A DNA stretch of 62,987 nucleotides, filler included, from Reticulomyxa filosa (lineage: Eukaryota > Protista > Foraminifera): the NCBI GenBank assembly GCA_000512085.1. It is 12 parts of 12 records of this genome, joined end to end, with 100 filler letters (N's around TTAATTAATTAA, not from the genome) between each part and the next. Parts side by side here need not be neighbours in the genome. Positions count along the whole stretch, not along the records: positions 14,137 to 22,045 come from ASPP01011126.1; 11 more parts are not named here. One strand, 5' to 3'. The notes under the pieces are model-generated. The model was not told where the DNA came from, ran no database searches, and saw only the letters and a program-made list of their open reading frames with translations. Positions 1-62,987 of this stretch are shown here, one piece after another (position 1 is the stretch's first letter; every line of letters begins with the position of its first letter). The translations under genes and the position numbers were made by a program.

Positions 1-1899
1 TAAAGTATTTTGAGATGATCTTTGATGATGCAAAGATGATGAAAGGATGCTTTTACCTTTTTTTTAAGATCACGAAGGACCAATAAAAAATTGAAATGTT
101 TAATAAATATGAACTTTTAAAATCTTTCCAAAGAGTGCATCTACCAAATATGTTTTCTTCTTCCTAGAAAAAAATTCTGCATGACTATTTTTGGTTGAAT
201 TACATAATTCCGACAAAGAAAACAAGATAAAGAGTTTGATGTATTATTTTATATTGTTTACATTAGCATTTTTGAATAATAGAAAAGGAGAAAATTTGTA
301 TTCTGTTATTTTTTTTTATAGATAACGACAATGATAATTATACACGGGAATGCTACTTGAAATATTTTTTACATTGGTGTCCAAATGATAACACACATGA
401 TCATATAAAACAAATAAGGGATTGAAACGTTGATTTGGTTATTTGGAGATTCAACCGCCAAAGAAGAACCGCAAGAAAAAATACAGCATCATTGTAAAAT
501 ATTGAAGATGATCAAAGGCCTTGTCCAACAATCAATCAAAAAAGTATATTCAAATAACAAAAAAAAAGTTAATTCTATCAATGTTGGAATATGATATTAT
601 TTTAAAGAACAAATTAGAATCAAAAAGCAAAACCAATAAATTGAAGAACACAGGCAAAGCAATAATCAATTTAAAAACAAAAAACAAAACATATTTAAAA
701 TTTATAAAAGTTGTGTTAAGCAATCTTCGTTTCAAAACTTTTTTGTTTTCAAATATTTTTCAAAAACTACAAACACTATTTCAAAGTTTTTGTTGAAAAC
801 CTTTGAAAAAAGTGATATACGTGCGTACTCAGTCTTGAATAAATTTTTAAAAAAATTTCTTGTCATTGAAAAAAAAATTACATGACCATTAAAATCCATT
901 TTTCATGTGCCAAAAATATTTTTGAAACTCTTTCATTACCCTTGAGAAAAAAAAAGCTCAATATAATCCATTTACACCAACAAAAGCGATCTTAAGCAAA
1001 AAAACAAAACGACAACTCTTAGCAATGAGAAGCAAACTTCAACACAACTAGCATTGGTAAACTTTAGTCAAGCTTTCAGAAAATCTGTTACCTTTTTATT
1101 ATTTTGTTTATTGTATAAAATTTGTGATTCAAACAGTCTGAAGAAAAAAAGATTCAAGTAATCATACAAAAACAGTGATTTATGGAATGTAAAATTAGCA
1201 AAGACTTTTGATTTTGTTGCATTACATAGATTTCCCCAACATTGTCCTTTGCATAATTGCATTTATTATCTCTACCGTTTTCATATGAGAAAATCTTGGT
1301 TGTGTATTAAAGCAATCTCTTTCTTTAGATATAAATAAAATCAACAAAAAAGTATTACACTAATTATGATTATCGTTCACAAATACAGTGGATTGAATAT
1401 TTCATACCACATCATGAAGATGATTATGTTTTTTTGTTTTAATGATTTTTTTATTATTCAAGATTTAGATTATTGTCAAAGTTTTTTAAATATCACTTGT
1501 ATTGTGATGGATAAAGGTTATGTTTTTCATCTTTTGAGTACTGTCGAAAATGCTTTAAAGATTGTTTAAGCCTTGGATAATGAAAGCAAAGAAAAGAAAC
1601 TGGAAAACGAAAAAGAAATATTTTTCAGTTTTTATTGTTATTGATAATGCGTAATTAGTTTGATAAAGTAATAACATACACTCTTGGTGGAATATAATGT
1701 CTCTATTTAAAATTATTAGTTATATCATTTATATATTTATATCATTTGTTTTATTAACAGCACAAAATAACACATAAACAAAAAATGTTTCGGTCAAATT
1801 AGAGTTTGATCATTTTTTTTTTGGAATTAATATATGTGATCCAATCTTTTAAAAATATCAGTTTGTTATCACAATTCGATAACGAAAATCAAAATTTAT

Positions 1900-2620
1900 T
1901 TCATAATAATTTCATCAAAATCATTGACCCATCCTAACTTATCTTTAAAGTTTAAATCCAATATTAAGCAATACATTTTATTTCATTTTTTGACTGTTCA
2001 TTATTTATTATTAATACAATCAGTGTTTGATCAAAACAAATAAATAAACAAATTTTTACCAACTGTAAAGGGTCCCACTCACACACTTTAGTCTTCATGT
2101 GAGTTGATACTCTTGTACGTTTAACATCTAGTCCTCCAATGATATGTATACGATTGTCTTCTTCACTCAATATTGCAATACAATCATACAATAGACTGGA
2201 TAAAGTGTTTTGAAATGTTTTCTCGAATTGAATACTTGTACAATGATTTTGAGCAAATGTTATTTTATAATTACTAAATGCTGTTGTTTTGTGAAAACAC
2301 AGGATTATCAATTGAATATGATGAAAATAATAACACTTTTCAATTTCATTAATTACCTGTTTGTAAAGATATTGCACTATTTAGTAATTATGCATATGTA
2401 GTGGATGTAATTTTATTTATTTTTCCCTTATTTGTTTTCATCATTCATTGCCTGTTCATTTTCTGGCTTTGATACAAAACAATGATATTGTATCCAATTA
2501 TTAATTGTTTAAAAATTAAAATGTATTTAAATCAAACAAACTAATATCCTTTAATAGATAAGTGATAAATAATAAATGACTGTTGCTTCCATCAATCACT
2601 GCACGCACTCATCATATTAT
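1900..2620 (-). pseudogene. Degraded Kelch-repeat family gene, paralog of 52143..53416, with an internal inversion
   Basis: Minus strand matches the intact paralog (CIAILSEEDNRIHIIGG, THMKTKVCEWDP, same terminal intron, last exon EIKCIA*YW..LGWVNDFDEIIMK). It has stops, deletions and frameshifts, and 2267..2400 lies on the opposite strand. Confidence 0.85.
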
Positions 2621-2691
2621 CGATTAAATTACATTATTTGTGTATTCCTACAGAAATTTCAAGTATTGTTATACAATGTATAAACAGAGTT

Positions 2692-2791
2692 NNNNNNNNN
2701 NNNNNNNNNNNNNNNNNNNNNNNNNNNNNNNNNNNTTAATTAATTAANNNNNNNNNNNNNNNNNNNNNNNNNNNNNNNNNNNNNNNNNNNN
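2692..2791. other. Artificial contig linker
   Basis: N44-TTAATTAATTAA-N44, with stop codons in all six frames. Confidence 0.99.
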
Positions 2792-2827
<36 letters not shown>

Positions 2828-2828
2828 A

Positions 2829-3154
2829 AGGATTTGTCAGAGGTTCCAAATATGAGTCCAATGACTCCCCAATGTGTATGTGGAAAAGATATGATGGAAC
2901 GGCTTGGCCAAAACAACAAACATTGGACGCATCATTGCTATGAGTGTCATTATCCATTTGGATACAATGATAGTGTGTGGGTTTGCAAAAGCACTATCGA
3001 AAGCTCTCTCAAGCGCCAGCAAAAAAAAATTTGTCCAAAGTGGCGATGTGAAGACGAAAACCAACACATTGCCAAGTATTTCTTATGTAGCACCTGTGCT
3101 TTGCCAAAGGTATCTGATGTCAGACTGCCACCACCGTCATCATCCCTGGCATCC

Positions 3155-3186
<32 letters not shown>

Positions 3187-5117
3187 AGCAACAGCAACAG
3201 CAGGTGCATCGATATCGGTATCAACACTAGCATTGGCATCCGCAGCCCCTGTTTCAAGCGCGAAAACATCTCTTCCTGTGATGGTCGACATGGCAGATAT
3301 TCAAAAGCACAACCCACAATGGATGAACATTCCAAAGGAGTTCTTCGAGTTGTTTTCCACACAGTACCATTTCATTTTTAAGCACTCGTTTGACTCCATG
3401 GAATATCAGCACTTGTGCAAACAATACTTGCTGTCGTATCTTCACAAAGTTTTGCTCTTGTCATGTTTGCATGTGTTTGTCCATTTCTTTTCTCGAGACA
3501 TCATTCTATATGTACACACACACACAAACAGTTTGACAAAGATGATTGCGAAGTGACGTTGGAAAAGCACCGTACAAACACTTACCGTCACACATAAGTG
3601 ATTTGATCGATTATTATTTGGGCAATGGAGATTTGAAAGCTGTTTTTTATTTACTCAAAGCCATTGACGCTCGTCTGCATTTTGATGTCATTCAGCCGCA
3701 ATGTGACGTAAAGTGTGTTCCACCCATCCTTTCCAAAATACCAGAGGTAATGTCTTTTGACAAGTCGCACTTTTTTTTTTTTTTTTTTGAAACGAATACG
3801 TTCAAAAATGCAGTGGTTGGAAAGCAAAATGTCGAGGTCGAAGACTGAACACGAAAGCAAAACTTGTGTGCTTGTTAATGGCTCCCCACATCCACATGTG
3901 CCTGGAGAACCATTGTTGGAGATCAACAATTGTGATGACGTCCCTGTTTTCATTAGGGAAGCAGTCAACGTGGAAACGCAAACACGTCGCAATTATCAAT
4001 CTCCATCCGAGGAACAATCAGTCACCATGGCCGAGAGCACCAGTTTTTTTTGACTTCTTTTTTTTCGTTTTACACTTTTTCAAACCAATCAAATTACACC
4101 CAATCAACAAACGCAAACAAAAGATGAAACCCCTAAAAACGAAGCAGACATGTCCCCTATTGCTCCAGCTGTCCCTTCTCCTTCCACTTCAACGCCCAAG
4201 TCGGCCTCCTCCACCAGAAAGAAAAGACAACACTTGCGACCCGATTACTTGGAGGTGATGAAGAAGTGCCAATTGGAAAGAGAGCAAAAACCCGCTGCCG
4301 CAGAAGACTGTGAAATGCTGGACAAGAGCAACACGAACAATGCACAAGAAAGCGTGGACACAAGCGTTAGCGTGGTGTGCGAAGCAGAGATAGTGGAGTA
4401 TGTGCCACAAGAAATCGGAGTGGAGACAGTATGTGCAATCGTGTTGTCCTCGATCGATGCCACATTCAATGAAAAGGAGCAACAATGGTTATCTCGAAAA
4501 CAAGTTTTGTATAATTTTTTTTTTTTTTTTTTTTTTTGCTTTGTATTACGCATTATACCCTTGGGATCGAATCGAATCTCAATCGTATTGTATTATTGTC
4601 GGACAACAGAAAGGATTAAATCCTTGGAGTGTCAGCGACTTGCTCGAAGTTCGTGGCGGCAATGGCTGGGCCAAAGGTGTAGTAAAAATGGTGACTGAGG
4701 ATGAAATATTGGTGCATTACATTGGTTGGCCACACACGTTTGACGAGTGGATCCACTGCAAATCTCCGCACGTGTTTCCCGACTTTTACAAGAACAAGCC
4801 CAAAAGTGAAAAGCCCAGTCCGTCCACTGCGACAAACGATCTGTTCAACAGAGCCACGATGCAGCAATGGGAGGAAGTGGTCAAAGACGAAAAAACGCAC
4901 GCCCGACAAAGACATACCAACAACAGCGCCATCGACATCGAAGTCGGATGTCGCGTCCGCTTGTGGTATGGATATATGTGGCGATACGGGACCGTCATTT
5001 GGGAATGGGCCAGAGACGAGTTGTATTGCATTTGGTTGGACGGAGACGCCTTGGAGCATGCCAAGTCCTATTACACGCACGACTTTCCAAAGTGGAATTT
5101 ACAAGTCGTTGATCGAG
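2829..5117 (+). CDS. Partial multi-exon protein: Cys-rich N-terminal region, Ser-rich linker and two Tudor/chromo-barrel-like domains
   Basis: CVC..CYEC..C..C..CSTC cluster. ILVHYIGWPHTFDEWI matches the chromo-barrel/Tudor-knot VHYxGWxxxxDEW motif, and a second barrel reads IEVGCRVRLWYGYMWRYGTV. GT-AG introns contain poly-T tracts. Exon boundaries are approximate and the gene is truncated by contig ends. Confidence 0.65.
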
Positions 5118-5124
5118 TTAAGTT

Positions 5125-5157
<33 letters not shown>

Positions 5158-5159
5158 CG

Positions 5160-5259
5160 NNNNNNNNNNNNNNNNNNNNNNNNNNNNNNNNNNNNNNNNN
5201 NNNTTAATTAATTAANNNNNNNNNNNNNNNNNNNNNNNNNNNNNNNNNNNNNNNNNNNN
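5160..5259. other. Artificial contig linker
   Basis: N44-TTAATTAATTAA-N44. Confidence 0.99.
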
Positions 5260-5298
<39 letters not shown>

Positions 5299-5334
5299 AG
5301 GATGGAAAGTTGAGAAAAAAAAAAAAGGCTTAAC

Positions 5335-5600
5335 CTAAATCCACGGTTCTGATTTTAAAGTCCACTCCAATGGTACTAATGTACGAATCTGTGTAGGTGT
5401 CATCCGCAAACCGCAGGAGCAAACAAGACTTACCGACCCCTGTTGTTTTGGTTCAACCCACAGCCCAATTTCGTCACGTTCATCTTTAACACAACTTGCT
5501 GCAAACGTTTTTCTTCGAGAGAAATACATATTTTGCAAAAAACCTCACCAGAATCTCCAATGAGCAACAACTTAAACAGATAATCGTATTCTGTGGACAT
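5335..5600 (-). CDS. RAB1: Rab1/Ypt1 small GTPase, first two exons (3' truncated by contig end)
   Basis: Exons 5600..5549 and 5439..5335 splice to [52 protein letters not shown]. This reading is absent from the ORF track. Confidence 0.96.
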
Positions 5601-6973
5601 GTTTTGTCGTGATTCTTAACCAATATGTGACTATAAATAATTTGAATATTTATTCAACGTCAAGCCCTGCAAATTTTGGGAGAGGGACAAGCTTTGGAAC
5701 TATTGAAATCTTGGACGATCGCCAAAATCCCAAGACGAGATAGCTTAAACATGTATTATTACCAAGCTTCTTACATTTAAAAAAGGAAACTGAAAGATAT
5801 GTTATAAGATACAAAAGAAAAACAAAATAAGAATCAGATAATCCTCTACTACAAATAACAATGATTTCTATGTGAATACAAACTATACATGTAGTTGTAA
5901 AAAATGAGTGTTTGACAGCAGCTAAATTTTTATAGCGATGCTAAAGTTCTATGTAAAAAACTGAAGATTGATTCTTTGCTTTGGCTATTAGCCGAATATG
6001 ATATGGTTGTTGTGTAAAGTTACGATCAATCACACCAATTGATTCTTAAACTTTTGAAAAATTTGTGGTAGTTTTGTCAAAAAGAAGAATAGTCATTCAA
6101 GTGCTCAACTTGACTTGTTTATGGTAGTGTTAATTGCAACAGAAATTTCCACAGAAAATAAAATCATATGATCGAGTTTGTTCGTCTGTCTTTTGTTTGA
6201 TGATTTGATGAATATTTCTGTTAATCTGAACGAATGATAAAGTATTAAACAGACATACCACACTTTTGTTTTCTGCTTTTGCAATGTTTTGAGTTCTATA
6301 TTTGATTTTATACTTTTTCATTTCAATATCTATTGAACGACAGAACTTAAATTTTTCTTTTTCACAAAATTAGATAAATTTGATTTTATGAACTAAATTT
6401 TGTAAGAATATCTTATAAGTTTTTAACTGCAAATTAGATCAATTACATTTTTAAAAATAATTTTATAAAAAGTGTAATGCATATGCTAGTTTTTGGGGAA
6501 CACTATTATATATTTAATTTAAATTAGCTTTCTATGTTTTAATAAAAAAATTGTTTTTGAAGACAATGTTGTTTCAATTATATATTATTTTTTACTATTT
6601 ACTGATATATGTTAAATATACAAACAAAATATAAATATCATTGAACCTGCATAACACTTTTTTTGAAAAAATGTTAATAATTGTCTTTTATTATTTACAA
6701 ATTTTTTAAAATATTTTAAAATATTTTTAGTTTTGTAATATAATTTTTTATGTGCTTAGCAATTATAATATGAAACCATTTTTTGTACACGTATTTTCCT
6801 CGGAAAAAAGCTACCAAAATCTTTAAAAAGTTATCTTCAAGTTAACTACAACACAGAAATTGTTATAATTTCAAACATTAAATCGTGAGGAAGTCGGCAC
6901 GTGCAAGTTTTGTTGTAAAGATAAAAACTTTCGAGGGACTTGTTATTAAATCTTTCTCCATCTTCTTTTAAGT

Positions 6974-8727
6974 ATGTTGTATTTATTGATCAGTTTTTTT
7001 GGACTGGCATTTGGCCATTCACATTTTAAAGGCCACTATCAAAATACGTATGAAACCAAGGAAGGAGTTGTTCGCACGACAACACTGACTGCTAACCAGC
7101 CGGAGTTGTGTGACAAGAACAGCTACAGTGGATACTTTGACGCCGATGGCAACCACAAATACTTTTACTGGTTCTTTGAAGCAAGAAATAACCCTTCAAG
7201 CTCGCCCTTGATTATGTGGTTGACTGGAGGTAATTTTCTTCAGAAATTTTTTTTTTGCACATTTTTTTTTTTATGTTCGACCTTCCGTTTCATAAAACGT
7301 GAAAATGTTTGATTGTGAAAAGGCCCTGGATGCAGCAGCATAATGGCTTTGCTGGTCGAAAATGGACCCTGCTATGTAAACGACCAAGCCAGCGATACGT
7401 ATTTATCCACTACCTCGTGGACTGAAGCTGCAAATGTTGTGTGGGTTGACCAACCTCCAGGTGTGTTTGCGGAATCTTTTTTTTTTTTATATTATCTATA
7501 TTCTCTCTCTTTCCACATGTGCAATAAAAGTTGATTCTTGATGTGTAACAAATGTGTTGTAAATTTCAAAAAAGGAACTGGATTTAGCACAGGCACAGTC
7601 GATACAACAGAAGACGAGATAGCACAAGATATGTATGCGTTCTTGCAGAACTTTATGGCCGCTTACCCGCAATACTTTAACAATGGATTGTATGGTTTGG
7701 AGAGTCTTACGCTGGACACTATGTCCCTGCCATTTCGTACGAAATTTTCCAGGAAAACCAAAACCCGAATAATAAAAAGATTCCTTTGGTTGCATTTGCA
7801 ATTGGAAATGGATTGACTGATCCTTATATCCAATACGCTTATTACGCACAAATGGCCTACAACAGGTTAAGTTTTTCAAAACATGTTATAATGTGTGTGT
7901 GTATGACCTCGCTTTAATATGCGCAATAAAGAAAGAACAGGACGTCAGGGAGGGGAAGAAAAAAAAGTTTGTTTTCAATGTAAAAACTGTACACACAGCA
8001 CCACGGCACCCAGTGTAATCAGTGAAACTACGTATAACCAAATGGTAAAGCACATTCCCCAATGCCAGGCCGATATTCAACAATGCAATAATGACGGCAG
8101 CAACAATGTTTGTGACGATGCTGAAAATTATTGCAACACTTACGAAATTGAACCTGTGACTGCAACAGGAGTGAACCCGTACGATTTGCGTATACCATGC
8201 GGCACGTCGAATTTGTGTTATAATTTCACAAACATTGATGTGTGGTTGAACAACGCCACTGTTCAAAAACAATTAGGCGTTAACGTGAAATGGAATTCAT
8301 GCAACAACGCTCCGCACATTGCTTTGAATGCTGACTGGGTCAAAGAATATCAACAAAAAATCCCTCCAATGCTTGCCAGTGGCATTAGAGGTCTTATTTA
8401 TGCTGGGGACCAAGTTATACTTTTTTTCCTCTAAGTTTTTTTAATTGTATTTTAACAATTAGATGATGTTTGTAATAGGATTTTATCTGCAATTGGCTTG
8501 GTAACAAAGCTTGGACTTTACAAATGACATGGGATCATGAAACCGATTTTGATAATGCTCCTGACAAACCTTGGAACCCAGATGGAACTGAGCGTGGTAT
8601 TATTCGCACTGCCTACAATTTCACCTTTTTGCAAGTGTTTCAAGCAGGACACATGGTGCCAATGGACCAACCTGTTAGTGCACTTGATATGGTTAAAGCT
8701 TATCTTTCTGACACATTAGGATATTAG
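6974..8727 (+). CDS. Serine carboxypeptidase, family S10 (carboxypeptidase Y-like), 5 exons
   Basis: Signal peptide, YFYWFFEARNNP, MWLTGGPGCSS, WVDQPPGTGFS, catalytic GESYAGHY, IGNGLTDP, IYAGDQDFICNW and AGHMVPMDQP. One apparent 1-nt frameshift near 7696-7698. Confidence 0.95.
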
Positions 8728-9316
8728 TGCGTTTGGGACTAGTTGTAAAGGTGGGGTTTAAGTAATTTGAAAATTTCATTATAAAAATTAACATTAAAAT
8801 GGCAATTATTTTTGTTTAGAAAAAAGTACGTTTAAAAGTTTTTTTTCGTATTTCCAAAAATTCTTAAGTATAAGTCCAAGATTTTGGTAGACTTGGATTC
8901 TAGGGAAAGAAACGAAGAAAAATTGAGGAACAAATCGAATTTAGGAAAACAACAAAAACATTTTCCAAACTTGTTCAATTTGTGTTTACATTCCACCAAA
9001 ACCTCTAATATATCATCAAAAACGTAAAAATAAATTCGAAAAACAAACCAGTCCATTTTTCCGACAGAACCATGTCAAAAAAAATAAACTACTAAAAATG
9101 TGTAACCACGAATACACACATTATTCAAAAACAAAAAAAAGGATTTAAAATAAGTTAGTTGATGCCTATTCTCTCCATTGATCATTCCACTACTCGTACA
9201 AACGGGTTGACCAAAATGTATTTATCGAAAAAGAGAGAAAAGCTGAAAAAGAAAAATTACAAACACTATCACGTAAAAAGGGAAAGTAAAGCAAAAGACA
9301 AGAAAGCTTTTAAAAA

Positions 9317-10404
9317 TTATTTGTAGTCAATTGCCCAGTGATTTGGCTGTTGTGGTTCATACTTCTCCCCGGTGTAAGGTTCAGGAGTACACAAAACATC
9401 CATAGTAAGTTCAGACATTAAGGTATCCATTGATTGCTTGGGTCGTAAACGAGCACGCTTTTGATGATAATGGCGTCCTTGACCTTGTGCTTGTTTTCCA
9501 AGACCTTGATCTAGTTCGTCTTCGTGTGACTCAATCAACATTTCCGGGGTGTGGTCAAAGGATGCCAACATAGTAGATTCTTTTCCAAGTGGTTGGCCGC
9601 TTGCATGATTTGGTTCGAATAAATCTCGTTGATACTGATAATCTTGCCCCTCTTCAAATGTCCCGTGTCCAACAAGCAAACAAACACGTCTTTGTGATAT
9701 GAGTCCATGAATTATCATTTACATAGAAACACAAGTGTGCGGCCTTGGGATGATGTTTGTGCAAAAGTTTTCACACACGCGAGAGAAAAAAAGACAAAGC
9801 TTCGTTTCACAAAAGAAAAGAAGAGGAAAAAAAACACACACACAAACACACAAAACCAGGGATTGCAAATGAATTGCATCTATCATGAAAGGCGGTGGCA
9901 TTGTGACTCAATTTGGAGGAATTGAGCCTGTTGTTTTCAGTGGGGTAAAAAGCAGGTCTGGCGGAAGTTGTCAAATGACTATTTTTGCTGTTATTATTGA
10001 AGTAGTTTGTCTCATCGGATTCTGAATGCGTGATGCGCGGATTGACAACATCCCGATCTTGACCGTTGTTGTGATTATAATTATAATTGTAGTTGTGGCC
10101 ATGGTGCAATACACTTGGGTTTAAATTATTGCCAAAATTATTATAATTATATCTGCTGTTGTTGTTACTGTTATTATTGTTATTGTAATTATGAGGCAAG
10201 CCATATTTGTTCGCGTCATTATGAGGACCCTGAGCAAAAACGCTTCCGCTACTGTGAATCCTTGTAATGGTCAGCGTTCGACTTTTTCCTCCAGCATTGT
10301 TATTTTGAAAGCTATTCTAATGTTTGACACATTTTTTTTTATTTTTTTTTAAAAAAATTTAATTTGCAAACTATCTCCGCATTCGTTCCTTCCCTTTTTT
10401 CCAC

Positions 10405-10443
<39 letters not shown>

Positions 10444-11270
10444 TTTTGGCCCTATCTCGGTTCAAAAACATATGCATTCGGCAAGATTGCACGTATGCGC
10501 GTGTATTGGTTTGACTTACTACTTGAGGAGGCGGATTTGCGGAGAGCGGTTCGGCAACAGGATCTGAGGTGTTCATGAGCATGGCTTCTTCCATGAGAAG
10601 AGTGCATGTGCGAATGTGCCGTTGAGCATCATTGTTTTCCATTGCTTGTCGTTGTGGCTCACTACCGTTACTACTACCACTACTACTACTACTACTAATA
10701 CTGTTGCTAACGCCGCTACTCTTGCAACTGCTGGTACTACTGTTACTACTACCGCTATACCAAGGATGTTCGCTGCTGTCGGATTGCATCTGCATTGGTG
10801 TGTCACTTCGACTACTGTTGTAAATAGGCGTCGTGTTTACGCGCATTCGCGCATCTTCGCTACTGCTCATTTGGTCATTGGTTCGTATGCTCGACGAATA
10901 ATTTATGGTACTCGCCGTGTGTGTCTTACTGGTATTGTCACTCGATTGTCTATTGTGGCTCACTCGATTCATGTTTTCGTCTTTGTCATTGTTATTGTTA
11001 TCGTTGTTGTTAAGGTTGACATTGGCTTCTTCTTCTTCTTCTTCTTCTTCGTTGTCTTCATTTGACACTCGTCTCACGTTGCTCAAGTTCCTTTCGTTAT
11101 TCCTTCCTTCAATGTTGCCTGCGTTGTCCAACAACGGCGGCGTTTCGTCGTCTGATTTTATTGAGTTCAGGTTCGACTCACTGTCTCGCATAAGTTGCGC
11201 GCTTCTCTTCTTTTTTTCGGCTTTTATTGTCCGATTCAATGTCGCTCTTTTTCGACGACGAGGGTAATTG
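9317..11270 (-). CDS. Hypothetical low-complexity (N/S/E-rich) multi-exon protein
   Basis: Three consecutive minus-strand ORFs (10349..11239, 9807..10199, 9317..9718) separated by intron-like tracts. No domain recognised and the start is uncertain. Confidence 0.55.
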
Positions 11271-11777
11271 TGTATCGCTTAAACAAGTCAATTTTGTTCC
11301 CATTTTTATTAAATAACAATTTTTTTTTTTTTAAGCCACAAAAATATTTTTTGATCTGTTCGGCTTATCTTTAACTAATGCTTTACCTTCCTAAAAATAT
11401 CCTTTTTTTTTTTTTTTGCGCTTTTTGTAGAAAGTTGGTTTTCATGGTTTATTTGTCAAAATTAGAATATATTGCTTTGTTGAGAATTGGACACAAAAGT
11501 AGAAGAATATTGTAGAAACAACTTAACAAATGTTTTACTTCCAATAGGATGTGTATGCTGCTTGCAGTTTTTTATTATATTATTTTTGTTTAGTGCGTCG
11601 ACAAAAGGCAAAGAGCTAGGAAAAGGATTGCCCCCTGTCTGGAGAAAGTGTCGAATAGAAAATGACTCGTTTGAAATCAACTCATTGTTCTAATGAGGTA
11701 AACTATGCCTCCAAATACGACATTTTGGAGGAAGGACATTTAAAAAAAAAAGAAAAGGAAGATTTGTTATTAAATTA

Positions 11778-12755
11778 TCATTGCGTTTCACCTTGGGGAT
11801 CGGGGTTGGATGCAACATTATCTTGAAAATGTTCTAATCTTTTTATTTGTTCTTCTTCCGTTTCTTTATATCTGTAATCTGTGATTCCATCCCAGTAAAA
11901 ACATTCAACAATCCTCGTATCAAAATATCTTCGGTTCATTCGATTGATACATTCTTGGGCGTCTTTTGGATGTTTAAACTTCACTGACACTGCACCTGAT
12001 GGACTATCCTATAAAAAGACAAACAAAACAAAAAATATATACATATACGTATATCTAAAATAAAAAATGAATCGCATGTGTTGTTGTAAAGAATTAAACT
12101 TCAAACACATTAATTTTATCAACAGGGCCAATTTGGAGCACTCTTCAAAGATTTCATTTTTCAGCTGTGCATAAAAGGCATCACTATCTTCAGCTGCTTG
12201 AACTGCCTCTAATGTGAACATTGGCTTCAAAATGACAAAGTGTAAATGCGGCGCAATGTTGTCACCATTTTCATCCCAAGTCAGTTCATGAGACATGTCA
12301 TGCATTTCGCGTAGTACTCTTCTTTCGTCTATACAATATATATATATATATATACAATAAACATATAAATATATATATATGTATATCCCAAAAGAAGAAA
12401 AAGATTGAAATCAAACAAACATATAATAACAACAAAACTTGCATTTAATCTTCGTCTCTTGGTAGGCACGTACTCGCCATGGCATTTAAATTGTGCTGCC
12501 TCGACTTTGACCGGATAGCCGGTCTTGATTTCAGTGCCGTCCAACAGTTGCACGGCGAGCGGGACGGCCTCTGGTTTGAAATATGTGACCAGGGCATCTC
12601 CTTTGTTGACTCCGGCCTCGTTTTTGTACAATTTGATCTTCCACTTCCCACTGTAAATATCTTTCTTCAAAACTCCGCACTGGTTAAAAAAGGCATACAG
12701 TTCATCTTCCGTTATGTCTGGAGGCAGTCCATCGACATAGACGCTCGAGTTATTT
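11778..12755 (-). CDS. HTATSF1: Tat-SF1/Cus2 splicing factor (RRM + UHM), 5' truncated
   Basis: SVYVDGLPPDIT, KIKLYKNEAGVNKGDALVTYFKPEAVPLAVQLLDG, VKVEAAQF and UHM end MNRRYFDTRIVECFYWDGITDY. 1-nt frameshift near 12130. Confidence 0.92.
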
Positions 12756-12791
12756 CTAGTTATTTGTATTGTGTTTTTTAAAAAAAAAAAA

Positions 12792-12891
12792 NNNNNNNNN
12801 NNNNNNNNNNNNNNNNNNNNNNNNNNNNNNNNNNNTTAATTAATTAANNNNNNNNNNNNNNNNNNNNNNNNNNNNNNNNNNNNNNNNNNNN
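12792..12891. other. Artificial contig linker
   Basis: N44-TTAATTAATTAA-N44. Confidence 0.99.
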
Positions 12892-14036
12892 AAGTACAAG
12901 TGGAAACATCATGGCCGAATTGTTGTGAGAGAAGTCCAATATATCGTCGAATCATGGGCCGCACTACAACGCAAACGTTTGTCATTTTTCCAATAAAATG
13001 TATTTGTTCATCATTGAACAAATTTCGTTTTTAATGGCGGCGTTCATCAAATATGGACCATGTATTACATTTTGAAAAAGAAATTGAAGGTCCATCGTGT
13101 AATATGGCTCATGATTGGTTGAAAGTGAACTGATGATTTTATGCGCAGCCTATATCACAAGTTATATGTTTTCTTATGATAATGTGATTGGAAAATAGTC
13201 GAAACATTTATAATCAACACACTACATAACATAGGTCTTCAAAGAACTAACCTTGTCTATCATGCAACTGGAAAGAGTGTTGCGGTGCCAGCAAGTAAAG
13301 GTAAATCAGTTGCAATCGAATGGCCACCAACTTTGCATTGTTCCAAGTATTGATACTTGTTTCAAGTTTTTTTGATTGAAAAATTTTTTTGTGCGTGAGC
13401 GTAGTTTCTTTTTATTATTTTTAATAATTTCAATTCCTTCTCCAGTTCATCCGACATCTTTATCAAATTATACTTATCGCAAAAAATTTCTGAGCTTTAA
13501 TACTGTTCCTCTCTGCTATACGTATTTTTTTCATCTACTAATACTCGAAGTCTTTTTTTGCCAGGAATAAGAAGACGATAAAGAAAATAACTTGGATCGC
13601 AAGCGCTTTTGTTTCCAATTAATGTAAGAGAATGTTTTCGCCCACGTTTGATTTTTTTTATTTCTTCAAGGCTTCAATGTGTGAAAGTTGTTCAAGTAGT
13701 AAAAAAAAAGCAAAAGTGTTTCAAAAAACAATTGAAAAAGTGATAAAGCAATGAAGAAAAACATTAAAAGATTTAACATTACTTTTGTATGTTGTACCCC
13801 AGGTGTTAGTGCATATAAGCCCATGCCACCACAATGTAAACATTTTTTTTCATCACTATGTTTATTTTTTTTTTAAATATTCAGTTCACTTTCACCATAC
13901 TTTTGAAGGTGTTGCCACAAGCTCGAACAGCCTCAACAATGATGGACGTACATATTCGTTTCAATTTTCTAACATCGGTACAATATCGAAAGGGTTTACC
14001 TTGCTGCGCATTGCGTTCTATCAAGAAAGTGTCTTG

Positions 14037-14136
14037 NNNNNNNNNNNNNNNNNNNNNNNNNNNNNNNNNNNNNNNNNNNNTTAATTAATTAANNNNNNNN
14101 NNNNNNNNNNNNNNNNNNNNNNNNNNNNNNNNNNNN
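14037..14136. other. Artificial contig linker
   Basis: N44-TTAATTAATTAA-N44. Confidence 0.99.
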
Positions 14137-14545
14137 TACAGTATGACTTTTTTTTGTAACAAAATTTTTTTTATTAAATCTATATCAAACTGTAAAGAAA
14201 AAATAAAACATGTAACAAACATTTATAATTGTGTTTAAAAGAAGTTTTTACGTGTGATACAATGATATGATGTCAGTTTTTTTACAGTTCTCTTTGTATG
14301 TCCTTTGCAGTTTCACACTTCTAAGTTACACCACCTGACCACTCGCCTGCGCATTTTATCAATTAAAATAGATTTTCTTACTTATCTATGTTTTATGTTG
14401 ATATTCCTGTTTTATGTTGATATTCCTGTTTATTTGAAACGTTTTATTCCAATTTTGGAACACTTTATCTTATACAAAACTTTATTTGTAAAATGTGCAC
14501 AAGCCACTTATTCAACTATTTGAAATCCTGAATACAATTGCTTAG
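14137..14545 (-). mobile_element. Tc1-family transposon fragment: 3' subterminal arm plus degraded N-terminal DNA-binding region
   Basis: 14137..14255 matches ~36710..36825 and the reverse of ~30300..30418. The minus strand reads NW-IKRFK*TG..RKSILIDKMRRRVVRW..CETAKDIQREL across frameshifts. There is a 19-bp tandem duplication at 14389..14426. Confidence 0.75.
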
Positions 14546-15322
14546 TATTTTGTTGTTGTCATTATTATTTATTTTATCATTGAAATGTTAAATTTCAGCT
14601 TCTCTTTATATATTCTTCTATAATTTGATTACCTTCTTTCTAGTGTCCTTTTCTCAGTTATTTCTCGCTCCTGTTGATCCAAAAATAAAAATGTTTGGAT
14701 TAAGCATTTTGAAACTGATAATAACATTGTCATATATAATTGATTGACTCCACATCCATAAGTGTATAATCTTTTACTCTTTGGTTCGAATTCTTTTTCT
14801 CTGAAATAAACACCAACTTTATTCAAACGAGTTTCATTTTCATACTTGTTTTGTGTTACACTTGGTAAAAACTCTTAGATGATGCTATTTGCAAAACATC
14901 GTCCAAAAACCATTACAAATTGATTACTACATTGTTGAATTACCATTTCTTTTTTTCTTTTTGCAATATTATTTTAATGATAACATTTGTCATGCAAAGT
15001 GGCAAAAATATAAAAAAACAATCTTTCATCATTACTCTTTAATTTTCATTAATATGATGGCGTAATTAAGTTTTGATTTTCAATAAAATAAATTTTGTTC
15101 ATGAACGCATTTAAATCTTTTCCTATTTGCACACTCATTAAAACACAATCTTAATCTTGTTCATATTTTTGTTCAATCACAAAAACTTCAAGCGTAAAAG
15201 AATAATTGATAATGTTTCAAAAAAGGCTAAGTTAATATTTATGTTTTTTTAGCAATATTCAAGTGTTAATCTTTTATATTGTTTTAAGGAGATTTCACAC
15301 AAAAGGAAATAAAACAAAACAA

Positions 15323-16382
15323 TTATGTATCTTTGACTAGTCTATTCAATAATATTTCCGATTGCTGGCTGCAACAACCAAAACAAAATTGGAAGATATT
15401 CTCAGCGAAAGTAAAGCTACTCAGCATCAACATACCTTGAAAAACGCAGTCCATATGTATATGCAAACTAACACCAGAGCACCAAGCAATCGCAAAAGAA
15501 AAAATAGCACAAATAATACTGGTCAAAGCAATAATACCACATTTCTTAACATGCATAAGCATTTTCATTGTTTCATTTGAAATTTCGTGATTGAGTGGAT
15601 TACCTCCAAGTTGCACAATATCAAGTTCCTCATTTCTGTGCACCGCACGTGCAGTACTGACCATTCTTGTAATGTACATATAGCCGATAATGATATTCAA
15701 TGTGCTTACAACACCAGCTCCAATTGCAGTTAGCATATTAAAAGGTACTGAAGCAAGATGAAATATCCAATACACTTGTTTTTCATTTATTTCGCTAGTT
15801 GAAGAGGAAGGCAAATCAAAATCACTAATTTTAAAGTATTGCAAACATCCAGCAGAAGATGCAAACTAACCATCTAATACATGACAATAAGAATTGTCAA
15901 TATCATTGTCGAATACAATCCCCAAAGACGATATTTTTCAATCACAATAATGAATTCTCAAATACGATCACTGATAAACATTTCTACACCATATTTTTAT
16001 TTTTTGCACATAAACTATATATATGATGTATAGATATCAAACCCAATCTTTTCAGCCAAAAAAATACTGCAGTACTATATATTGAAAGAAATACTGAAGA
16101 AATAATAAAAAGTAAAATTTGACAAATGGGAACATTATGTAACCACCAATTTTGTCCGATACCAATAAAGAGTAAGCATTGCAAGCACAAAGCTAGCCAC
16201 ATCATAACATGGTAAAATAGACATGCCATCCGGAGACTTGGATGCACATTCTCTGGTTTCCACAAATGATAAAAACTGTATATGCAAGAAAACGTTTCTG
16301 CCACCAACAATAAGACAAGAAAAATTATATACGTCCCAAGTGGACGAGCTGGTATTTCCAATTCTACACAAAATTTAGACAT
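15323..16382 (-). pseudogene. Multi-pass (about 7TM, GPCR-like) membrane protein gene with disrupted frame
   Basis: Hydrophobic helices occur in both ORFs. After the intron (acceptor ~15973) the frame has stops or shifts at about 15860-15950, so it is either a pseudogene or error-laden sequence. Confidence 0.5.
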
Positions 16383-17938
16383 TATTAATCTTTCTTCGAA
16401 TAAAACAATGTTCAGATAGTTTTTTTTTCAATTGTACAATTTTTGACAGTAGTTTTTTTGCAAAAAGATTTGAAAAACCATAAATATCTGTGATGATGTG
16501 TGATTCGACTCAAAACGTACATCCTTTTGTTTTGTGTAAAGGATATCAACAAAACAATTAACAATTATCAAAAGTTTGTTGAATTATAAAATTAATTATT
16601 GTTGTTACAGATAGTGCTTTTTGCCAATTCCATAGTGTCAGCCGACGTCCCACAAGGATATCACTGATGCACAAAATGAAGTATCAGATTCATTATCTTC
16701 GCGATTTTCTTTTTCTTTATTGCCTATTTCCAGACGACGAGCTGAACTTTTTGACAGTATTCTATAAAATGTAAAGTTTCTCTATCCAATTCACTAGAAA
16801 TATAACACATTGTATGGATGACGACGTGGTCCGAAGTATTGCTAAATTGTACATCTCCATGATAATTCCGTAATTCATTGTTTTTACTATTAGTGTTATC
16901 TTTATTGAATTTCTTCTTTTTATAAGTTTTTTTAAAAGAAAATTATGATAAAGTTGTATAAAGCGCAATGTAATTAAAAAGAATACAGCGTGACCAGCTT
17001 ACTAGTTCTTTGGGTATGATTTAATTCTTTTTCCCTTTTTTTTCCTTTGAATGGTGCATAATGATCGAATATGCTGACAGTTCAAAAAGGCAATTGGACA
17101 ACTGACTTTAATGTTAAAAATTTGAAGAATGTAAAGTTGAGCTTTCTACAAGACTGTACTTGCTTTTTAGACTTTTTGTGACGGCACTGTCCGGCTTTGC
17201 ATAGCGCAACGCACTAAAAAATTGAAGACGATATTTTCAGCATGAAAATGTCATCTATTTTAAAAAAGATTTCAAGCAGCAGATGTTGCACGCTGTTATT
17301 GTGTGGAGGTTTTTTCTAATTGCTGAAGAGCAATTACCTAGGTAGCGCAGTTTCGCGTATTTCTGATAATACTCTGGTGCATAATAAAAATATTGGCAAT
17401 AATGTGTGAATATGCTGTAGTTGGAAAGTAAAAAAATCATTCGAAATTGCGCTATTTGCTTGTGTTTGCATTTCTAAGCTAGATTTAACAACGATTACGT
17501 TTTCACTGTTGCATTTTTTAAATTCCTTATACAAAATGCCTTTTTATTAAAGAGCCAGCTTTAATAAAAAATGCTTTTAAGTGGTCAATGGCGAAACACA
17601 AAACCACAGCAAAAAGCGAATTGATAGCATTTGAATCGAGGATCTCAACAAAGATTCGTTATACTAAATACTCAGCGAGTTTGCAGTCATTTAATTAAAA
17701 CCACAAACAAATCGACGATGAAACACTTCGACAATCCAATCTAGAGGATTGTCGACGTGCTTGAGAGAAAATCACACAAAACTATGAAAAGTGTCAGACA
17801 AAATTACACTTCGGAATTTGAAAAGAGAATTAAAGCCCATTTACCCATAAACAAAAAACAGGAAAGAAAGTGAAGTTGGTGATCCGTTTTTCGTTTTCAA
17901 CTCTTTTTTATTTGATTATTGCACAAGCGACCGAATTT

Positions 17939-19641
17939 TTATCGATGGGGATCCCACACCCAAAAGTTGGCTGTTTAATGAGAGAAAATTAAACATACTG
18001 TTTATCATCTTTTAGTAAAATAAAAGAAAAAAAACAACATACCGATCCATTTTTCACCTTTCTTGACTGGTAATGCAGCATGCAAGCTCAAATCGTCCGC
18101 ATTTCCATCTTCCAACATACTGTAAAATAAGACAGCATTACCTTTTCCAGCATGGACCTTCAAATAGCCATTTTTGGCCTAAATACTTTTTTAAAAAAAA
18201 TCTGGTATTGACATCTGGGGCGAAAAAACAGAACAAACTTTTGGAAACGCAGTTTCGCCACCAGCATCAGGAGCAGTTTGGTTATTTAAGTAAAATAATA
18301 ACGTAATCATTCTTTGTTGTGGATGTCCATCCGCACCAAAGTCATGATGACTAAATAAAGACACAAGACAAGGAGGAACAAAGAAAATTACAAATATCAA
18401 TGCTTGACATAAATTTTCATATGAATATTTAAAAATGTGTGGCGTACATAATATCATCAAACCTTGTGTATTCCTGTCCAACTTGGTAATTGACCACTTG
18501 CAACTGCTCAACATTTTTGTCAGGGTACAAAACACTTTCGGAGATATTCAAAATATCAGCAGCACGGCGATACAACGTTTCCATTACCAAATGTTCATTA
18601 CGATCAAGCCAAGTGTTTCTCGACGTGCGTGTGTTGCTGACCAACCCACCATGCGTTCCTGCCAATGATCGTTTGATTTTTGGTTTTGCCAAGCTTATCA
18701 CTAGATCCGCTTCAAAATCGCTTAGTGCCTGTTTTTTTTTAAAAAATAAATTTTTCTCCCCTTTTTTTTTTTTTTTTAGTCTCCCCTTAAAAAAAGCTTC
18801 TCCAAAATAAAAAGATTACAAAACGTTATTGATTCGAAACACTTTGGGCTCAGTGGACAACGCTTCCAAAGCGAAGGAGACCGGTTGGGTGTCACGACAT
18901 TTTTCAATGGCTGATGGGTCTTGCGAATTTTCTGGAATGCATTTCCAAAAGTATTCATTCGAAGACACATGATGGGTCTGCCCAACGTATTCCGCTGGCC
19001 ATATGTGCAACACTGGGGGACTTCTCGGATAGTATGCAAGCCACTGTTGGAATGTAGTATATTTATATTCCAATCACGATTTTAATTTAATGTTGTAGAT
19101 ATATATTGGAAGGCTTCCAAAACAAAATCAACTTTTTCTTTTCTTTTTAAAAAAGGTACGTAACAGGTCTTCCGGTCCTTTTTCTGTAATCTTCCACAAA
19201 TCTTTGTTCTTCTAATAATTGTTGGTAATACTTTATATCGTTTTCATTACTGTTATCTTCCTCCAATGGTAAAATATATAAGTTCTTTTCTTCTGTCACG
19301 TGCACTCTTGCAAACTCTTTTTCGGGACCTTTTTTAGCCGGGGCGAACACAAACACGTGCCCGGCGTATGAACTTGTTGCTGATGTCCCTCTTGGGTCTA
19401 TTTTGCCTTGATATAACAGTTCATTGCTCTCTGGATTTTGCCAGTAATAATCTATCCAGGATGATCGAGGGTTTTTTATCACTACTGCCACCGGACGAAG
19501 CTCTGCCATTTCTTCTTCCTCTTCGTATGTGTGTGTTTCTTCGTATGCATGTGCTTCTCCGCTTGAGTCCACTTCCACTGAACTGATATGGCATTGACCA
19601 AATACCAAAAGCCAAAGAAAAAAATAAAATACACTTTGCAT
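17939..19641 (-). CDS. Prolyl 4-hydroxylase (2OG-Fe(II) dioxygenase) with signal peptide and N-terminal VHL-beta-like domain, 6 exons
   Basis: Splices cleanly: LSTEPKVF, RTSRNTW, EQLQVVNYQVGQEYTSHHDF (HxD), RMITLLFYLN, GGETAFP, NAVLFYS, SLHAALPVKKGEKWIANFWVWDP. Confidence 0.93.
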
Positions 19642-20658
19642 TTTTAGCAGATATTGACCGAAAGATGTCCTTCTCACCGAATTTTTCCGAAGTCAGTACA
19701 CTTTGAAACACTGCTCTGAAAACTTTGACTTTTACTGAACGAGATTGGACAATGCAAAGCCTATTTGCGACTCGATGCATTGAATCGATGATCCAGGCAT
19801 TGCATATTACTTTACAATAACAAAGCAGTTGAAATAAGTAGATTGCGTACCTAAATGACCTACGGCGGTTTTTTCTATGTGTTTGATCTATCCATCTTTT
19901 TAAAAATTTTTTGCTATCATTTTAAAATTTATCTTTTTCTTCTTAATCGCTGCAATTAAATCATTTCGAAAAGCCAAAGTTGGAAATAGTCACATTAGTG
20001 CTAGTCTCAAATTTATAAACATGTACAAACATCTGATCGTATATTATAGTAAAAATATTATCTTTTCAGAGAAACAAAAATTAACTTGCTTTAGTTATTG
20101 AACTAAACAAGTCTGAAAATGAACAAACCAAGACTTAAAAGATAGTGTCGGAATAAAAAAATTTTGGTAAATGTGCCATCATGATTTAGACTTGTTTTGA
20201 TCAAAAAGTGTTATGCATGCCCTGCAAGATAGATTGTAAAGCAAAAAAATTTGAAAATACTATTTAGTAATGCAAAGAATACACTGGCTTGCAGTGTGTG
20301 ATCAAATGCAAAAGACTTTCCTTTTGAATGTTGAATCGCTAAATGTGTTATCATCAAACTATTTTCTGCGAAAATCAAATAATGTTCTGGGAGCATTGAC
20401 TCTTTCTTGTCATTAGACTCCAAAGTCTTTCAGCCAATTTTTTCACGTATTCTTTTCCAAATGGCAAAAAAAATATTGCATCGAACAAAGGCAAAGCCAA
20501 AGAAGTTGAAAATGGGACATGGATGTAAAATAAATTAGTTATTTTTGTTCTGTTAACGAAATCATATTAAGATGTTAGTTTTGTGTTGCGTTTCAAGTGA
20601 GAAGGAATTTCAAATTTAACGGGGTTTTTTCGCCACCCTCAAAAGAAAGGAAAAACAA

Positions 20659-21899
20659 TTATTTTCCTGTTTTATTTTTGTCTTTTTTTCCAGAGTGAAT
20701 GACCATTTCTTTATGAATTTGATGACAAGTTTGGTCAACCAAGTCCAACAACTTGTCAATATTGGATCGCCAATCATTGAGAACAGAGTTGGTGGTTTCT
20801 TTCTTGCGGAATCGAATTTTACCAGCTAATCTATCTGTACGTGCAAATATCGTGCCGGCATTGACCATTTCAGATACATACTTTTCTGTTTCCTGTAATT
20901 TCAATAACGAACACATTACAAACATTGTGATAATCACAAGAAGGAGAAAGAGAGAGGATCTAATAAAGACAAATGAATTCAATACAACTAACAGCGTACC
21001 TCTGAAGAGACTCCCAAGAAATGGGCAAGTCTTTGGGTTGTAATTTGATTGTAATATTTTTCAACTACTCGAATATTGTGTTGGACAACGCGGTCATGTA
21101 ACAATTCCCCAAATGACTGATTTTCATCTTTGACTCCAGTAAAGCGGAAGGCTTGTAAATACTCACTCATTTCAGGAAGCAAAGGCCAAGACACAAGTTC
21201 CCAAGTTGTCAAAAGTCGCAATAATTCTCTGTATATTACATAAGTGATTCTCTTTTTGTAATAAATAATAATAATAATAAAAAATGAAGTGATATCTCAC
21301 AACAAACCTAAAAACTGGTAATTGCTCCAGCATTTTACTCTCAGCTTCAATCACTTTGTTCAACAAATCCCATTGTTCATTTCCAAAGGGAGCCAAAATC
21401 AGTGCAAAGACGGAATTGGCTAACGCCTAATTCGCAATCCAAAAACACACAACACACATCGACATCAGACCTTCAAATGAGTTTATTTTGTAACATGCGT
21501 AAAAGAGGTGTTTTTATTTATTTATTTATTTATTGTTGTTGTTGTTATTGTTCCAATGTCTCTATATTTTTGATTTGGCATGTGACGAATTGAGAAGGGA
21601 GAATATATGTATATGTATAAAATAACCTGCTCTTTCTCTTCTGGAGATTTGAGCAAATCTTTTAAACGACGATAAGCTTTGGACAGTTCTAAGTAATTTC
21701 TATCGCGATGATAAAAGTAAATCAAAGATAAGTTCCAATATTTGATTTCCAAGTCTTCTAAATTTGACATGATTTTTGTGGTAATTTTGTTTCGAATAAT
21801 ACCACCTCGCACATAATCGCGCTTTGCCAAGCACAAACGCACTTGCTCTAACAAAAAGTCACATTTTTCTCGTTTCACCATTGAGCCAAACGTTTCAAT
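20659..21899 (-). CDS. PSMD12: 26S proteasome regulatory subunit Rpn5 (PCI domain), 5' truncated
   Basis: IETFGSMVKREKCDFLLEQVRLCL, RVVQHNIRVVEKYY, VLNDWRSNIDKLLDLVDQTCHQIHKEM. Confidence 0.95.
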
Positions 21900-22045
21900 C
21901 TTTGTTTTGTTTTTTTTTTTAAAAAAAAAAGAGAGTGTTTGCAAGTGAGTTATAATTTGGCGGTTTGCATAGGCATCCCCTCGGAGTATATACATATATG
22001 TATATATGTTAGTAGTTCGAGATTGGGGAAAAAAAGTGATTGATT

Positions 22046-22145
22046 NNNNNNNNNNNNNNNNNNNNNNNNNNNNNNNNNNNNNNNNNNNNTTAATTAATTA
22101 ANNNNNNNNNNNNNNNNNNNNNNNNNNNNNNNNNNNNNNNNNNNN
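22046..22145. other. Artificial contig linker
   Basis: N44-TTAATTAATTAA-N44. Confidence 0.99.
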
Positions 22146-22184
<39 letters not shown>

Positions 22185-22826
22185 CAAATTCGATAAAATA
22201 ATATAAGATAAGATCTGGTGAATTGACTTGCTTTTTGCGATCAAGGAAGAACATAATATCACCTTGACGAGCCCATTGCTGGTCATACAAGACGATAGTT
22301 CCGACAAGAAAGACAAAGGTATAACTGAAAAATAATAAAAAGTTTCGTTAAATTTTTTGATTTGCCTTTGTGCAAATTCGTGCCTTTGTATTTCTTTGAT
22401 TGCTGCTTTTATTTCATCACTATTCAGTCCTGACAACTTTTCAAGCAATGCTATATCTTCTGGTGTGAACTTTGTCTTGTTTTGCTTGTTTGTACTCCAT
22501 TCTTTTTTTATTATTTCGTGCAGTTTTTTATAGTTTTTTCCTTTTATCTTCTCTTGCACTTCTTTGTTTTTCACTTTTCTCGACGATGCTGGCTTGTCGA
22601 GTCGCAGACAAACGCGTGCAAGTTGTGTGCTCAGAGCATTTATCAGCCCTCGGCATATCGCCCAAACTACTGCAAACGCTGCCGCCCAAAATAGTATTAA
22701 GGCCATGTTTCGGTGCTGATACCCATTGGGCTGTTTTTGTAACTCACCCCAGCTGTACTCTTTTGGGATAAATGTTAATGAATCCAAAAGGACATGTATT
22801 GAGGAAAATTTGAGAGCGGGAGACAT
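22185..22826 (-). CDS. Ceramide synthase (Lag1/CerS, TLC family), N-terminal exon, 3' truncated
   Basis: N-terminal TM, KKFNETFYYF (the KKFxE motif at the TLC start), then after a 1-nt shift near 22330 VLYDQQW..DLILYYFIEFG. The Lag1 HH motif lies beyond the contig end. Confidence 0.75.
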
Positions 22827-23053
22827 GGTTCGAGAGAAAAACTGTCGGATCGACGTAGAAATTTTAAAACCCCTTTTCCTGAGCTTTTTTCTACAAGTTT
22901 TTTTTTGTTTTGCACTCGATTGCTAAGATTACATTTTTTTTTTTTTGAGAAGTTGGGCACAATGGAAACGAGCACTTAAATAAATATGAATTTTTTGGAA
23001 AAAGCAAATATTGCATAGAACAAACGGGAAGAAGTCAAATTGAAGAGATTAAA

Positions 23054-25698
23054 TCAAAGTCCCATCATTTTTCTGTAATCTTCATTGGTAAGTTGATCTT
23101 TTGGAATATTAGGTTGGTTGGTTGCTGATTCAGATGTAGGATCAGTTGCTGCAGATGCAGTTTTGGTATCTTTGAATAGAATTGATCTGGGTTGCAACCC
23201 GAAAGTATTCCGCAAAGATTTGAAAGATTTTGCAGGTATGCCAGATTTGCCCGATTTCGCAGGTTTGTGATCATCTTTAGCACTTTTCATCTCCTTGTTT
23301 TGACGATCTGTCATGTCAACGTCCTCTCTTTCTTTTTTTTGGTCTGTCTTGCATTGAACTGGTTTTTCGGTTCATATTTCATAACTTCAACCACTCTATT
23401 CTCATACATGGATTTGTCCTTTTGCAATGCGTTTTGTGCCGCCTCCTGCATAAGTTCGATTCAATCAACAACAATCGTAATAATTAAAAGAAATGAATAA
23501 TATATTTTATACATAGGTATGTTTAAAATAAATAAATACGAGATTCAATAATTGAAAGAAAAAGTTTTTGTTTGTTTAAAAGACCTCACTATCAAACTCT
23601 ACATAAGCGAATCCTTTTAATTCTTGTGTTTTATTGTCTCGTGTGAATCGAATCTCGGTAATAGAACCACACTGACTAAATATTGTTCGAATGCATCGGT
23701 CTGCTTCTTGTTTGCTCATATGTCTCAGTCCTTTCACATGGACTGTTTGTTTGTCTCTTTTGTATATATGTACATATATATATGTGTATATATATTTTAT
23801 TAAATTAATTTAATCCCGTCACATACACATATACACACATTCACATTTAAACAAACATCTCCTGAACGTGAGAAAACAAAGAAGCATTATACTAACTTAT
23901 TGCCTTTTCGATATCTTTCAACTCTCAAAACTTTGCCTTGGAATTCTTTTCCGTTTAATTGCAAAGAATTTTCCGCTTCGTGCTTATGTCGAAATTGAAT
24001 GTAGCCATACCCTTTCAATAACTTTTGTGGCTTTTCCCAAGGCAGTCTCACCGACACAACTTTTCCAAATTTGCTGAATAGTTCCCGCAAATCGTCCTCT
24101 TTGCACGTTTTGCGGAAATTGACAACAAATATCGTTTTCAATGATTGGTTCGTATCCGATTTGAAATCATCCTCATTGTTAGTCTCTTTATTTTTGCTAT
24201 TGTTATCATTATCATTATCATTATCATTCTTGTTTTCATTGGCATCCACGTTATCATTTTGTTCTTCAAATCTTTGCCGTCTTGAGGGGTGGGTATCTGT
24301 TTTGTCAGCATCTTCAAATAATGTATTGTCTTCCATTTTAACTTTGCCTTCATCTTTTCCCTCGGTTGGTTCCAATTTCCTGCGTTTTGTTGATGGCTCG
24401 GTGTCTTGTTCATCTCCTTTTGTTTCTGTTGCAGCAGCTTCCTGTTCCGACTCTTTGTTGTATACGTGGAGACAGAGAGGAAACGTTTCATTACGAAATC
24501 AATTGCATTTAAAAAAAAAAAAAAAAAAAACCAAATAAATGAACTTGGAGGTCTCTTTCGTTTGCGTTCTTTTCGTTTGGTATTTGGTTGCAGCTCTTTG
24601 GCCAAATGGTCTTTCAAGAGCAGTTCAGCTTCTCTGTACGCTTTCAAATCTCCACATCGACGTTCAAACTCCTTAAACTTTTCTCCAATGTATTCAATTC
24701 CCGCTGCAATCGTCAGCTTTGACAATGCCATTCGATATAACCGACGTATTTGGTTTACATTTCGTAAGTGCAGTTTCACTTGTGACATATTCTGTGCACA
24801 TCATGTATACACATATATATTATATATATATATAACATATACATATATGTATATAATGCATAATGCATATCAATAAAAAAAATACACAATAACTCCCAAA
24901 CTCCTTTAAATAATTCAGGATTGGCACATCTCTTTAACATTTTGGCTGGCAATTTGACTGGTAATAAAACGCCAAAGTTTTGTTCCCATTCAATGACCGT
25001 ACTCCACGTGGTCCAGTCTTTCCCCGAAAGTTCAAGCATTCGCTCCCATGCACTTCTGGCTTTGGGTATATCCTCCATAAATCTGGAGTCTGTTATCAAG
25101 TTCCGATTGGTGACAATGTGTGTATGTGTGTCCTGTGCTCATGATTTGAAAGCTAGAAAAACAAAGACACTCAACAAAAGTCAGCAAAATATCCATACAA
25201 CTGCAAAGTCATGTTAGTGATGGAGGATTGTTTGGCAATGGCCTCTAGCCTGGCGAACCAGGATTCAATGCTTTGCAAGCATTCCGGATCCAAAGGTGGA
25301 CACGCTTGAGAGGCAGAAGAAGTCAAGCAAACAGTAGTGTAATCGCAATAGTCATTGACATAAGCAAACATTTTTCGTCGATAAAAGTCGACAATGGCCA
25401 ATCCAACATTCAAGTATTCATCATTGGTGTTGAATATAATGTCAGGATTTGTTGTCACAATTTCTTGCTCGCTTTGCTTTTTGTGCTGTCGTCGTCGTTT
25501 CTTTTTATTTTCTCGTTTTTTTGCACTTTGTTGTTTTTTCGCCTTTCCGTGTCCAAAGTCCATCATTTCGATATCATCGTTGTCGTCCACCACATCATCG
25601 TTGTCGTCATGCTCATGTTTGCTTTCACGTTCGTTCTGCCACGCATTTGAGAGTCGTGATGACTGTGAAGCAGGAAGAGAAAGAGAAGGAGGAGGAGG
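23054..25698 (-). CDS. SART3: SART3/Prp24-like U4/U6 recycling factor (HAT repeats, two RRMs, C-terminal LSm-interacting motif), 5' truncated
   Basis: HAT-like ARSAWERML..WSTVIEWEQNFG, RRMs (TIFVVNF..KGYGYIQF and KGFAYVEF), and C-terminus LTNEDYRKMMGL resembling the SNxDFRKM motif. Confidence 0.85.
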
Positions 25699-25798
25699 NN
25701 NNNNNNNNNNNNNNNNNNNNNNNNNNNNNNNNNNNNNNNNNNTTAATTAATTAANNNNNNNNNNNNNNNNNNNNNNNNNNNNNNNNNNNNNNNNNNNN
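25699..25798. other. Artificial contig linker
   Basis: N44-TTAATTAATTAA-N44. Confidence 0.99.
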
Positions 25799-25835
<37 letters not shown>

Positions 25836-28438
25836 GCAGCAATACGAATATGAACATCACATCCAGCATGACAACCAGTAGTATGACAATAGGTGGCAGA
25901 GACGACGACACCAAGTCAGTGATGTCCTTTTCCAGCGTTGAAAGCTCGACCTTTGTTCTCAGCAATAGCATTTCTTGTGCTTATGTTGCAAACGATACCG
26001 AACACATGGTTATTGACGATGTGCAACAAATTGTCCCTTTTTCCGCCACCGCCGACTACGAAGTTATATACATAAATATATATATATATATATATGTATA
26101 TGTATATATGTATATATTTATGTATATATGTATTTATTTATTTTTTTTCTTTTTTAATATTAATTTGATACAAAGGAAAATAACAACACCATAGACAAAA
26201 CTGGAATCGGCTTTGCACGAGTTGAAATGGCACTCGGAGCCATTGGCATGGTGTCGATTGCCGATGGTTGACGAGCGACACAAAATCCGCGCTGGGAGCA
26301 TCAATCTACAATTGTGGGACGTGCCAGTATGGACGTATGTGAAAGGAGGCCCGAAGGTGGATCCGTACACCACGGGATTTTGGAAGAAGTTTGGCACGAC
26401 GGCGCAGCCGAAGCTGAGTGACAACACAAAGAAGCAGTATCAAGAGCGCGAAAACCGGAGAAATGAGGAGGCAAAGAAGAAGGCAAGCAAAGCAAAGAAG
26501 CAAACGAGGAAAGACGGTAAAATAAAGATCGATCACGTATTTTCGTTGGACGACACGAACGAGCCGAACAACGAACAAGATCTGTTTGGAGTGCAACTTT
26601 GCATCGAGTTCCCGTCCTACCCTTTCCTCATCGTGGCGCCTATTGTCAATCGTCGTCATCACCCCAGCGTCGCACAGGCCATTGTACCGTACAAACGAAG
26701 ACACTATCCTGGCAAAGACCTGTTGGAACATTTGATCAAAATCGACGGCATCGAGCCTTTATCGGACAAAGATAAAATGTTGGTATTCTCCAACAAAGAG
26801 AAGCTGATGCGGTCTCCGGAAGCCCTGCCCACGTTCTTGCGATCCGTCGACTGGCTCGACGACGAAGCGCGCAAAGTGGCGTACGACTACTTGGAACGAT
26901 GGGCAAAGCCCAACAACCCCGAAGATTGTATCGAATTACTGCGTCATGAGTTTATGGACAATCGCGTACGTTTGTATGCGATTAGCAATTTGAATCGCTT
27001 GGACGATTACACACTCAATCGCTATTTGCTGCAATTGGTGCAAGCTTTGAAATGCGAACTCCACCACAATTCCTTTTTGTCACGCTTCTTAATCTATCGG
27101 GCCTTGAACAACCCCTGGCAAATCGGACACTACTTGTTCTGGCATTTGAAGTGCGAGTATCACAGGGAGGAGTGGTGCGAGCGCTTCGGATTGCTCATGG
27201 AGGAGTATTTTGTGCACTTGCCTTCGAACCAATTGATGAAAGACTTGTTGGTGCAAAACAATCTGATGGGACGCCTCAAAGACATCAGCAATGAGATCCA
27301 ATACTGGTATCACGAGGCAAAGAAATCCAAGGAGCATTGCACCAATTTGCTGAAGAAAGAGCTCAATCTGCTTAACGAAGATATCGTCGACGTCATGACG
27401 TTGCCCTTAAATCCGTGTATCAAAGTACGTAAACTCATCGTTGACAAATGTCGTTTCATGAATAGCGCCAAAGTACCCTTATGGCTTTGCTTTCGTAATG
27501 CTGACCCTTACAGTATCTCAGACGAGAAAAGATACTCGGCCAATACTACAGCTACAACCACAACCACAACCACTACTGTGCAAAAAGATACTACAGAAAC
27601 CATCTGCCACGATGTGCAGGTGCTGTTCAAGTCCGGTGATGACTTGCGACAAGACATTCTCACTTTGCAAATGCTATATATCATGGACGAACTGTGGCTA
27701 CGCAAAAACTTAGACTTGCGCATGAAACCATATGGGGTCATTGCCACTGCTCCCAATGTCGGAATGCTCGAGTTGATATTGAATTGCAAAACTGCTAATG
27801 ATATCCATACCGAGGCGGGCACGTATCGTGGATCGTTTGACAAGAAAACTCACTTGCAATATTTGGAACGCTGTCATCCGCCCAAACTTGATTTGCACGC
27901 CTATCACAAAGCTCGGCAATACTATGCTCGCTCCTGCGCTGGCTACAGCGTCAGTACTTGGGTACTCGGTGTTGGCGATCGACATCCCTCCAATATTATG
28001 ATTCATTTCAATGGAAGCTTATTCCATATTGATTTTGGCCATTTCTTGGGCAATTTTAAATCCAAAAAAATCGCCGGTTTATATAAATTTGAACGCGAAA
28101 AAACTCCCTTTGTTTTCACTCCGATGATGAAATATGCCATTGATGAGGGCAAAGATTCTTCACAAGAATACAGGGAATTTGTTCAATGGTTCTTCCAAGC
28201 CTTCAATGAGGTTCGTTTTCGCTACAAAATGTTAAGCAATCTGTTTTTGTTGATGATCCCTTCGCACATGCCAGAGTTAGTGCGCGAACAAGACGTGTCC
28301 TATGTTCGTCGTCAGTTGCGCTTGGATTTGGATAATATCAATGAGCTAGCTGCTCACGTAGAAGTTACAATTAGTGCATGTCTGCAGGATAAAAATAGGC
28401 TCTGGGATAATGCCGCTCATGCAGCAAAACATGCTTAA
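25799..28438 (+). CDS. Phosphoinositide 3-kinase, class I/II type (C2 end, helical PIK domain, kinase), 5' truncated
   Basis: PLAWCRLP, YLLQLVQALKCE, MNSAKVPLW, FKSGDDLRQD, GVGDRHPSN, HIDFGHFLGN. The last exon is about 26195..28438. Confidence 0.96.
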
Positions 28439-29693
28439 TTTTTCTATTTCTTTTTTTTACAAAGATATTAGGTTGTTTGCTTTTTTTTTTGTGTTTTTGG
28501 TTTTGTTTATTTTTTGTTTGTTTTTTCTTTATCGTTTGGATATTCTCTGAACCGCTTTTGTGGGAGTTTTCAGGTGTTACATCTTTATCTTCCCATAATA
28601 AATGTGGTTTTTCCTTTCTTTTTTTTGTTTTCTCCCTCTGTCCTTCCCCTTTCTTTATTCATAAAAATATTTCCACACGGGAGGTTGTATAAGAAGAGGA
28701 AATCGTGTGCAACTTGTCAATATTTTGTTTTTTTTAAGCGTTTTATCTTGTTTCGAAATCAAAAAGTTTTAAGAGCTTCTGTAGAAATGATGCAAATCAA
28801 ATGATTACAATATGCTGTTCACAAAAAACATTGAGCCTTTTAAAGCAAGACAAATATCGTACACTAAATTAAAGAACCTATGTTGTACTTCAAAAAATTT
28901 TTAAAAAGAGTGATCATATACCATAAAGTATCATTGTCAATTAAAAACACTTCGTTTCAAGAAGAGATAGACACCAAACAGGACGATTCAACAGTCACAT
29001 ACACAAATAACGATAATTTGGATTCTTGCGATTTATTCATAAAAAAGCACTGCAAAAATACATCAACACAATTCATTCAAAAGACCGTGTTCAACATATA
29101 TTCGATGTTTTGCAGCAGAAAAATTTACAACAGTTTAAATACTATTAAATATCCATCCATTATAAATACCATGCATTTTTGAATTATATTTTTAGAATTT
29201 TTACCTACAGTTTTAAGCATTTGAATCAACGAAACGTACGATAAGTAATCTCTGACAATCTTGCTTGACGACGATAATAATAATCTTTTTGTATCGGAAA
29301 ACAATACAATCCAATCAATTTGTAATGACCACAATTGTAATATTTTCCACCAAGCCAACACTGAAGTCAAATCGATTTGTGTTTTTGAAGTGTTTCCATA
29401 CAAATCTGATATGTAACATTTAGAGTTACATACAGCATAGTCTCAAATACATGTGAAGGCAAGTACGCAAATATCTAACTAGCCAGATAATTGGCCAAAT
29501 TATGCACATTAGTTTGGAATGAATAAGTTTCATCAAACTAACTTTGATTGCACATTAAGTTGAATATTGTGTAATTGCGAACATATAACATTACATTGTC
29601 ACTTGAGTTTGTTTACATGCATATAATCAATAAACGTCACATAGTATTGATAAAATGCATGCTGACACTACATAAGGCTCATTGTGTCGACTA

Positions 29694-30606
29694 AAGTTGT
29701 TTAAAAAAAACATTATACCAAAAAAAAGTTCTTTTTTAGTATTTGACTTGTATATCTTTACTGAAAGAGCTAAAGTAAAAATAATTTTGTAGATACACAG
29801 AACAAATCATATAATATCTTTAGTCTATGTTGTACTATTTATATCTTACATTTATTTGAAAAGCTCTAAATCCTTTTTTTCCCCTGGTGGTTTGAAAAAT
29901 TCAATGTTAAAAAAAACTATCTTACCAAACAAAAGTTTAAAATTAATTATACTTCAATATTAAAGTATTTAACTACAATAAACACAGAAGAAAGTAAAAA
30001 TCATTATGTGTAAGCAATGTGATGATTTTACAAATGGAATATCTTTGCAAATGCTTTTGGATGGAAAGTCTATGCGAAGATTATCAAAACAAGATCTGAA
30101 TCCAATTGATAATATTTGGTAGATTACCAAGTGATTTACTTACAAAAATAGACTATTTTCCAGAAAAGAGTAACTTTTTGAGAAGTTTAGCAACCAATTG
30201 TACTACATTGAATGTGATTTGTGTGATATGATTATTGCTTCAATGCATAAGCGCATTCATGCTGTGATAACGACAATGTGAAATGCCACCAAGCGGTAAA
30301 TTACACATAAACACTTCTTTTAAACACAAGTGTAAACGTTTGTTAAATATATTATTTTTCCTTTACAGTTGGTATATATGTAACAAAAAAATTTTTATAA
30401 AAAAAAAGGCATACTGTAAAAGCAGCTAAAAAAATTTAATGTATAACCTTGCAAATAATTGCAAGATAATATAGTAAAACATAGATGAAAGATAGTCTGT
30501 AATTTGTTTTATATATCTACAAAATTATTTTTACTTTAGCTCTTTTCAATAAAGATATACAAGTCAAATACTAAAAAAAGAACTGTTTTTTTTTTGCAAA
30601 CTACTG
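29694..30606 (+). mobile_element. Internally deleted Tc1-family DNA transposon with long TIRs
   Basis: Imperfect TIRs of about 170 bp (right end TTTGCAAACTACTG) with TA on both sides. 30093..30299 reads DLNPIDNIW*..SMHKRIHAVITTM*NATKR*, the Tc1 DLNPIENxW motif plus C-terminus, with stops. Confidence 0.92.
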
Positions 30607-31911
30607 TATATACATACAAAAATTAATCAAAATAAAAACAAACACTTTTTCTCCTTTCGGAGACAGAGTGGCTCCTAAATATAATTATATCATAATACAC
30701 ACCGTTTTTGTATCGTTTTTTAAAATAATTTTATTTAAAAAAAAATTATAAAAATTTACTTATTTTTGATATGCGTAAATCTTATAATATAACGTATTTA
30801 ACAAAAAAAAAATTGTGCTGATGCTTGTTTTGCGCCATTGCATATTTTCCAGTTCTTGTCAGAAGTCCTTCCAACATCTTCGTTTTTGTCTCTGGTTGAC
30901 TATTAACATAGCGACAATTGAAGCATTGAACTTAGAAAATACTTGGTATGATTTGCATGCCAACAAATCACGAAACTTAATTTTGTTTGAGTCTTTGTCG
31001 CGCTCACAAGTACGTCCTTCCATTTGCGCGTCATTCCCAATGAGCACGCTTGTCCAGACCATAACGATTTTACCGTCTGTTGTCACGCTATTCGTTGTTT
31101 TGATTTGCGGGTAATTGACTTGTAATTTTTTTCAAGATTAACTTATTTAATCAAAGCTGAAACTATTTTAATATAAATCCGAAATCATTGTTTAATTGAG
31201 AATATTCTTGTAATAGTAGAACCAATAAAATGGTCAAAACGAATATTGAATATCGTATAATGATTTCAACAATTTCTTCGATCACAACAAACAGTTGTCA
31301 GAAATTCTTTTTACTTTTATCGACATTAGTTTTCGATTTGTATTAATGCATTAAATGTAAGTGCATGTTTCAGTAATTGACTTCATTTCACTAACATTCG
31401 AGAAGTTTGAAGTATTGTTTGAACTTCTTGTAGAAGCAGTTCTGAGCCCTTTTTTGTTTGGTTTTGGTACGTGATTCATTTTTGAGTCGGAAACTTACGG
31501 ATATTGTGTGGGTTACGTTCTGAGTAGTTGTCCCTGGTATGTTTATTTGTATTTTTGAAAAATGCTGATCCAACAAGAACAAAGGAAAGAGTGTGTTTGA
31601 CGGAAAAACTTGTCTTTGTTAGTGTTGATGAAGAGAGTGAGCACGAGTATTATTGTCAAACAAAAAGATAGTCAGAAAGACTCAGAATTGCACACTGAAA
31701 AAATTTCGAGTTAAAACTAATGATCTATAAGTTCCTCACATGCAAGAGTAAATTAAAACAAAAAAAGAAAAATTAAAAAAATTCAGACGAAAAAGCAAAG
31801 GAAATTTCTCGAAATCAAGCAATTTTAGAGTTGCATCGTAAACGTATCAACAAGAAGACTAGCAAGACCAAAAATGAAAAACCTCTTCTAATGTCCCCTC
31901 GAATAGCGGTT

Positions 31912-31948
<37 letters not shown>

Positions 31949-32048
31949 NNNNNNNNNNNNNNNNNNNNNNNNNNNNNNNNNNNNNNNNNNNNTTAATTAA
32001 TTAANNNNNNNNNNNNNNNNNNNNNNNNNNNNNNNNNNNNNNNNNNNN
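31949..32048. other. Artificial contig linker
   Basis: N44-TTAATTAATTAA-N44. Confidence 0.99.
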
Positions 32049-32589
32049 AGCGGTGGCCCATTCTGTGAATTTGAGTTGTTCCGCGAGAAGTAGATTTAGG
32101 GAAATAAATTGGAACGCGCTTTAATTTTTGTTTTCCTTTCTGGAATATATAATTGTGTTCAGATTTCTTTTGGAAGAGTTCACAAATTCAGGTTGATAAT
32201 TAGTTCAAACCAAACTTGTTTTTGAGGCCTCTTTAAATATTTTACAACGAAGCTAAATTTTTGAAGTTCCCGTTGTAACGCAATTTCGACAATTTTTTTT
32301 TTATCCTTCACAAGTGCAGCTAGGCAATTTTTATGCACGAAGTTGTCTAATAACAAAGGGATACAGGCACGAGGGATGTTAAATAGATAACCTATCAAAG
32401 ATAAATTATTAAATCCGAATAGTTAATTCATATGTATCATTCAATTTCGATTCATTATTTCTTTTCAATACATGTTTCTAATTTTTTCCTATGCAATGTT
32501 TCATGTGCCTCTATCCAATGTAGAGGTGAGTGTTTTAAGCTTGAGGAAATAAATTTTGGTTGTGGTTTGCTGATTCCTTTTCGTAGGCT

Positions 32590-33220
32590 TCTTGCTAAAA
32601 AAAATAGTGAGTGCTTTGTATATGAGCAACGGTTCGTTCGGATCTTTTACAGATTTCACTCTCAAAGCCCAGAAAATCAGCAACATTTTTCTCAAGATGG
32701 GCACTGCGTCGAAGGATATAACTTTGATTTGGCCAAGTGGACCAGCAACACAGCCAAGGACATGGCCGTCAGTAGGAACGGGCGTACAAATTTATGCAAA
32801 TAATCAAACAAATTAAAGGTGTGCCAGGAGCAAGTGATAAAAAAGATCGAACAGATCGAAAGAAGCTAGCCTGGAGTATAATAACTTGTCGGATAGGACA
32901 TTATTATCAACAGAGGCGTCATCGTCGCTATATGACCACAATCAAATTCAATGGAATACAAATAAAGAATGCGAACAAAGGAAGAGCCTGAATTTGGAAC
33001 AAATGTGGAAATCTAGACACATTTCATTCCCAGACCTAGACCAAAACCCTAACGATTAATTAAAAATACCATTGCCATTAAAGCGCTCAAAAATGACGTC
33101 CATGTCTTCACTAATAACAGGTCCCTTTGGCAATATCGTAAAATTAAACAGGCAAAAGACTGGTTAGAAAGAGCGCTGTGCACGATTAACAATATAATAC
33201 TCTACAACAAAAAAAGATAT
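32590..33220 (+). mobile_element. Possible highly degraded retroelement RT/RNase H remnant
   Basis: Weak, ordered motifs across frames: SALYMSNG (cf. SxLDxxxG), WPSGPATQP (cf. MPFGLxNAP), G*DIII (cf. DDII), IKFNGIQI, VHVFTNN. Confidence 0.3.
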
Positions 33221-34267
33221 CATTCGTCAGCGCAAATCCTAATTGGACAAGAATCTATCAGTACTGAAGTATCTTATCTTCGTCACAAAACAATACATTG
33301 AGAGTATCCAATATTTGTTATTACTGTCTTTTTTTTTCCCTTCGTCATCTGGTATCCAACAAATTTGTTTCGTAACTCTATCAAACAATTTCTTAACTTT
33401 GAGTGTATCTTCAATTAATTTTGGATTAAAAATCCAAGCATAAAATATTTTATCAAGATTGACAATGCCTTTTATCAATTGCAAACCATCACAAAAATAA
33501 TAATTCTGGAAAATAAATAAAAAATTGTGACAATACACAATTTAATAGGAAAATAAGATTAAATTTTGTAGCACCTTCAAAATTTTTTAAAATATATTTA
33601 GAAATGAAATGAGTCACTTTTATACATGGACAAATATAAATTTTAAAAAATAAAAAATCAATTTTTGCATAGTTATATAACCTTAATTAAAAATTGGCAA
33701 ATTTTAGTCTACAATGATGTGTAGAGCCATTTTTAAAAATTTTGAAAAAATGTTAGTTTTTAATAAAATTGTAAATTTTATAGAGTTTATTTTCCTTATA
33801 AATTAACCAGTATCACATAATTAAAGTTTTGACCATTTAATATCTTTTGTACTAAATCTTTTGAAACAATGTTTTTCTGCTTCTCTTTTCGATTGTTTTC
33901 GGTGTTAGAATATACAAATTATATTTGTGTTTAATAATTTAAATGACTTTATATTTTTTGTCAGATATTCACACTTTGCTTCACAAAGCTGTCGATCCTT
34001 TAATAAGTGAAAAACTTGGAAAAAGTTATTATAACCTTGGCTTTGTGTTGTGTCTACCTCCAAAAGTATTGCTGAATGTGAAAATATTTTTTTGATACTG
34101 AAGAATGTTTGAAGATTTCACCAGCACAAGAGGCCTAACACGCCTTACAGTCAAAAAAAAAAATCAAAAAAGTACGCAGACAATTTTTCTTCGCTTTCCC
34201 GCTTTCTTTCTGTCTTTCTATATCAAACTTTGCATCTTTCCCTCAATTGTATGAACTTTTACTATAT

Positions 34268-35930
34268 TTACCGAGTAAGTCTAGCACTGGGGGATGCATT
34301 GGACAAATGGTTTTGCAAAGACAAGACAGTAAATGGAATTCCTTCTGAAATCATTTGTCCACCGTCATCTCGGGTGAAACATCTGATTTCAAACTGTCCA
34401 GCATGTAATGCACGCAGAGCAATAGTGTGGCCTTTGGGTTCTTGAATATGTTCATAGGACACATGATTGTCATCATTGACAGTTTCTTCGCGACTGGTGA
34501 CATGGCTAGGAATGATTCCAATCCACGCGCTACGATACGCTATAGGTTCTGGATTGTTATCAAATTGAGTAAAATCGTGTGATATGTAAACAATTTCGTT
34601 TTGAAACACGACATTTCTGTCAATTTCCATGTAATCATTACGGTACTGGTGTGCGAAACGTGTTTCAGTTACATTTAAGCGGATTCCTTCTCCGATTTGC
34701 ACTCCATCATTATCACAAGTGAACGCACGAACTTCAAACTCACCTTTTGTGTTTGTGTCATTATTACATGTTGTTAATATTCATTCAAAAGACCACTAAC
34801 AAAAAAAAAAACAAAACAAAAACGTATCAACAAATAGCGTTGACATTGTACCTTCGTCACAACATTTCAAAAAGCCCAATCCTTCCATTCCTTGCAATGT
34901 GAAGAAGTCGACATCATGTTCGTCGTTGTCTCGTTCTTTGCGACTGGATACACTGACAGGAATTAAACCTTAAGATTCAAGCACAAGCACATCTGTTCCA
35001 GTCCGTAATTCGAGAATGTGACCGTTATTTTGTGCGGTTCTCTCCCAAACAAAACAAATTGAACCAAACAAACAAAGAAAAGAGACTTACCAATCCATCC
35101 TCTTTTGTTTGTATCTCCGCTAACAGTTGGTTTTTGTTCATGATTGGTGAAATCAAACTAATACAAAAAAAAAAAAAAAAACGGCAAAGACAAGAAACAA
35201 AACAAAAACAGAGTTATTTATGTCAAAAAAAAGCAAAGCAAAGCAAAACAAAACAAATCACAGTAAACGAAACTTGCACTGCAACAAAGGCACCTTTGAC
35301 AAAGTCCCCATTTCTGATACCTTTGTAGCCTTTGGCAGTTTTTACGACGGCGACCTCAGTGGAAATGGAATTGGATTCATTGGTTTGGGAAGAGGCATCA
35401 TTTTCGGTAGCATTCATGGTAGCAGTGGCAGTAACGGTGGACTCATCCATAGGAATGGACACAAGTCTCATGAACGGCGTGGCAAATTTGAACGTGGCAA
35501 GTGACGAGCGTGTCTTTCGACTAAATCTCAAATTGTCCACATGTTTGGTATGAAACGAAGACAAAACGGACAGAGCTTCGATATCGGACAGCAACTTAGT
35601 GCGCATTACATTCTCCACAAAGTACTGTGGCTTCATCAATGGGAAGCGAATGTATGGCAGTAATTCCACCACTGGGTCATTTGGCGTCAATTCGTACAAA
35701 TCTTTCTCATCAAACTTTATTCGAGTGTCTCTCGCAAGGGTCAGTTCATTTGACGTGGATGTGCCACCATTCGAATCGCTGTCTTTTGTTGTTGCACTTG
35801 TACTTGTAATTGCTGGCAATGATGAGCTTGCGTTTTGTGTTACTGTTGTTGTGGCTGTTCCGCTCTCACTTTCTTTCGTGTCACCACTATTTCTTTCAGT
35901 GCTTTCCTTCGCGGGTTCAACCAATGGTTC
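34268..35930 (-). CDS. BACK-domain (BTB-BACK type) protein with two tandem C-terminal beta-rich repeats, 5' truncated
   Basis: ELLPYIRFPLMKPQYFVENV is a BACK C-terminal motif. Spliced exons give a duplicated WIG(L/I)IP..ND..G(E/Q)FE(V/I)R unit. Confidence 0.75.
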
Positions 35931-36147
35931 TTCCGTTTTTACCTTTTTTCAAAAAAAAAAAAAAAAAAAAGGTCTTTTTTTTTTCCTTGTCTGGTATAAT
36001 AGTCAAGTCTCTTTTTAATTCGAATACAAACTGCAAAAATAGTTTTATTTTGGGTGGATAAGTATACGTTTTTTGCTTATTCATACAATCGTGATGTTGA
36101 GTGTTTTTTGAAGAGAAAGAAAAGGGGTTGAAAGTAATGTTTTTTTT

Positions 36148-36183
<36 letters not shown>

Positions 36184-36283
36184 NNNNNNNNNNNNNNNNN
36201 NNNNNNNNNNNNNNNNNNNNNNNNNNNTTAATTAATTAANNNNNNNNNNNNNNNNNNNNNNNNNNNNNNNNNNNNNNNNNNNN
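36184..36283. other. Artificial contig linker
   Basis: N44-TTAATTAATTAA-N44. Confidence 0.99.
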
Positions 36284-36507
36284 GTCGGCCAAAACAAATT
36301 TTAAAGTAAAATTATTGCTTCAATGTTGAAGCATGAATGTTATTTGTTAGTTACTTTTTGTAACGTATTGTATCATTTAGTACTGTGTTCAACTTTGAGT
36401 GATGTGCTTGTTTCAATATTTTGCCTTTCTGTCAATTTAACAAAAAAAAACATCCGTTTATACTAGTAGTGTAATGAAATGGAAATACACAACAAACTCT
36501 TATAATA

Positions 36508-37038
36508 CAGTAATTTGCAAAAAAGACCGTACTCCCAAAAAAAGTATTTTTTTATTATTTGACTTGTGTATCTTTATTGAAAAGAGCTAAAGTAAAAACA
36601 ATTTGCAGATACATATACAAATCACAGACCATCTTTCCTCTATGTTTTACTATCTTATTTCTTGGATTTATTTGAAAGGTTATACATTCAATTTTTTTAT
36701 CTGACTTTTACATTACCTTTTTTTTAACAAAAATTTTTTTATTAAATCTATATCAAACAGTAAAGAAAAAATAATCCATTTAACAAACGTTTACACTTGT
36801 GTTTAAAAGAAGCTTTTATGTGTAATTTACCACTTGGTGGCGTCACCATTGGCTTTTATCACATCTTCATTTTAAATTTTTTTGTTTGGTAAGATAGTTT
36901 TTTTTAACATGCAATTTTCAAACCCTGATGAAAAGACAGATTTAAAACTTTACTTTAGCTCTTTTCAATAAAGGTATACAAGTCAAATACTAAAAAAGCC
37001 TCCTTTTTTTGGCTGTACTGTTTTTTTGCAAACTACTG
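36508..37038 (-). mobile_element. MITE-like 531-bp derivative of the same Tc1 family
   Basis: TA|CAGTAATTTGCAAAAAA...TTTTTTGCAAACTACTG|TA with about 90 bp of TIR match. Only the last transposase codons (DVIKANGDATKW*) remain, on the minus strand at about 36827..36865. Confidence 0.93.
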
Positions 37039-38498
37039 TATAAGCTTGTGTGCTTCCAGATTAATGTTGTTATTGTCACCATATAAAACACAGCCCATCA
37101 CATTCAAGATGATGAATAAAAAAAGCATCCAACAATGAATTTGGAATTAAATAACAAAAATATTTCAGATGCAAGTATTTGTGATTGATTGTGTACTCAA
37201 GCAACACATTAATTATGTTTATTTGAAAAAATCAATGAAAATTATATATCTAACATTAATTTGTCCATATAAATGAATTCAACTAAGTTTAAGTCTATTA
37301 TATAATACAATTATCAATCTATCATTGTAATATGCATGCTGTTCAGTTATCGTATTTCGAGTGCTATGTAAAAAGCACTGCAACATATCGTCCTCAAAGA
37401 GTTTAATTTTCTTAAAAAAGATTAATATCTTTTTTGTTGTTTTTTTTACAAACTTAAAAGGACTCCTTTACTTGTGACACGATCAAAGCTCTGCATAGTC
37501 AATTGTATCATAAACGCATTTATGTCAACGCATTTTCTCATTTAGTCTAGGTGTGGTCATTATTAGCACATTCAATGACAATGTAATGCGTAATGTATTT
37601 TATGAATTCGAAAAGACAAGTCAGTAAAATTGTGGAACTATATTCCACTTGCATTGCCTTTTACTGATCCCTTTTGGCGTGATTGTCGGTCGATACAACT
37701 TGGAATTTGGAGCATTTGATAACAATGATTCTCTCATGGCTTATTGTGTCCAAAATTTAATTGGTGTTTTTGTGAACCGGCAATATCACAGCATGAAACT
37801 TTCGCCTTGGCTGTGGCTGATCATCCCTGCTTTATCTAAAAAAGTTACGAAAGTATCCATTGATAAATCATTGTATTTGCTATTGGACTATGTCCATTAT
37901 TTGTTCAAAAAAATAATAAAAAAATAGTGAGCATTATAGACGTACGTGAACAATGTCTTTGTGTTATAGTTTGTGAGTTTGTCCAAAGATTTGATCTTGA
38001 ATGACCTGCAAGCGTTTCCATTCCTTATGATATTATTCGTGCGCAAATAGCCAATATTTGTGGAAACGCTTCCCATTGTTGCTAAATTTGTTGGGCCAGA
38101 AGAAGAAAAAGAAGTACGAGAGTCACAATACCGGGGACGAGGATAATTAATTTTTAGAGTAAAAATTCTATGTTATTGTTTATTTATTTTTTATTTGTAG
38201 TTGCTTGTCCGTTTTGTTGTTCTTTTTTCGTTTCATTACGCTTACTAGTTTTTTCTTTTTTTAATATTGCCCTTGTCTCTGGACAGAAGGATACTAATGA
38301 TCAATTTTGCTTTTGATTTTGCTTAGATAAATGTAGGACAATTACTTTCAATGTTCTTTTTTCAATTGCAAAAAGAGAGCTTGCGAAAGGTAAAATTAAA
38401 ATTTTTGAAATAAACAAGGCGCAAAGGTTATTCAATGCCTTTTTTGATAATCAACAGTAAAGAAATAAAAAATCAAAAATAAAATTGGTGTGTCTGAC

Positions 38499-39526
38499 TC
38501 AATCCGTCTTGCCCGGGTTCTTCTTTCCACTTGTGTAAGTCCGGATATAGAAATTGCCAAACAAAGCCAGCATCAAAATTAAATAATAGAAATAAGCTCC
38601 ATTAATTCGTGGTGGTATTTGTTTGCAATTACCCAAAAATTTCATACATCCGCTGTGTACAACCATTAACATAAATTGCAACATTTGTAATTGCGTCAAA
38701 TACGGTTTCCACCATACTCGAACGTCGTATCCATGGATTGTTATTAAATAGTACAAATACATCACCTAGAATCAAACAAACAAGATGAAGATAAAACAAA
38801 ACAATACAGACAGTTTTTGTCTTCAGTCTTACCACATGCACAAACGCGTTTAGTAAAATAGTCTGCATAATGTCAGCATCATACATACAATTCATATTCA
38901 TCCATTCCACTAAAACCATTGACAAGTGGTGATACCAATGCAAAAAAGAAAATTGGCTCGCCTTTTATTATATTAATTTTTTTTGTAAAAGAACAACATT
39001 TTCTATTCGTTTAGAACATAATTTTTTTTTTAACTTTGTTGTGCAGGATAATGAAGACAGTATCAATACAATCAAAGATTTTTGAGAGATAAAAAATCCA
39101 TAACAAATTAGCCATTTTGGGATATTGCATGTTAAATTTATTGCACTGAGAAGGAGTCAATGACAATAAGTAATACTTATGACGATAAGTGAGCATTACA
39201 CACTCAATGCACATGTACGAGCAGATAAATATCTGCATAAAATTGTACACAAATTTGCACATGTACAGCGTATTGCCAATCTCTCCATCTGGCAATTTTG
39301 TTTCTTTTTTTTTGCAAAGTTTAAATTTCACAAAACCCCACGCGATTACTCCACAATATAGCAAAACTACGATCAGACATTGCTCCAGGGGAACTAACGG
39401 CCAAGAAGCCACTGGCCGTTTAGTGTTTGCGAGTAATGGTATTTCTGGCTCCTGGCCTGTTGTCATATAATCGACAAACCATTCTTCAAAAATGTGAATC
39501 TTTTTACGAAGCTCAACTATATCCAT
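38499..39526 (-). CDS. ELO/GNS1-SUR4 fatty acid elongase, 3 exons
   Basis: FYLSKIFDCIDTVFIIL, SFLHWYHH histidine box, NAFVHVVMYLYY, TQLQMLQF, LFGNFY. Confidence 0.95.
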
Positions 39527-42087
39527 TCTCTTAAAGTATTTAAAAATTTTGTTTTTTTTAATTTCAACTTTTTGCCGAGTTTTAGAAAAGACGTTGTTGT
39601 AAGTCAAGATCTGACCACCATCAAACTGAAAGAGTCAACAGTGAATAAATAAGAAAGCTGTTTCATTAAATTTTATTTATATGCAAAATTTCAACATAGT
39701 TTAATTGATTAAAAGGAGATTCGATTGTTATTACCAATTGGAAAGGTACAGCAATTGTTTTTTGTCGAAATATAATTAATTATGTGATGAAGCTATTACA
39801 AAAGCCAAATGAAACAAATGAATAATCACGTAGTACAAAGTAATAGAACTAAATTAAAAAATGCTGGCATTAATTGAGAAATTAATAGGTTATCGCAAGA
39901 TGTCCACGAGATATTCATATGAATGAGTGTTATTGTGAAAAATAGATTGCATCAAAGAATTTCAATGTATATTGACATCAGATTCTTAAGAATAACGAGA
40001 TGAAAATCACGATCGATAGAAAACTCATTATTAGATAAACTTAGAATAGCATTATTTAACAGAATTTATTCTGAATTGATGAAATTTAATACATGTATTC
40101 CAAAATATATGAATTTTACATAATATTGTTACTATTACATATAACTTGTTTACCAACAATAATTTCACAACAAATTATGTGCAAGTATTTGCTAGCGACA
40201 TGACAATTAATATAAATACTAATGATAAACAACCAATTGATATTATTACAGCGTATTTATGAAATATCAATGTATGAATAAATGGAAAATGACAAGCTAT
40301 TAAATTCATTCTGGCATAAACATAGGAAATAAAGCTAATCAACATATAATTTATTATGTAAAACAGCTAGTCTAAGTATTAGTATTTGAAATGCAATATT
40401 TAGATTAAAGACAAAGATAAATTTGAATTATCTTATATAACGCAATAGATTGCGATAGTTTTTTAAGTTAGAGTGCATTGACAAAAAATATGTCATTGCA
40501 ATAATGCGAAGAAACTAAAATTAATAAATTAAAATAAAATAATAAATTACTGATTGCTGCTAGATATGAATTTTTAATGTTTTAGCAATGTAAATATTCA
40601 ATCAGAAAATATGCAACCGTTTCTTCTTCTTTACGCTTATTCAATCTGGTGAATAATCAATCTTAGGCAAATGTATAATATTCTGCAAATGAATCTACGT
40701 TATGCACTTTCAATTTGTGAAGTACGATACTTCAAAATGCATGCGTATCAATCAAATTATTTAAGAGTATTTTATTATTGATTGTGGATTAACATTAACT
40801 ATGCCTATAGAAAAGCATAAAAGGAACTTTGTTATTTGATGTTTTATGTTCATACAAAGGATTAGACCAAGTTTAAGTATATATAATTTGTTGTATAAAG
40901 CAGTTATACACTTTCATTTGAATATGCATGTGCGTTTTGAAATGGTGATGCTAATTGTCGTAAAAGAATATTAGAAATACAAAGAAAATAATGTAGAATT
41001 CTTATAGTTATGAATTCTACTTTGTATTTTTTTTAAGCTTTTACACCGGGAGGACGTGAAAGTACTTTTCTTTACACTTTAGTGGTATATGATTAAGTGC
41101 GAATAACAATAAGAAAGTACCTAGACCAAAATAGATCATGTACAAATATAAAAGAAAAACACAAAATTACAATAGTTATTCCAAAAACAAAAAACTATTC
41201 AAAATTTATTAAAGTTTGAATGAAAATATTGAAGTTTTCTTCTAGCTGTAACAACGAACTTTGCAAGTTTCTTTATAACTCTGATCATTGTATAATGTTT
41301 TCATGTATTATCAAAATTTCTCATGTTCGATATCCTAAGTTGAAATAATTGAAACAACATTTTAATCGATGCTAGCTATATATCTATAAATTTTTGATAG
41401 TGTTGACATTTCATTATAAAATATTTCATATTTTCTTTTTCTTCAAATCATTTACAATCTAGTGATATCATTCTTTTGATCTTGAATATATAATTATTTA
41501 ATCAAACTTTACATATAATTACTATGCAAACATATATGCGTTTTTGCAATTCTAATCTATGAAGTAATATCTTTCAAATGACATCTGTTCAATCAATAAT
41601 CATTTGTATCGGTAAAAAAATTGATAAATTCATGTAAATTCAAAAAAGATTTAGTTTTATCTAGTCTTATATCAAAGTTTAACCAATTTATGCTGCTAGT
41701 TTCGTTCGATTTACTATTTTGTATGCTTTTTCATTTCTTGTAATTTTTAATCCAATATATTTTGTGTAATACTTAATATCAAAGTTATGTCGTTAATATT
41801 TGTGTTTTGATGCAATATTGATATAAAAGATTTACCAAATGGCTGCAAAAGAATCATATACTCTTCATTGATCCTCGTTCTTTATTTCCTTTTCTAAGCA
41901 ATCATAAATCAAATGTGTTCGATCAACATCACCACAAAATGCCTATCTGTTTATTCAGAACCGATGACTCACTGCTAATGTCTGCAGACCACGATACTGT
42001 CACAATCACATAGCATTGTTTTTATTTTCTTATCCACTCTATTTCCGAATCATTTGTAACAAACAAAAAGAAAAATGTTGTCACGAA

Positions 42088-42171
42088 ATCATAGCATCGG
42101 TAGTTGTGCAAAAATGTTATGACAGAGAAATTTCGGAAGCGATCATAGCATCGGTAGTTGTGCAAAAATGT
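42088..42171. repeat. Perfect 30-bp direct repeat, 2 copies, 24-bp spacer
   Basis: ATCATAGCATCGGTAGTTGTGCAAAAATGT at 42088..42117 and 42142..42171. Confidence 0.9.
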
Positions 42172-43454
42172 CCGATTGCCGATACAGAAACAAGAAAATA
42201 GTCTCTTTGTTATGAACATCTATCAAAAACGACTATATTGCCTTCAAGTTAATTGCCAGTTGAAGATAGTAATATTCATATGTGTTTTTTTGTAATCCAC
42301 AATGGTAGTTCAAAGTTGTAGATAACAACGCATTAAATCAGATATCGTGATTATCACCAGCTACGTGGACTTCATTTTCTTGACTTTGTTTTACTTTGCA
42401 TACATGTGGGCAAATAGTCAATGGATTTCGCACTGCGACAATGCCAGACACTCCATTAGTACCTGTAGTTTCACGGAAATTGTGCCAAGTAACGCAAGAG
42501 TCAAGCCCAGCAATCCTTACATTTTATGTTTTAACAGTTTGTCTTTTGATTGTGCAATGTCATTTCTTCCATACTTATATTTCTTTCTCAAATTTCAATT
42601 TTCCGTCGTTTTTTTATTCATAAAAATGAGACAACATACTGTTCTATCATTTGCTATTTTTCTGTTGGCACTTGTTAGACAAATCTACGTAATTTTGAAA
42701 TGCAACCTGATTGTTTTGATTACATTCATTTGCACTTGATCGTCATCGACGTGCTATTCAACTCTTTGAATTCCGACACTGTCAGTTATCTCTCTTCGAA
42801 ACAAAACTGTCACTACTATATCTTTTAACACTGCTTCCAATTGCAGTCTGTGTGCTTCGTCATCCAGTTTATCAGGTAAAGCCAAGTACATGTATACAAT
42901 CCACGCTTCGACACTCCCCCCGTGCGATGCATTCAAATAAAACTTTGTTATGTTTAATTATTTATGCAATGACGTGTGATTATCAGCATCATTTGTGACA
43001 TAATAAAACCAGCGAAAGTAAACGTTATTTGTTAATTGGTGTACTGTTTTTCAAAACACCAAGTTTGGTCTTCCACAGGATGGGCAAAGGCTTCAGTGTT
43101 TTGCTGTGAGACATCATAGTACTGTCCATTTCCAATTAGTCATAATTCGTCATGCGTGACTTAAAAATATTGAAACTATGTTTGAAAGATTATAAGATAA
43201 TTAGTTAAAAATTAAAATTGTGTGAGAAATCTGAATTTTCTTTGGGTGATGTTTGACCGCATTACCATTTTTTTTTAAATGGGTAGGTTGTATCTGAACT
43301 GTTTTATAATATTTTTGAACGTTCCAAAAACAGAAATGAAGAAAAAATGCTGTAAGATTTGATTCGAAGAAACAAAATTAAAGTGATATTCAATACAAAG
43401 AAAAATATAAAAAGGGGAAAAGAACAAAGAGAAGAGGATGAAAAAGCGAACGTA

Positions 43455-44501
43455 TTAATGTTTGGGTTTGTTATCTTCTGTGCTATTGTCTATTTCCTCG
43501 TTTTTTGGTTTTGAAGAGTTATGCCAAGTAGTAGAGACCCAAGGATTGGGGTTTGAATGTACATTTTTGTTGTCGATTTTAGTGTACAATGATTCTTTTT
43601 TTCGGGAATCTCTATGAAAAAAATGATAGATGTAATTAGATGGCGCCTCTGATTTGGATTGCTCGCTTTCAATCATCAAAATGCTTTGAGAAACAGTACG
43701 TTCATTAGGATTTACATAGGGATTGAAAAACAGCTTAGTGTGACAAATATGTTCGAATTGATAAGGATAAGGCGAAAATTCGTCACAAACACTTTGAGAT
43801 GGAATTTCTTTTTCATCAAAGGGCTCATCGTTGCTTATAATTTGTTGTAACTCTTGCACCACATCACTGTGCTTTGAATTTTCACACCACTCATGCAAAT
43901 ACTTACTCAAAAATCGCACTCTCGTCCAAATTTGTGTGTCATTTAGATATCCGTTGGAAATGGCGTGTATTCCCGAAGGTAGCTCACATACCAGCGCTTG
44001 GGAATCATATGAAAATGTTGATTTTGTTTGTAATATGTCTTCCATTTTTGGACGGTTTGTGATTAAAAAAATTTGAAAGGAGTTTTCTTTGCTCTCCTTT
44101 TTTTGATCATCTTTTTCATCAGTGCTATCCTTTGTCTTTGTCGGATATCCGTAGATTATGTTAAATCCGTAATACTTCTCTTTGAATGTTAAGATCTGAT
44201 GATGGGATACTTTTGGTGCTTCGCGCAACAACCATTTGGTTAATTGCCCACGAGAGGTACACTCTTTAATATTTGGCAGGGAGATTTTTTTGTTTCGATG
44301 ATTCGTTATTGCGACAAACGATCCGTTGATGCTTGAAAATCCTAACCACACCCCGTCTGTATTGGTGTCTCTTGGAGCAACAATCCCGTCCTTATCTATA
44401 ATATTCTCTGTAAAATCTCTTTCCAAATCCTCTTCTCGATTGTGAAGCATAATCACAGGATAATTTGGAATTAAACCAAATAAAAGACCGAATAAACACA
44501 T
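43455..44501 (-). CDS. TANGO2: TANGO2/NRDE family protein, intronless
   Basis: MC start, HNREE (NRDE-like), GVWLG, ITNHR, SRGQL, YGFNI, GIHAISNG. Confidence 0.88.
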   Translation of the reverse strand: MCLFGLLFGLIPNYPVIMLHNREEDLERDFTENIIDKDGIVAPRDTNTDGVWLGFSSINGSFVAITNHRNKKISLPNIKECTSRGQLTKWLLREAPKVSHHQILTFKEKYYGFNIIYGYPTKTKDSTDEKDDQKKESKENSFQIFLITNRPKMEDILQTKSTFSYDSQALVCELPSGIHAISNGYLNDTQIWTRVRFLSKYLHEWCENSKHSDVVQELQQIISNDEPFDEKEIPSQSVCDEFSPYPYQFEHICHTKLFFNPYVNPNERTVSQSILMIESEQSKSEAPSNYIYHFFHRDSRKKESLYTKIDNKNVHSNPNPWVSTTWHNSSKPKNEEIDNSTEDNKPKH

Positions 44502-45051
44502 TCTTAGATGAAGAAGAGCTGTAGGGGACTCTTCCTATAGAATTTCGCAGCCAAAACTAATTGTTTGTTATTACTCTTTCGGTAGTCGTTAGTTCTCTCT
44601 GTACGGGAGCCTTCTCTTTTATTTTTATTTAATATTTATTGCAATTAATATTCAACTCATAAATAGTGTAAGACAGTAACAAACAAATCATTAAATACTA
44701 AAATAACTCATGAAATAAATGCTATTTAAAGCAGCACTGTTAAAATTGCTCGTTATTACTTTCCTTGTGAGTTAAAAAAGTTTTTATTATTTTTGACATC
44801 TTGTGCAATAGCTAATCAAATTTGTCTAATATCTACCTTTCAATTTCTTTAGTGGCAAAATTCGGACAGTAACAAGTGGTAAAAACCATATTTTAAAATA
44901 TGGGTTTTACGTTGTTTATATGATACTGGAATTGCACAGATAAAATTAAATTGGCATTAAAAGAAATAATCTTCTTCACAAAATTGCTTTTGGAGTTGAC
45001 CTTTTTTTCTTAAAATGAAATAAATTAGTGGCTTTAACGTACCCAAAAACC

Positions 45052-46870
45052 ATGTCTAATACAGATAGTGTAATTCTACCATTAGCTCGTGCTTTATCTG
45101 TGGAAAATGAACACAATGAATTACTTCCCAACTTGGAGCTGCCCAAGCCTTTACGTAAATGCGTGTCTGATGGGTTGTTCATTGAAAATTCGAAGCTTAA
45201 ATCACACTATGGTCAGTAGGACATGAGATTGTCAAATAGAGGAAGAGCATAAGATACACAATACACATATTTAACAGAAGTTCGCACATACCGAGTAGAA
45301 GATGCGTCAGCAATTTACAATATTATGCAGCAAACATGGCCTGAGCATCCCGAAACAAGAAATGAAAGATACTGGACGAAGCAATTCATAGAAATCAAGA
45401 AGAGATATGGTTTTATCATTGAAGAGATTATACCAAGCAAGCCGAAAGATCACTTGAGCGCCGAGAGCAACGAAGATCCATCGAATGATACGAAAGATGA
45501 CAGTTCACATGACAAACAACAGGTAAGGATTGAGATAGTCATTATGTTTGTGTTGCAAATGATAAGAGAAACGATTTAAAGAATTGCATTGTCTCAAAAG
45601 ATAGCCTTGAAGAAGATCAACAACCCTGGGGTCGATGCCAAGAATCGCAAAGTAGTAGGCATTTGTATGTACATGTGGAACACCCCAGGTCCTCATGAAG
45701 ACTGGACATGGCGCGAAACAGACTGGCCATCCGAATGTTCAAGTGATGAGAAGAATTCGCAATGGCTATGGAATAGTTCAACTATCGAACAAAATAAAAA
45801 AGAGTTTGCAAAGTGTGCCTTCAACCCGAATATCAATTTGGACAAGCATTTTTCTTTAATCAAAACGCATTTTGTACATATCACTGACGTGGCAATACAT
45901 CCCGATTATCGTGGCCACGACCTGGGCTCACAATTGATGCAAACTGTCGTATATTCATTTCCAAAGGGCACCAAGTTTGGATTGGAAGTGGAAACCACAA
46001 ATATTGCGGCGATCAAATGCTACATTAAAAGTGGTTTCAATATAATCCGCGAAGTTATCTGACCATTTCAAACACTGCGTTCTTTCTTTCACTAGATTAA
46101 ACCCTAACATAATTGTGATATCAACAGGTGAAAGGCTATTATGGAATTGATCGGGTCAATAATGTGTCTAGAGATGCCTGTATACATCCCTTTGCATTTT
46201 TTGTTCGCTGTCTTCCTTTTTTATTTTCACTATGTCTTTGGCTGTGGAAATAGATAAAATGTCAATGATTTCCAATTTCAAAGAAACTGATATCCAAGAA
46301 TTCTTCCGAACATGCCAGTCGAAATATCAGGAAAAACGAGCAAAGAAATTGAAAAAAGAGTTGGAAGAGTTTTCCAAAAAAAACAAAAATCTGCAAAAAG
46401 ACCCATTTATTGAAGAAGTACTTAAGCGCTTGGGACTTGAAACGTACATAAATGCCTTCGTCGAGTTTGAGATTACTGGTGCTACCCTGGAAAACTTGGA
46501 CAGCCAATTCGTGGAGAATATTTTGCCAGTACCAGAACATAAAGAATGTTTTCTGAAATGGCTGGAAGAGTACCAAAGAAACGCCACTATTAATCAGCTC
46601 TCACTTCTTCAAAAGAAATCAAAAAGCAATGGCCAATCTGCAGAAGGTACATAACACATCATTTTCATATTCCCTTTTTTAGAAAAGTTTTAAAATTCCT
46701 TGGTGTCAATATTTAATCCAGATGAAGACCATGTTTCAGAAGGATCAAAACATGAGACTCTTAACAAAAACGTTGAAGACAGAGACAGTTTGGCGGAATC
46801 GCGAAGGAAAATCGAAAACGTAAGCATAACAAATGACATAGTTTCGGCTGAAGAGAAAAGCAACAATTGA
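45052..46870 (+). CDS. GNAT (RimI/NAA-like) acetyltransferase fused to a SAM-like domain, 6 exons
   Basis: HITDVAIHPDYRGHDLGSQLM, LEVETTNIAAIKCY, spliced KGYYG..DAYKM, then in frame EEVLKRLGLETYINAFVEFEITGATLENL. Confidence 0.82.
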
Positions 46871-47609
46871 CAATATTCGAGATTTCAGTTGAAGCCGTCA
46901 TACATCATTAGAAAAATAACATGCACCGCTTTTGTTGTGAAGCTATTATTTTTGTTGTTATGCATTAGTTTACCAAATATCAGTCATTTATTTGTTGTTA
47001 ATATCTTGTTTTTCTCCCATTTAGAATTTGTTGATTGTCACTGGAAAATTGGAAATATGCTTGAACTATAAACAATTAAATTGATAATTAACGTGTTGCC
47101 TGTTTAAATCTTTGCACTCCAAATGACAAAATACAGATACAAAAACAAGGTTATCCTTTTGCATTGGGCAAGGCAAAATGCAGATGTCCTGATTATAATT
47201 AATCTCAAAAAAAATTCTAACACTTCTTGTTTATTAAACTATTTTTCCTGGCACTTGCCAAATTATGAAAAGACCAACGAACACCGGATCATAAGATCTT
47301 AGTTTTAGGACCTTTTCAGAGTATTCAATTGCTTCTTTTTTCTTCAGTTGAAGAAAAAAAGAATTAGAAGAGAAAATAGACCAAATGATGAAGATGTTAC
47401 AATGACATCGAAAGCGTTTTACCAGCAGTTTGATTCTGTCCTTTCATTGAATAAGTTATAGTGTCTTGTCCTCGACAAGATCTCTGCTTCTAAAAAATTT
47501 GTACTTGAATATTGCATGAAAACGCCGATTTTCACCACAACACATATTTTTTCAAAACGAAATTAATTCCAAAAAAAACAACGTAAAATCTTCTCAATGC
47601 GAAAAAACT

Positions 47610-48214
47610 CTAACATTTTTTTTGCACAATGCCTGGACCACTTTCATCATACTATCTTTTGTGATCCACATTTCCTGGAAAGTACTTAAAGCTGGCCAAA
47701 ATACTTCCCCCGATCCAGACACTGTATTTTCTTTCAAATGAGAAACGATTTTTATTCGGACGCTGGCAGGAGCCAAAGTGGTCATTTCCTTGGTCAAACG
47801 GACATCAATGTTAGTGAACATAGTTGTACCACCACTCAACACAGTGTTGGTGAACAAATCTCGACTGATGTCGACATCGCATTTCATAATGCTTCCGTAA
47901 GTCAATTTGTGAATTCCATCGCTTTCCTTTCCAATCAAATTTGGCGAAACAAAACATAGTATATCTAAATCTCTCAGCTCCGATAGTGATAACCTGTCCA
48001 TCAGGCAATTCAAAGTTTTTCTGGATCTCGCTAAAGTCTCTGCTTTCTTCAATTCTGCTTGAAAGTCTTCAGCAACATAAGCCAATTTCTCCTTAATATC
48101 ACAGATGATTTCACTTTCTGCGCTGGTAGTAAAGGAATAACCCCTTTCGGTTAAAATTTTCATTAAGTATTCGGTCAAATCACTGCCAGCCAAATCCAAT
48201 CGCAAAATTACATG
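47610..48214 (-). pseudogene. ACT: Actin pseudogene fragment (C-terminal half only)
   Basis: [56 protein letters not shown], with several frameshifts and substitutions at conserved sites. No N-terminal half was found upstream. Confidence 0.9.
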
Positions 48215-48273
48215 CTAAGCAACTATAATAAACATCAAACAAAATTTAGTTAATAAAAAATTTCACAATTTCA

Positions 48274-48487
48274 TGTGCGCTTCAGAGTTGCGCGAATAAC
48301 CACTAAGCAATTTTTTTTTCGCACATTATATATTATTTTTTTCTAAAACGAAGTATCTTTCATCAAAATAGAAAGTAACTTCGTAACTTTGTGCGATATT
48401 TGTGCGATTCAGAGTTAAGTGAATAACCCCGAAGCAATTTATCTTCGCAAGTTTTCGAGTTACCTTTCATACAAAGCGAAAGGTAAC
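48274..48487. repeat. Two diverged ~50-bp direct repeats followed by a 10-bp-stem hairpin
   Basis: TGTGCG.TTCAGAGTT..G.GAATAACC.C.AAGCAATTT..TTCGCA at 48274..48323 and 48401..48449; GTTACCTTTC/GAAAGGTAAC at 48459..48487. Confidence 0.8.
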
Positions 48488-49140
48488 CGCAAATTATTGC
48501 GATAGAAAAACAAAATTAGATTTAACTTACATTTTTCTCGCTTTCTCTGGTAAAACCAGTAAACAAAACAAAAGTAACAAAAAAAACAAAGTTAGAACCC
48601 TTAAAAAAAATATTTTCGAGCTTAAAAAAGTAGAAGCGTAACAATAAAAATTTTAAACAAATATAGACTTTCACTTTTGTGATTTTCAACGCTCGATAAG
48701 TGAACAAATAATTTTTTTTCTCTTTGCAATATGTAAATAAAACTAATTTTATGTGGAGAAAAATACACGAATAAAAAGAATTCACTAAATTTATTTTTAA
48801 TTTGAAAAGAGACATTTTTAATTAAGAGTTCTTGCGACATCTCAAATTCTTGAAGTGTCATTGTTAGCAAAAAATATTGCGTTCATTTCGTATTGATATC
48901 ACAAAAAGAGATATTCTTATAACAAGTGGCCACTTTCAAGTGGAAGACTCAACGCGATTAATTTACAAGATTACTCAACGAGTGTAAAAAAGGAACTGTC
49001 ACTATGAGATCACCTAAAATATAAAAGTGGCAGTTTTTTTGTTTTTGTAATCACAAATGTCCTTTCGTCCATCCTCTTAGGTAGTAGCGCAGAGGTGGAG
49101 TTCGTGTTGCATGTTTTGATTTTGTAAAAAAAAAAGGCTT

Positions 49141-51230
49141 TTATTTAAATTTGTTTTGATATTTGAGATGTCCGATGTGTGCTAACAGTGCGTCCAATTC
49201 ATGAGGCTGATAGTTTTCATCAGCCAACTTGTCCAAGATATTCTGATATCTATTGTCTTCGATCAATCGATCAAGTATTCGTCGATATCGATAGTCTGGA
49301 ATATAAGACTTCAGCAATCCTCGCATTCGTTCCATTTCCACTGCTGCCCGTTGTGCCAACAATTTTTTGCTGTCCTTACATTCATCTAACTCTTGCTGTA
49401 GCCTCACTATTTTCTGATGCGAATATAAACATTCAAAATACAATGAGAGCACGAATTATCGGAAAAAGGAGAAAGAGAGGAAAATTGTAAACTTGCTCCA
49501 ACATGCTGATGGAACTACTTTCGGCGGGTGTGGACCTCTTGGGAGAGTTTTGCAAATCTAACTCTGTGTCTTTTCGATTGGATAATTTACTCAGCATTAT
49601 CCGAGACTGTGGCACTTGTCCCGAAAAATATCGCTTGGGTTCGTCAGATGTTTCTTCAGATTCTACTGCTTTTGCATTCGATTGTGTTTTGGCTCGATCG
49701 TCCTCGTCATGGTCATGTTCATCCCCGTCCATATTTTGTTCCTCCGCCGCCAATTCGTTTTCTTCGTCCTCTTCTTCTTGTTGTTGCAGTCGTCGATAAC
49801 GGTGTTTCTCCAGCGCCTGAGTCGACTTAATTTGCATTCTCGTCTTGACTTGCTGTGCTATAGTCTGCACATCCTCATTCTTTAATTCTCCTGCGTACTT
49901 GGAATGAAGATTGTGTGTTGCATCGTCATTGCCCATGTCTGATTCGTTGGCTTCTGTTAACTATTAAAAAAATATATATACATATATGTATGTGTATGTG
50001 ATATTGTTGAAAATGCTCCCATAAATTTCCAAGCGAAAAAAAAAGCAAACTTGTTCCAAGAGAGTAGTGACTTCAGTTGACCAGGCATCCATCAATTCGA
50101 AAACTAACTCACTTTCGGAAATCATAATTTGTGCTTCTTCTGGTGTGAGTAAAACATCATCATCAGCAGTAGCAGCTTTGGATCGATGTTGTTCATCATC
50201 ATCATCGTTTGCTTTTTTATTTGAATTGACAAAGAGCTTGGTAGTGTCAATATTCTCTTCTCTACTATTTCTGGATTTGCTATCTTTTTCTATCTTTTTT
50301 TTTTTTATCGTTCTGAAATTGCTTTTTCGTACGGGCCTGTTTGCGTTGTAATTCTTTCAATTCGTTTTCTAACGTTTGACATTCTTTGCGTAAATCTTCA
50401 CTTTCTTGGCGTTTTCTTTCGAACATCTATATTGTCAAAAAAAAAAAAAAAGAGGCAATTACCATCCTTTTTTTTCTACCCCCCCTTTGTTCAAAGTAGT
50501 GACCTTTTTCGCTTGCGTTACATTCAATTCACCTGCGTCCTGTTCAAATAGCTCCTCGATTTCATTGGGAGTCGTCTCACTTGCGTTTGACATCACACTT
50601 TCATTGCCAACTTTTGATACGACAGGGAACGAGGAAATCGTCAGAAAGCTGGTCACATTTTTTGCGGTATTATTCAGATTGGTGTGGTCGTTGTCGTTAG
50701 TCGTAGAATTAGGACTGACAATGTTATCTGAGTTGACATAGTCAATTTTGTTGGGATCATACATCATTCCTTCCGTGTACGCTTGATTCACAAATTGACT
50801 ACTGTCAAACTTATCAATGTCAATATTGTAAAACTTTTCAATCAATTGGATTTTTAATATGTAATGATCCACTCGGTGTCTTAAATTTTCTACCAATTTA
50901 AAACCAAATTCCCTTTCTTGTTCCCATTGGCGCTTTTCTATTTCCAACTGCTGGTTGTCTCTTCGATAGTCACTTAACAACAATAAACCTTCATTTTTCT
51001 CTTTTTCCCACGCTTGGCGCTCTTCGATTAGTTGCTGATATAGTTTCACATATTCTTTCTCCCATTGTTGCAACTATTGTTTTCGGGCCGTTCACAAAAA
51101 CGTCAAACCACCATATAACTAGTCAAAAAAAAAGCAAATATCACGGTAAAACCTGTTCCTTAGTTGTCATATCAGGGCGTATAAAAGTCAAAGGAGGCAT
51201 ATTTGTTTGACTACTGCTTTGCTCAGCCAT
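49141..51230 (-). CDS. Hypothetical coiled-coil protein, multi-exon (3' end uncertain)
   Basis: ATG at 51230 (MAEQSSSQ), E/K/Q-rich heptad-like exons and GT-AG introns. Confidence 0.65.
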
Positions 51231-51677
51231 TCCTTTCTGATTTGTTTTTTTTTTGGAACTTTTTTCACTCTAACTTTTTACAGTGTTAAGACAACATAGT
51301 GAAAATCTTATTTGAAAAGAATAAACAAGGTAAGTTGCAAACAGGCAAATTCTCAATACATCAATTGAATATTCAAAAGATAAACTATGAATATAATATA
51401 ACTTTTTTTAGCTTAAAAAAAGCGATTGTCTATCAATGTGCTTTTCCACTCCATACAGCGAATTTAAAAGTTTCGTATATTATTCCATACTTCACTGCAT
51501 ACACACGACACAGTCAAATACACAAATTTGTGTTTAAAGTGTCGCAAGAAATATATTTGTCTCCCTTAGGCTGATTTCTTCTTAATATTAATGATTAGTA
51601 CAAATTTTATACATTGCGCATACCTATGTGAAGCGTTGAGCACAAGTTTCAAAAGCACACTATTTTTTTACAAATTT

Positions 51678-51777
51678 NNNNNNNNNNNNNNNNNNNNNNN
51701 NNNNNNNNNNNNNNNNNNNNNTTAATTAATTAANNNNNNNNNNNNNNNNNNNNNNNNNNNNNNNNNNNNNNNNNNNN
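51678..51777. other. Artificial contig linker
   Basis: N44-TTAATTAATTAA-N44. Confidence 0.99.
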
Positions 51778-52142
51778 AGTGAAAGAGAAAAGACAAGCCG
51801 TGAAAGTGAGTAGTGTGTTTTTAGAATAAAGGGTTCTAAAGTTCACTTGTAGTGCGCGAATTACTCATTACGACATCATGAGTACTACATGCAATTTGTT
51901 TATTTCGTTAACTGACAATTAGCTAAACAAAAAAATTTTGATCAAATTTATTGACTGAATAAAAGTAGCAAGTGGATTTCATACAAAAAACAGAAAAAAC
52001 GCCAAGTTGACTTTTAATCTTAATTTAAATTTCATTTAAAATCAAATTTTTATTTGAATAATTTATTGTAGTGTGAAATATCTTTTTTATTTTGTTTCTT
52101 CCAAAGGGCCTCCTTTTTCTAAAAAACTTTAGCAACATCAGC

Positions 52143-53416
52143 ATGGGCAATCGAACTGCAACACAGAAACATCTTGAAAAGCAAATTGAACCAAGTCAAC
52201 ACCTTAATACTTCAACTTCCTTTCAAAGTTTGAAGGATTTACCCAATCCACTTTATGAATCTCAATGTGTGCTGCACAAACACGAACTCCTCATTTGTGG
52301 AAGTTATAAACAAAGATCTTGTTATTCTTATCACATACTCAAAAACGAATACAAGTTTATCTGTGAGTATCCACGTGGTACTAAATTATGGGGACACTGT
52401 GTAGTGAAACTGGTAGATAACAACAGCAAAGACAGCAATCAAATCACTTTGCTGTCTTTTGGTGGACCTGCATATACAAAAAAATATACATTTGTGATGA
52501 AATATGTAAGTATTTGGAGTAATATATCAAATAAATCCAATAAATTAAACAATTACAATCAATGGGTTCCTTTGACAAATAATCACAATACAATTATCAT
52601 TGGAAGAGATTACGATGATTATATTGGAGCACGTGCAGTGATTGGCGGAAGCAACAATCATTTGTTATTTATCAATTATTATAAAAATAATATTAGCGTG
52701 TTTGATCTAAATACATTTCAATTTATTAATCATGATATTTTACCAACTAATAATCCAATATTCTGTCATTGCTTTGTATTAAAGTTAGAAAATGGACAAG
52801 GAAAAGAAATGATAAAAATGAATGAAGAAAAAAATAAACACAATTATCAAATGCTGTTGTTTTGTAAAAAGACAGGATTTTCAATTGAATATGATGAAGA
52901 TGATAACACTTTTCAATTTCATCAATTGCCTGTTTGTAATGATATTGCATCGTTCTATAGATATGCATATGTGCGTATCAATGATATCATCTTATTCTTT
53001 GGTGGAATTGGTAATTATATTTCAAAATCAGTGCACAAGTATTCAATTGAAGAAAATAAATGGATGACATTTCAAAGCACTTTACCCAGTCCATTATTTA
53101 ATTGTATTGCAGTATTGAATGAAGAAGACAATCATATACACATCATTGGAGGAAAAGATGATAAAAGGACAGTATTGTCAACTCACTTGAAAACTAAAGT
53201 GCGTGAATGGGATCCTTCACAGATTGTAATGATTTGTTTATTTATTATTTATTTTGATGAAAAATAAATAAAACAAATTAACAAATAATAAATAATTAAC
53301 AGTTGAAAAGTGAAATAACATGTATTGTTCAATATTGGACTCGAACTTCCGAAATAAAATTAGGATGGATCGATGATTTTGACAAAATGGTTGTAAAATA
53401 CATTAGAAAGAAATAA
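52143..53416 (+). CDS. Kelch-like beta-propeller protein of an expanded family, 2 exons
   Basis: Starts MGNRTAT (possible N-myristoylation). Repeated hydrophobic-GG blades (LLSFGG, AVIGG, ILFFGG..YS..NKW, IHIIGG). Intron ~53227..53301, last exon LKSEITCIVQYWTRTSEIKLGWIDDFDKMVVKYIRKK. Confidence 0.88.
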
Positions 53417-54168
53417 TTTCTTACGTATAGAGATAATTGATTTTTCCATGAAGAAGCACAATTTAAATATCTCTAAATAATTTCTTTTTTAAATATAGCT
53501 TTGATTTGATTTTTTATTTATCTTGTATCTGTATCACAATAAAGAATTTTACTAAATTTTTTTTAATTAAAAGATTGATTAAAAATAAATTTATTTGCCT
53601 TTTTCGTTGCAAAGACAACAGAATAAATTGCTTAGCTTCTGTGAGTCGTTAGTTAACGAAACCAAATCTTTGTTATGACAACCAAAACTGGAAAACGTTT
53701 CTATTCCGTTTTCCAGGTTCTTTTCTTGTTTGCAAAATTACTTTTTCGAAAGTATGAAATTGTTTTTTCTTTTTTTAATAATAATTATAAGTAAATACAA
53801 TGATATTTCTACCTTTATCAAAGTTGTTTTAAATAAAATTAAAGATTTAAACAAAACAGAAATATAATCTTTCAAACGTATTAAACTGTGATACATTTAT
53901 TATAGTTAGTTACGTGTAAGGTGCCAAATTCAAAAAGGCAGCTATTTTGTAACAAGTGCAAAATATTGCAATTTACAAAGAACCTAATTTCTTCATTTTG
54001 TTTTTTTTTCATTCAATTCTTTTTCTGATTTCAATTGTTTAATTTTATACTATATTTATTATTATAATTAATTACAGTATATTGCAAAAAAACTGCTATA
54101 CCTAAATGGCACTATATGAAGGAATTGATTTCCTCCATGAAAAATAAAGATTTAAACATAATTTTTTT

Positions 54169-54268
54169 NNNNNNNNNNNNNNNNNNNNNNNNNNNNNNNN
54201 NNNNNNNNNNNNTTAATTAATTAANNNNNNNNNNNNNNNNNNNNNNNNNNNNNNNNNNNNNNNNNNNN
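54169..54268. other. Artificial contig linker
   Basis: N44-TTAATTAATTAA-N44. Confidence 0.99.
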
Positions 54269-54401
54269 TATTCCTTTGTTATATACGCTTTGAGCTTTCT
54301 TTAAGAAAATGTTCATCAAGCAAATTTTTGAAAACAATCATCAAGTGCTTTGTTTTGGATTGTATCAGTTTAATTGATAGAAGGAAAATTTTTACGGTCA
54401 G

Positions 54402-55495
54402 CACTGTTTAGGGGATGTGTTTTTTTGCCTGCAAACAACAGCAATTCTTGTACTCGTTCTACCTTTTGGTAGCGTCAAGCAGTATATAAGTCGATAAGCA
54501 AGTGTATGCCAACTAAAACTCCAAAGATTACTGGTTAAAACAAGTCAAAAGTAGAACCACAACAAAACACAAGAGAAAATGAGGACAAAAAAGATTGTAG
54601 CTTTTTTTCCTTAGAACACTCGTTGCAAATTACTCTACCATACACAACCCTAAGAACAGCGATTGACAATATTGTTAACAGCAATTCCATTTGAAGTTCT
54701 TTTCGTTGAAGTTTGATTATGATTAAAAAAATAGTTTTTAGCAAAAATAGATTGATATTAAAAAATGTTGAGTTTATCCATTGTGACGATTTATAATGCT
54801 TTATAGCGCTTGTCTAGTGCGGATTACACAATGTTTTGATGGTCCATGAGGCTATCGGGGTATTATCTTGTGAAAGTGAAACACCACCTACTACGGGTAG
54901 GAAGCGGGTAGTAAGCGATGCGTGGCGGCTCGCCAAGCGCATATCATAAAATCTGCTTTTTTTTTACAAAAAAAAGAAAAAAGTTATTTGATGCTGTCTC
55001 TAAATAGACAAAGAATATCATGTGTGTTTGCACAACTACAAAAACGTTTTGAAGCCAAAAGTGATAAGCCCATGTGGAGAAATGCTTGATAAGCACCGGG
55101 AGGTGGTACTGTATCAGACATTGTAACCACACTGATATTCAAACAAAGGAAAGATTAGTAAGAAAAGGTTGCAAAAGGGAAAAACCTTTTTCAAGTTTAC
55201 AAAACTTTCGTAGTCGACAATCACAAATAACTGAAAAAATATACAATTTTTTTATCTATAATTATAATATTAGTCTTGTTTTTAAAAAATTGCTATTGTT
55301 TTTCGCTTAACAAAAAAAAGCAAAGTGTGAATGACTCTATTTAACATTAACACTTCGTCATGTGTATTTTGCAAACTTTTTATGCTTAGTACTGTTTAGA
55401 GGGCAGTAATTCTTGTACTCATATACCTTTTGGTGGTATCAAACAGTATACAATCACTGACAATCAAGGGCGTGACAACTAAAACTCCAAAACTT
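54402..55495. repeat. Diverged direct repeat (~54402..54527 and ~55390..55495)
   Basis: Shared blocks ACTGTTTAG, CAG.AATTCTTGTACTC, TACCTTTTGGT, CAGTATA, CAACTAAAACTCCAAA. Confidence 0.8.
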
Positions 55496-55605
55496 TGGGG
55501 ACAACTTAAAAATAAAAAGAATTTTGAAAGCTATGTCCTTACAAAAGCAGCTAAAAAATTTAGAACTGGTCGTTATCACTACAAACAGGACATAACAAGG
55601 AAGAT

Positions 55606-56790
55606 GTGGATATATTTTTTGACAGCAGGTTACGTATTCCACAAAGAGCAAAAAGGTTGAGAGAAGCAATATTGGACATACATCAATTAGACTTGCCAAC
55701 AGATTTGTGTCTGCTAATTGTGGACTACGAAGATCATAGAAAAAATTTATATATGATACATAATGTAAAGTTATTGCCAAGATTACGTAATAAAAGCACA
55801 CTTGAAAATGTTCGTGGAGGATGTGCAGAATTCCTCGGAAAACTTTCAATGAAATGGAGTAAAATACAATTGAATAATGCTTTTATTTCTTTAATGGAGG
55901 TATTAAATGATGAAACAAATGAAGAATTTATTGGAATAGTTGCAGTGAAGTTGGATGAAAGACAATTTAATCATACTTTTGAATATTTAATAGGCAGGTT
56001 AAAAAGTAAAAGTGTGAATCTTCGATTGTCATGTGTAAGAGCACTTGGAATACTTTCAGAAAAATGGAACGCAAAACAATTGGATTTTATTTTTCAAAAT
56101 AAAAATGGATGTGATTACTTTACCTCGATAATTTACTTGAAGGAACTGCAATGAAATTAAATGGAGGACAAGTTAATGTTCTATTCTCATGTCTGATGGA
56201 CAGAGCCAAAGATAACAATAAAGATATTCGTCAATCATGTGCAAAAGCCATTGGATATCTCTCAAGAAAATTAAACGAGAAATAAATTAATTATGCTTTT
56301 CAATATTTGGTGAATGGATTAAAAGACGAGGACAAATATTTGTGTAAATCATGTACAGAATCACTTGAAGTACTTTCGGCAATGCGATACAATTGGAAGA
56401 GGTTTTTAAAGTTCTATTGAATGTTTCTAAAAACTCGATGAACTTATACAACGTCAACAGGAAGATAGCGAATGTATTAAAGCACTTCAAGCAATACCTG
56501 TGAAATTGGACGATCATCAATTGTATTTTTTAGTGAAATATCTGTTGGAAAAAGCAAAAAATAGACCAACAGAGTATCCGTACAATGCATTATCAGAAAT
56601 GTCCAAAGATACGTGGAAACTTGTAATAATTACTGTGTTAAAAAAGGAGGAAAATCAGAATAAACTGATGAATAAAGACTCTCAAAGTAATTTTTGGAAA
56701 TTGTTTTCCAACAATGCAAATGTGAATGAGCAAAAACAAAAAACAGCAAAGAGATGGAATTATTGGCATTTGGTATTACAGTGATGATAA
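55606..56790 (+). pseudogene. HEAT/ARM-repeat family pseudogene
   Basis: Repeated units (VRGGCAEFLGKLSMKW, LRLSCVRALGILSEKW, IRQSCAKAIGYLSRKL) broken by stops and frameshifts after 56150. Confidence 0.75.
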
Positions 56791-57067
56791 TATTCCAATT
56801 CATAATTTTAGTTTATTTTATTTATTTATTATTAGTTGTTTACTTGGTATAAGTGAAGTTTTTACTAATGTTGCTGGATTAGAATATTTTTATACTGATC
56901 GCTAGAATATTGTAAATCTACTATTCTTTCTTTTTCTCTTGCTTCTGTTGGTATTGGTACTTTATTTAATTGTTTACTTATTTTTATTGTTAATTCTGAT
57001 TCTAATCACCATTGGATTACTAATACAGTATGTTGCAAAGAAAACTGAACGCTTAAAACATATCTTA

Positions 57068-57167
57068 NNNNNNNNNNNNNNNNNNNNNNNNNNNNNNNNN
57101 NNNNNNNNNNNTTAATTAATTAANNNNNNNNNNNNNNNNNNNNNNNNNNNNNNNNNNNNNNNNNNNN
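57068..57167. other. Artificial contig linker
   Basis: N44-TTAATTAATTAA-N44. Confidence 0.99.
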
Positions 57168-57202
<35 letters not shown>

Positions 57203-57273
57203 TGCACGTTCCGCTTTTCTTGACCAACTTTTTTTTTTAAAAAATTTTAAAAAAGCGACAAACAAACAAACAC

Positions 57274-57577
57274 CTGTTTGTGGTTGAGTTGTCAGCTGTA
57301 TGTATTCGCTCTGCTGCTTCTCAGGAAGTATGGGCACAAAGGTCTCTTTGATAAATTTACTGAGGTGGTCTCTTGAAAAATAGCTTCGCGCACATATGAA
57401 AGAGACTGGCAAGCTCACGTGAGTAACGACGAACACGAGCGAAGGCATGTCATCAAATCCTTGGCCGAATAAAAATGTACTCCAAGGGTAGAGTATGAAT
57501 ATATAGATAATCGTTATTTGAAGGTAGTTGACGAAACAGTTAGCATCTACTGGAGACCACAGACCCAAAACACGCAT
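57274..57577 (-). CDS. Exon of a multi-pass membrane protein, 3' truncated
   Basis: MRVLGLWSP followed by two TM segments, with a GT donor at 57273. Confidence 0.55.
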
Positions 57578-58164
57578 TATTACTTCTATTTTATGAAATA
57601 TTTTAAAATAAATTGACCATTCTGGATTCTATATTCATTTCATCCACAACAGATATAGATCACAACAAATCCGTTTTCCTTTTAAACACGCCCTTAAGTT
57701 GTTGTGAAAGTGATATAGAGTTTGTTAACATTTTTGATATGATCCAACGTTGTTTTGAGACGAGGAGAGTGTTCTGTTTCCATTTTATGTTTGCGACTCT
57801 GAAATGCAAGAACGTCAACTCAAATTATATGTAGTGAGCCAAAAAACTTACTCTTCTGGAGCAAACACTCCTAAGCCAGTAATGATACCCATAAAATTAG
57901 GTCTTTCAATATATTTTTAACAAAACCTTTAAAAATCTGCGCTGAAAACTCATACAAACACAACTAATTGTATCATACGCAAAGATTCAAACGATGAACT
58001 TATCAAATGTTTTCCATTAATTAAAATTTTAATTCACTGTACACGCTTAGAATAACAAGGGATAGATCAAGTTTTTTGCTGTAAAGACGTCAGCAACTTA
58101 ACTGCTTTCAGACAGAGAGGTTTGTGGGTAAAACAGAGGGAGCCTTGTAATATTTATATAAAAA

Positions 58165-59274
58165 ATGGCTGGTCGGCGTTTCTCATCGTCATTTCATTTT
58201 TTGCATAGAAAGCCACATTATGGAACACCATTCGTTTCATTGTGTTCTCATCGAAGTTTTTCGGTCTTATCATCAATGCGAAAGCAAGCCGAAACAACAG
58301 AAACAGTGAGCGACGTTCCGGCCACCTCTGCATTAAAGCCAGGCGAATGGTTTTTGGAGAGGTGGTTGGAATCGCCAGTGAGTTATGTGAGCGACGCATT
58401 GGAGGTGATCCACTTAGGATTGGGTTTGCCGTGGTACGCAACAATCGGTCTGACAGCAGCAGCGGTGCGATTATTTATTGCGCCGACGTTGTTGTGGAAT
58501 ATAAAGCAGATATCGACAATGATGGACACAACACCAATTGTGAAATTGATTCACTCAGAGTGGAAGCGTAAAAAAATGAACAGCGAATTTGCAAATGCTC
58601 AAGAAGAGCGAGCATTTGTCCGAAAGATGTATCGCGAAGTGACAGACATCTCGGGATTTCGCATTTGGAAAATTTTGGGCTATCCTATCTGTTTGGTAGG
58701 ATGTTTGATGCCATTCATCTTTGCCTCAAGACAGATATTGCGTCGTCCAAACCATGACTTGGATCAAGGAGGATTGTTGTGGTTCCTCGACTTGTCTCAG
58801 CCTGATATGCACACTGTACTGCCATTTGTGGCGGTCTCGTTGTCCATTATGGTCGTGCAATATCGAGGTGGTAGACGATTGTACATTGACGAAGCTGTTA
58901 AGCAGCAATTACCTTTTCCGACTTTGTATCAATGGCTGTTCCGCTTTTATTATTTATTACAATGCTATTATGTGCTAAACTTGCCACTTATGGCCGATAT
59001 GCCGGCAGGGATCTTTTGTTATTGGATCCCATTTTCATTGATTGGCTTGCTCAGCAAAGGACTTCTTTTTAATCCTAAATTCAGAAAACTCATGGGCTTG
59101 CAGACACAATTGGCCAGGTCCAGTGAACCCTTTGACCCAAAACTTAACAAATATTTCCATCAATTGTCCAGACAATTCAGTCGTGTTCACCTCAAATCCA
59201 CACCACTACCACCAAAACCAAAAAAACAACTAAAACAACTTGCTTCTCCAAAAAACTCGCCAAAAAAACTATGA
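58165..59274 (+). CDS. Mitochondrial Oxa1/Cox18 (YidC family) membrane insertase, intronless
   Basis: R/S-rich presequence, HLGLGLPWYATI..VRL, GGLLWFLDLSQPD, PAGIFCYW, basic C-terminal tail. Confidence 0.92.
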   Translation: MAGRRFSSSFHFLHRKPHYGTPFVSLCSHRSFSVLSSMRKQAETTETVSDVPATSALKPGEWFLERWLESPVSYVSDALEVIHLGLGLPWYATIGLTAAAVRLFIAPTLLWNIKQISTMMDTTPIVKLIHSEWKRKKMNSEFANAQEERAFVRKMYREVTDISGFRIWKILGYPICLVGCLMPFIFASRQILRRPNHDLDQGGLLWFLDLSQPDMHTVLPFVAVSLSIMVVQYRGGRRLYIDEAVKQQLPFPTLYQWLFRFYYLLQCYYVLNLPLMADMPAGIFCYWIPFSLIGLLSKGLLFNPKFRKLMGLQTQLARSSEPFDPKLNKYFHQLSRQFSRVHLKSTPLPPKPKKQLKQLASPKNSPKKL

Positions 59275-60003
59275 AAGTATTACCTATGATATATTCGCTC
59301 TTTTTCAAAACAAAAAAAAAAAAAAAAAAATTTCTGATAAATACATATTTGTCGTTGCATTAATGTTATCTTCGTACTATTAAAAAAATTTTCCTTTTGT
59401 TTCTTCTCGCGTCTTCACTTTGCAAAGTAGTAATTTTCAAATTACAATTTTGGATTCATATGCACGTATACCTTTTTTTTTTTTTTTTTTGAAGGATTAA
59501 TGCCAATGATCTCACAATTTCATACGTATTTACAGTAATGTACTAGTTTGGTATTCACAAAAAATCAATATCCTGTAGTGCAAGGTGGTGTAAAATGGCT
59601 AGTAATTCAATATAAAAGAATGATTTGAACGAAAGAACGCTAAGGAATGCAATAAAACTAGAACACATCTGGATTGATAAAGTTGCCATAATTTATTTTC
59701 AATATCTCATTTTATTGTTATCAATCAAATGTGCGTACTTCTCAAATTACATTAAAATTTTTATTTTCCTTGTGTTATCAAAAGAGGACCTTTTTTTCGC
59801 TCAGATTTAAACGAAACTTTTTTGCATATTCAGAACCCAGTCGTTCCCTTTGGCACCCGTGACAACAAAAAAACATAAAATAAAAAATGAAATGTATTAA
59901 AAAATTCCAAACAAACCAGTTTTAACAACCGAACCAAGAGTAGTTTTCCCAAAACAAAAAAGTAACACTTCCATTTTTTCTTGCAACGCTAAACACTCAA
60001 TAT

Positions 60004-61107
60004 TCAACATTTTGATATATTTTAGAGTTTGTGTTAGATTCTCAAACTCTTTTTTTTCCTGTAATTGATCCACTCGTTCTTTAATCTCTTTCTTCTTCAG
60101 TATTACAGTAGCTTGATTCTTATTATTTTTTTTATAAAAAAAAACTAGAATGCTTAAATCGGATTATGTAAAATACATGCACCTACATATGTGTAATATG
60201 CAAACAAAACTAGTTCTGAATGTTTCGATAACAAACGTTCAATATGTTTGATACTAGCAACACACTTTTGCAAATCGTCTTTGCACGATTGAATAGCCAC
60301 CTCACGGCGATCGTCACTAGTGTAAGAAATGTCATTGTCACGACGATCAATGGATACGTATGCCCCATGGAGGTAATAGTCAGTTGAAGTAACATGGAAA
60401 AAAGTACGTTTTGTTGGACTCTTGTCATTTCCTATTTCACTTCTCTTTGTATCAACTATCAGAATATTGAGCGTTTCCACCCAAACTTTGCATTGCATTG
60501 GCGTCTTGCATTCCAATATTAATTGTCTCCGTGTACCAGTTTTTAGAAGATCATTATACGTTATACAAAAACTTTTGTCCGCGCTTTTGTCGCTGCAGTA
60601 CTTTATTGATATAAAAGTGTTCAAATACAAATACGTTTCTGATAATGGCTTGGCTTGTACGTACCATTGCAATCTGGAATTATCATTTGATAATTGAAAA
60701 TAATGCCAATGAGAGCTTTGTAGCTTGATTCGTTTGTTGGTTTTTTGCGTGTGAATGTTTCAAATTTTTTACTTTCATATTTTATTTTTTAAAAAAATAA
60801 AAAAGTACTCTGTACCAGTGCAGTCCCTTTGTGCAACTCGTCCAAGGAATTAAGATATTCACTGTCATTCAAATTATTGTTTTGATCGGGACTTTCTTCC
60901 TCTTCTTTTGAATTATCGTTCTCGGTTTTTTGGTCTGAAGTAGGCTGGTTTTCATCGTCACTCCATTCACTCGGTGCTGACATAAGTCCGACTGTCTCAT
61001 CCAGATGCTTTTTTCGAAACATTATATGCGTACACTTGACAGAATATCACAAAAATTAGTTTTGTTTTCGCTACAATTTCCTCTTTTTGTTTGAGGTACT
61101 CGTACAT
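60004..61107 (-). CDS. PH-domain protein with C-terminal coiled coil, 4 exons
   Basis: WHYFQL, SFCITY, LILECKTPMQCKVWVETL (PH C-terminal helix with the conserved W). Splice sites are consistent from ATG 61107 to TGA 60004. Confidence 0.72.
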
Positions 61108-61813
61108 TTTTTGTTGCAGATTTGATTTTCTTAATCTCAAATTAAATTTTATATTACTAAATTGTATTGTTGAGGACTGATCTATTCTATCTTTTGTGAT
61201 ACAGTCAAATCAATAAAATACGCTGTGAAAACTTTTTTGGTAATCAATTCAAAAAACGTTGTCATTGAAATATCTTTAAGCTAAAATAATTCCACATTAG
61301 AAAAAAGTATAGATTTTTGGTCTATTTTTAACCAAAACAAAGGTGAAGAAAAGCCATTTGAAAAAATTTTTCGAAGAAAATCTGCGATGAGAGAAGAAGC
61401 TAGAACATAATAGATGCAAGGAAAAAGTGAAGCAAATTAGGGAAATGTAACGAATAAATATTAAATATTGAATGCAATTGTAACTCCTTGTGTGATGGAA
61501 GTTTTATAAAATAAAATCTATTGTTTTTCATAATCTTTCATTAAAAATTAAATTATTTCACCTTAAAACAAAACTTTTATAACAGCAAAATAAAAGAGAA
61601 AGTTAATAAGTTTCTCCATGAAATTAAAATTTTAGTATAATTTTGGAAAGTATTAATCACGCAACGCGTTTTAAGAAATATTGCCTCCAAGATGTTAAAA
61701 GCGTTATTTATTCGTCATGTAGTTGTGAAGAAATTTTTGTAGTGCAAATACAAAGGGACTACCTCAGATTTGGTACTCTTCCTTTTCTTCCCTATAAAAA
61801 GGATAAAGTAACC

Positions 61814-62914
61814 ATGTCTAATAATTCTGTCGACAGTGTGTGTGAGTATTGTGATGTACATCCAAACAGCTGCAGCAGTTTGTGAATATCTTGGTGGGAG
61901 TTTTTCCTTTCCCTTGTTCAAACTCCCCAAAAAATAATGACATAAAACGTAGACCTTCATAGGTATTACCTAGCAGGATCAGTTATATCAATCGTGGGGT
62001 CGTTATTTGTGATGGTGACATACATAAGAAATCTGGTTTGGCTGTCTGTTCATCTATACACTAACTACTTTTATATATACATATATTGAATGTATATGTG
62101 TGTCGGTTCCTCCAACAAACGTGTATTATTAAAATTATTTTAAAAAAGGGGGAAGGAAAAAAAAGGTTTGGAAAAAAAGTTGAATCCGCTCTTTTTGAAA
62201 ATAGGGTTTGCGAAAGCATCCATCCGTGTTGATATTTTCCCGATGTGTTTGGGATTTCTTATTTGCATTGAATTTCTTTGTATTGTTTTTTATCGCTAAC
62301 CACAATCCTTCACATCTTGCAGTTACGAGTTTTTCCACACATAGCCTGGAACTCGTCGAAGAGACACGTACACATATTTTCCTGTCTCCCCTATCTTCCC
62401 TTTCCCCTCCCCCCCCCCCCTCCAACACGCATATGTACACACACATATAATTTCTTCCTTATTACGTCCTTGACATATATACATATATAAATATATATTA
62501 TAATATGTAATACATAATGTAGTGTGATGCAGGACTGTGCAAAGGACTGGGATTTTGGCTAGTGTTTACGTCATCAGCGTCAGTGGGTTATTTTGCATGC
62601 AATGTATTTGATTTATATACTTCAATGAATAATCCTTTTTCGAAGCCAGCGTCGAAAGTGAATGGATACCATCGCTATGTGTTTTTATACGCCTTGTTTA
62701 TAACAGTAATTTTGGCTTCGACAAGTAAGTTGGGATGGCGAAATGACCTGCAAATCTGTTGGATCAAACAAGAAAATGAACGAGGCTACAATTGGGTTGC
62801 CATTGTTTTTGGTTACATTCCGATTGTTGTCATTACCGTCTCGGCGGTCTATGTTTGCATTACTGCACGAAATCGATTACGAAAAGGGCTACCCGATACC
62901 TTTGACGTTCGAAT
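61814..62914 (+). CDS. cAMP-receptor-like 7TM receptor, TM1-TM5, GPCR-PIPK-like, continuing beyond the window
   Basis: Four exons splice to MSNNSV..SIVGSLFVMVTY..LRKHPSVLIF..C..LCKGLGFW..DLYTSMNNPF..YH..ICWI..GYIP..RLRKGLPDTFDVR. The largest exon (62523..62914) is absent from the ORF track. Confidence 0.85.
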
Positions 62915-62987
62915 GTTCAGTCAACTAAAATTAAAAAAAAAAAAAAAATATTCGACCCCCCCCATGCATTTTTTTTTTTTTTTGAAT

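Follow-up and report, generated by a model that had tools for sequence, protein, structure and literature searches.

The minus-strand gene at positions 17939 to 19641 of a 62,987-nucleotide stretch of Reticulomyxa filosa DNA (the whole stretch analysed, here called the window) raises the question of whether an enzyme that makes hydroxyproline (Hyp) might also carry a domain that reads it. The textbook Hyp reader is pVHL, usually treated as an animal invention linked to HIF. A sequence-only reading of the locus had proposed that a prolyl 4-hydroxylase (P4H) is fused here to a VHL-beta-like domain with a preserved Hyp pocket. Current annotation overlooks the VHL-like domain, as the Reticulomyxa homologue is labelled just "Fe2OG dioxygenase domain-containing protein". 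No paper describing a VHL-P4H fusion was found in our literature search, and VHL is not mentioned by Iyer et al. 2010 (PMC2938197).

The gene consists of six exons with 413 codons (CDS of 1242 nt), separated by introns of 60-121 nt each that are all GT-AG, and a stop codon lies in frame 18 codons upstream of the start codon. From N- to C-terminus the product is composed of a hydrophobic signal-like segment, an acidic linker, a β-sandwich of ~80 residues, a long helix, a linker with a Cys pair and the P4H domain. The corresponding features, in window coordinates, are as follows.

19165-19641, minus strand: exon 1
19582-19641, minus strand: start codon and hydrophobic segment (~residues 1-20), a likely signal peptide, from translation and hydropathy
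19504-19581, minus strand: Glu-rich acidic linker (~residues 21-46), probably disordered
19255-19503, minus strand: VHL-beta-like β-sandwich (exon-1 residues 47-129), from AlphaFold (AF2), Foldseek, VIA-align and a family profile
19174-19245, minus strand: conserved 24-residue helix after the β-sandwich (exon-1 residues 133-156; helix 89-112 of the model)
18825-19043, minus strand: exon 2, two conserved Cys in a family-specific linker, then strand 1 of the P4H catalytic domain, from tblastn with homologues
18463-18728, minus strand: exon 3, N-terminal half of the P4H catalytic domain, aligned to Cr-P4H-1 via homologue P0011
18239-18350, minus strand: exon 4, iron-binding His-x-Asp (His 18349-18347, Asp 18343-18341)
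18043-18178, minus strand: exon 5, distal iron-binding His (18082-18080) and 2-oxoglutarate-binding Lys (18052-18050)
17939-17970, minus strand: exon 6, final strand of the catalytic domain and TAA stop (17941-17939)

The exon-1 peptide singled out by the sequence-only reading is indeed encoded on the minus strand, at about 19485-19345, and its in-frame splicing to a P4H domain is borne out by the five downstream exons joined across GT-AG introns. The gaps in tblastn alignments with two transcript-derived Bolivina homologues (P0006 and P0011) coincide exactly with the introns. It is very improbable that the fusion is an artefact, that is, two adjacent genes misjoined or a β-sandwich resembling VHL by chance. 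Against a misjoin, both parts lie within a single ORF in homologues known from Bolivina, Elphidium and Pinguiococcus transcriptomes, the exon 1/2 junction agrees residue for residue with transcript-derived homologues, and all five intron positions are shared with the Reticulomyxa filosa locus L003. Compared with that locus, the VHL-like exons (57-62% identity) diverge faster than the catalytic exons (86-90%, with 90% for exon 3), and exon 6 is the same in 9/9 residues and agrees with the C-termini of homologues P0009, P0011 and P0019.

Searches and fold models were run with exon 1 or single exons of the gene, or with natural full-length homologues (P0011 and others). The Pfam model 2OG-FeII_Oxy_3 (PF13640) matches exon 4 alone with E = 1.3e-4 and exon 5 alone with E = 0.041. 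For the closest solved relatives P0011 was used as query in place of the gene's own exons, and it retrieved Cr-P4H-1 of Chlamydomonas reinhardtii (PDB: 2jig, 3gze; E = 2.4e-27), Bacillus anthracis P4H (7e-25), human C-P4H alpha-2 (2.5e-17) and PBCV-1 P4H (2e-13). Through the same homologue, the His-x-Asp, distal His and Lys of exons 4 and 5 align to the corresponding motifs of Cr-P4H-1, in agreement with the earlier claim of a complete P4H domain. Judged from its sequence, the catalytic domain is thus a collagen/plant-type P4H with the His-x-Asp...His...Lys signature, and the monomeric plant, algal and bacterial enzymes, Cr-P4H-1 above all, are its closest solved catalytic relatives. Enzymes of the Cr-P4H-1 type work in the secretory pathway on proline-rich cell-surface proteins. 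Unlike the protein described here, Cr-P4H-1 has no VHL-like domain, helix or Cys-pair linker, and its alignment starts only at residue 264 of P0011. Two other architectures were considered and rejected. A HIF-type prolyl hydroxylase (EGLN/PHD) is out, with no EGLN/PHD chain among the PDB matches of P0011 at E ≤ 0.001 and an N-terminal hydrophobic segment present; the animal collagen P4H alpha subunit architecture is also out, as the N-terminal module is a β-sandwich and no PSB/P4Ha_N or dimerisation-domain Pfam match occurs in exon 1 or the homologues.

The predicted compartment is luminal (ER/Golgi). The 15-residue Kyte-Doolittle mean reaches 1.7-1.8 at residues 1-5, and the homologues likewise begin with a hydrophobic segment or have a type-II anchor. 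Secretory-pathway targeting, also suggested by the sequence-only reading, is plausible because of these family-wide segments and anchors, the conserved Cys pair and a catalytic domain that is plant/algal- and collagen-like rather than HIF PHD-like. The equivalent of the acidic linker in the P0011 model (residues 16-78) has pLDDT < 50. The equivalent of exon 2 is modelled at pLDDT 83-97, and its Trp-x-Cys-x-Pro...Cys motif is conserved in the homologue alignment. The model of the full-length homologue, with a pTM of 0.76 and a pLDDT of around 90 throughout its ordered parts, suggests a compact assembly.

The identity of the β-sandwich was less apparent from single-sequence searches, and these are what would favour a chance likeness. 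The Pfam VHL model (PF01847), to which the sequence-only reading had looked for confirmation, has no match to exon 1 even at E ≤ 10, phmmer of exon 1 against the PDB returned 0 matches at E ≤ 10, and Pfam on exon 1 gave just one sub-threshold match, to DUF2080. Among 29 homologous copies, 4 reach E ≤ 1 with the Pfam VHL model, the best at 0.015. Fold, profile and alignment evidence nevertheless places the resemblance far beyond chance. The AF2 model of the exon-1 domain (pLDDT 94.3, seven strands) was searched against the PDB with Foldseek, and the best 50 of 77 matches at E ≤ 0.001 are all pVHL (E = 1e-5, probability 1.00). VIA-align superposes model residues 3-85 on VHL residues 68-156 with Z = 9.1 and an rmsd of 1.9 Å over 80 residues, versus Z = 6.9 for the next unrelated chain. 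A family profile built from 45 copies (P4H-proximal copies, distal copies and bacterial repeats) finds human pVHL with E = 4.6e-4 and 23.6 bits in a single ungapped stretch (VHL 73-126); the profile of the 29 P4H-proximal copies alone missed it. The two top rows of the 45-copy search, designed 'Scone' propellers, were discarded as summed sub-threshold repeat matches. Within the family, P0022 (62 bits) and P0024 exceed the Pfam VHL gathering score on segments that phmmer also matches to the domain, and in P0017 the P4H-proximal copy is the phmmer match and the distal copy carries a Pfam VHL match (24.4 bits). The protein language-model neighbours of the domain are VHL clusters. By fold and sequence profile, therefore, the N-terminal β-sandwich is a true VHL-beta homologue, as had been claimed.

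Its relation to pVHL, the Hyp-binding substrate receptor of the CRL2-VHL ligase, is nonetheless distant (~18% identity, with no match to the Pfam model). Unlike pVHL, the protist protein is covalently joined to a P4H and is predicted to be luminal, not cytosolic. It also lacks the Elongin C-binding alpha domain and BC box, as the earlier reading had it: no VHL-box Pfam match was found in exon 1 or the full-length homologues, nor any other VHL-family Pfam match, and no BC-box pattern was seen by eye. What follows the sandwich is a single 24-residue helix, which has no superposition on the pVHL alpha domain, the VIA alignment stopping at model residue 85 (VHL residue 156). This helix adjoins the VHL-like domain in nearly all family members, has Tyr/Phe/Tyr and Arg-Thr-Gly conserved among 29 homologues, and ends in a conserved Arg-Thr-Gly-x-Pro at the exon 1/2 junction.

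In pVHL, Ser111 and His115 hydrogen-bond the hydroxyl of Hyp, and Trp88 and Trp117 form aromatic walls of the pocket. The equivalent positions, set from the ungapped profile-pVHL alignment, and the one disputed residue are encoded at the following codons.

19443-19441, minus strand: Trp (W88)
19371-19369, minus strand: Ser (S111)
19368-19366, minus strand: Tyr (Y112)
19359-19357, minus strand: His (H115)
19353-19351, minus strand: Phe (W117)
19413-19411, minus strand: Tyr, disputed Y98 equivalent

The protein retains the equivalents of Trp88, Ser111, Tyr112, Gly114, His115 and Phe119, with Phe in place of Trp117. Across the 29 P4H-proximal copies, the first position is Trp in 25/29 and Tyr in 4/29, the Ser111 position is Ser in 18 and Thr in 8 (26/29), His is found in 29/29 and the Phe in 28/29. 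Of the pocket residues proposed by the sequence-only reading, the equivalents of W88, S111, H115 and W117 (as Phe) are therefore present and conserved in orthologues and paralogues; that of Tyr98 is doubtful. In the profile alignment the family's conserved Tyr/Phe pairs with Pro97, and Tyr98 faces a variable polar residue, but the gene's own domain has one extra residue in the loop preceding the disputed Tyr, so the by-eye match is possible.

These residues alone are no proof of a reader function, because the Trp plus Ser/Thr-aromatic-x-Gly-His-x-Phe signature is common to all VHL-beta copies found, including distal copies and bacterial or other repeats without P4H. No P4H neighbour genes were found around two such non-P4H VHL-repeat proteins (P0022 and P0028). 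The Trp/Ser/His/Phe signature may thus be one of the fold rather than of a ligand site, with the sandwich and helix serving as a structural element (scaffold, oligomerisation, localisation or folding) that reads no peptide, much as the N-terminal domain of collagen P4H serves dimerisation. We regard this as possible but on the unlikely side. It would be in keeping with the occurrence of the signature in non-P4H repeats and distal copies, with a Tyr98 equivalent that is not clearly kept, and with the long amphipathic helix and the pTM of 0.76, which point to tight intramolecular packing. In pVHL-HIF structures, however, the equivalent residues are surface-exposed ligand contacts and not core, and across 29 divergent P4H-linked copies the His never varies and the Ser/Thr rarely does. 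A role in localisation does have a precedent in plant type-2 P4H, which is also secretory and also bears a small accessory domain, although there the domain (Tox1/ShK) is C-terminal, of another fold, and reported to act in Golgi localisation (PMC11275109).

The partners of VHL-beta domains elsewhere also bear on this choice. In bacteria (Planctomycetota/Verrucomicrobiota) the VHL-beta domain occurs joined to proline-specific DPP-IV/S9 peptidases, to LRR proteins and to SASA esterases, and diatoms have PUB+VHL proteins. All have the same small sandwich (TM 0.59-0.64, rmsd 1.5-2.7 Å) as an accessory module, several times on proline-specific enzymes, although with other partner domains. Fusion to further proline-directed enzymes argues for a ligand-related role and against a purely structural one, and the DPP-IV/S9 fusions fit a proline-peptide-binding module. 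The function of the prokaryotic VHL-beta domain has been stated as unknown (PMC7736814).

A ligand-related role need not involve Hyp. The domain could bind only unmodified proline-rich (polyproline-II) stretches and recruit substrate without Hyp selectivity, which we consider improbable. The substitution of Trp117 by Phe, the uncertain Tyr98 position and the fusion of VHL-beta to DPP-IV-type peptidases that act on X-Pro would all agree with such binding. Of the family's polar positions, though, the Ser111 and His115 equivalents are conserved best, and a plain pyrrolidine ring would not need them. The PSB domain of animal collagen P4H alpha, which binds Pro-rich peptides and thereby lends this alternative some weight, also binds Hyp-containing ones (PMC12433258), and so offers a precedent for the role proposed here for the VHL-like domain. 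Both are non-catalytic and lie N-terminal to the catalytic domain; the PSB domain differs in being all-helical and TPR-like, of unrelated fold, and part of an alpha2-beta2 tetramer with PDI.

The fusion is shared within a family. The order VHL-like domain, helix, linker and P4H is found in about 35 of 40 representative matches, some with 2-3 VHL-like copies, and named carriers are Reticulomyxa, Bolivina and Elphidium (Foraminifera) and Pinguiococcus. A word-based protein search with P0009 gave 7 close relatives. A mainly diatom 'procollagen-proline 4-dioxygenase' cluster (taxa known for 10 of its 81 members) has the same module with TM 0.79, and the fusion is probably present in diatoms too. 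The earlier expectation of similar fusions in other SAR protists is thus supported.

Taken with this distribution, our preferred reading, to which we assign a probability of about 0.5, is that the gene encodes a luminal collagen/plant-type P4H with a VHL-like peptide-docking module, most likely one that holds already hydroxylated prolines. The holding of Hyp is thought most likely because the Ser111, His115, Trp88 and Trp117 (as Phe) equivalents are kept. The conserved helix and the Cys-pair linker would tie the pVHL-beta homologue to the catalytic core, and the VHL-like domain, as a putative docking module for proline-rich secretory substrates, would grip prolines that are already hydroxylated, so that the enzyme would remain bound to a repetitive substrate as it modifies the prolines nearby. 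Counting against this reading are the faster divergence of the VHL-like exons, the profile's placing of the conserved Tyr/Phe at Pro97, the occurrence of the signature in copies without a P4H and the lack of a Pfam VHL match for the gene's own domain. We infer peptide binding, a preference for Hyp and its reading by the domain; processivity is a more speculative extension, as is the O2 feedback suggested in the sequence-only reading. A lower-probability variant, prompted by the 3,4-dihydroxyproline of diatom walls, is that the module presents mono-hydroxylated prolines for a second hydroxylation.

A broader and distinctly tentative proposal is that the VHL-beta fold is an ancient Pro/Hyp-peptide reader older than the animal HIF pathway. 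SAR lineages would have tethered it, singly or in up to three copies, to a secretory P4H that holds its own product and walks along repetitive wall or matrix proteins, and the pVHL-HIF recognition of animals would have been co-opted from such a module.

The locus places a VHL-beta homologue inside a Hyp-making enzyme, in another P4H class (collagen/plant), another compartment (predicted to be secretory) and other lineages (Foraminifera, stramenopiles) than the familiar animal system. An enzyme making Hyp may thus carry its own putative Pro/Hyp-peptide docking module. Should Hyp or Pro peptides bind in the pocket, this would be a natural writer-reader enzyme, would suggest how repetitive substrates might be hydroxylated processively with no PSB domain involved, and would provide a testable clue to the ancestral role of VHL-beta domains in bacteria and protists, of which many are uncharacterised and some are fused to proline-specific peptidases.

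The VHL-like/P4H gene lies on the minus strand, in AT-rich, eukaryotic surroundings (GC 25-39%). It comprises six exons separated by five introns of 60-121 nt, all five GT..AG, and its coding sequence of 1242 nt contains 413 codons followed by TAA.

Exons of the VHL-like/P4H gene and the basis of their boundaries
19641-19165, (-), exon 1: strand reading, landmarks, splice-site check
19043-18825, (-), exon 2: splice-site check; end at 18825 settled by tblastn
18728-18463, (-), exon 3: splice-site check; start at 18728 settled by tblastn
18350-18239, (-), exon 4: strand reading, landmarks, splice-site check
18178-18043, (-), exon 5: strand reading, landmarks, splice-site check
17970-17939, (-), exon 6: strand reading, landmarks, splice-site check

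When homologous proteins were aligned to the region by tblastn, the gaps coincided exactly with the introns, which also settled the only ambiguous junction, exon 2/exon 3, at 18825/18728. This model bears out the in-frame splicing of exon 1 to the P4H domain proposed in the sequence-only reading. Each exon translated alone matches Reticulomyxa filosa locus ASPP01003136.1 (L003) in the same order, all five intron positions being kept, with identities of 57, 62, 90, 86, 87, and 100% for exons 1 to 6; the VHL-like and linker exons (1-2, 57-62%) have thus diverged far more than the catalytic exons (3-6, 86-100%). The closest relative of the window protein is from Reticulomyxa, and the upstream neighbours differ (Utp11 at that locus, RPN5 in the window). 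The window gene is probably foraminiferal and would belong either to another species or to a paralogous locus. At L003 4626-6233, the deposited model ETO33788.1 (homologue P0001, 462 aa) seems to treat introns 1, 2, 3, and 5 as coding sequence and to leave out the final exon. Transcript-derived homologues and the kept exon structure rule out a gene-merging artefact.

Two other loci were noted on the same strand. The upstream neighbour (20659-21995, minus strand) encodes, in several exons, RPN5/PSMD12 of the 26S proteasome lid; its ORF fragments match the Pfam models PSMD12-CSN4_N (E = 3e-20), PCI, and RPN5_C (E = 2e-11), and its 5′ end may be truncated by the edge of its part. At 15323-16382 (minus strand), two adjoining ORFs of 173 and 132 aa with many hydrophobic stretches resemble exons of a multi-pass membrane protein. 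No Pfam model matched either ORF, and an Atlas search returned weak leads to the 7TM-like families THH1/TOM1-3, Dicty_CAR, and STE3 (scores ≤0.89).

Exon 1 encodes, in order, a hydrophobic segment (Kyte-Doolittle 1.7-1.8), which agrees with the hydrophobic start first read from the sequence, a Glu-rich linker, the VHL-like domain, and a long helix. Searches were run with single exons of the window gene or with natural full-length homologues. As a single sequence, exon 1 found no match in PDB, and the Pfam check suggested for the proposed VHL-beta-like domain failed on exon 1 itself, the VHL model giving no match. An exhaustive phmmer search with exon-1 residues 45-159 against 1.84 billion representatives recovered only 40 relatives, most of them P4Hs bearing the same N-terminal module and a few unrelated multi-repeat proteins. 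P0022 (62 bits) and P0024 align to the query over a segment that Pfam itself assigns to VHL with more than the gathering score; in P0017, phmmer matched the P4H-proximal copy and the above-gathering-score VHL match (24.4 bits) falls on the distal copy. The AlphaFold2 model, made from 29 homologous copies, has seven strands and a 24-residue helix (mean pLDDT 94.3). Foldseek against PDB returned pVHL for all of the best 50 of 77 matches (E about 1e-5, probability 1.00), and an independent aligner also ranked pVHL first (Z = 9.1, rmsd 1.9 Å over 80 residues, model 3-85 on VHL 68-156), the next chain being unrelated and scoring 6.9. A profile built from 45 copies, in which P4H-proximal and distal ones were combined with repeats lacking a P4H, matched human pVHL at E = 4.6e-4 in a single ungapped stretch, VHL 73-126, and the language-model feature neighbours of the domain are VHL clusters. 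Because relatives, predicted fold, profile, and language-model neighbours all agree, the domain genuinely belongs to the VHL-beta family, though as a divergent member, which bears out the original proposal. Two weak phmmer matches of other architecture, P0014 (1436 aa, fn3/Big_5/Ig repeats) and P0027 (763 aa, N-terminal CARD, CARD_2), were not confirmed by the domain HMM and probably represent borderline matches or beta-sandwich repeats with no relation to the domain.

The catalytic part was correctly recognized as a complete P4H domain: exon 4 supplies His-x-Asp, and exon 5 supplies the distal His and the 2-oxoglutarate Lys; searched singly, these two short exons match Pfam 2OG-FeII_Oxy_3 below threshold. 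The complete Bolivina homologue P0011 matches Chlamydomonas Cr-P4H-1 (E = 2.4e-27), Bacillus anthracis P4H (E = 7e-25), and human collagen P4H alpha-2 (E = 2.5e-17), and no HIF-type PHD appears among its matches to solved structures, which by homology places the window enzyme in the collagen/cell-wall class and not the oxygen-sensor class. The full-length model of P0011 (pTM 0.76, ordered parts all near pLDDT 90, residues 16-78 disordered) suggests a compact multi-domain body.

Local HMMs for four parts gave the constant order VHL-like domain, helix, Cys-pair linker, P4H in essentially all sufficiently long matches, with one, two, or three VHL-like copies per protein; most N-termini carry a hydrophobic segment and two a type-II anchor. 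The fusion occurs in Reticulomyxa filosa (two paralogues), Bolivina argentea (at least three), Elphidium margaritaceum, and the stramenopile Pinguiococcus. A shape search of the ESM Atlas adds a "procollagen-proline 4-dioxygenase" cluster that resembles the whole 115-residue module (TM 0.79, rmsd 2.1 Å) and is mainly diatom, to go by the 10 of its 81 members whose phylum is known. The guess that similar fusions exist in other SAR protists was right. In many stramenopile-like or metagenomic members (P0017, P0018, P0034, P0037, P0039, P0040, and P0041), tandem arrays of two or three copies precede P4H; all their distal copies carry Thr in place of Ser111, show no fixed residue at the Tyr112 position, and are the copies that the Pfam VHL model picks up. 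Since the distal copy passes the Pfam threshold in some two-copy members, the architecture is probably visible in domain databases, though full-text searches returned no description of it and a Reticulomyxa homologue is annotated only as Fe2OG dioxygenase. The shape search also returned diatom PUB+VHL proteins and bacterial VHL-beta domains (Planctomycetota, Verrucomicrobiota) fused to DPP-IV/S9 prolyl peptidases, LRR/F-box-like proteins, and SASA esterases, a hint that outside animals the fold may generally bind proline peptides or serve as an adaptor; one paper states that it is unknown what VHL-beta domains do in prokaryotes (PMC7736814).

The ungapped profile alignment fixes the residue equivalences to pVHL. 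In pVHL structures, the hydroxyl of hydroxyproline is bonded by Ser111 and His115, and the pocket walls are Trp88, Tyr98, and Trp117. The window protein has Trp, Ser, Tyr, Gly, His, Phe, and Phe at positions 88, 111, 112, 114, 115, 117, and 119, so that W, S, and H are kept and F replaces W117, as had been read by eye. Across the 29 P4H-proximal copies, His115 and Tyr112 are conserved in 29/29, position 117 is Phe in 28/29, position 111 is Ser in 18 and Thr in 8, and position 88 is Trp in 25 and Tyr in 4. In this alignment the conserved Tyr/Phe first equated with Tyr98 lies opposite Pro97, a variable polar residue facing Tyr98, but the window protein has one extra loop residue, so its Tyr may still be the Tyr98 equivalent. 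Distal copies share the Trp/Ser-Thr/His/Phe signature, and so do repeats, bacterial and other, that are attached to no P4H; the signature marks the VHL-beta family rather than the fusion in particular.

In the favoured reading, the VHL-like domain would be a peptide-docking module for a probably secretory P4H. Docking would most likely proceed through prolines already hydroxylated and would stop the enzyme from leaving secretory substrates that are repetitive and rich in proline. The PSB domain of collagen P4H, unrelated to the VHL-like domain yet doing the job proposed for it, recognizes Pro-rich as well as Hyp-containing peptides (PMC12433258). Indirect support comes from homology to the canonical hydroxyproline reader, the invariant hydroxyl-bonding His and Ser/Thr, the recurrent fusion to a hydroxyproline writer, and the bacterial proteins in which the fold is joined to proline-specific peptidases. 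Its main competitor is a role in structure, oligomerisation, or localisation alone; accessory domains of plant P4Hs can serve Golgi localisation (PMC11275109). Docking on unmodified polyproline only is a third possibility.
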